Origin: a virus
Lineage: Duplodnaviria > Heunggongvirae > Uroviricota > Caudoviricetes
Length of the DNA: 11,471 bases
Direction: 5' to 3' (one strand)
Virus record (IMG/VR): IMGVR_UViG_2585427783_000001
Location: 1 to 11,471 of that record
Part shown: positions 1 through 11,471 of the stretch, piece after piece
Position numbering within the stretch: position 1 is the stretch's first letter
How the letters are laid out: every line of letters starts with the position of its first letter
Notes under the pieces: model-generated
Told to the model about the DNA's origin: nothing
The model's input: the letters and a program-made list of their open reading frames with translations, nothing else
Database searches by the model: none
Program-made: the position numbers and the translations under genes

Positions 1-616
1 GTTATACGAATCCGGCAGAATAACGGAAGCCGCGTGTATGGCTCATGTCCGGAGAAAAATCCACGATGTGCATGCAAGAGCGCCCACCTACATCACCACG
101 GAAGCCCTGCAGCGTATCGGTGAACTGTATGCCATCGAGGCAGAGGTCCGGGGCTGTTCAGCAGAACAGCGTCTGGCGGCAAGAAAAGCCAGAGCCGCGC
201 CACTGATGCAGTCACTGTATGACTGGATACAGCAACAGATGAAAACACTGTCGCGTCACTCAGATACGGCAAAAGCGTTCGCATACCTGCTGAAACAGTG
301 GGATGCACTGAACGTGTACTGCAGTAATGGCTGGGGGGAAATCGACAACAACATCGCAGAGAACGCCTTACGGGGAGTGGCCGTAGGCCGGAAAAACTGG
401 ATGTTCGCGGGTTCCGACAGCGGTGGTGAACATGCGGCGGTGTTGTACTCGCTGATCGGCACATGCCGTCTGAACAATGTGGAGTCAGAAAAGTGGCTGC
501 GTTACGTCATTGAACATATCCAGGACTGGCCGGCAAACCGGGTACGCGATCTGTTGCCCTGGAAAGTTGATCTGAGCTCTCAGTAAATATCAATACGGTT
601 CTGACGAGTCGCTTAC
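1..616 (+). mobile_element. IS66-family insertion sequence, right-hand portion (rest lies left of the window)
   Basis: The transposase ORF is open to the window edge. About 30 bp after its stop the sequence ...GTCGCTTAC ends at 616, the reverse complement of the GTAAGCG terminus I recall for IS66-family inverted repeats. The integrase-derived sequence starts immediately after. Exact boundary is inferred. Confidence 0.55.
2..586 (+). CDS. IS66-family transposase (TnpC-like), C-terminal part; 5' end outside window
   Basis: Frame is open from position 2 with no upstream stop. Translation carries the conserved IS66 transposase C-terminal block ...[11 protein letters not shown]...[46 protein letters not shown]... 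Stop at 584-586. Confidence 0.85.
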
Positions 617-1394
617 GCTTGGCAAGCCAGTGCCGGAGTATAAACCAAAGCTGGCAAGCAAAGGAACGAAGACGCGGCATCTGGCAATACTTCGCGCTAT
701 TCTCAATATGGCTGTTGAATGGGGATGGCTTGACAGGGCGCCCAAAATATCAACACCACGCGTTAAGAATGGACGAATCAGATGGCTTACAGAGGAGGAA
801 TCGAAGCGCCTGTTTGCAGAAATTGCTCCTCACTTCTTCCCTGTGGTCATGTTTGCAATCACGACAGGCCTTCGCCGTTCCAACGTTACAGACCTTGAGT
901 GGTCACAGGTCGATCTGGATAAGAAAATGGCATGGATGCACCCTGATGAAACAAAAGCTGGCAATGCGATTGGAGTTCCTCTTAACGAAACCGCATGCCA
1001 GATATTAAGAAAACAGCAGGGGCTCCATAAGAGATGGGTATTTGTCCACACCAAACCTGCCTACCGAAGCGACGGAACAAAAACAGCAGCGGTAAGGAAA
1101 ATGAGAACCGACAGCAACAAGGCATGGAAGGGAGCGTTAAAGCGGGCAGGCATTAGCAACTTCCGCTTCCATGATCTGAGGCATACCTGGGCAAGCTGGC
1201 TGGTTCAGTCCGGTGTCTCTCTTCTTGCACTTAAAGAGATGGGAGGATGGGAAACTCTCGAAATGGTTCAAAGATACGCCCACCTTTCAGCCGGGCATCT
1301 CACCGAGCACGCGAGCAAAATCGATGCGATTATAAGTCGCAATGGCACAAATACGGCACAAGAGGAGAACGTAGTTTACTTAAATGTGAGGTAA
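617..1394 (+). pseudogene. int: Tyrosine recombinase / phage integrase, 3' fragment truncated by the IS66 insertion
   Basis: Translation ends with the catalytic signature of tyrosine recombinases (...FRFHDLRHTWASWLVQSGVSLLALKEMGGWETLEMVQRYAHLS..., the R..HxxR..Y box) preceded by ...ITTGLRRSNVTDLEWSQVDLDKKMAWMHPDETKAGNAIGVPL... Only about 255 codons remain and the N-terminal DNA-binding domains are missing. The frame runs upstream into IS66 sequence with no plausible native start (the ORF track starts at a GTG at 630). Confidence 0.8.
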
Positions 1395-1408
1395 CTTATT
1401 GATTTAAA

Positions 1409-1454
1409 TGGTGCCGATAATAGGAGTCGAACCTACGACCTTCGCATTACGAAT
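1409..1454 (-). tRNA. 3'-terminal 46 nt of tRNA-Thr only (att-core remnant, not a functional tRNA)
   Basis: Reverse complement of 1409-1454 reads ATTCGTAATGCGAAGGTCGTAGGTTCGACTCCTATTATCGGCACCA, which matches as recalled the anticodon-loop-to-CCA part of E. coli tRNA-Thr(CGU) (thrW). Similarity stops at 1455, and the 5' acceptor strand, D-arm and anticodon stem are absent. It lies 14 bp after the integrase stop, convergent with it. Confidence 0.7.
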
Positions 1455-1837
1455 TATAAGAATCCGCTTCTAATTCAAAGCATTACCCCATCAACACTGC
1501 GCTCACACGTCCCACCACATCAAAACATGTAAAGCCTTGCAAGCCATTGCGAGGCTTTATGTGTCTCAGTTTTGTCCCACCTTTTATTACGACTTGCATA
1601 GCCAATGAAGATAAACGTGACGACAAACGGCGCAGCAATCTTCCTTTCTTTCACACTTTCCCAACCCAGCATGTATACTTTTCTGCCATAACTAAAGTGA
1701 ATGCCTGTTATGAGCAACAAACAGGCATTAGCGCCGCTAGCATATTAGCTACCATTCGACTGCCACACTTAAGATTGATTTCTTAAGTATAACCCGGTTT
1801 CTAATACTACTTATATATTCAGCTCTGAGATTCATTT

Positions 1838-4800
1838 TTATCTCGTAAAGCTAGTTTTATGACTTCCTGTTAGCTGACTGTCTTCATAATAAAATGCTCC
1901 ACTAAACTCCTGTCGACCATAATGATGACTTGATATGAGTGAGCCCCCTATAACGCCCTTTTCACCTAATAATGTCCAAACGATTTCAAAACCATTGTCC
2001 CTTAACATTGTTAAAAATGGTTCTTTTTTAACAAGTAGATGCGGCTTTGAAGCATATACAGCTTCAGCTGCAAAGCAAACCATAGTTCCATTTTCATCAT
2101 TGAAGCTACCCTCTACTTCCCCACTTTTTAATCCCATCTTTTCAAAGATTAAGTTACTAGGCTTCAAAAAATTCAAAGTTTCTATTTTTGATTTGTCGAA
2201 CTCCTCTTCCCACAAATAATTAATCGAAGTGACACTAACATCAGCTATCTTAGCTCCAGACTCCCGGTCTGTTACCGAAGTCCAGTCAGATCCACCATAA
2301 TAATCTGATTTAAAAGACTTAAATGCTTCGGACCAATAGTACTCCCTATTAAATAATTGGTATCTATCAGTACATTCCGGCATCCACCTGCCCATAAAGT
2401 CTTGAGCTATTGCCCAACATCTAAAATTTTCAAATTCTTCAACTTTAACGATATAACTTCTGATCTGATACCAAACCTCTTTTCGTGGGTGCCCCCAATC
2501 ATCGTTTCCAATAATTTTTGGTTCTTTCCATGATGGATGACTTTCTAATACTATCCATTCATCACCATTATCATCTTTAACTTCAATAAAAGCATATGAA
2601 TTAGTTATAGTAGTAGAACTTTTAACCCAGTCTTCATTAGAGCAAGTCCAATCAAACACTTCATCATTAAGCCACCACATTTCTTTATTGCTTATTTTTT
2701 TCGTTCCAGTTTCTTTAAGTAAGATAGTGGGATCTATATCTCTTACGTAAGGCTCCCATGGCCCTTGGTATGGATTTTCCTTTCGTTCGTCACCATAACC
2801 TTCAAAACGAGTAAAATTATCGGCTAGCCTTGCCATGTATTCATAATAAGCAATCCATTGGTATTTTTTACCAATCCGTTCTTGGAATGCCTCTCTACGT
2901 CCACGTCCAGTTCCTATTTGTTGGTCAAAATTACCATGCTTCTCCGGATCCCAACCAAGCTCTATAACACGATTGAATATAAATTGTTGAGCTAGTCGAA
3001 GATCAAAGTGTTTATCAGTTTCCAGCAGATTATTATTATGATCCAGGTATGGCTCTATTTCATTTTCAAACTCACTTAACAGATCGTATGACAATGAATT
3101 CTTAAATAATTTCTTGCTCGCCTTTATTTCTTCCTGTGCTTTTCTACCGACCACACGACCAAATTTAATTCCTTCGCATTTATCATCATAAATGAAAGGA
3201 TCTGTGGCATCATACAAGTCTTTTTGTTGATCAGTTAGTTTACATTTGAAAGTTTTAAAAACTTGCTTACGGTCAACAGGGGTTTCATTAAACTTGCAAC
3301 CAGACCAATCAGAATGATTATAATTTGTTCCAATAGTATATCGTGAAAAGTCACCATCTTCCATAATAGAGCTCCAGAGTTCCCGATAAGGTTCTTTATC
3401 ATAAAGGGACTCTAGTTCCTCTTTTGAAGGAATCTTGTCAGGCCAAATGCTGTTGTAGGGTGGTCTAGTCTTGGATAATTCAATGCTTTCAAGTTCCAAT
3501 CCAAGATGATTAGCAAATTCAATAATCTCTCTAGCATAATCTCTAAGTAATATATTTGGATACACATACTTAGAACAAAATACCTTTTGGTAAACAGTTT
3601 CGGCTAAATATTTTAGTTCTTTAATATTATCAGTTCGCAATGTACAGCCTAATGCAACTGCAAATATTCTTTCCCAAACGTAAGGATCATTTACACCATA
3701 AAACTTATCAATTATTTTTCTCAATACAGGAATTCTTGGCTCGAGTAAACTCACTAAAGCCTTAGTTGAGCAATCTCGAAGTTCTCGGTTACTAGAAGTT
3801 AAAAACCAGCATAAACTAGTTGCAACTAGCTCGATTGACTCATCCGAAACAAAGCTTTTATCTGTTCTGGCCCATGCCCAATCGATTAGATGCCTAAATG
3901 CTGAGTCTTCACTATATTTATATTTAAGTTCTGTAGTCCAAAACGAATCTCGATTTGCCAAAGAATAATCTTTTAGCCAATCATGCAAGAAATTAGCATT
4001 AAAGGGATGGCCAACTAAACCTGAAATAGAGATCACTGCCTCGAGGAAATGATCAAAACTATCTTTAAATTTAAAAACATGTTCATTGATGAAAGGTCTA
4101 ATTTTTTCGAAATAAATAGCCTTAATATCGCGCCATATCAAGCTATCAATAAAGGCTTCTAGTAATTTAAGATTATTGCTGAACTCCGGCAGAAATTCAT
4201 AAAGCTCTTTTTCATACCTTTCTGGCAATTGAATAGACAACGCCTCTACTATTCCCGATTTTATATAAAAATCACATTCATCATGAAAATATTTTTTCAG
4301 ACGACCATCAGGCTTAAATTCACTTTCGATATTTTCAACATCATTTAATAAAAAATTAACAGTTAAATGATCATCAAACCTTTCAAAAGCCACATAAACT
4401 ACTTCCTCAGTAGAATTATCATCATTTCTCACTATGCCTTTAGTCAATAATCCTTCGTCAATCAAGGCGCTGAGGAAGGTTTTATCAGCAACATAATCAT
4501 TAACTACAGATTGAACCACTGAGTGAGCATCTTTAAGTGAAATACTATTACGACCAATCTCTAATTTGAATTTTATGATTTCATTGAGAGCATCTTTAAC
4601 AAGAGGAAAACTGGGATCGAATGCATATTTTTTTGGCGATGCTAATGATTTATTTACCCCTTCAACTAAAAAGTTAAAAATATTTGAAATCCCATTAAAT
4701 CCAACAGGCACTTTGGTTAAACCATTTTTCTTAATGCCTTCACACAATAACTTAAGAAATAGAGGATTTTTAAACTCTGGATTAAGGTTAGGAGATGAAG

Positions 4801-5443
4801 GCCTCTCAATATTGTAATAATCATAAAATAGACTAACCGCTTCCAACTCAACGTTCTGGAATCCAATATGTTCATGAATTTCAAAATTATTTCGCACAAC
4901 ATTCTCATGTGAAATTGTTACATTTCTATATGTTGTTCTGACTGACATTATCAGACCAAGCCATTCAAAGCATCTGATTTCATCGACAAAACTGTTAATA
5001 TTGTCATTCCAGAATTTATTTCCATTACCTTCATTAATAGCATCAATAAAAACTAAGACTCTTTTTCCTGTTTTTTTGCCATATAAATTCAGTTTTTCTA
5101 GGAATTCACGAGAAGTGATTTTAAGCTGTAATCTCTTGAAGATTTGTGACCATGGAGATTCATCTGAAGTAAGTTGTTGCCCTAGTATGAGTAGTGAAGG
5201 ATACCCAGAAGCAATTCGATTTTTAATCACATCAGCCAGTAAATGAGACTTACCAATTCCTGCTTTTCCTTCGAGAAGTAAGAATGGGTTGTTAGCCAAC
5301 TTCACTGTTGTTGAATTAATGAATATACGTAATTCATTGCACGCATAGTCAAATTCCCGAAGCATTCGCAGAGTAGATGAATACTTATCACTGTAATGCT
5401 TGGTTTCACCTACTTGCTCTGACTTTTCTCGGAGTTCCCACAA
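1838..5443 (-). CDS. Large P-loop NTPase of the STAND class (NACHT/NB-ARC-like) with a ~1000-aa unassigned C-terminal region; candidate antiphage protein
   Basis: Uninterrupted 1201-codon ORF. Walker A GKAGIGKS (aa 59-66, nt 5246-5269), Walker B-like hhhhDxxxE VLVFIDAINE (aa 129-138) and sensor-1-like IMSVRTT (aa 165-171) occur in the order and spacing typical of STAND NTPases. Low GC. The start codon is uncertain: the track uses a TTG at 5443, and the first in-frame ATG is codon 27 at 5365. Confidence 0.8.
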   Translation of the reverse strand: MWELREKSEQVGETKHYSDKYSSTLRMLREFDYACNELRIFINSTTVKLANNPFLLLEGKAGIGKSHLLADVIKNRIASGYPSLLILGQQLTSDESPWSQIFKRLQLKITSREFLEKLNLYGKKTGKRVLVFIDAINEGNGNKFWNDNINSFVDEIRCFEWLGLIMSVRTTYRNVTISHENVVRNNFEIHEHIGFQNVELEAVSLFYDYYNIERPSSPNLNPEFKNPLFLKLLCEGIKKNGLTKVPVGFNGISNIFNFLVEGVNKSLASPKKYAFDPSFPLVKDALNEIIKFKLEIGRNSISLKDAHSVVQSVVNDYVADKTFLSALIDEGLLTKGIVRNDDNSTEEVVYVAFERFDDHLTVNFLLNDVENIESEFKPDGRLKKYFHDECDFYIKSGIVEALSIQLPERYEKELYEFLPEFSNNLKLLEAFIDSLIWRDIKAIYFEKIRPFINEHVFKFKDSFDHFLEAVISISGLVGHPFNANFLHDWLKDYSLANRDSFWTTELKYKYSEDSAFRHLIDWAWARTDKSFVSDESIELVATSLCWFLTSSNRELRDCSTKALVSLLEPRIPVLRKIIDKFYGVNDPYVWERIFAVALGCTLRTDNIKELKYLAETVYQKVFCSKYVYPNILLRDYAREIIEFANHLGLELESIELSKTRPPYNSIWPDKIPSKEELESLYDKEPYRELWSSIMEDGDFSRYTIGTNYNHSDWSGCKFNETPVDRKQVFKTFKCKLTDQQKDLYDATDPFIYDDKCEGIKFGRVVGRKAQEEIKASKKLFKNSLSYDLLSEFENEIEPYLDHNNNLLETDKHFDLRLAQQFIFNRVIELGWDPEKHGNFDQQIGTGRGRREAFQERIGKKYQWIAYYEYMARLADNFTRFEGYGDERKENPYQGPWEPYVRDIDPTILLKETGTKKISNKEMWWLNDEVFDWTCSNEDWVKSSTTITNSYAFIEVKDDNGDEWIVLESHPSWKEPKIIGNDDWGHPRKEVWYQIRSYIVKVEEFENFRCWAIAQDFMGRWMPECTDRYQLFNREYYWSEAFKSFKSDYYGGSDWTSVTDRESGAKIADVSVTSINYLWEEEFDKSKIETLNFLKPSNLIFEKMGLKSGEVEGSFNDENGTMVCFAAEAVYASKPHLLVKKEPFLTMLRDNGFEIVWTLLGEKGVIGGSLISSHHYGRQEFSGAFYYEDSQLTGSHKTSFTR

Positions 5444-5536
5444 TATTGATACCGCTCCGCCAATAGCTGTCTGGCAGCTAGAAACATAGTTATTAAATTT
5501 ATTTATAGGGATTTCATCTAATTTAGAAAAATTAAT

Positions 5537-6292
5537 CTACTGATATATATCAGAAATTTCTTTTAAGGACTGATTTATTTCAAATAATTCTGAGGAAATT
5601 ACATCGCAACTATGTAATTTCTTTCCAGCGACCAGAAAGCTATCTATATGCGAATAAAATATTTTAGAAAAATCATTAGTTCTACCGAGGCCATCAAATA
5701 TCTCTGCTATTTCTAGCTTTACGTTGAGTTCGGGTGTGTATCGACCTCCCAAGTCAGCTATTGCTTGACTATTTTTTTCATTTAACCAATCATCACTTAA
5801 GTGAAAAGTTAGTTTCTCATCTATAGACCGTAAAATAAGTTTGACTTGAATGAGCTCTTCATTAATATCGAATATTTTTTCTTTATACGTTTCTTCGATA
5901 TGTAGCTTTTTTAACTTCGAACAATTATTGATTTTTAATGATAACATCCCATAAAAAAGGCTGAGTTGTTGTTGAGTTGGGGGAGTGACGCTTGGATATT
6001 CTTTGAACTTGTCTAATAACATCTCTTTGTCAGGGAACTCTTTAAAAAGGATGTACTCATTCAACATCTCAAACAATGGTTTAGAATGATAAAATGGAAT
6101 TGCTCCACTTTCTACTGGATATGTTTCTTCAAACTCAATTGCCGTCTCTTCAATTAGTTGATATAATCTATCCACATATTTTTCTGTGGGGAATAATGCT
6201 TTCTTAATCCAACTATATCCTTCTTGAGAAATGAATTGATCAATAAGTTTAGTTGCTACATAAGTTGCCACTGTAATTGATATGGGTTCCAT
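5537..6292 (-). CDS. Hypothetical protein (251 aa), upstream partner of the STAND NTPase; possible detached effector or N-terminal domain
   Basis: ATG at 6292 is preceded by GGGAGA about 8 nt upstream, a good Shine-Dalgarno. Same strand and same frame as the downstream NTPase gene, low GC. I see no catalytic motif in the translation. Confidence 0.7.
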   Translation of the reverse strand: MEPISITVATYVATKLIDQFISQEGYSWIKKALFPTEKYVDRLYQLIEETAIEFEETYPVESGAIPFYHSKPLFEMLNEYILFKEFPDKEMLLDKFKEYPSVTPPTQQQLSLFYGMLSLKINNCSKLKKLHIEETYKEKIFDINEELIQVKLILRSIDEKLTFHLSDDWLNEKNSQAIADLGGRYTPELNVKLEIAEIFDGLGRTNDFSKIFYSHIDSFLVAGKKLHSCDVISSELFEINQSLKEISDIYQ

Positions 6293-6460
6293 GATTAGCT
6301 TCTCCCAACAATTAAATTTTTACCAAGCGTTTATGCTTTCCAATAATTATTACATCTCACCGTAAAACATATTTATATGGTTTTAAACCTATCTATAAAT
6401 CTTGACACCTTGGCAAGAACCTAATCCTACATTTTAATATCAATCTATATAATATCGCCA
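6293..6460 (-). promoter_or_regulatory. AT-rich upstream region likely holding the promoter for the 251-aa ORF / STAND NTPase operon
   Basis: Non-coding AT-rich stretch directly upstream of the first gene of the minus-strand pair. Several weak -10/-35-like hexamers are present, for example TATAAA on the minus strand near 6373-6378. No element can be placed with confidence. Confidence 0.25.
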
Positions 6461-6814
6461 GCGTCATAATAATCGGGCTTGTCATAGTTAAGTATTCGCC
6501 TCCGATATCCCAATGAGATAAGTAAGTCATAAGTGTTATAAATGAAAAGGTTACATTTTTCAAAGAGTTATTATGATGGAATATTATTCAAAACGCAATG
6601 TAGCTGAAACGAGTCTGAGTTTAACATCCGCTCCTAGTACATAGTAGTCCTAGGGACAGTGGCGTAAAGTCATAGATGGCCGGTGGGAGGTGATGGAAAT
6701 CCTCTCATGCAAAAAATACATAAAATCGATAACGGCTGGAAATCATTCAATACTCGCACTATCGAAAGTTCACCAGCCAACCGCGCACAATCTTGCATAC
6801 GACATGCTACGGTT

Positions 6815-7369
6815 TCATTTATCTCCGACCGGAAACTTCTTATACAGTGTCGATATACCAACATCATAGATGATCGCCACCTTCTGGCGAGGAACGCCTG
6901 ATGCAATTAATCGCCCGGCCTGCGCCCATTGTTCTGGTGTAAGTTTGGGACGACGTCCCCCAATTCGTCCCTGTGCGCGAGCAGCTTCCAGTCCAGCTTT
7001 TGTTCGTTCAACAATCAGTTCTCGTTCCATTTCAGCCAGGGCACCCATCACATGAAAGAAAAAACGCCCCATCGGTGTGCTGGTATCAATAGCATCCGTC
7101 AGGCTGCGAAAATTAACGCCACGTTCGCGCAACTCCTCAACCAGAATGACCAGATGCCGCATACTACGCCCCAGCCGATCCAGTTTCCAGACCACCAGAG
7201 TGTCACCTGCCGATAATGTCCTGAGCAGTTTTTTCAGTCCCGGTCTTTCGGACTTCGTACCGCTTATCTTGTCTTCAAAAATCAGTTCACATCCTACACA
7301 GTTCAACGCATTACGTTGTAGATCGGTGTTCTGGTCATTTGTTGATACGCGAACATAGCCAATAAGCAT
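6815..7369 (-). CDS. pin: Serine DNA invertase of the Pin/Gin/Hin/Cin family
   Basis: Translation MLIGYVRVSTNDQNTDLQRNAL...DTLVVWKLDRLGRSMRHLV...[28 protein letters not shown]...GRIGGRRPKLT... is a canonical small serine recombinase with catalytic Ser in YVRVST and a C-terminal helix-turn-helix. The ATG at 7369 has GGGGGA about 6 nt upstream. The ORF track begins 12 codons earlier (MASFLLLPGGST), probably not the real start. Confidence 0.9.
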   Translation of the reverse strand: MLIGYVRVSTNDQNTDLQRNALNCVGCELIFEDKISGTKSERPGLKKLLRTLSAGDTLVVWKLDRLGRSMRHLVILVEELRERGVNFRSLTDAIDTSTPMGRFFFHVMGALAEMERELIVERTKAGLEAARAQGRIGGRRPKLTPEQWAQAGRLIASGVPRQKVAIIYDVGISTLYKKFPVGDK

Positions 7370-7455
7370 GGTAGATCCCCCAGGTAAAAGCAGGAATGAT
7401 GCCATTTGCTCGTTATTTCTGCATTTTCATAAACCTTGGTTTGGGAGAAGGTGCT
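7041..7455. repeat. Left arm of a ~415-bp inverted repeat (invertase 5' region plus crossover site)
   Basis: Reverse complement of 9164-9578 aligns base for base with 7041-7455 (coordinate sum 16619) with only a few mismatches: two amino-acid changes in the invertase and CC versus TG inside the crossover site. The right arm is cut at 9578 by IS100, so the original repeat may have been longer. Confidence 0.8.
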
Positions 7456-7893
7456 CCAGCTATTGGCGTTCCGTTCTTCTGGCCGTCCGCTGCAATGCCA
7501 AATACTGTAATCGACAGCTGGTCCAGTATGGTGTTTTTGAAGTTCAACGGCGCGAAATTCTCTGCCACTGATTATCCTGTGCTGGCGAAAGTGTTTCCTT
7601 CGCTGGTATTACCTGAAGCCCGCGGTGATTTCATTCGTATCTGGGATGACGGGCGAGGTGCAGACGGTGGTCGCGAATTATTAAGCTGGCAGGCAGCTAC
7701 AAACTTTTCTCAGTTTGCCGGGAATATAGGCGAAGGTGCGGGACACGCAATTAACTTTCATGATGGCATCGCCGGAAATCAGCCAGGATTTTCACGATTT
7801 AATTTCACCAGTAACTCTGTGGGTGATGGTGTGAATTTTGTTGCTGTCAGACCGCGAAATATTGCATTTAACTTTCTGGTGAGGGCTAAATAA
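7396..7893 (+). CDS. Tail-fibre C-terminal variable-domain cassette (Sv-like); lacks the constant N-terminal part
   Basis: Gly/Asn-rich translation ending ...RPRNIAFNFLVRAK, like side-tail-fibre C-termini. Its stop overlaps the start of the following tfa gene (TAATG). The first ~10 codons (MMPFARYFCIFIN) lie inside the inverted repeat, antisense to the invertase leader. There is a stop at 7372-7374 and no upstream tail-fibre constant region. Confidence 0.7.
   Translation: MMPFARYFCIFINLGLGEGAPAIGVPFFWPSAAMPNTVIDSWSSMVFLKFNGAKFSATDYPVLAKVFPSLVLPEARGDFIRIWDDGRGADGGRELLSWQAATNFSQFAGNIGEGAGHAINFHDGIAGNQPGFSRFNFTSNSVGDGVNFVAVRPRNIAFNFLVRAK
7424..7449. other. Invertase crossover site, left (gix/hix/cix/pix-like 26-bp site)
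   Basis: TTTTCATAAACC-TT-GGTTTGGGAGAA resembles the recalled hix/gix consensus TTATCAAAAACC-NN-GGTTTTTGATAA (imperfect palindromic half-sites). It sits exactly at the junction between the inverted repeat and unique DNA. Confidence 0.55.
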
Positions 7894-8486
7894 TGAAACC
7901 TGTTTTTGATGAAAATGGGCTGGCTACAGTGCCGGGCGATATGCGTTGTTTTTATTATGATGCTGAAACATCTGAGTATACGGGCTGGTCTGATGAATAT
8001 ATTAATACTGGCGTAAGTATGCCCGCCTGTTCCACTGGTATTGACCCTGGCGAAAACATTCCGGGAAGAGTGGCAGTATTTACAGGTAAGGGATGGCGCC
8101 ATGAAGAAGACCATCGCAATGAGACTGTTTACTTAATCGAAAATGGCGCAGCTGTTACAGTGGATTATATCGGTGCCATCAAAGACGGTTATGTCACGAT
8201 TTCACCGTTAACGCCATACGATAAATGGGATGGTGAGAAATGGGTGACAGACACTGAGGCACAACACAGTGCCGCAGTAGACGCGGCAGAAGCACAGCGC
8301 CAGTCACTGATTGATGCAGCAATGGCTTCCATTAGTCTGATTCAGCTGAAATTACAGGCCGGACGGAAACTGACTCAGGCAGAAACAACCCGACTTAACG
8401 CCGTGCTGGATTACATTGACGCGGTGACGGCAACAGATACCAGCACCGCGCCGGATATCATCTGGCCTGAACTGCCGGAGGCGTAG
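7893..8486 (+). CDS. tfa: Tail-fibre assembly protein (Tfa/U-like chaperone)
   Basis: 197 aa with blocks ...AVFTGKGWRHEEDHRNETVY...YDKWDGEKWVTDTEAQ... and the C-terminal DTSTAPDIIWPELP motif shared by lambda Tfa / Mu U-type proteins. Translationally coupled to the preceding cassette. Confidence 0.85.
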   Translation: MKPVFDENGLATVPGDMRCFYYDAETSEYTGWSDEYINTGVSMPACSTGIDPGENIPGRVAVFTGKGWRHEEDHRNETVYLIENGAAVTVDYIGAIKDGYVTISPLTPYDKWDGEKWVTDTEAQHSAAVDAAEAQRQSLIDAAMASISLIQLKLQAGRKLTQAETTRLNAVLDYIDAVTATDTSTAPDIIWPELPEA

Positions 8487-8886
8487 GCCATTCAATATCG
8501 GGTGCTGTTGACGTATCAACACGCATCAGCAGCACACGGTATTTCTTCCATTGGGTGAGAGTTGTAGCTTCTTCATCAGTTGCGATATCAGCATCAACAG
8601 CATCCTGACGCCAGGATATTTCACTGTCAGCTTTTTCCCGTAATTGGGATTTTTTAACTTCAGCAATAGCTATTAATTCCTTTTTGGTCGGCTGAGGAAT
8701 ATCTATCAGTGCTGGTTTTCCATTCAGTGTTCCAATCTGTTTTCCTGGTGGAATATCCATAAATAACTTCTTATGTTCTTCCTCACTGACTATTACACCA
8801 TCATCAGGCCACAGACCTGATGCCTCAAATTTTTCTTTCTCCGATATGGGGAAAAAGCCATTTGCTTTAGCGCTCCATACGTACAT
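8458..8886 (-). CDS. tfa: Tail-fibre assembly protein, alternative copy (Tfa/U'-like)
   Basis: 142 aa ending ...WKKYRVLLMRVDTSTAPDIEWPTPP, the same C-terminal motif as the forward copy. Start is adjacent to the stop of the reverse tail-fibre cassette. Its 3' end overlaps the forward tfa by 29 bp. Confidence 0.8.
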   Translation of the reverse strand: MYVWSAKANGFFPISEKEKFEASGLWPDDGVIVSEEEHKKLFMDIPPGKQIGTLNGKPALIDIPQPTKKELIAIAEVKKSQLREKADSEISWRQDAVDADIATDEEATTLTQWKKYRVLLMRVDTSTAPDIEWPTPPAVQAR

Positions 8887-8887
8887 A

Positions 8888-9223
8888 TCAATACCCCACC
8901 GCTATAATGTCCACATTAAATCCCCCGGGACCTGCCTGCCAGATGCTGGCCCCTGTTAATGATTTTGTTTGATGAACAACCGCCACATTTGCTGGCGATT
9001 GTGTTTCAGTTGTTACAGTACCGATATCATTCCAGTTAATTGAGATGGAATAGTTCGTTGTTGTAAACGACCGGGGGAAAGTTATGTGTCTTACATTGGT
9101 GCCGACAGGAAATCCAAGATAAACACGCTGAATTATCATTCCTCCAGGTAACATAACCCAGTTAGCACCTTCTCCAAAACCAACATTTATGAAAATGCAG
9201 AAATAACGAGCAAATGGCATCAT
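8888..9223 (-). CDS. Alternative tail-fibre C-terminal variable-domain cassette (Sv'-like); lacks the constant part
   Basis: Mirror-image partner of the forward cassette, beginning inside the right repeat arm with the same MMPFARYFCIFIN leader and then diverging (...GEGANWVMLPGG...NVDIIAVGY). Directly followed by the reverse tfa gene. Confidence 0.65.
   Translation of the reverse strand: MMPFARYFCIFINVGFGEGANWVMLPGGMIIQRVYLGFPVGTNVRHITFPRSFTTTNYSISINWNDIGTVTTETQSPANVAVVHQTKSLTGASIWQAGPGGFNVDIIAVGY
9170..9195. other. Invertase crossover site, right (inverted relative to the left site)
   Basis: TTCTCCAAAACC-AA-CATTTATGAAAA is the reverse complement of the left site apart from two central bases, and sits at the junction of repeat and unique DNA. 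Confidence 0.55.
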
Positions 9224-9249
9224 TCCTGCTTTTACCTGGGGGATCTACC

Positions 9250-11471
<2,222 letters not shown>

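Follow-up and report, generated by a model that had tools for sequence, protein, structure and literature searches.

The 46-bp attP common to phages SfI, SfIV, and SfV directs integration into thrW, and cargo genes adjoin the int-attP region of these phages (PMC3851460). The 46-nt thrW attP/attB sequence of SfV, SfI, SfII, SfIV, and SfX (P22-type) is identical to the core described here. In SfI, it is annotated 14 nt past the int stop on the opposite strand, which is the geometry of our locus. The int-attP regions of HK446, mEp213, mEp043, mEpX2, HK75, HK542, and ECP1 are 98.7–98.8% identical to the corresponding part of our sequence (617–1454), and the records of mEp213, HK446, mEpX2, and HK542 annotate the site as an attP similar to thrW and ptwF. 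In the HK446/mEp213 group, a different arm lies past the core, and tail-fibre genes follow directly.

Escherichia coli K-12 offers two further points of comparison. ptwF, at the right end of CP4-6, contains the same thrW 3′ fragment as our sequence. Between its CCA side and yagP, 55 nt are left of the 3′ end of an integrase gene of the family found here; identity to positions 1340–1454 of our sequence is 91%. Its 5′ side is the end of CP4-6 with IntF. In genomes of enterotoxigenic E. coli (ETEC), the place of ptwF next to yagP is taken by a different core copy, with a 1-nt deletion. The right end of K-12 e14 (stf, invertible P segment, pinE, mcrA, and attR) has the same architecture as the right-hand part of our locus, running from tail fibre to defence-type cargo to attR, and its 26-bp crossover site is homologous to the Pin sites found here. 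However, e14 integrates in icd and carries mcrA, whereas our locus concerns thrW, carries avs2, and has two facing pin genes over one segment. "e14-like" is a fair description of the right-hand element.

We analysed the window, that is, the whole stretch of 11,471 nucleotides in IMG/VR record IMGVR_UViG_2585427783_000001, starting from a tRNA-Thr fragment next to an integrase gene. The features of the window are as follows.

1–616, plus strand: right end of an IS66-family element, with the 3′ part of tnpC at 38–586; the terminal inverted repeat ends at 616
617–624, no strand: 8-bp target-site repeat of IS66, one of two copies, GCTTGGCA
609–1394, plus strand: 3′ two-thirds of a tyrosine integrase gene of the SfX/HK446/mEp213 type, a pseudogene (residues 126–386 of 386)
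1395–1408, no strand: 14-bp spacer between int stop and core, on the P′ (int-proximal) side, HK446/mEp213 type by alignment
1409–1454, minus strand: 46-bp att core, equal to thrW 31–76, with the SfI 46-nt attP core at the same position
1455 to about 1590, no strand: SfV/SfI-type attP arm on the cargo-proximal side, with a hairpin at 1525–1564
1520–1672, minus strand: hypothetical ORF of 50 aa at the arm/cargo boundary (WP_000901952.1 in sister genomes)
1838–6292, minus strand: avs2 (AVAST type 2 anti-phage NTPase) in the cargo slot, with a TAG at 5537–5539
6815–7405, minus strand: pinE-type serine invertase gene at the right end of the Avs2 prophage (Pfam Resolvase and HTH_7)
7424–7449, minus strand: left Pin-type crossover site of 26 bp, TTCTCCCAAACCAAGGTTTATGAAAA
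7456–9163, no strand: invertible tail-fibre segment with two alternative fibre C-termini and two tfa genes
9170–9195, plus strand: right Pin-type crossover site of 26 bp, homologous to the e14 site
9214–9578, plus strand: second pin gene, a partial match to Pfam Resolvase, cut by IS100 at 9579

The minus strand of the core reads ATTCGTAATGCGAAGGTCGTAGGTTCGACTCCTATTATCGGCACCA. It was compared with K-12 thrW, which encodes tRNA-Thr(CGU), and matched positions 31–76 at 46 of 46 nucleotides with no mismatches; it also matched the intact thrW of sister genomes, in which tRNA genes were called with ARAGORN. The matching span includes the anticodon loop (CGT); it starts with the final base of the 5′ strand of the anticodon stem and ends with the CCA terminus. 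The thrW 46-mer occurred once in the whole window and not at all in 200 shuffles. The integrase ORF stops at 1394 and is convergent with the core, whose CCA end lies 14 bp on. Identity to thrW breaks at 1454/1455, where the window reads tata and thrW reads gcgc. The preliminary description had reported, from the window alone, an exact-looking copy of the 3′ part of tRNA-Thr on the minus strand 14 bp past the integrase stop, with similarity ending abruptly at 1455. Both observations were borne out by comparison with the thrW of K-12 and of sister genomes.

We then asked for any tRNA in the window. ARAGORN found no complete tRNA, and no tRNA match was obtained with Rfam at E ≤ 1. The 5′ half of thrW was not found anywhere in the window with up to three mismatches allowed, and the RNA fold around the core was no better than that of shuffled sequence (z = 0.19). 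Neither a complete nor an alternatively folded tRNA, an outcome that the preliminary description had named as contrary to its view, was recoverable. A functional tRNA gene with a full cloverleaf was therefore rejected, as no set of acceptor stem and D arm could be recovered and the 5′ half is missing. The core is a recombination scar with no tRNA function. It comprises the tRNA 3′ part including CCA within 46-bp limits, next to a cognate, truncated tyrosine integrase gene and with phage arms on both sides. Because the attP geometry of SfI and the published 46-bp attP agree with the window, we identify the fragment by alignment as the standard 46-bp att core of the thrW-integrating lambdoid phages (SfV/SfI/SfX/HK446/P22 group).

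TadA-dependent A-to-I editing has been described in RNAs antisense to thrW and ptwF, where the editing site in ptwF-as could not be confirmed by Sanger sequencing (PMC13170351, 2026). On the plus strand of the window (1409–1460), the UUACGAA loop is kept and the 3′ stem strand is missing (TTATA versus TGCGC in thrW). Since this strand is missing, the editing substrate hairpin is probably not formed at the window core.

The core flanks were compared in a multiple alignment of eleven att regions. Exactly this core block was common to all phage attP sites aligned. The int side of the core is mEp213/HK446-like, unlike that of SfV and SfI, and the high identity of the window to the int-attP of HK446, mEp213, and SfX, which starts at 617, ends exactly at 1454. 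The other side, from 1455 to about 1590, is near-identical to the attP of SfV and SfI and to the attR of the Avs2 prophages in ST131 MB1341 and STK39-3-E. This arm also matches the yagP-proximal core copy (copy 4) of strain E8, and it does not match the mEp213/HK446 arm. A native attP of mEp213/HK446 was rejected because homology stops at the core, and a native attP of any single phage was rejected because int is of the SfX type, the arm is of the SfV type, and the two Int proteins are 56% identical. As judged from these arms, the site is a hybrid attR/attL seam where two prophages adjoin in tandem, one contributing the HK446-type int side and the other the SfV-type arm side. This agrees with the earlier proposal that the fragment is an att remnant marking the junction of two elements.

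The same hybrid seam was found in WP8-S18-CRE-02, where the SfX-type int is full-length (97.7% identity over window 617–1715). There, it joins two prophages in canonical tandem order, a complete SfV/e14-like one nearer thrW and a P22-like remnant nearer yagP. This tandem seam, together with the comparison of the arms, places the crossover within the 46 bp, at the entry of an SfV-like phage into a thrW next to which an SfX-type prophage already lay. In the window, as in the SfV group, cargo adjoins attP (gtr in SfV) and the arm on the cargo side is of the SfV/SfI type. The window differs from the attP of the SfV group in that an SfX/HK446-type int side adjoins an SfV-type arm, Avs2 takes the place of O-antigen modification genes, and int is truncated.

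The hairpin at 1525–1564 is long, has a T-rich stretch behind it, and is conserved in the SfV/SfI attP arm, on the side of the core away from int. Its relative position is the same as that of the sib/tI retroregulation site of phage lambda, which we take to be a putative likeness. The 50-aa ORF overlapping this part of the arm gave no family match in profile searches.

The integrase fragment matched Pfam Phage_integrase (4.6e-35). Its product shares 98–98.9% amino acid identity with the Int of mEp213 and HK446 and approximately 56% with SfV/SfI-type Int, and its gene is 99% identical to the int of Shigella phage SfX at the DNA level. The integrase had been called disrupted, and indeed it corresponds only to residues 126–386 of a 386-aa Int. 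The region to its left (1–616) matched Pfam DDE_Tnp_IS66 and IS66_C, and tnpA, tnpB, and tnpC are annotated here in sister genomes; homology to phage int begins at 617. The second copy of the target-site duplication lies just left of IS66, beyond the window edge. In the closest strain, E1620, the sequence left of the IS reads gcggcttggca/gtaaccgg, and the IS edge in the window reads cgcttac/gcttggca. The int reading frame is continuous when read across IS66. At 60 bp to the left of IS66, outside the window, rusA (at about nt 208) is fused to int (at about nt 318, codon about 107) with a 2-nt microhomology; in the E1620 locus, the fusion and the left side of IS66 lie at 25650–25725. IS66 as the cause of the int truncation was rejected, because the element is flanked by an 8-bp duplication and int runs 60 bp past it to the rusA::int fusion. 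IS66 is a simple insertion and did not create this junction.

The preliminary description assigned the integrase to an element extending leftward. The integrase does belong to a separate element of the SfX/HK446 type, but almost nothing of that element is left: only the 3′ two-thirds of int remain, split by IS66 and fused to rusA of an SfV-like prophage.

The gene in the cargo slot was identified as avs2 by NCBIfam NF041813, with 1594 bits for a 1201-aa part against a cut-off of 1000. Its GC content is 0.30–0.38. With the attP arm on one side and pinE on the other, it fills the slot that gtrA, gtrB, and gtrV occupy in SfV. The minus-strand TAG at 5537–5539 stands where E1620 and E8 read GAG, and it splits the 1484-aa Avs2 into ORFs of 251 aa and 1201 aa. 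Avs2 is thus probably inactive in the window genome, to judge from this codon. Complete Avs2-bearing prophages were found at thrW in canonical orientation in ST131 MB1341, JX21CE35, and STK39-3-E. The far end of the complete ST131 prophage is 98.5% identical to the window across avs2, arm, and core, and the STK39-3-E prophage has, in this order, tail fibre, invertible segment, pinE, avs2, and core. The same order was found in pCE-O153H30-A (NZ_CP172337.1), which is circular, 44.8 kb long, and recorded as a plasmid. Its content (xis, int, attP, avs2, pinE, and the tail, head, lysis, and early genes) is that of a complete SfV/e14-like phage, and it apparently represents an Avs2-carrying phage after excision. 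In all complete Avs2 phages found, the SfV-type arm is paired with an SfV-type Int. These comparisons identify the region right of the core as the right end of an SfV/e14-like prophage, complete forms of which are present at thrW in other strains. The low-GC region with pin had been taken for a second, tandemly inserted e14-like prophage remnant, and the sequences of the complete forms bear this view out.

pinE adjoins avs2 in the window as it does in STK39-3-E and pCE-O153H30-A. The left Pin site has one mismatch to the site upstream of pinE in K-12 e14, and the invertible segment is flanked by 415-nt inverted repeats. The second pin gene comes from a neighbouring SfV/e14-like prophage with GIY-YIG cargo and is intact in E8 and TW10598. 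Across 7041–9578, the two pin genes face each other over one tail-fibre segment, and the orientation of this segment is opposite in E8, TW10598, and other sister strains. The locus thus has a serine invertase, two inverted 26-bp sites, and a segment present in both orientations, as in the Hin/Gin/Cin/Pin systems. Because both orientations occur among sister strains, the segment still flips or flipped recently. The IS100 in the right-hand pin occupies 9579–11471, with istA at 9665–10687 and istB from 10684; among the sister genomes examined, only E1620 has the same insertion. A sub-threshold match to Rfam IS009 was observed on the minus strand at 8507–8690, within the tail-fibre-assembly genes of the segment (48.6 bits, below the gathering score of 117; E = 8e-9).

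The window is near-identical to genomes of the ETEC O6:H16 group, 17 of which share the junction region at 99.9–100%. E1620 differs at three positions in the first 7400 bases of the window. Read in K-12 orientation, the E1620 locus starts with proA, intact thrW(+), an SfV-type int(−), xis, yfd early genes, truncated rusA, and IS66. It continues with the truncated integrase(+), core(−), small ORF, avs2(−), pinE(−), the invertible segment, and the second pin(+) cut by IS100, and it ends with GIY-YIG and AraC genes, an IS3 fragment, a core copy(+), the 55-nt int remnant, a yagP fragment, and paoD. An intact tRNA gene and a further core copy, on the yagP side, were thus present in E1620; the preliminary description had suggested locating both in the full genome. 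The gene order in E8 and in the complete genome of TW10598 is the same as in E1620. The yagP-side copy of ETEC genomes, a separate one with a 1-nt deletion, preserves the old scar known from K-12, and the distance from the window core to yagP is approximately 11 kb in E8 and approximately 13 kb in E1620, which has the IS100 insertion as the window does. E8 has an extra core copy with 49-nt identity to thrW, which derives from an ICE-like element inserted at thrW. At 7432–7543 of the E8 locus, PGAP annotates a 112-nt "tRNA-Ser" that is a thrW core copy at the seam between the ICE-like element and the SfV-like prophage; ARAGORN found no tRNA at this annotation.

The thrW-proximal Int of the ETEC genomes shares 98.7–99.2% identity with SfV/SfI Int and 99% with its counterpart in the complete ST131 Avs2 prophage. 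The SfV-type int and xis adjacent to thrW in E1620 (15961–17435 of the locus) appear to be intact, the former as a full-length ORF of 387 aa, although this prophage has lost everything past rusA.

The core is opposite in strand to intact thrW in E8, E1620, and TW10598, which are all the genomes of the lineage that were examined. In the canonical thrW prophages of MB1341, STK39-3-E, and WP8-S18-CRE-02, in contrast, the core has the orientation of thrW. Since the strands differ in this way, the block int-core-avs2-pinE is, by gene order, inverted relative to thrW in the ETEC lineage. Its right boundary is the invertible segment, and its left boundary is the rusA::int fusion.

The orientation also separates the window from the K-12 ptwF locus. 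In K-12, ptwF has the orientation of thrW, lies next to yagP, and shares 49 nt with thrW, whereas the window core shares 46 nt and is opposite to thrW. The window seam as the ptwF locus (attR of CP4-6) was rejected on the basis of the 46-nt length, the inversion, the distance of about 11–13 kb from yagP, and the unrelated IntF. The preliminary description had placed ptwF beside intF at the end of CP4-6; that position is right for K-12, but IntF is unrelated to the window integrase (E = 0.17), which was rejected as an IntF homologue. The K-12 counterpart of the window integrase is the int remnant of 55 nt located between ptwF and yagP.

From these comparisons, we propose that the thrW att core in the window is the seam of two tandem prophages and was later affected by an inversion, a deletion, and IS66, and we give this account as a whole a probability of roughly 0.88. 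The Int of thrW phages would exchange strands within the 46 bp common to attP and the 3′ end of thrW; integration would rebuild the tRNA gene at one prophage end and leave a core copy lacking the rest of the tRNA at the other. In the ancestor of the ETEC lineage, an older prophage with an integrase of the SfX/HK446 type would already have stood behind thrW when an SfV/e14-like prophage with Avs2 in its cargo slot integrated there. The resulting seam would have had the order SfV-type P arm, core, HK446-type P′ arm, and int, a step shown by sequence comparison. The block int-core-avs2-pinE would later have been inverted, most likely via the invertible segments of two tandem SfV/e14-like prophages, by Pin or by homologous recombination. 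Recombination between two invertible segments would explain the two pin genes that face each other over one segment. A later deletion would have joined rusA of the thrW-proximal prophage to int at codon about 107, and IS66 would then have inserted into what remained of int. No genome with the inversion and not yet the deletion was found; strain I4 was rejected as such an intermediate, because it has a different, IS26-rearranged arrangement and is uninformative. The end of the prophage with GIY-YIG cargo has an SfV-type arm, and the SfX-type element would therefore be a third element or a mere remnant, which makes the history less parsimonious.

The order of the last rearrangements could be different. 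An illegitimate inversion with breaks in rusA and int may have made the fusion, followed by a deletion, Pin-mediated or homologous, between directly repeated invertible-segment sites, in which the late genes and the prophage in between were lost. The 2-nt microhomology at rusA::int is what an illegitimate breakpoint would be expected to leave, IS66 is a plain insertion with a target-site duplication and not the maker of the junction, and Pin sites are present. However, an illegitimate inversion spanning more than 20 kb, a rare event, would be required, whereas recombination at inverted Pin sites or repeats is known and frequent, and the segment flips among sister strains. We consider it unlikely, but a serious possibility. 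Much less probable is an origin without recombination at att, in which the block int-core-arm-avs2-pinE would be the attP region, still intact, of a single mosaic phage whose circular form recombined with a resident invertible-segment/pin region. Such entry in a single step would give the inverted orientation, so that this orientation and the two facing pin genes would be explained without a long-range inversion, and the gene order and strands of the window are indeed those of pCE-O153H30-A (xis, int, core, avs2, pinE, and invertible segment). The phage would nevertheless have to combine an SfX/HK446-type int with an SfV-type arm. SfX-type identity stops exactly at the core, every complete Avs2 phage found has an SfV-type Int with this arm, the hybrid of int and arm was absent from the phage records searched, and the identical seam in WP8-S18-CRE-02 is an ordinary tandem junction of two prophages. 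We regard the mosaic phage as very improbable.

The similarity to tRNA-Thr, taken by itself, would also be expected of a decayed duplicate of the tRNA gene or of a chance match with no phage integration, and nothing more speaks for such an origin. Its chances are practically negligible in view of the perfect 46-nt match, which shuffling did not reproduce, and the lack of a 5′ half in the window. In addition, the limits of the match coincide with those of the SfI attP core and with the end of the HK446/mEp213 homology, and phage arms flank it on both sides.

Besides the core, the window seam retains a P arm cognate to the apparently intact SfV-type Int/Xis encoded at thrW. Under the preferred account of a tandem seam that was later inverted, thrW attL and the window seam might form an inverted att pair approximately 13 kb apart, at which Int/Xis would flip the remnant on induction rather than excise it. 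The site resembling attR is inverted relative to the thrW-proximal Int end, and the remnant could for this reason not excise. We consider this behaviour distinctly doubtful. The flipped isomer (SfV-type int, core, arm, and avs2) was found in none of the sister ETEC genomes, and its only record was the free circular phage pCE-O153H30-A. If the prediction is true, the prophage would be non-excisable, Avs2 would be fixed in the chromosome, and a segment invertible by Int would have been created.

Among 5426 complete E. coli genomes, the 46-mer occurred 7582 times in 5017, with up to four copies per genome. Att scars of thrW are commonplace; features of this kind were already known, as were the hotspot, the phage family, and the core. 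The chief value of the present locus lies in the annotation and interpretation of thrW. Core seams can mislead automatic annotation, as in the case of the tRNA-Ser called by PGAP. Elements have integrated one after another at the thrW hotspot of E. coli, and each seam keeps a core copy of 46 nt (or 49 nt). The attP-adjacent slot of SfV-like phages, known for serotype-conversion genes, can hold the anti-phage gene avs2. The inversion that would have parted the Avs2 end from its own integrase involves no new mechanism and may serve as an example of a prophage-borne defence gene becoming locked into the chromosome.

What the first reader, a model, noticed from the sequence alone, without database searches (positions are those of the whole stretch)
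1455..6660. Low-GC cargo block bounded by a tRNA-derived att core and the pin invertase gene
Seen in sequence: spot counts on 60-bp lines inside 1838-6292 give about 30-42% GC, against about 50% or more in the IS66, integrase, invertase and IS100 regions. The shift occurs right after the tRNA-Thr fragment (1455) and just past the invertase 3' end (about 6650). Established knowledge: prophage ends and integrase/tRNA-adjacent slots are recurrent hotspots for exchangeable defense cargo. Inference: the block is a recently acquired moron in such a slot, which fits a defense role for its genes.
Basis: partly seen in the sequence, partly recalled or inferred. Interest (0 to 1): 0.5.

Follow-up and report, generated by a model that had tools for sequence, protein, structure and literature searches.

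The report
Prophage-end slot carrying defence gene Avs2
The low-GC block is real and is a single, already well-studied anti-phage gene (EcAvs2, a sensor of phage terminase) sitting in a swappable cargo slot at the end of a decayed E. coli prophage, and this copy carries a premature stop codon.

Summary
The compositional break is confirmed: 33.9% GC inside against 49-50% outside, with best change points at 1768 and 6624 (log-likelihood gain 137 nats). The block is one gene, avs2 (1838-6292, minus strand), plus its flanks. The protein is near-identical to EcAvs2, whose cryo-EM structure with a phage terminase is solved (PDB 9O4E). The 46-nt tRNA-Thr (thrW) core is at 1409-1454, and pinE ends at 6815. 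In intact relatives the order is chromosome, attR core, arm, Avs2, pinE, invertible tail fibres, then the rest of an e14-like myovirus prophage. Other genomes fill the same position with McrA, PD-T4-3, restriction systems, a RES-domain protein, unknown genes, or nothing. Three corrections apply. The exchangeable part is about 1716-6624, not 1455-6660. There is one gene, not several, and this copy has a nonsense codon (E252*) that none of 80 complete E. coli genomes shares. "Recently acquired" is not supported: this Avs2 clade is 30-37% GC in every host examined, and the cargo has diverged about as much as its flanks. Verdict: already known and ordinary. Minor open points are the conserved flanking "handles" and several unannotated alternative cargo genes.

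The parts
630..1394 (+). N-terminally truncated tyrosine integrase (cut by IS66). It belongs to a neighbouring thrW-integrated element, not to the cargo.
   Evidence: About 70% DNA identity to the integrase next to intact thrW in L001.
1409..1454 (-). 46-nt att core, equal to the 3' end of tRNA-Thr thrW.
   Evidence: 100% match to annotated tRNA-Thr (H120).
1455..1715 (.). Conserved prophage-end arm ('left handle'), 43% GC. It contains a conserved 50-codon ORF (1520-1672, minus strand) and a hairpin at 1525-1564.
   Evidence: 92-95% identical in prophages carrying other cargo (L005, L006, L008, L011). The part 1520-1715 also lies next to icd' attR (L058, L062). ORF conservation; hairpin.
1716..1837 (-). 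3' flank of avs2; the cargo-specific DNA begins here.
   Evidence: Homology with other-cargo prophages ends at 1715-1730. 36.9% GC.
1838..6292 (-). avs2 (AVAST type 2 STAND NTPase, EcAvs2 allele), 1484 codons, interrupted by a stop at codon 252.
   Evidence: NCBIfam NF041813, 1687 bits against a cut-off of 1000. PADLOC Avs2. PDB 9O4E, 3415 bits over 1-1484. Annotated avs2 in RefSeq.
5537..5539 (-). Nonsense codon TAG in place of GAG (E252*), upstream of the Walker A motif (K348).
   Evidence: None of 80 genomes shares the exact 61-mer; 79 differ from it at one base.
6293..6624 (-). AT-rich upstream (promoter/leader) region that travels with avs2.
   Evidence: 32% GC for 6293-6638. Co-transferred with avs2 into lambdoid prophages.
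6625..6814 (.). GC-normal 'right handle'. It includes a roughly 95-nt repeated element (about 6718-6815) that ends in a terminator-like hairpin.
   Evidence: Conserved next to other cargo in L005, L008, L011 and L062. Present in 5394 of 5426 genomes. Alignment and fold.
6815..7369 (-). pinE serine invertase; it marks the tail-fibre end of the e14-like prophage.
   Evidence: Homology to e14 pinE starts at 6814.

Best explanation
The low-GC block is a one-gene defence cassette: avs2 with about 330-490 nt of upstream DNA and about 120-250 nt of downstream DNA. It occupies the variable slot at the right end of an e14-like myovirus prophage integrated in tRNA-Thr thrW, between the Pin invertase gene and the attR core. 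Avs2 is a STAND NTPase. Its C-terminal repeat domain binds the large terminase of an infecting tailed phage, the protein then tetramerises, and its N-terminal effector kills the cell. This mechanism was shown experimentally for this same protein, EcAvs2, and is not tested here. The cassette is flanked by two conserved non-coding segments, about 1520-1715 and 6625-6814. These also flank other cargo in other prophages. I infer that cargo is exchanged by recombination in or next to these segments. In this window the prophage is a remnant, cut by IS66 and IS100 and inverted relative to the chromosome. The avs2 copy has a private nonsense mutation (E252*) that separates the effector region from the ATPase and sensor, so it is most likely non-functional here.
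For: Identity: NCBIfam Avs2 equivalog scores 1687 bits against a cut-off of 1000 over the whole profile. Six PADLOC Avs2 models match. The match to PDB 9O4E EcAvs2 is near-identical. The mechanism is taken from PMC13601566. Position: L002 and L003 have paoD, LysR', core, arm, avs2, pinE, invertible tail fibres, baseplate, tail, head and terminase in intact prophages. Slot variability: mcrA in K-12 e14. PD-T4-3 with or without AraC, unknown genes, an Mrr-like REase or a type II RM system. RES-domain and unknown genes. Empty slots. Accessory status: 87 of 5426 complete genomes hold at least 80% of arm-avs2-pin. Cassette mobility: the same block lies in lambdoid prophages at icd and at thrW. Composition. 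Nonsense codon.
Against: The stop codon could be a sequencing error. Recombination at the handles is inferred from shared boundaries in about ten loci, not demonstrated, and I did not run a systematic survey of all genomes. The phage collection holds no record carrying this avs2 block, so carriage by an active, inducible phage is not shown.
Confidence: 0.9

Rival explanations
1. The integrase fragment, the att core and avs2 together form a small autonomous integrative island that entered thrW on its own, rather than a prophage moron.
For: An integrase fragment (630-1394) lies directly next to the core, on the side away from avs2.
Against: In L002 only about 70 nt of that integrase remains, and in L003 about 260 nt. 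In both, avs2 is contiguous with an intact prophage on its other side. The arm next to the core is shared by prophages with other cargo. The integrase lies on the chromosomal or neighbouring-element side of the core.
Confidence: 0.04
2. The block holds a two-gene system: a 251-aa protein and a 1201-aa protein.
For: The ORF list shows two ORFs, 5537-6292 and 1838-5443.
Against: Both are in the same frame and are separated by a single TAG. The same 4455 nt is one ORF in L001 and is annotated as one avs2 in the other genomes. It matches a single 1484-aa PDB chain.
Confidence: 0.02
3. The low GC marks a very recent transfer from a low-GC donor into this strain.
For: GC3 is 26.6% against 44-57% in neighbouring genes. 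More distant homologues (45-48% identity) lie in Bacteroidota.
Against: The gene is 30-37% GC in Escherichia, Serpens, Aeromonas, Shewanella and Colwellia even where the flanks are 50-62% GC. Cargo and flanks have diverged to a similar degree between prophage lineages. The cassette is already spread over three prophage backbones in E. coli.
Confidence: 0.15
4. The E252* stop is a sequencing or assembly error, and avs2 is intact and active in the source strain.
For: It is a single-base change seen in none of 80 other genomes. Otherwise only one further, synonymous difference from L001 occurs in 4455 nt.
Against: Nothing in the window suggests low quality. Loss-of-function alleles of abortive-infection genes are plausible in a decaying prophage remnant.
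Confidence: 0.25

Closest known systems
EcAvs2 (AVAST type 2; PDB 9O4E; Evans et al. 2026, PMC13601566)
   Same: Same length (1484 aa) and near-identical sequence. One substitution (Y versus D at residue 727) was seen in the roughly 970 residues (284-1238) of the alignment that were displayed. Same Walker A motif (K348) and same uncharacterised N-terminal effector.
   Different: The window copy has a stop at codon 252.
e14 prophage right end of E. coli K-12 (pinE - mcrA - icd' attR)
   Same: Same pinE and invertible tail-fibre module (91% DNA identity). A defence gene lies between pin and attR.
   Different: The cargo is McrA, the att site is icd, and neither handle sequence is detectable there.
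PD-T4-3 (GIY-YIG single-gene defence system)
   Same: It occupies the same pin-proximal position in related thrW and ssrA prophages, and lies just beyond this window in the same lineage.
   Different: It is inserted at 6779-6815, directly next to pin, so it can coexist with other cargo in the main slot.
Phage morons, the lambda b region and the P2/P4 defence hotspots (established knowledge; P2 hotspots as quoted)
   Same: A variable accessory locus between the tail-fibre genes and attP/attR, with an AT-rich, independently transcribed cargo gene.
   Different: Here the slot is bounded by short conserved non-coding segments that are shared between myovirus and lambdoid backbones.

Membership tests
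Avs2 (AVAST type 2) | Full-length match to a curated Avs2 profile above its cut-off | tested here: met
   NF041813 scores 1687 bits (cut-off 1000) over profile positions 1-1317. PADLOC PDLC02164 scores 1755 bits.
Avs2 (AVAST type 2) | STAND NTPase Walker A motif | tested here: met
   GKAGIGKS is present in the translation. It corresponds to K348, which is needed for defence.
Avs2 (AVAST type 2) | Identity with an experimentally characterised member | tested here: met
   PDB 9O4E chain A: 3415 bits over residues 1-1484. The displayed alignment is nearly all identities.
Avs2 (AVAST type 2) | Uninterrupted reading frame | tested here: not met
   TAG at codon 252 in the window. The frame is intact in L001 and in the annotated copies elsewhere.
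Avs2 (AVAST type 2) | Terminase-triggered oligomerisation and anti-phage activity | not testable with these tools
   Shown for EcAvs2 in PMC13601566.
Prophage-end cargo (moron) hotspot | Lies between the last phage structural module and attR in intact prophages | tested here: met
   L002 and L003.
Prophage-end cargo (moron) hotspot | Different cargo between the same flanking sequences in related elements | tested here: met
   L005, L006, L008, L011 and L062, with empty slots in L004 and L009.
Prophage-end cargo (moron) hotspot | Accessory distribution | tested here: met
   87 of 5426 complete E. coli genomes.
Prophage-end cargo (moron) hotspot | Recent acquisition relative to the flanks | tested here: not met
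   Per-block identities are similar. Low GC is intrinsic to this gene clade.
tRNA-derived att core | Exact copy of the tRNA 3' end, oriented as a direct repeat of the intact tRNA in an undisturbed prophage | tested here: met
   46 of 46 nt match thrW. The orientation is consistent with attR in L002. It is inverted in the window lineage.

The most novel reading that the evidence does not exclude
The two conserved segments (about 1520-1715, with a 50-codon membrane-peptide-like ORF, and about 6625-6814, with a repeated terminator-bearing element) may act as portable recombination handles. They would let unrelated prophages (e14-like myoviruses and lambdoid siphoviruses, at thrW and icd) swap insulated cargo cassettes. 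On this reading, the unannotated genes found between them (256 aa in L062; 488 aa and 129 aa in L005; 432 aa and 224 aa in L011) are new defence genes. A linked question: intact prophages carry a broad terminase sensor next to their own terminase gene, so they must evade or silence it.
Probability: 0.3. Interest if true: 0.45.

Novelty: already known. Interest (0 to 1): 0.2.

Why it matters
It gives the native genomic home of the structurally characterised EcAvs2: a swappable slot at prophage ends. It also shows that low GC alone does not date such cargo. Practically, the slot and its conserved flanks could be mined for further defence genes. The coexistence of Avs2 with a resident prophage terminase poses a testable autoimmunity question. 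For this window itself, nothing new is implied.

Tried and rejected
Rfam found nothing in the whole window at gathering thresholds, and nothing at E-value up to 1 in either handle region. The promoter and terminator scan gave no excess over shuffles. Pfam gave no domain for the Avs2 N-terminal effector, only a sub-threshold nSTAND6 hit. Pfam and PADLOC gave nothing for the small ORFs 1520-1720 and 6393-6563. The phage collection holds no record with this avs2 block. The one e14-like 'phage' record I inspected is a prophage prediction with chromosomal flanks; it carries pin-mcrA. I planned a genome-wide survey of cargo between the two handles, using an N-padded query, but did not run it. The H-NS preprint could not be opened, so only its abstract is available as context for AT-rich immune loci.
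Full report
**Observation.** The GC drop is real and large. Sliding windows fall from 45-55% to 30-38% between about 1650 and 6650. By block, IS66 is 54.0%, the integrase fragment 49.4%, the avs2 CDS 34.2% (GC3 26.6%), 6293-6638 is 32.1%, pinE 49.5% and IS100 51.9%. A two-change-point model places the breaks at 1768 and 6624, with a log-likelihood gain of 136.6 nats. ARAGORN finds no complete tRNA. However, window 1409-1454 is the exact reverse complement of the last 46 nt of tRNA-Thr thrW (H120).

**What the block is.** The two long minus-strand ORFs, 5537-6292 (251 aa) and 1838-5443 (1201 aa), are in one frame.
- The same 4455 nt in strain E1620 (L001) is a single 1484-codon gene annotated avs2.
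- The window differs from L001 at two bases. One of them turns codon 252 from GAG into TAG.
- The intact protein scores 1687 bits on the NCBIfam Avs2 equivalog (cut-off 1000) and matches six PADLOC Avs2 models.
- It is near-identical to PDB 9O4E, EcAvs2 bound to the PhiV-1 terminase.
- That paper (PMC13601566) shows four things. EcAvs2 is triggered by the ATPase domain of diverse large terminases. It forms a C4 tetramer. It needs Walker A K348. It has an uncharacterised N-terminal effector.
- The stop at codon 252 lies before K348, so the window copy is most likely inactive.
- None of 80 complete E. coli genomes holding this stretch has the exact 61-mer around the stop; 79 differ from it at one base.

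**Context.** In strains STK39-3-E and UID2309220003 (L002, L003), avs2 lies at the right end of an intact e14-like myovirus prophage. The order is paoD, LysR', a short integrase remnant, thrW core, arm, avs2, pinE, invertible tail fibres, baseplate, tail, head and terminase.

In the window lineage (L001) the arrangement is degraded and inverted: thrW, int, early genes, RusA', IS66, int fragment(+), core(-), avs2(-), pin(-), invertible segment, pin'(+) interrupted by IS100, PD-T4-3, AraC, then a second arm and core, and LysR'. A 415-nt, 97% inverted repeat (7041-7455 and 9164-9578) joins the two pin 5' halves. My inference is that two tandem prophages, one carrying Avs2 and one carrying PD-T4-3, underwent a Pin-type inversion between their invertible segments, and IS-associated deletion followed.

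**Slot survey.** Different genomes carry different cargo downstream of pin:

| Genome (locus) | Site or context | Cargo |
|---|---|---|
| K-12 e14 (L007) | icd | mcrA |
| CT02 (L005) | thrW | 488-aa and 129-aa unknowns plus PD-T4-3 |
| O157-type 08-3914 (L006) | thrW | IS fragment, AraC and PD-T4-3 |
| 30EVA1 (L008) | thrW (next to LysR'/paoD) | PDC-M01B-like protein, small tyrosine recombinase, Mrr-like REase and PD-T4-3 |
| EcE.CRE.COL (L010) | ssrA | type II RM plus PD-T4-3 |
| 19SZHZ663Rt (L011) | thrW core and arm | RES-domain protein plus 224-aa and 432-aa unknowns |
| 300709, Z1323CEC0016 (L004, L009) | next to pphA | nothing |

- Homology with these elements ends at window 1715-1730 on the left and resumes at 6623-6625 on the right. 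PD-T4-3 is inserted separately at 6779-6815.
- The exchangeable segment is therefore about 1716-6624, which agrees with the compositional change points.
- Only 87 of 5426 complete genomes hold at least 80% of arm-avs2-pin.

**Mobility of the cassette.** The same avs2 block also lies in other backbones.
- It sits at the end of lambdoid siphovirus prophages at icd, in the order gpJ, lom, stf, avs2, icd' (L058, L059).
- It sits at the end of a lambdoid prophage that shares the thrW core (L060).
- It occurs in Escherichia sp. E1V33 (L013).
- In strain DA61218 (L062) both flanking segments bracket a 256-aa unknown gene next to sitABCD at icd.

**Age.** Same-architecture homologues at 70-80% identity occur in Serpens, Aeromonas, Cycloclasticus, Shewanella and Colwellia. 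In these genera, DNA similarity is confined to the CDS. The gene is 30-37% GC everywhere, even where the flanks are 50-62% GC. Between the window and L002, avs2 is 96.1% identical, the arm 94.7%, the upstream region 94.5% and pin 94.8%. Low GC is thus a property of the gene clade, not a clock, and "recent" is not supported.

**Flanking segments.**
- The left segment carries a 50-codon ORF with a hydrophobic core. The ORF stays intact in eight copies, including one with an in-frame 3-nt insertion.
- Some part of the left segment is present in 4150 of 5426 genomes.
- The right segment contains a roughly 95-nt element found in 5394 of 5426 genomes, with a median of 3 copies. It ends in a hairpin with compensatory changes followed by a T-run. 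Rfam has no match.
- The function of both segments is unknown. Roles as a terminator or insulator, and as recombination handles, are inference.

**Verdict.** The gene is already known and structurally characterised, and defence cargo at prophage ends is established knowledge. Interest is low.

Noticed in passing
window 5537-5539: Private nonsense codon (GAG to TAG, E252*) in avs2. None of 80 complete E. coli genomes carrying this stretch shares it.
   Followed up: yes
window 7041-7455 and 9164-9578; L001 19000-24400: A 415-nt, 97% inverted repeat joins the 5' halves of two pin genes that flank one invertible tail-fibre segment. The second pin is split by IS100 and is followed, outside the window, by PD-T4-3. 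The layout fits a Pin-type inversion between two tandem thrW prophages.
   Followed up: partly
window 1520-1672 (minus strand): A conserved 50-codon ORF with a hydrophobic core (MLGWESVKERKIAAPFVVTFIFIGYASRNKRWDKTETHKASQWLARLYMF) lies just inside attR in thrW and icd prophages. Its 3' end overlaps an 18-bp-stem hairpin. No Pfam or PADLOC match. A partial copy lies in the K-12 DLP12 envY-ompT spacer.
   Followed up: partly
window about 6718-6815; L063 3001-3087; L061 6001-6112: A roughly 95-nt repeated element is present in nearly all E. coli genomes (up to 10 copies). It ends in a terminator-like hairpin with compensatory changes. It is also found between ecpE and ykgJ and downstream of ybhB. 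PGAP sometimes labels it a 'capsid protein' pseudogene. No Rfam match.
   Followed up: partly
L005 8003-8984; L008 7380-8362 (window equivalent 6779-6815): The PD-T4-3 (GIY-YIG) gene sits as a separate insertion directly next to pin. The 37 nt corresponding to window 6779-6815 appear on both sides of it.
   Followed up: no
L005 5484-6950 and 7266-7655; L011 4694-5368 and 5562-6860; L062 6279-7049: Unannotated genes with no Pfam or PADLOC match occupy the same slot as Avs2. They are candidate unknown defence genes.
   Followed up: partly
L002 20499-24953 and 43544-45277; L003 20509-24963 and 44176-45909: Apparently intact prophages encode both Avs2, a broad terminase sensor, and their own large terminase. 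How self-activation on induction is avoided is unknown.
   Followed up: no
window 8719-9163 versus L001 20627-20970: The invertible tail-fibre segment differs between the window and its closest complete genome. About 445 nt in the window are replaced by about 344 nt in L001.
   Followed up: no

Follow-up and report, generated by a model that had tools for sequence, protein, structure and literature searches.

The window analyzed here, an 11,471-nucleotide stretch spanning positions 1 to 11,471 of the IMG/VR virus record IMGVR_UViG_2585427783_000001, raises the question of whether two adjacent open reading frames (ORFs) constitute a new two-gene anti-phage system or part of one already known. 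The ORFs encode 251 aa (5537-6292) and 1201 aa (1838-5443), and a preliminary description, made from the sequence alone, had regarded them as a co-directional minus-strand pair within a low-GC block. Both observations have been borne out by the ORF list and by base composition, with a GC fraction of 0.342 at 1838-6292 compared with 0.511 (1-1454) and 0.491 (6814-11471) in the flanks, that is, 34% against about 50%. The proposal of a two-gene module, in contrast, does not stand. Both ORFs share one reading frame (6292-5443 = 849 = 3 x 283) and are separated by one in-frame TAG alone, and translation of the 1485-codon frame meets a stop at codons 252 and 1485 and nowhere else. The intact counterpart in NZ_LR883050.1, the nearest complete genome, has the same coordinates and is annotated by RefSeq as one avs2 gene (WP_001394806.1), with GAG (Glu) at codon 252. 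The locus is consequently a single broken gene, in which Glu252 has become an amber codon (GAG to TAG, E252*; 5537..5539, minus strand, the changed base being window position 5539), inside one frame of 1484 codons (1838..6292, minus strand) that is identified as Avs2 (AVAST type 2, EcAvs2-type) by its translation, the intact RefSeq allele, NCBIfam, PADLOC and PDB entry 9O4E. An ORF list can therefore disguise one broken gene as a new two-gene system, a matter which a same-frame check and a profile search are able to settle.

The long protein had been assigned to the STAND NTPases that act as phage sensors, and this class has been confirmed as Avs/AVAST by NCBIfam, PADLOC and 9O4E. It had also been stated that the pair could not be placed in any named family, a view which has to be abandoned, given that the system is already known as Avs2, a well-studied E. 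coli anti-phage gene, reportedly first described by Gao et al. in 2020 and 2022. Residues 284-1484 alone score 1594.2 bits against the Avs2 equivalog NCBIfam NF041813, for which the whole-protein cut-off is 1000, and residues 178-246, within the 251-aa piece, are matched by that profile's positions 1-72. The PADLOC profiles PDLC02161-02166 all match with 459-1598 bits; PDLC02164 is colinear over both pieces (profile positions 58-259 and 293-1497 of 1504), and positions 167-240 of PDLC02162 match residues 164-237. Chain A of PDB 9O4E ('Avs2', 1484 aa), the cryo-EM structure of EcAvs2 (Evans et al., 2026; PMC13601566), aligns at residues 1-251 and 284-1484, with 11 differences in the first 251 residues and one among the approximately 955 listed residues of the remainder. 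At the reading-frame level, the tripartite order of an N-terminal effector, a STAND NTPase with Walker A/B and an Avs2-specific C-terminal sensor has been found. It is thus probable, at roughly 0.87, that the locus is an allele of EcAvs2 in which a single G-to-T substitution has changed Glu252 (GAG) to amber and so inactivated the gene in this E. coli lineage. A PHROGs search gave no match for the 251-aa piece or for a 50-aa ORF downstream of avs2.

The frame begins with a modular N-terminal effector domain (approximately residues 1-165; 5798..6292, minus strand), which is all-alpha, has a 'MEPIS' start and lacks a catalytic signature, as judged from sequence, profiles, an AF2 model and the literature. 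Its N-terminus is MEPISITVATYVATK, where the Kyte-Doolittle value averages 1.31 over residues 3-17 and a helix is modelled from residue 5/6 to 21/22; a 'MEPIS'-type hydrophobic N-terminal helix is present, and no segment reaches transmembrane hydrophobicity. The correspondence of MEPIS to Bab has been taken from bioRxiv 10.1101/2024.11.07.622273 and not from our own alignment. The modularity is reflected in the profiles of other Avs2 subfamilies, which start matching only from approximately residue 164-178. The AF2 model of residues 1-165 is all-helical (pTM 0.67, mean pLDDT 67.4), while that of the N-terminal 399 aa has a mean pLDDT of 63.9 and a pTM of 0.36. Of the profile and fold searches suggested in the preliminary description, PADLOC was informative in returning Avs2, whereas Foldseek against the PDB with both models, which are of modest confidence (mean pLDDT 64 and 67), gave no match at E <= 0.001 and only generic helical bundles, globins and Dps. 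Against PDB sequences, the 251-aa piece retrieved only 9O4E and no Bab-like chain.

Between the effector and the ATPase lies a helical extension with approximate boundaries (residues 166-331; 5300..5797, minus strand), recognized from profiles, the AF2 model and published work (PMC13601566) as conserved Avs2 core. Helices are modelled at 206-224, 230-252, 263-294 and 298-333, and the stop sits inside this conserved extension and run of helices, not at a linker or domain boundary. The STAND ATPase core motifs follow (4930..5269, minus strand). The three motifs noted early in the long ORF are indeed there, at its residues 59-66 (GKAGIGKS), 129-138 (VLVFIDAINE) and 165-171 (IMSVRTT), and correspond in the full frame to Walker A at 342-349 (K348), Walker B at 412-421 and a sensor-1-like motif at 448-454; the K65A mutant proposed earlier is the published K348A. 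The rest of the ATPase (HD1/WHD), a TPR domain and a C-terminal beta-rich sensor occupy 1838..4929 (minus strand) and are near-identical to 9O4E. What had been taken for about 1000 residues without a motif is the published TPR domain together with the terminase-binding C-terminal sensor, and the terminase/ATP contact residues listed in the same study (D981, R1130, W1266, E1362, E1364, E1444, and E1462) are all conserved (PMC13601566). The effector had been sought either in the 251-aa protein or in the C-terminal region; the N-terminal part does hold it, whereas the C-terminal region is accounted for by the TPR domain and the terminase sensor.

In essence, the experiments suggested in the preliminary description have all been published already for the intact allele, with defence assays, a Walker A K348A mutant and structural analysis (PMC13601566). 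These studies have shown that EcAvs2 senses the phage large terminase, tetramerises via its STAND ATPase and kills the cell via an N-terminal effector, which is uncharacterised and probably non-enzymatic. Ligands of the sensor are the terminase ATPase domain and a bridging ATP, and the large helical extension contacts the terminase. Phage defence and the toxicity triggered by the terminase both depend on the Walker A lysine, defence being abolished by K348A; Avs effectors are proximity-activated and have to be attached to the ATPase that tetramerises (PMC13601566). According to this and related work (PMC13601566; bioRxiv 10.1101/2024.11.07.622273; PMC11564622), the intact protein binds the ATPase domain of the phage large terminase with bridging ATP through its TPR domain, beta-rich sensor and helical extension, after which the STAND ATPase (Walker A K348) drives a flat C4 tetramer, which in turn gathers four N-terminal effector domains and leads to cell death (abortive infection). 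Membrane damage by the MEPIS effector, whose motif is that of Bell/HeLo-type cell-death domains, would be the leading explanation of the last step, a suggestion which draws on a 15-residue literature motif, our own PDB sequence and Foldseek searches having given no Bab, Bell or HeLo domain match. How the EcAvs2 effector kills is a question already recognized in the literature, and the window makes the answer no easier.

In the amber allele, translation from the ATG at 6292, a good start preceded by the Shine-Dalgarno sequence GGGAGA, would end after residue 251, and the product would comprise the effector and about 85 residues of the helical extension, without ATPase and without sensor. No convincing start serves the 1232 codons past the stop. 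The TTG from which the 1201-aa ORF was listed is just the first start-like codon past the TAG; this codon, TTG284, lies 32 codons on, with a weak GGAG 11 nt upstream, and the first ATG past the stop is codon 310, without a Shine-Dalgarno sequence. A promoter and terminator scan returned 19 sites against 23.1 expected from shuffled sequence, that is, no excess, with no terminator-like site on the minus strand, on which avs2 lies. Since the ATPase and sensor would be missing and no convincing downstream start is present, we infer that the locus is most likely non-functional for defence, a recent loss-of-function allele predicted to be inactive. Apart from the stop it carries one silent change only, and thus shows no further decay that would serve as an independent mark of a pseudogene. 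Full-length protein would be made again if the amber codon were read through at a low level or if the host had a suppressor tRNA, and the persistence of the allele in seven carriers is also compatible with neutrality or residual function. What the natural E252* allele offers is at most a fragment, the effector with part of the helical extension, that is evidently tolerated by cells. The same gene type is broken by frameshifts at unrelated positions in two other species (Erwinia and Photobacterium), in one case just before Walker A, which indicates that the gene is recurrently lost. These examples come from a homologue search with the 251-aa piece, which returned almost only short or partial proteins and is biased, so that it has been used for examples and not for the frequency of splits.

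Among the competing readings, a novel STAND system without a name, made of two genes of which one encodes a 251-aa effector, is what a mechanical ORF list, with its two ORFs, would suggest, and Pfam by itself gave only sub-threshold STAND matches (nSTAND6, 18.8 bits; NACHT, 13 bits) and no match for the 251-aa ORF. An unplaced family deduced from Pfam alone is nonetheless overruled by NCBIfam, PADLOC and the PDB, as the curated Avs2 equivalog threshold is passed, the PADLOC Avs2 profiles match and the frame is near-identical to a solved and named protein. Nor do homologues show effector and sensor as separate genes, since 87 complete E. coli genomes have avs2 as one undivided CDS, and this reading has practically no probability left. 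It could also be supposed that the stop is an assembly or sequencing artefact and that the strain truly has an intact Avs2. Only two nucleotides of the gene set this allele apart from the intact one, the nonsense change (nt 754, G>T) and a second private, silent change 34 nt away (nt 720, C>T), and neither occurs in any complete genome examined; of the complete E. coli genomes, 80 contain this stretch, and all 80 keep GAG, none having the TAG. Against an artefact, the identical TAG has been found in seven contigs, five of them from distinct NCBI assemblies and two from public read sets that were assembled independently, and the carriers form two nested haplotypes, three of the seven contigs retaining the ancestral C at nt 720, as expected of real descent. 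The stop is therefore an inherited allele and not a read error, and an artefact is extremely unlikely. One further contig (L010) was considered as an eighth carrier and rejected, because its allele has G at nt 754 and is intact, its protein appearing short only where the contig ends.

Two further proposals accept the amber codon but not a simple loss. In one of them, the allele would be a working split Avs2, in which the 251-aa effector and a sensor-ATPase re-initiated at TTG284 or ATG310 pair non-covalently and still defend, as in two-gene NLR/effector pairs. Both halves are otherwise intact beside the stop, the allele persists in at least seven isolates or runs and has gained a later silent change, the weak GGAG lies ahead of TTG284, and homologues of the effector are built into several architectures, one of them a 267-aa protein standing alone on a marine contig (see also PMC13601566). 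Nevertheless, the cut does not separate two domains but falls within the conserved helical extension, residues 252-283 would be missing, Avs effectors require tethering to the tetramerising ATPase (PMC13601566), no such split is seen in complete genomes with the intact gene, and at the other split loci the gene is simply frameshifted, at arbitrary positions, so that a working split is very unlikely. Re-initiation 96 nt past a stop works poorly, and Rho polarity would reduce transcript levels beyond it, which likewise counts against a split. It is similarly improbable that the amber is not simply lethal to the gene, either because fragment 1-251 and a re-initiated sensor-ATPase cooperate in trans or because low readthrough holds a toxic sensor at a tolerable dose; if this were true, a fused Avs protein would tolerate splitting, and the allele would offer a natural construct for dissecting EcAvs2 effector activation. 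In the other proposal, which refines the loss of function rather than opposing it, the nonsense mutation would have been positively selected, Avs2 being costly alongside inducible prophages whose terminases trigger it. Avs2 responds to very diverse terminases, including those of prophages (PMC13601566), the gene sits in a prophage-rich mosaic, and independent disruptions occur in Erwinia and Photobacterium. However, a single E. coli lineage has been found, with GAG kept in every complete genome compared, and the search that gave the other broken copies favours short proteins, so such an adaptive loss has little likelihood.

As an EcAvs2 allele broken by a nonsense mutation, the locus can be compared with characterized systems. 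It shares with EcAvs2 (9O4E) the 1484-codon frame, the order of MEPIS effector, helical extension, STAND ATPase, TPR domain and C-terminal sensor, and all published contacts together with K348, but differs in the amber at codon 252, which would leave no full-length protein unless suppressed, and in a few substitutions, which cluster in the effector. KpAvs2 and most Avs2 homologues (Bechon et al., 2024; PMC11564622) have the same core from approximately residue 165 and the same logic, in which a sensed phage protein activates the N-terminal effector. KpAvs2-type proteins, however, carry an Mrr-like DNA endonuclease effector, some with the accessory genes Avap1/2 (PMC11564622), whereas the effector in the window is of the rarer, non-enzymatic MEPIS type and is not accompanied by an accessory gene. 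The Bab/Agp amyloid-signalling Abi systems and the Bell/Hell/HeLo domains have an N-terminal 'MEPIS' motif of about 15 residues in common with Avast2, where the motif is required and its mutation impairs defence against T4 (Ibarlosa et al., bioRxiv 10.1101/2024.11.07.622273); unlike Bab/Agp, the window has no amyloid (BASS11) partner gene, and its effector is fused to the sensor. Two-gene STAND systems have separate effector and sensor genes with their own starts in homologues, in contrast to the single CDS of the complete genomes.

The genomic setting had been correctly described as the slot between an att remnant and a pin invertase that holds mcrA in e14, as supported by a thrW suffix match, RefSeq pinE and comparison with K-12. 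The att remnant (1409..1454, minus strand) matches the 46 nt at the 3' end of K-12 thrW (tRNA-Thr CGU) exactly, and ARAGORN detects no complete tRNA there. The pinE-type invertase (6815..7369, minus strand), identified by RefSeq and by e14 similarity, is directly upstream of avs2 and co-directional with it; window positions 6814-7451 are 91% identical to e14 pinE and its upstream region, the homology ending at the pinE stop codon. In K-12, mcrA follows pinE in the same orientation, and the e14 end (stfE-tfaE-pinE-mcrA-attR) likewise has one co-directional defence gene past pinE and then an att remnant, although the cargo in the window is avs2 instead of mcrA and the remnant is derived from thrW instead of icd. 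In the window, avs2 is cargo beside pin where an e14-like prophage remnant ends, in the slot of mcrA, a textbook case of a defence gene carried beside an invertase at a prophage end. It is also a case in which such a gene has most likely been lost by one point mutation in one lineage. The element has been further rearranged by IS66 and IS100, and a second pin copy is present.

Two co-directional minus-strand ORFs are present in the ORF listing, a small one of 251 aa with an ATG start (5537-6292) and a long one of 1201 aa for which the listing gives a TTG start (1838-5443), and both lie in one frame, the offset 6292-5443 being 849 nt, or 3 x 283. When 1838-6292 is translated whole, 1484 codons are obtained, interrupted only at codon 252 by a TAG (window 5537-5539) ahead of the normal stop. 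The nearest complete genome, NZ_LR883050.1, is 99.9% identical to the window over 9.6 kb and has at the matching coordinates one intact CDS, annotated as "avs2: AVAST type 2 anti-phage system protein Avs2" (WP_001394806.1), with GAG at codon 252. Only two nucleotides distinguish the avs2 alleles, namely G754T, which makes the stop, and the silent C720T. The preliminary description had proposed an unplaced two-gene module; what it read as two genes is a single frame split by TAG252, and the TTG of the 1201-aa ORF is merely the first start-like codon past the stop. The locus is a known, structurally solved system bearing a private nonsense mutation.

Assignment to the Avs2 family comes from several profiles. 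The long ORF scores 1594 bits with the NCBIfam Avs2 equivalog (cut-off 1000), of which the small ORF matches positions 1-72, and in the PADLOC Avs2 profile PDLC02164 the small ORF falls at positions 58-259 and the long ORF at 293-1497, so that the two are colinear. Chain A of PDB 9O4E ("AVAST type 2 anti-phage system protein Avs2", 1484 aa), the cryo-EM structure of E. coli Avs2 (EcAvs2), aligns end to end with both ORFs (residues 1-251 and 284-1484). Pfam alone gives sub-threshold STAND matches only, which explains why the protein could not be placed by eye. The initial observation was partly confirmed: the three NTPase motifs named are found at long-ORF residues 59-66, 129-138 and 165-171. 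Its interpretation was correct as to class, a STAND anti-phage sensor whose effector is N-terminal, but novelty and gene structure were misjudged. Relative to 9O4E, 11 differences occur in residues 1-251 and one in the approximately 955 residues of the rest shown in the alignment output. This greater density of substitutions at the effector end (5540-6292 (-)) than in 1838-5443 (-) hints at recombination or faster change there.

Evans et al. (2026, PMC13601566) reported that EcAvs2 protects against T7, PhiV-1 and Pal009. The protein assembles into a flat C4 tetramer via the STAND ATPase, a helical extension sits between effector and ATPase, and terminase is bound by the TPR domain, the C-terminal beta-rich sensor and the helical extension, with a bridging ATP (PMC13601566). 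The Walker A mutation K348A abolishes defence (PMC13601566); the K65A mutant proposed in the preliminary description, with numbering from the TTG, alters this very residue (65 + 283 = 348). The contact residues named in the same study (D981, R1130, W1266, E1362, E1364, E1444 and E1462) are all conserved in the window.

The window corresponds to contig JOQM01000089.1 of GCA_000714095.1. Seven contigs, drawn from five NCBI assemblies and from two read sets assembled independently, carry the TAG in their DNA. Among these, nucleotide 720 is the ancestral C in three and T in four, a nested pattern as expected of real descent. A further contig locus, L010, was rejected as an eighth carrier, as it holds the intact allele cut off by the contig end. 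Neither G754T nor C720T was found in any of the 80 complete E. coli genomes containing the stretch (best identity 98.0% over 101 nt). The whole gene is present in 88 of 5426 complete genomes, where it is annotated avs2 every time. Downstream of the TAG, the closest in-frame start-like codon is TTG284, with GGAG 11 nt upstream, and the first ATG is codon 310, which is devoid of a Shine-Dalgarno sequence. We infer that the window's avs2 is probably a recent loss-of-function allele. It is very improbable that the split amber allele still works.

No domain boundary coincides with the stop. For Avs2 subfamilies that have other effectors, profile matches start at about residue 164-178, and in the AF2 model residue 252 ends a helix inside a run of long helices (206-333) leading to the ATPase. 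Together, these observations indicate that the 251-aa product comprises the modular effector (about 1-165) and about 85 residues of the conserved helical extension. The earlier proposal that the effector is either the 251-aa protein or the C-terminal region holds in so far as an effector lies at the N-terminus (about 1-165); a separate 251-aa protein does not stand.

When the 251-aa piece was used to search for homologues, most of the matches were fragments. On long contigs, the same MEPIS-effector type of Avs2 is broken into pieces of 352 and 1137 aa in Erwinia billingiae (locus L011, 7001-11469) and of 189 and 1296 aa in Photobacterium leiognathi (locus L014, 556-5030). Each of these genes is broken by a frameshift, which in one lies immediately ahead of Walker A and in the other affects a G-run of the effector; the copies are independent pseudogenes disrupted at arbitrary positions and do not represent an evolved two-gene layout. 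A TARA marine metagenome scaffold (L012, 7001-7804) encodes a homologue of the effector as a protein by itself, 267 aa long and with an unrelated C-terminal tail (64% identity, 84% of the query covered). An LCM-type methyltransferase gene and no STAND gene comes after it, which fits the remark that the effector is modular (PMC13601566).

The N-terminal effector of EcAvs2 has been described as uncharacterised, without conserved polar residues, probably non-enzymatic and unseen in the cryo-EM map (PMC13601566). KpAvs2 and most other Avs2 proteins carry an Mrr-type nuclease instead (PMC11564622), whereas the N-terminus encoded in the window, MEPISITVATYVATK, is of the MEPIS type. Ibarlosa et al. 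(bioRxiv 10.1101/2024.11.07.622273) reported that Avast2 has conserved the "MEPIS" N-terminal motif of Bab/Bell/Hell cell-death domains and that mutations in this motif weaken its defence against T4. AF2 models are all-alpha for residues 1-399 (mean pLDDT 63.9) and 1-165 (mean pLDDT 67.4, pTM 0.67). A Bell/HeLo-like membrane mechanism for the effector remains a lead from the literature that the fold does not confirm, because neither model has a Foldseek match in the PDB at E <= 0.001 and no 19-residue window reaches transmembrane-level hydrophobicity (maximum Kyte-Doolittle 1.12).

The surroundings agree with the preliminary description. GC content is 0.342 in 1838-6292 and 0.350 in 1455-6813, compared with 0.511 in the left flank and 0.491 in the right. 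The AT-rich block (roughly 1750-6750 by sliding-window GC) lies entirely between the att remnant and pinE, consistent with cargo acquired horizontally at the end of a prophage. The att core remnant noted earlier (1409-1454 (-)) matches the final 46 nt of thrW exactly. The neighbouring pin invertase was also correctly identified, 6814-7451 showing 91% identity to pinE of e14 and the region upstream of it, with homology stopping at the pinE stop codon. In K-12, pinE is followed by mcrA in the same orientation and then by attR; the mcrA slot is occupied here by avs2, in line with the preliminary description.

Adjoining the thrW remnant is an integrase (630-1394 (+)) that is truncated at its N-terminus by IS66 and abuts the end of an IS66 tnpC (1-586 (+)); several mobile elements meet at this point, near the CP4-6/pao chromosome region. 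Downstream of avs2, a 50-aa ORF (1520-1672 (-)) encodes the hypothetical protein WP_000901952.1, with no PHROG match, and is overlapped by an 18-pair stem-loop (1525-1564, on the + strand in the scan). On the other side, a 415-nt inverted repeat, 97% complementary (7041-7455 and 9164-9578), consists of the 5' parts of two outward-facing pin invertase genes and 82 nt upstream. For each orientation there is a tail-fibre tip and a tail-fibre assembly gene in the segment that they flank (7396-9223); it is unusual for one invertible segment to have two recombinase copies around it. The ORF at 7396-7893 (+) (13432-13893 of comparison locus L001) is labelled "integrase, incomplete" by RefSeq in NZ_LR883050.1, probably a mis-annotation, because PHROGs identifies a tail-fibre C-terminus (phrog_3100, E = 9.5e-54). 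IS100, with istA at 9665-10687 and istB at 10684-11466, interrupts the second pin copy at 9578.

Follow-up and report, generated by a model that had tools for sequence, protein, structure and literature searches.

The terminase sensor of EcAvs2 in an avs2 allele most likely inactivated recently by a premature amber codon

The window analyzed here, the 11,471-nt stretch of the IMG/VR virus record IMGVR_UViG_2585427783_000001, carries on its minus strand an ORF at 1838..5443 encoding 1201 amino acids, which correspond to codons 284-1484 of avs2. A second ORF at 5537..6292 lies upstream in the same frame, with only one TAG between the two, so that the 1201-aa ORF, taken in the earlier note for a whole STAND protein, is one piece of a longer gene. 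The region in question, 1838-4860 on the minus strand, covers Avs2 residues 478-1484 and the terminal stop codon. The features of the locus, in full-length residue numbering, are as follows:

1838..6292, minus strand: avs2 gene, 1484 codons plus TAA, with one in-frame TAG at codon 252 (both ORFs in the same frame)
5540..6292, minus strand: N-terminal effector and start of the Avs2-specific helical extension, residues 1-251 (PADLOC PDLC02164 matches residues 22-250)
5537..5539, minus strand: amber TAG replacing GAG (Glu252), E252*, from comparison with E. coli FORC_031
5246..5269, minus strand: Walker A motif GKAGIGKS, residues 342-349 (with K348), read from the sequence
5030..5059, minus strand: probable Walker B region VLVFIDAINE, residues 412-421, placed by the hhhhD pattern of STAND NTPases
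4337..4861, minus strand: helical domain 1 and winged-helix domain, residues 478-652 (AF2 model; approximate boundaries)
2816..4336, minus strand: irregular alpha-helical TPR-like domain, residues 653-1159 (DSSP of the AF2 model; approximate boundaries)
2891..2914, minus strand: GTGRGRRE loop, residues 1127-1134, with T1128, R1130, and R1132 present
1841..2815, minus strand: beta-strand-rich, Trp-rich C-terminal sensor (CTD), residues 1160-1484 (DSSP of the models)
2570..2593, minus strand: AFIEVKDD, residues 1234-1241, a candidate E-x-K site rejected as a nuclease site

Scanning the whole window with Rfam models and for tRNAs returned nothing, and promoter and terminator consensus sites were no more numerous than in shuffled sequence, so that no avs2 promoter was identified.

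Both pieces of the gene were matched in register by the NCBIfam and PADLOC models for Avs2. The 1201-aa ORF scored 1594 bits against the NCBIfam equivalog NF041813, for which the cut-off is 1000 bits, with ORF residues 7-1193 aligned to model positions 120-1317, while the ORF at 5537..6292 matched model positions 1-72; the PADLOC Avs2 model PDLC02164 scored 1598 bits over residues 1-1200 of the 1201-aa ORF. Among PDB sequences, the EcAvs2 chain 9o4e_A aligned at 2799 bits, with ORF residues 1-1201 corresponding to chain residues 284-1484. The upstream piece, searched with X in place of the stop codon, aligned to residues 1-317 of the same chain, which has E at position 252. In the region itself, the published EcAvs2 (PDB 9O4E) differs by one visible residue, D727Y (PMC13601566). 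The terminase sensor of EcAvs2 is thus an already known protein region with a solved structure, and only the premature stop makes this locus unusual.

An AF2 model of the region (mean pLDDT 83.9, pTM 0.83) shows an alpha-solenoid that gives way to a beta-rich end. Domain boundaries rest on the secondary structure of this model because the Foldseek PDB library, with a release cutoff of 2026-04-08, does not contain 9O4E. Residues 478-652 form helices followed by a beta-hairpin (strands 139-145 and 151-157 in model numbering), and their Foldseek matches include NLRC4 and a STAND-TPR protein, so that the region begins while still inside the STAND module. The earlier note had counted about 1000 residues past the NTPase module: a sensor region does follow, but the first ~175 residues belong to the STAND module, which leaves a sensor proper of about 830 residues. 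The helical domain that comes next, which contains a mixed alpha/beta insert around residues 983-1090 and is called the TPR domain in the EcAvs2 structure paper (PMC13601566), is TPR-like at the level of structure only. As modeled, the region therefore has the TPR-like helical domain and, after it, the beta-rich sensor that is common to Avs1-3. For the whole region, the best Foldseek match was SeAvs3 (PDB 8dgc, E = 3e-6), followed by HEAT, ARM, and TPR solenoids; for the CTD alone, 8dgc was the sole significant PDB match (probability 1.00, TMq 0.41).

The key residues of EcAvs2 are in place. Upstream of the region, the Walker A lysine K348, whose replacement by alanine abolishes defense in EcAvs2 (PMC13601566), and a Walker B sequence (VLVFID, residues 412-417) together identify a STAND NTPase; Pfam gave weak, sub-threshold nSTAND6, NACHT, and NB-ARC matches at the P-loop. 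According to cryo-EM, the bridging ATP and that of the terminase are held in place by T1128, R1130, and R1132 (PMC13601566); among 38 homologs, R1130 and R1132 are invariant and position 1128 is T or S in 37. The terminase contacts W1266, E1362, E1364, E1444, and E1462 in the CTD are 92-100% conserved in the same set. Adding K348 and D981 to these eight positions, all ten residues are present and 84-100% conserved, and every published terminase- and ATP-contact residue was found in the window protein.

A mechanism has been shown for EcAvs2. An alpha-helical TPR domain and a beta-rich C-terminal sensor form a pocket in which the ATPase domain of the large terminase subunit of the phage is bound, and a third, bridging ATP, kept in place by D981, T1128, R1132, and E1364, closes it; the same pocket is used by Ksap1 and possibly by T4 vs.8 (PMC13601566). 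Terminase binding leads to ATP-dependent tetramerization via the STAND domains, which brings the four ATPase-domain N-termini close together; the effector is not resolved in the structure, and its own tetramerization is a suggestion of AlphaFold 3 only (PMC13601566). EcAvs2 becomes toxic to cells in which its trigger is expressed alongside it, and both terminase-triggered oligomerization and phage defense were shown for the protein with E252 (PMC13601566).

The window copy does not encode this polypeptide in one piece. Relative to the intact avs2 of E. coli FORC_031 (WP_001394806.1), it differs by 2 nt over 4455 nt, and one of these differences, A in place of C at plus-strand base 5539, creates E252*. 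A single uninterrupted effector-NTPase-sensor polypeptide is required for function, though not for homology; with an in-frame TAG at codon 252, the locus is a nonsense allele and probable pseudogene of avs2, not a non-member of the family. The NCBIfam Avs2 match begins at residue 178, so that the conserved core starts at or before this position and the stop lies inside it; no Pfam domain was found in residues 1-251. Since E252* falls within the conserved core and upstream of Walker A, the effector would no longer be joined to the NTPase and sensor. The same allele was found at six loci in six assemblies with 0-1 further nucleotide differences; the identical 251-aa product occurs on 15 contigs, and TAG occupies codon 252 in all six retrieved loci, which come from five NCBI assemblies and one Logan run. 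In a set of 5,426 complete E. coli genomes the allele did not occur. Among the 88 of these genomes with an avs2 match, 87 have the gene at ≥80% coverage, and it is uninterrupted in both complete genomes examined, FORC_031 and SCEC020001. This recurrence in at least six assemblies, together with the absence from complete genomes, suggests that the window copy is probably inactive, although translation of the downstream fragment of 1201-1232 aa would still be possible, with starts called by gene finders at ATT253 or TTG284, the latter with GGAG 11 nt upstream.

The reading that accounts best for these results (probability roughly 0.93) is that the region is the C-terminal two thirds of EcAvs2 and that the E252* copy most likely lost its activity recently. 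Downstream of the stop the sequence carries no additional mutations, and with 1-2 nt separating the allele from the intact gene, this lack of decay would reflect recency.

The alternatives that survive best would keep the allele functional. The two pieces could constitute a split system, in which a 251-aa effector and a 1201-1232-aa NTPase-sensor protein reassemble non-covalently, or the amber codon could be read through at a useful rate. Persistence of the allele in several assemblies with an undamaged downstream part would fit this, as would the possible restarts right after the stop and at TTG284, and a split-TPR variant of Avs1 that has been mentioned offers a precedent for split Avs proteins (PMC13601566). 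However, the undamaged downstream part would be explained by recency, given the near-identity to the intact gene, the stop does not coincide with a domain boundary but interrupts a helical extension conserved in the family, and deletion of the corresponding insertion in Avs2-trypsin abolished defense (bioRxiv 10.64898/2026.08.25.746987). With the allele also missing from the 5,426 complete E. coli genomes, functional reassembly or readthrough is considered improbable. There is a similarly slim chance that E252* is alive either as an effector-less fragment made from an internal start and working alone, for example as a terminase-binding decoy, sponge, or dominant-negative regulator, or, by reassembly of this fragment with the 251-aa effector piece, as a natural two-gene form of Avs2. 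That the stop is a sequencing or assembly error in an otherwise intact gene, as a one-base difference in a draft contig might suggest, is rejected because six independent loci share TAG252 and the same truncated product is encoded on 15 contigs.

Equally remote is the possibility raised in the earlier note that the C-terminal ~1000 residues have an atypical sensor fold not seen before or an effector embedded in them, with a PD-(D/E)xK nuclease as a candidate that the note itself considered too weak to call. Several of the observations behind it were sound. The region is indeed rich in aromatic residues (W 2.7%, Y 5.0%, and F 6.9%, summing to 14.5% versus 11.3% in the upstream part); the beta-rich end reaches 15.7% W+Y+F, with 9 Trp in residues 1201-1300, and many Trp of the region are invariant across the 38 homologs. 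The aromatic stretch beginning HPSWKEPK starts at full-length residue 1252. The reported lack of recognizable repeats likewise stands at the sequence level: Pfam searches of both ORFs at E ≤ 1 found no TPR, HEAT, LRR, or WD40 match and no effector domain, and hhalign comparison of 110-residue profile slices with each other gave probabilities of ≤12%, indicating no internal repeats. Another point in its favor is that the beta-rich end has no significant neighbor in the PDB library searched except Avs3. The general expectation that this part of a STAND defense protein recognizes a phage protein was also correct, the Avs2 CTD being a terminase sensor.

What these observations do not carry is novelty. 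The NCBIfam score of 1594 bits, the near-identity to 9O4E, and the SeAvs3 match of the AF2 model in Foldseek all place the region in a known Avs clade, an outcome that the earlier note itself had named as speaking against its proposal; since the region matches 9O4E as a canonical Avs2 sensor, the idea of an atypical C-terminus is already refuted. Conservation extends along its full length in more than 1000 homologs, with the best 120 of 1234 homologs covering ~100% of it at 50-99% identity, and both published structures assign the TPR domain and CTD binding functions only (PMC13601566; bioRxiv 10.64898/2026.08.25.746987). The D...E-x-K arrangement noted near AFIEVKDD fares no better: E1237 is conserved in 32/38 homologs, but K1239 in only 22/38 (58%), being otherwise N, V, I, or T, and Foldseek with the CTD model returned no nuclease or PD-(D/E)xK fold, with all non-Avs3 matches at E > 0.07. 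A nuclease at this site is rejected on both conservation and fold. Because the region is the characterized EcAvs2 terminase sensor, it offers neither a new sensor fold nor a new effector.

For genome annotation and counts of defense systems in this E. coli lineage, including calls of the PADLOC or DefenseFinder type, the locus should be treated as a probable pseudogene, since the amber codon breaks the 1484-codon avs2. At the same time, the recurring E252* allele represents a natural effector-less variant that may be used to probe the role of the EcAvs2 effector.

Among known systems, EcAvs2 (AVAST type 2, E. coli; PDB 9O4E; Evans et al., Nat Commun 2026, PMC13601566) is the same protein as that of the window, from which it differs by GAG instead of TAG at codon 252 and by 11 effector substitutions in residues 27-115 of the PDB construct. 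SeAvs3 (AVAST type 3, Salmonella enterica, PDB 8DGC), which ranked first among the PDB structures searched, is also a terminase-sensing STAND protein, and the C-terminal sensor is common to EcAvs2 and SeAvs3 and binds the same terminase surface (PMC13601566), although sequence identity is only ~11%. In contrast to EcAvs2, SeAvs3 has a much longer and differently shaped TPR domain, forms an elongated rather than flat tetramer, has a nuclease as its effector, and binds the terminase nuclease domain in its native form (PMC13601566). KpAvs2 from Klebsiella pneumoniae (Bechon et al. 2024, PMC11564622) and Avs2-trypsin (bioRxiv 10.64898/2026.08.25.746987) belong to the same family as EcAvs2 and share its order of STAND, TPR, and CTD, which for Avs2-trypsin comes from an independent structure; in both proteins the CTD is needed to recognize terminase or Ksap proteins (PMC11564622; bioRxiv 10.64898/2026.08.25.746987). 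KpAvs2 carries an Mrr-type nuclease and Avs2-trypsin a trypsin with an MBL partner, both with accessory genes, whereas EcAvs2 has an uncharacterized, probably non-enzymatic effector and stands alone (PMC13601566).

The aromatic-rich stretch at 1838-4860 (minus strand) comprises the last 1007 codons and stop of a 1201-aa ORF and corresponds to residues 478-1484 of full-length Avs2; it is the sensor of this protein, already known and with a solved structure. The avs2 gene is arranged in the window as follows.

1838-5443, minus strand: ORF of 1201 aa, with a mechanically assigned TTG start
5537-6292, minus strand: upstream ORF of 251 aa in the same frame, with in-register Avs2 model matches
5537-5539, minus strand: premature amber TAG in place of GAG at codon 252 (E252*), the sole separation of the two avs2 ORFs

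The 1201-aa ORF scored 1594 bits against the NCBIfam equivalog for Avs2 (NF041813; cut-off, 1000) and up to 1598 bits, at full length, against PADLOC Avs2 models. The sole match in a PDB sequence search was 9o4e_A, "AVAST type 2 anti-phage system protein Avs2" (1484 aa), to residues 284-1484 of which ORF residues 1-1201 aligned with 2799 bits and a single visible substitution, D727Y; the 251-aa ORF aligned to residues 1-251 of the same chain. A search of a large protein collection with residues 478-1484 returned 1234 proteins at E ≤ 1e-5, the best 120 of which are 50-99% identical to it across ~100% of its length, mostly ~1490 aa long and, where named, Avs2. Among 5,426 complete E. coli genomes, 88 carry avs2. 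The general guess of the earlier note, that this region is a sensor, is thus borne out by the NF041813 and 9O4E matches, which identify it as the terminase sensor of Avs2; the suggestion of a new sensor fold or embedded effector is refuted on that note's own terms.

The description of the region as long, aromatic-rich, and free of recognizable repeats was confirmed by composition (14.5% W+Y+F, versus 11.3% upstream), by the lack of any Pfam repeat family matching the ORF even at E ≤ 1, and by profile-profile self-comparison of 110-residue slices, where the probability of internal repeats was ≤12%. Trp accounts for 2.7% of the region, with nine in residues 1201-1300, and many of these Trp residues are invariant across 38 homologues. 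The peptides originally quoted, HPSWKEPK... and AFIEVKDD, start at full-length residues 1252 and 1234, respectively.

Residues 478-1484 were modelled with AlphaFold2 from a 38-sequence alignment (mean pLDDT 83.9, pTM 0.83), and the model contains three successive parts.

Residues ~478-652: helices followed by a beta-hairpin wing, predicted to be the HD1 and winged helix of the STAND module
Residues ~653-1159: almost purely helical stretch with a mixed insert at ~983-1090
Residues ~1160-1484: beta-rich end

The top Foldseek match to this model in the PDB was SeAvs3 (8dgc; E 3e-6, prob 1.00), followed by HEAT, ARM, and TPR solenoids and NLRC4. When the C-terminal 347 residues were modelled alone (pLDDT 74.9), Foldseek matched SeAvs3 only (prob 1.00, TMq 0.41); no other PDB hit reached an E value under 0.07, and nuclease folds were absent from the hits. 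The E-x-K part of the arrangement near AFIEVKDD, raised as a possible nuclease motif, is not conserved: 22 of 38 homologues have K1239, and others have N, V, I, or T at that position.

The 9O4E entry is a 2.3 Å cryo-EM structure of E. coli Avs2 (EcAvs2), which has E252, with the large terminase of phage PhiV-1, where the terminase ATPase domain is held in a TPR/CTD pocket with a third, bridging ATP contacted by D981, T1128, R1132, and E1364; further contacts are R1130, W1266, E1362, E1444, and E1462 (PMC13601566). Terminase-dependent oligomerisation yields a flat C4 tetramer via the ATP-bound STAND domains, and defence is abolished by K348A and by interface mutations in combination; other activators are Ksap1 and, in co-expression, T4 vs.8 (PMC13601566). 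All of these bridging-ATP and terminase-contact residues, plus the Walker A lysine K348, occur in the window protein and are 84-100% conserved in the 38 homologues (51-92% identity), and the window sensor would be expected to bind terminase as in 9O4E. The N-terminal effector of EcAvs2 is not visible in the map; the authors infer that it is non-enzymatic and may tetramerise, and they liken its first 15 residues to amyloid signalling motifs (PMC13601566).

The recurrent E252* allele is the only mildly interesting point. The window, which is the entire contig JOQM01000089.1 (assembly GCA_000714095.1), carries a 4455-nt avs2 with two base differences from the intact annotated gene of E. coli FORC_031 (WP_001394806.1), one synonymous and the other the GAG-to-TAG change that divides avs2 into pieces of 251 aa and 1201-1232 aa. 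Fifteen contigs encode the identical 251-aa product, and TAG occupies codon 252 in six of six retrieved loci (five NCBI assemblies, one Logan run) with 0-1 further nucleotide differences; the allele is therefore real and recent, and probably clonal. It is missing from the 5,426 complete E. coli RefSeq genomes, since the best matches there carry two mismatches. Because the family-conserved core begins at or before residue 178 (NCBIfam) or residue 131 (PADLOC), the stop is placed inside a conserved helical extension, not at the effector/core boundary. Deleting the corresponding insertion abolished defence in Avs2-trypsin (preprint, bioRxiv 10.64898/2026.08.25.746987), and the window copy is most likely inactive: its sensor would bind terminase, but the signal could not reach a covalently attached effector. 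An effector-less NTPase-sensor fragment is conceivable, since candidate restart codons exist (ATT253, TTG284 with GGAG 11 nt upstream, and ATG310).

Compared with the PDB-type allele of E. coli SCEC020001, the window gene has 19 nucleotide differences, 16 of which (11 non-synonymous) fall within a 280-nt effector patch (window 5949-6230, gene nt 63-344, effector residues 27-115) and three in the remaining ~4100 nt, a pattern that suggests either recombination over this patch or diversifying selection acting on the uncharacterised effector.

The avs2 island (window 1500-6500) has 34% GC and its flanks ~50%, consistent with horizontal acquisition, and it sits within a degraded prophage or mobile region.

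1-586: IS66 transposase end
630-1394: integrase fragment
1525-1564, plus strand: hairpin with a near-perfect 18-bp stem and 4-nt loop, then a T-rich tail
6815-7405, minus strand: pin-type serine invertase gene 1
7041-7455 and 9164-9578: 415-nt inverted repeats (97% complementary), the 5′ parts of both invertase genes
7893-9223: tail-fibre assembly and gp53-like genes, bracketed by the repeats
9214-9651, plus strand: pin-type serine invertase gene 2, facing gene 1
9665-10687: IS21 istA, directly after the second invertase copy
10684-11466: IS21 istB, at the right end

The hairpin lies ~270 nt past the avs2 stop, with the integrase fragment on its other side, and is a candidate terminator or recombination site. 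The bracketed stretch resembles an invertible segment for tail-fibre host range in a prophage remnant; invertase gene 2 is missing its HTH end (match to positions 2-121 of the 145-position Resolvase profile). IS elements occupy both contig ends (IS66 transposase left, IS21 istAB right), and the window diverges from FORC_031 from ~9234 on. In SCEC020001 (locus 6001-14855), intact avs2 directly adjoins lambdoid prophage genes for tail fibres and their assembly, alongside the pao operon; thus, avs2 travels as prophage-end cargo in differing genomic contexts.

The match of the isolated C-terminal model to SeAvs3 agrees with the reported C-terminal sensor common to Avs2 and Avs3 (PMC13601566). Likewise, independent work on Avs2-trypsin, in which TPR-CTD deletion causes auto-activation, describes STAND (204-700), TPR (701-1170), and CTD (1171-1461) domains (bioRxiv 10.64898/2026.08.25.746987), an order identical to that in the model of the window Avs2 region.

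What the first reader, a model, noticed from the sequence alone, without database searches (positions are those of the whole stretch)
5441..5539. The two defense-candidate ORFs share one reading frame, separated by a single TAG and a stop-free 31-codon linker with no ATG
Seen in sequence: the stop of the 251-aa ORF (TAG, minus strand at 5539-5537) is in frame with the NTPase ORF. The 31 codons between them (INFSKLDEIPINKFNNYVSSCQTAIGGAVSI) contain no stop and no ATG or GTG. The track's NTPase start is a TTG at 5443 with only a distant GGAG about 13 nt upstream, and the first in-frame ATG is at 5365. In AT-rich DNA a 31-codon stop-free in-frame gap is unlikely by chance. Inference: the locus may descend from, or still encode via amber suppression or readthrough, one ~1485-aa protein with an N-terminal ~250-aa domain fused to the STAND NTPase, the usual Avs/bNACHT layout. 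Alternatively it is a recently split, translationally coupled pair, or a sequencing error.
Basis: partly seen in the sequence, partly recalled or inferred. Interest (0 to 1): 0.6.

Follow-up and report, generated by a model that had tools for sequence, protein, structure and literature searches.

The report
Amber nonsense mutation splitting Avs2
The two "defence-candidate" ORFs are one well-known E. coli anti-phage gene, avs2, cut in two by a single recent G-to-T change that turns glutamate codon 252 into a TAG stop, so this is an ordinary broken copy of a known gene and not a new gene arrangement.

Summary
On the minus strand, 6292..1838 is one 1485-codon frame with a single internal stop, TAG at 5539-5537. 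The gene is EcAvs2 (AVAST type 2), whose 1484-aa single chain has been solved by cryo-EM (PDB 9O4E) with Glu at position 252.

- **Closest intact allele:** the window's translation differs from WP_001394806.1 only at this codon (GAG to TAG). The DNA carries one further synonymous change 34 nt away.
- **Site in relatives:** none of 80 complete E. coli genomes that hold this stretch carries the window's version. All 11 relatives from other species read through the equivalent position with a sense codon.
- **Not a sequencing error:** six other independent assemblies or read sets carry the TAG, on two haplotypes, in the same genomic context. It is a rare, clonally inherited allele.
- **The "31-codon linker":** it is ordinary Avs2 coding sequence inside the helical extension between effector and ATPase. 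It is not a domain boundary.

The best reading is a recent loss-of-function nonsense allele, that is, a young pseudogene. Residual function through basal readthrough or a reassembling two-chain protein is not excluded, but nothing supports it. Interest is low.

The parts
1838..6292 (-). avs2 (EcAvs2, AVAST type 2 anti-phage STAND NTPase), 1485 codons including the natural stop, interrupted by one premature TAG
   Evidence: translation. (RefSeq annotates the same 4455 nt as one intact avs2 CDS in close relatives). (PDB 9O4E chain A, 1484 aa). (PADLOC and NCBIfam Avs2 profiles match colinearly across both ORFs).
5537..5539 (-). Premature amber stop at codon 252 (TAG). The ancestral codon is GAG (Glu), so this is a G-to-T transversion on the coding strand (plus-strand base 5539 is A in place of C).
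   Evidence: GAG in E1620, FORC_031 and DETEC-E223; GAA in two more divergent E. coli alleles. (0 of 80 complete genomes match the window here). (Glu252 in 9O4E). (sense codon in 11 of 11 other species).
5540..6292 (-). 5' fragment, codons 1-251. It holds the uncharacterised non-enzymatic N-terminal effector of EcAvs2 plus the first part of the helical extension. GenBank annotates it as hypothetical protein AD05_4937 (KEL22342.1).
   Evidence: names and accessions. (PDLC02164 positions 58-259). (NCBIfam Avs2 model positions 1-72 match residues 178-246). PMC13601566 for the domain description.
5444..5536 (-). These are codons 253-283 of avs2, normal coding sequence for the helical extension, and stop-free only because it was translated sequence until recently.
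   Evidence: identical to 9O4E residues 253-283. (conserved YQEI.FSKL..IP..F..C..A in relatives). (model: loop 253-262, then helix 263-293).
5441..5443 (-). TTG, codon 284 (Leu in the intact protein). It is the mechanical start of the 1201-aa ORF annotated as AD05_4936 (KEL22341.1) and is at best a weak reinitiation site.
   Evidence: SD-like GGAG at 5458-5455, 11-nt spacer, dG -6.2, matched or beaten at 5.5% of gene positions.
5363..5365 (-). First in-frame ATG after the stop (codon 310, Met in the intact protein), with no SD-like sequence. Logan gene calls start the 1175-aa product here.
   Evidence: dG +0.7. (1175-aa product on 3 contigs).
1838..5536 (-). 3' fragment, codons 253-1484 plus the natural stop. 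It holds the rest of the helical extension, the STAND ATPase, the TPR domain and the C-terminal terminase sensor. Its sequence is intact, and the part from residue 284 aligns end to end with 9O4E.
   Evidence: 1201 aa aligned to 9O4E residues 284-1484, 2799 bits. (only difference from WP_001394806.1 is codon 252; all contact residues named in PMC13601566 are present). (1594 bits against NF041813, cut-off 1000).
5246..5269 (-). Walker A motif GKAGIGKS, codons 342-349, including Lys348. It lies downstream of the stop.
   Evidence: PMC13601566 reports that K348A abolishes EcAvs2 defence.
5573..5573 (-). Synonymous change in codon 240 (AAC to AAT, Asn). It is present in only some of the TAG carriers, so it arose after the nonsense mutation.
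   Evidence: TAG+AAC in L005, L006 and L009; TAG+AAT in the window, L007, L008 and L010.

Best explanation
The feature is a recent nonsense mutation in a known single-gene defence system. In *E. coli* 5-366-08_S4_C2 and a small clonal group of relatives, codon 252 of avs2 changed from GAG (Glu) to TAG.

**Shown**
- Ancestry from a single 1484-aa ORF.
- The exact base change.
- The reality and inheritance of the allele.
- Its position inside the conserved Avs2 core.

**Inferred**
- Translation from the normal ATG at 6292 ends at the TAG and releases a 251-aa fragment. That fragment holds the N-terminal effector plus the first two long helices of the helical extension.
- The remaining 1232 codons (rest of the helical extension, ATPase with Walker A K348, TPR, C-terminal terminase sensor) are then translated poorly or not at all.
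- In intact EcAvs2, terminase binding drives ATP-dependent tetramerisation, which brings the covalently attached N-terminal effectors together (PMC13601566). Uncoupling the effector from the sensor-ATPase should therefore abolish abortive-infection defence.
- On this reading the locus is a young pseudogene, sitting in an IS-riddled, decaying prophage remnant.
For: - **One gene:** both ORFs match single Avs2 profiles colinearly. For PADLOC PDLC02164, ORF1 covers positions 58-259 and ORF2 covers 293-1497 of 1504. For NCBIfam NF041813, ORF1 covers 1-72 and ORF2 covers 120-1317.
- **Identity to the solved protein:** the first 649 residues, with codon 252 read as Glu, align end to end to PDB 9O4E chain A (1484 aa). 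The differences are confined to the first 115 residues and the chain has E at 252. ORF2 aligns to 9O4E residues 284-1484.
- **One change from an intact allele:** the only amino-acid difference from WP_001394806.1 is E252*. In DNA there are 2 differences in 4801 nt from strain E1620. RefSeq annotates avs2 as one intact 4455-nt CDS in those genomes.
- **The stop is not conserved:** 0 of 80 complete E. coli genomes carry the window's version of the site. Eleven loci from other species all have a sense codon there (GAA x7, GCA x2, AGT, AAA). In the ten not cut by a contig edge, the first ATG lies 250-255 codons upstream of the position equivalent to codon 253.
- **Real and inherited:** the TAG is present in L005-L010, from different assemblies and SRA runs at 99.96-100% identity including flanks, on two haplotypes.
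- **Rare:** the exact split products are on about 6-7 contigs, against 106 and 161 contigs for the two commonest intact alleles.
- **Inside the core, not at a boundary:** family profiles align from residues 131-178. The AF2 model shows helices 187-224, 230-252, 263-293 and 302-333, with block pLDDT of 59-93 over residues 211-330.
- **Other inactivated copies:** other avs2 copies are broken by unrelated lesions. IS1B is inserted in strain CRE10. *Colwellia psychrerythraea* ND2E has a single in-frame TAA about 245 codons further downstream.
- **Decaying context:** a truncated integrase, an IS66 fragment, IS100 and a truncated invertase flank the gene.
Against: - No expression or phenotype data exist for this allele, so loss of function is inferred and not shown.
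- The 3.7 kb downstream of the stop has no further lesion in any TAG carrier. The carriers differ by only 0-3 substitutions over as much as 7 kb, so this says nothing about selection in either direction.
- The base after the stop is A (TAG-A). From general knowledge of E. coli translation, this context is not among the strongest terminators, so a small amount of readthrough product is likely to exist.
- An SD-like GGAG with a TTG lies 96 nt downstream of the stop, so some synthesis of the 3' fragment cannot be excluded.
Confidence: 0.85

Rival explanations
1. Leaky expression. Basal or suppressor-mediated readthrough of the TAG yields a low level of full-length Avs2, probably with Gln or another residue at 252. 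That level would be enough for some defence, perhaps with less autoimmunity.
For: The downstream frame is fully intact and is the experimentally active protein from residue 253 on. Position 252 tolerates E, A, S and K among relatives, so an inserted residue would probably be harmless. The stop context is TAG-A.
Against: - The stop is absent from every relative examined, so it is not a conserved recoding site.
- No tRNA gene lies in the window.
- No readthrough-promoting structure or motif was identified.
- By general knowledge, natural E. coli isolates normally lack amber suppressors, and basal UAG readthrough is a small fraction of normal expression.
- Avs2 must form a tetramer to act (PMC13601566), which penalises low concentration.
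Confidence: 0.07
2. Functional two-chain Avs2. The 251-aa effector fragment and a reinitiated 1201-aa sensor-ATPase fragment (TTG 5443) are both made. They reassemble non-covalently through the split helical bundle and keep the defence function.
For: The cut falls in a loop between helices of one helical bundle, a geometry at which split proteins can sometimes complement. An SD-like GGAG precedes the TTG. The allele has persisted long enough to acquire a later synonymous change. Multi-gene Avs2 systems with separately encoded partners are described in the literature (PMC11564622; title and abstract of bioRxiv 10.64898/2026.08.25.746987).
Against: - No relative has this split. All full-length loci are single ORFs.
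- The TTG and GGAG are ordinary internal codons of the intact gene, and an SD match this good occurs at 5.5% of positions.
- The spacer is long at 11 nt, and the start lies 96 nt from the stop, which is far for termination-reinitiation coupling.
- The allele is rare and clonal, as expected for a neutral or mildly deleterious recent mutation.
- The model is of only moderate confidence (mean pLDDT 61).
Confidence: 0.05
3. Sequencing or assembly error in this draft contig. The real genome would have GAG.
For: It is a single-base difference in a draft assembly (contig JOQM01000089.1), and a second difference lies only 34 nt away.
Against: The same TAG is present in six other contigs from different assemblies and SRA runs (L005-L010). 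It occurs both with and without the neighbouring synonymous change, which is the pattern of inheritance and not of error.
Confidence: 0.02
4. Two unrelated neighbouring genes that share a frame by chance.
For: The local pattern alone (a 31-codon open gap in the same frame) has a chance probability of a few percent.
Against: Both ORFs are colinear parts of one protein family model and of one solved protein chain.
Confidence: 0.01

Closest known systems
EcAvs2, the AVAST type 2 antiviral STAND NTPase of E. coli (PDB 9O4E; RefSeq WP_001394806.1; Nat Commun 2026, PMC13601566)
   Same: It is the same gene. The window's translation matches WP_001394806.1 at every residue except codon 252. It aligns to the solved chain from end to end, with about 11 substitutions confined to residues 27-115. 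The Walker A motif with K348 and every terminase- or ATP-contact residue named in the paper (D981, R1130, R1132, W1266, E1362, E1364, E1444, E1462) are present. The setting is also the same, a prophage or integrative-element cargo position next to a pin-type invertase and tail-fibre genes.
   Different: Codon 252 is TAG in place of GAG, so the single 1484-aa chain cannot be made by normal translation. The effector is uncoupled from the ATPase and the sensor.
Other naturally disrupted avs2 copies: IS1B insertion in E. coli CRE10, in-frame TAA in Colwellia psychrerythraea ND2E, truncated Erwinia billingiae copy
   Same: Each is an otherwise colinear avs2 carrying one inactivating lesion. This shows that loss of this defence gene recurs.
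   Different: The lesions differ in type and position: IS1 at nucleotide ~1752-1760, TAA at about codon 497, and divergence at the P-loop near residue 340. Nothing is special about codon 252.
Programmed stop-codon readthrough or recoding sites
   Same: A single in-frame stop with a long open frame behind it.
   Different: The stop is not conserved in any homolog, and no associated signal was found. It is confined to one clonal lineage.
Multi-gene Avs2 systems (KpAvs2 operon, PMC11564622; Avs2-trypsin-MBL, bioRxiv 10.64898/2026.08.25.746987)
   Same: These are Avs2-family sensors that work together with separately encoded proteins.
   Different: In those systems the partners are distinct genes with their own domains, and the Avs2 protein itself remains one chain. 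Here a single chain is cut inside its conserved helical extension.

Membership tests
Avs2 (AVAST type 2) | Sequence match to the curated family model above its cut-off (NCBIfam NF041813 equivalog, cut-off 1000 bits) | tested here: met
   ORF2 alone scores 1594.2 bits over model positions 120-1317, and ORF1 adds positions 1-72. Six PADLOC Avs2 models also hit, the best with an E-value of 0.
Avs2 (AVAST type 2) | Tripartite architecture: N-terminal effector, central STAND ATPase with Walker A, and a TPR plus C-terminal sensor | tested here: met
   The sequence is colinear with 9O4E chain A over residues 1-1484. Walker A GKAGIGKS is at 342-349 and the sensor contact residues are conserved. The domain description comes from PMC13601566.
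Avs2 (AVAST type 2) | Encoded as one uninterrupted polypeptide, so that the effector is covalently coupled to the oligomerising ATPase | tested here: not met
   There is a premature TAG at codon 252 in this allele. The locus is therefore a disrupted member (pseudogene allele) of the family and not an intact one.
Avs2 (AVAST type 2) | Anti-phage activity triggered by the phage large terminase | not testable with these tools
   This is shown for the intact EcAvs2 allele in PMC13601566. It has not been tested for the TAG allele.
Programmed stop-codon readthrough / recoding | The stop codon is conserved at the same position in orthologs | tested here: not met
   None of 80 complete E. coli genomes carries the window's version of the site. 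The codon is GAG or GAA in the five intact E. coli copies read directly, and a sense codon in 11 of 11 other-species loci.
Programmed stop-codon readthrough / recoding | A dedicated suppressor tRNA or a stimulatory signal | tested here: inconclusive
   There is no tRNA in the 11.5-kb window. The rest of the genome could not be examined, and no downstream structure was searched for specifically.
Recent pseudogene (nonsense allele) | A single disabling change relative to intact, near-identical orthologs, with the rest of the frame still open | tested here: met
   There is one non-synonymous difference (E252*) from WP_001394806.1 and 2 nucleotide differences in 4801 nt from strain E1620.
Recent pseudogene (nonsense allele) | The allele is real and heritable, not an assembly artefact | tested here: met
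   Six further assemblies or read sets carry the TAG, on two haplotypes.
Translationally coupled split gene pair | The split is conserved in relatives, with an own start and SD for the downstream gene close to the upstream stop | tested here: not met
   No relative is split at this position. The nearest in-frame start is a TTG 96 nt downstream with an unexceptional SD-like match.

The most novel reading that the evidence does not exclude
The E252amber allele may not be dead. One route is low-level readthrough. The other is non-covalent reassembly of the 251-aa effector fragment with a reinitiated sensor-ATPase fragment across the split helical bundle. Either way, this lineage would retain an attenuated Avs2 defence. 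That would be a natural 'two-chain' or dosage-reduced bacterial NLR-like receptor, possibly favoured because it lowers autoimmunity against resident prophage terminases.
Probability: 0.06. Interest if true: 0.4.

Novelty: already known. Interest (0 to 1): 0.1.

Why it matters
The result matters mainly for annotation and for surveys of defence systems.

- **Annotation:** GenBank lists the two pieces as unrelated hypothetical proteins (AD05_4937 and AD05_4936). They should be read as one avs2 pseudogene.
- **Defence-system counts:** a tool that scores the 1201-aa piece alone will call an intact Avs2, since that piece scores 1594 bits against a 1000-bit cut-off. It will therefore overstate this strain's defence repertoire.
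- **Biology:** this is one more example of the rapid turnover of prophage-borne defence genes. IS insertion and other nonsense or truncated alleles of avs2 were seen in other strains and genera.
- **Possible use:** the natural allele could serve as a ready-made effector-uncoupled control for EcAvs2 work.

Nothing here opens a new question.

Tried and rejected
- **Pfam on both pieces:** only sub-threshold STAND/P-loop hits, and nothing for the N-terminal piece. This fits the published 'uncharacterised effector' but does not help.
- **Large protein search with ORF1:** it returned only 149-411-aa fragments, mostly from contigs of 1-4 kb. It therefore cannot say whether the N-terminal piece ever stands alone. 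It was useful only for alignment A1 and the structure model.
- **Foldseek of the model against PDB:** no significant hit, only generic helical bundles. That library stops at April 2026 and so lacks 9O4E, and the mapping onto resolved residues of the cryo-EM model could not be done.
- **Three short Logan contigs (L011-L013):** these were returned as 'carrying' the 251-aa product. They are wild-type (G allele) contigs that merely end at that codon. This is an artefact of lookup by exact product, so they were removed from the carrier count.
- **First related-loci query:** It was repeated with a stretch of the window itself.
- **Promoter and terminator scan of 5200-6700:** counts are no higher than in shuffled sequence. 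No terminator and no convincing minus-strand promoter lie between the pieces.
- **Literature search for the strain name:** nothing found.
- **Selection test on the downstream frame in TAG carriers:** not possible, because there are only 0-3 substitutions over as much as 7 kb.
Full report
**1. The observation**

On the minus strand, window 6292..1838 translates as 1485 codons with a single internal stop, at codon 252 (TAG, 5539-5537). The mechanical ORF list gives 5537..6292 (251 aa, ATG start) and 1838..5443 (1201 aa, TTG start), and both lie in the same frame.

The first in-frame start codon is the TTG at 5443 (codon 284), and the first in-frame ATG is at 5365 (codon 310). Two small corrections apply:
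- The stretch does hold two out-of-frame ATGs and one out-of-frame TTG.
- The GGAG lies at 5458-5455, which leaves an 11-nt spacer to the TTG.

As a chance event the local pattern is only mildly unlikely. In the non-coding frames of the same AT-rich island, 7.2% of stop-to-stop gaps are at least 31 codons, and the chance of sharing a frame is one in three. The truly non-random fact is one stop in 1485 codons, where about 7% of codons across all frames are stops.

**2. What the gene is**

Both ORFs match the same Avs2 profiles, in order:
- PADLOC PDLC02164: ORF1 covers profile positions 58-259 and ORF2 covers 293-1497 of 1504.
- NCBIfam NF041813 (Avs2 equivalog): ORF1 covers positions 1-72 and ORF2 covers 120-1317. 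ORF2 alone scores 1594 bits against a cut-off of 1000.

The gene is the experimentally characterised EcAvs2. The first 649 residues, with codon 252 read as Glu, align end to end with PDB 9O4E chain A, a single 1484-aa chain that reads ...DIYQEINFSKLDEIP... with Glu at 252. ORF2 aligns to residues 284-1484 of that chain.

The window's translation differs from RefSeq WP_001394806.1 at codon 252 and nowhere else. The Walker A motif (GKAGIGKS, 342-349, including K348) is present. So are all terminase- and ATP-contact residues named in the structural paper (PMC13601566).

**3. The mutation**

The avs2 locus is present in 88 of 5426 complete E. coli genomes, and RefSeq annotates it as one intact 4455-nt CDS in the copies examined.

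Against the closest genome (strain E1620) the window has two differences in 4801 nt:
- Plus-strand 5539 is A in place of C, so the coding codon is TAG in place of GAG (Glu252).
- Plus-strand 5573 is A in place of G, so codon 240 is AAT in place of AAC (Asn, synonymous).

None of the 80 complete genomes that hold this 101-nt stretch matches the window exactly. The best are 98.0% identical, which corresponds to those two mismatches. More divergent E. coli alleles have GAA at the site.

Eleven loci from other species were found with a query taken from the window itself: Escherichia sp., Serpens, Pistricoccus, Cycloclasticus, Aeromonas, two Shewanella, two Colwellia, Photobacterium and Enterobacter. 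They are 71-98% identical to the query segment. All read through the equivalent position with a sense codon (GAA in seven, GCA in two, AGT, AAA). In the ten not cut by a contig edge, the first ATG lies 250-255 codons upstream of the position equivalent to codon 253. Nine of them have open frames of 1487-1504 codons.

Homologs are single fused ORFs with a sense codon at this position.

**4. Real allele or error?**

The window is the whole contig JOQM01000089.1 of assembly GCA_000714095.1, *E. coli* 5-366-08_S4_C2. GenBank annotates the two pieces as hypothetical proteins AD05_4937 and AD05_4936.

An exact-product lookup found the 251-aa protein on further contigs. I checked each at the DNA level.
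- **Carriers:** L005-L010 come from four other NCBI assemblies and two SRA runs. They carry the TAG and are 99.96-100% identical to the window over as much as 7.2 kb, flanks included.
- **Not carriers:** three short Logan contigs (L011-L013) are wild-type contigs that merely end at that codon, so I discarded them.
- **Order of events:** carriers fall into two haplotypes, TAG+AAC (L005, L006, L009) and TAG+AAT (window, L007, L008, L010). The nonsense change therefore came first and the synonymous change followed within the lineage.

This is the signature of inheritance, not of sequencing error. The allele is rare. The exact split products are on about 6-7 contigs, against 106 and 161 contigs for the two commonest intact 1484-aa alleles.

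**5. Where the stop falls in the protein**

The published description of EcAvs2 lists five parts in order (PMC13601566):
- A large helical extension that contacts the terminase.
- The ATPase.
- A TPR domain.
- A C-terminal sensor.

The same paper says most Avs2 homologs carry Mrr-like nuclease effectors in place of this one. Generic Avs2 profiles start to align at residues 131-178 of the protein. The family core therefore begins well before residue 252, and the TAG corresponds to about position 78 of the 1317-position NCBIfam model.

I modelled a 399-aa relative that spans the site, using an alignment of 12 sequences. The mean pLDDT is 61, and the 10-residue blocks over residues 211-330 score 59-93. 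The model shows four long helices at 187-224, 230-252, 263-293 and 302-333, just before the P-loop strand. The stop lies between the second and third helix.

The '31-codon linker' is thus ordinary, conserved coding sequence of the helical extension. It is not a linker, and the split is not at a domain boundary.

**6. How it most likely works**

*Shown:* the locus was a single ORF until one G-to-T change, and the allele is inherited.

*Inferred:*
- Ribosomes starting at the ATG at 6292, which has a good SD (dG -7.3), terminate at UAG-252 and release a 251-aa effector-bearing fragment.
- The 3' part is translated little or not at all. No in-frame start lies within 96 nt. The TTG at 5443 has an SD-like match no better than 5.5% of positions in the gene, and the ATG at 5365 has none.
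- No extra promoter or terminator signal stands out between the pieces.
- Activation of Avs proteins depends on ligand-induced tetramerisation of the ATPase, which brings the attached N-terminal effectors together (PMC13601566). Point mutations of the effector, of the ATPase, or deletion of the sensor abolish defence in the related KpAvs2 (PMC11564622). Uncoupling the effector from the sensor-ATPase should therefore abolish defence.

I put 0.85 on 'recent loss-of-function nonsense allele'.

Other lesions in other copies fit the general picture of defence-gene turnover:
- IS1B is inserted in *E. coli* CRE10.
- *Colwellia psychrerythraea* ND2E has a single in-frame TAA at about codon 497.
- An *Erwinia billingiae* copy diverges and ends at the P-loop.
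- The window's own surroundings are decayed: an IS66 fragment, a truncated integrase, a truncated invertase copy and IS100.

**7. Rivals**

- **Readthrough or suppression (0.07).** The downstream frame is intact and position 252 tolerates several residues. However, the stop is conserved nowhere, no tRNA lies in the window, and a tetrameric receptor is sensitive to dose.
- **A functional two-chain protein (0.05).** The cut lies in a loop of a helical bundle and a weak start signal exists. However, no relative is split, and the allele is rare and clonal.
- **Sequencing error (0.02).** Rejected by the six independent carriers.
- **Chance juxtaposition (0.01).** Rejected by colinear homology.

The lack of further lesions downstream carries no information, because the carriers differ by only 0-3 substitutions over as much as 7 kb.

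**8. Comparison with what is known, and verdict**

The gene is a member of the Avs2 family by sequence and architecture. It fails one family feature, the uninterrupted chain. It should be filed as a disrupted allele of EcAvs2, not as a new layout or a recoding site.

Novelty: already known. Interest is low, about 0.1. The practical value lies in annotation and defence-system counting, because the 1201-aa piece alone passes the Avs2 family cut-off. The allele could also serve as a natural effector-uncoupled control.

The most novel reading not excluded is residual function by readthrough or fragment reassembly. I give it a probability of about 0.06, with moderate interest if true.

Noticed in passing
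window 7041-7455 and 9164-9578: A 415-nt inverted repeat, 97% complementary, with 1708 nt between the arms. Each arm overlaps the 5' part of a serine invertase gene: pinE-like 6815-7405 on the minus strand and a truncated copy 9214-9651 on the plus strand. The segment between them holds oppositely oriented tail-fibre-assembly ORFs (Caudo_TAP). It looks like a duplicated or rearranged Pin/Gin-type invertible tail-fibre region. The second invertase copy stops where similarity to most related genomes ends, at 9578, just before IS100.
   Followed up: partly
window 1-586, 630-1394 and 9665-11466: The contig begins inside an IS66-family transposase (tnpC) that abuts an N-terminally truncated tyrosine integrase. 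It ends in IS100 (IS21 family istA and istB). avs2 therefore sits in an IS-bounded, decayed prophage or integrative-element remnant, and the contig ends are probably assembly breaks at repeats.
   Followed up: partly
window 1500-6500 compared with the flanks: The avs2 gene region is 31-37% G+C, against 44-55% in the flanking prophage and IS sequence. This fits horizontally acquired cargo. Close relatives of the gene occur in marine gammaproteobacteria such as Colwellia, Shewanella, Photobacterium and Cycloclasticus.
   Followed up: no
L014 (E. coli CRE10, NZ_CP034404.1), locus 3276-3973: avs2 is interrupted by an IS1B insertion. The two halves overlap by 9 nt of the gene (nucleotides 1752-1760), as expected for an IS1 target duplication. 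RefSeq names the 3' part Avs2 and the 5' part 'hypothetical protein'.
   Followed up: partly
L025 (Colwellia psychrerythraea ND2E, NZ_JQED01000055.1), stop at locus 5221-5223: The Avs2 homolog is 68% identical and colinear in one frame over residues 1-1484. It carries a single in-frame TAA where E. coli has Tyr (…FYDN*NIERP…, about codon 497). This is an independent nonsense allele at a different position.
   Followed up: partly
P0032 (Erwinia billingiae, 352 aa, on a 1.9-Mb contig): This relative reads through position 252. It then diverges from the family at the P-loop (…NNPFFFSKEKLGL… in place of NNPFLLLEGKAGIGKS) and ends soon after. It looks like a frameshifted avs2 copy.
   Followed up: no
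window 5708-5755 (codons 180-195): The most conserved stretch of the N-terminal third is DLGGRYTPELNVKLEI, followed by F..G.G.T. It is invariant or nearly so across relatives down to 37-45% identity, and it lies where generic Avs2 profiles begin to align. The model has low confidence here (pLDDT below 50 for 177-206). I did not find its role described.
   Followed up: no
window 5949-6230 (codons ~21-115 of avs2) and upstream to 6500: Differences between E. coli avs2 alleles cluster in the effector-coding 5' end and the promoter region. Nearly all of the 32 differences from strain DETEC-E223 lie between 5949 and 6498. The substitutions relative to the solved chain lie within its first 115 residues. 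This suggests mosaic or recombinant 5' ends.
   Followed up: no
L011-L013 (Logan contigs): Lookup by exact product returns wild-type contigs that happen to end at codon 251 as if they encoded the truncated protein. They end in …CAGG or …CAGGA, which is the G allele. This caveat applies to any count of truncated alleles made with that tool.
   Followed up: yes
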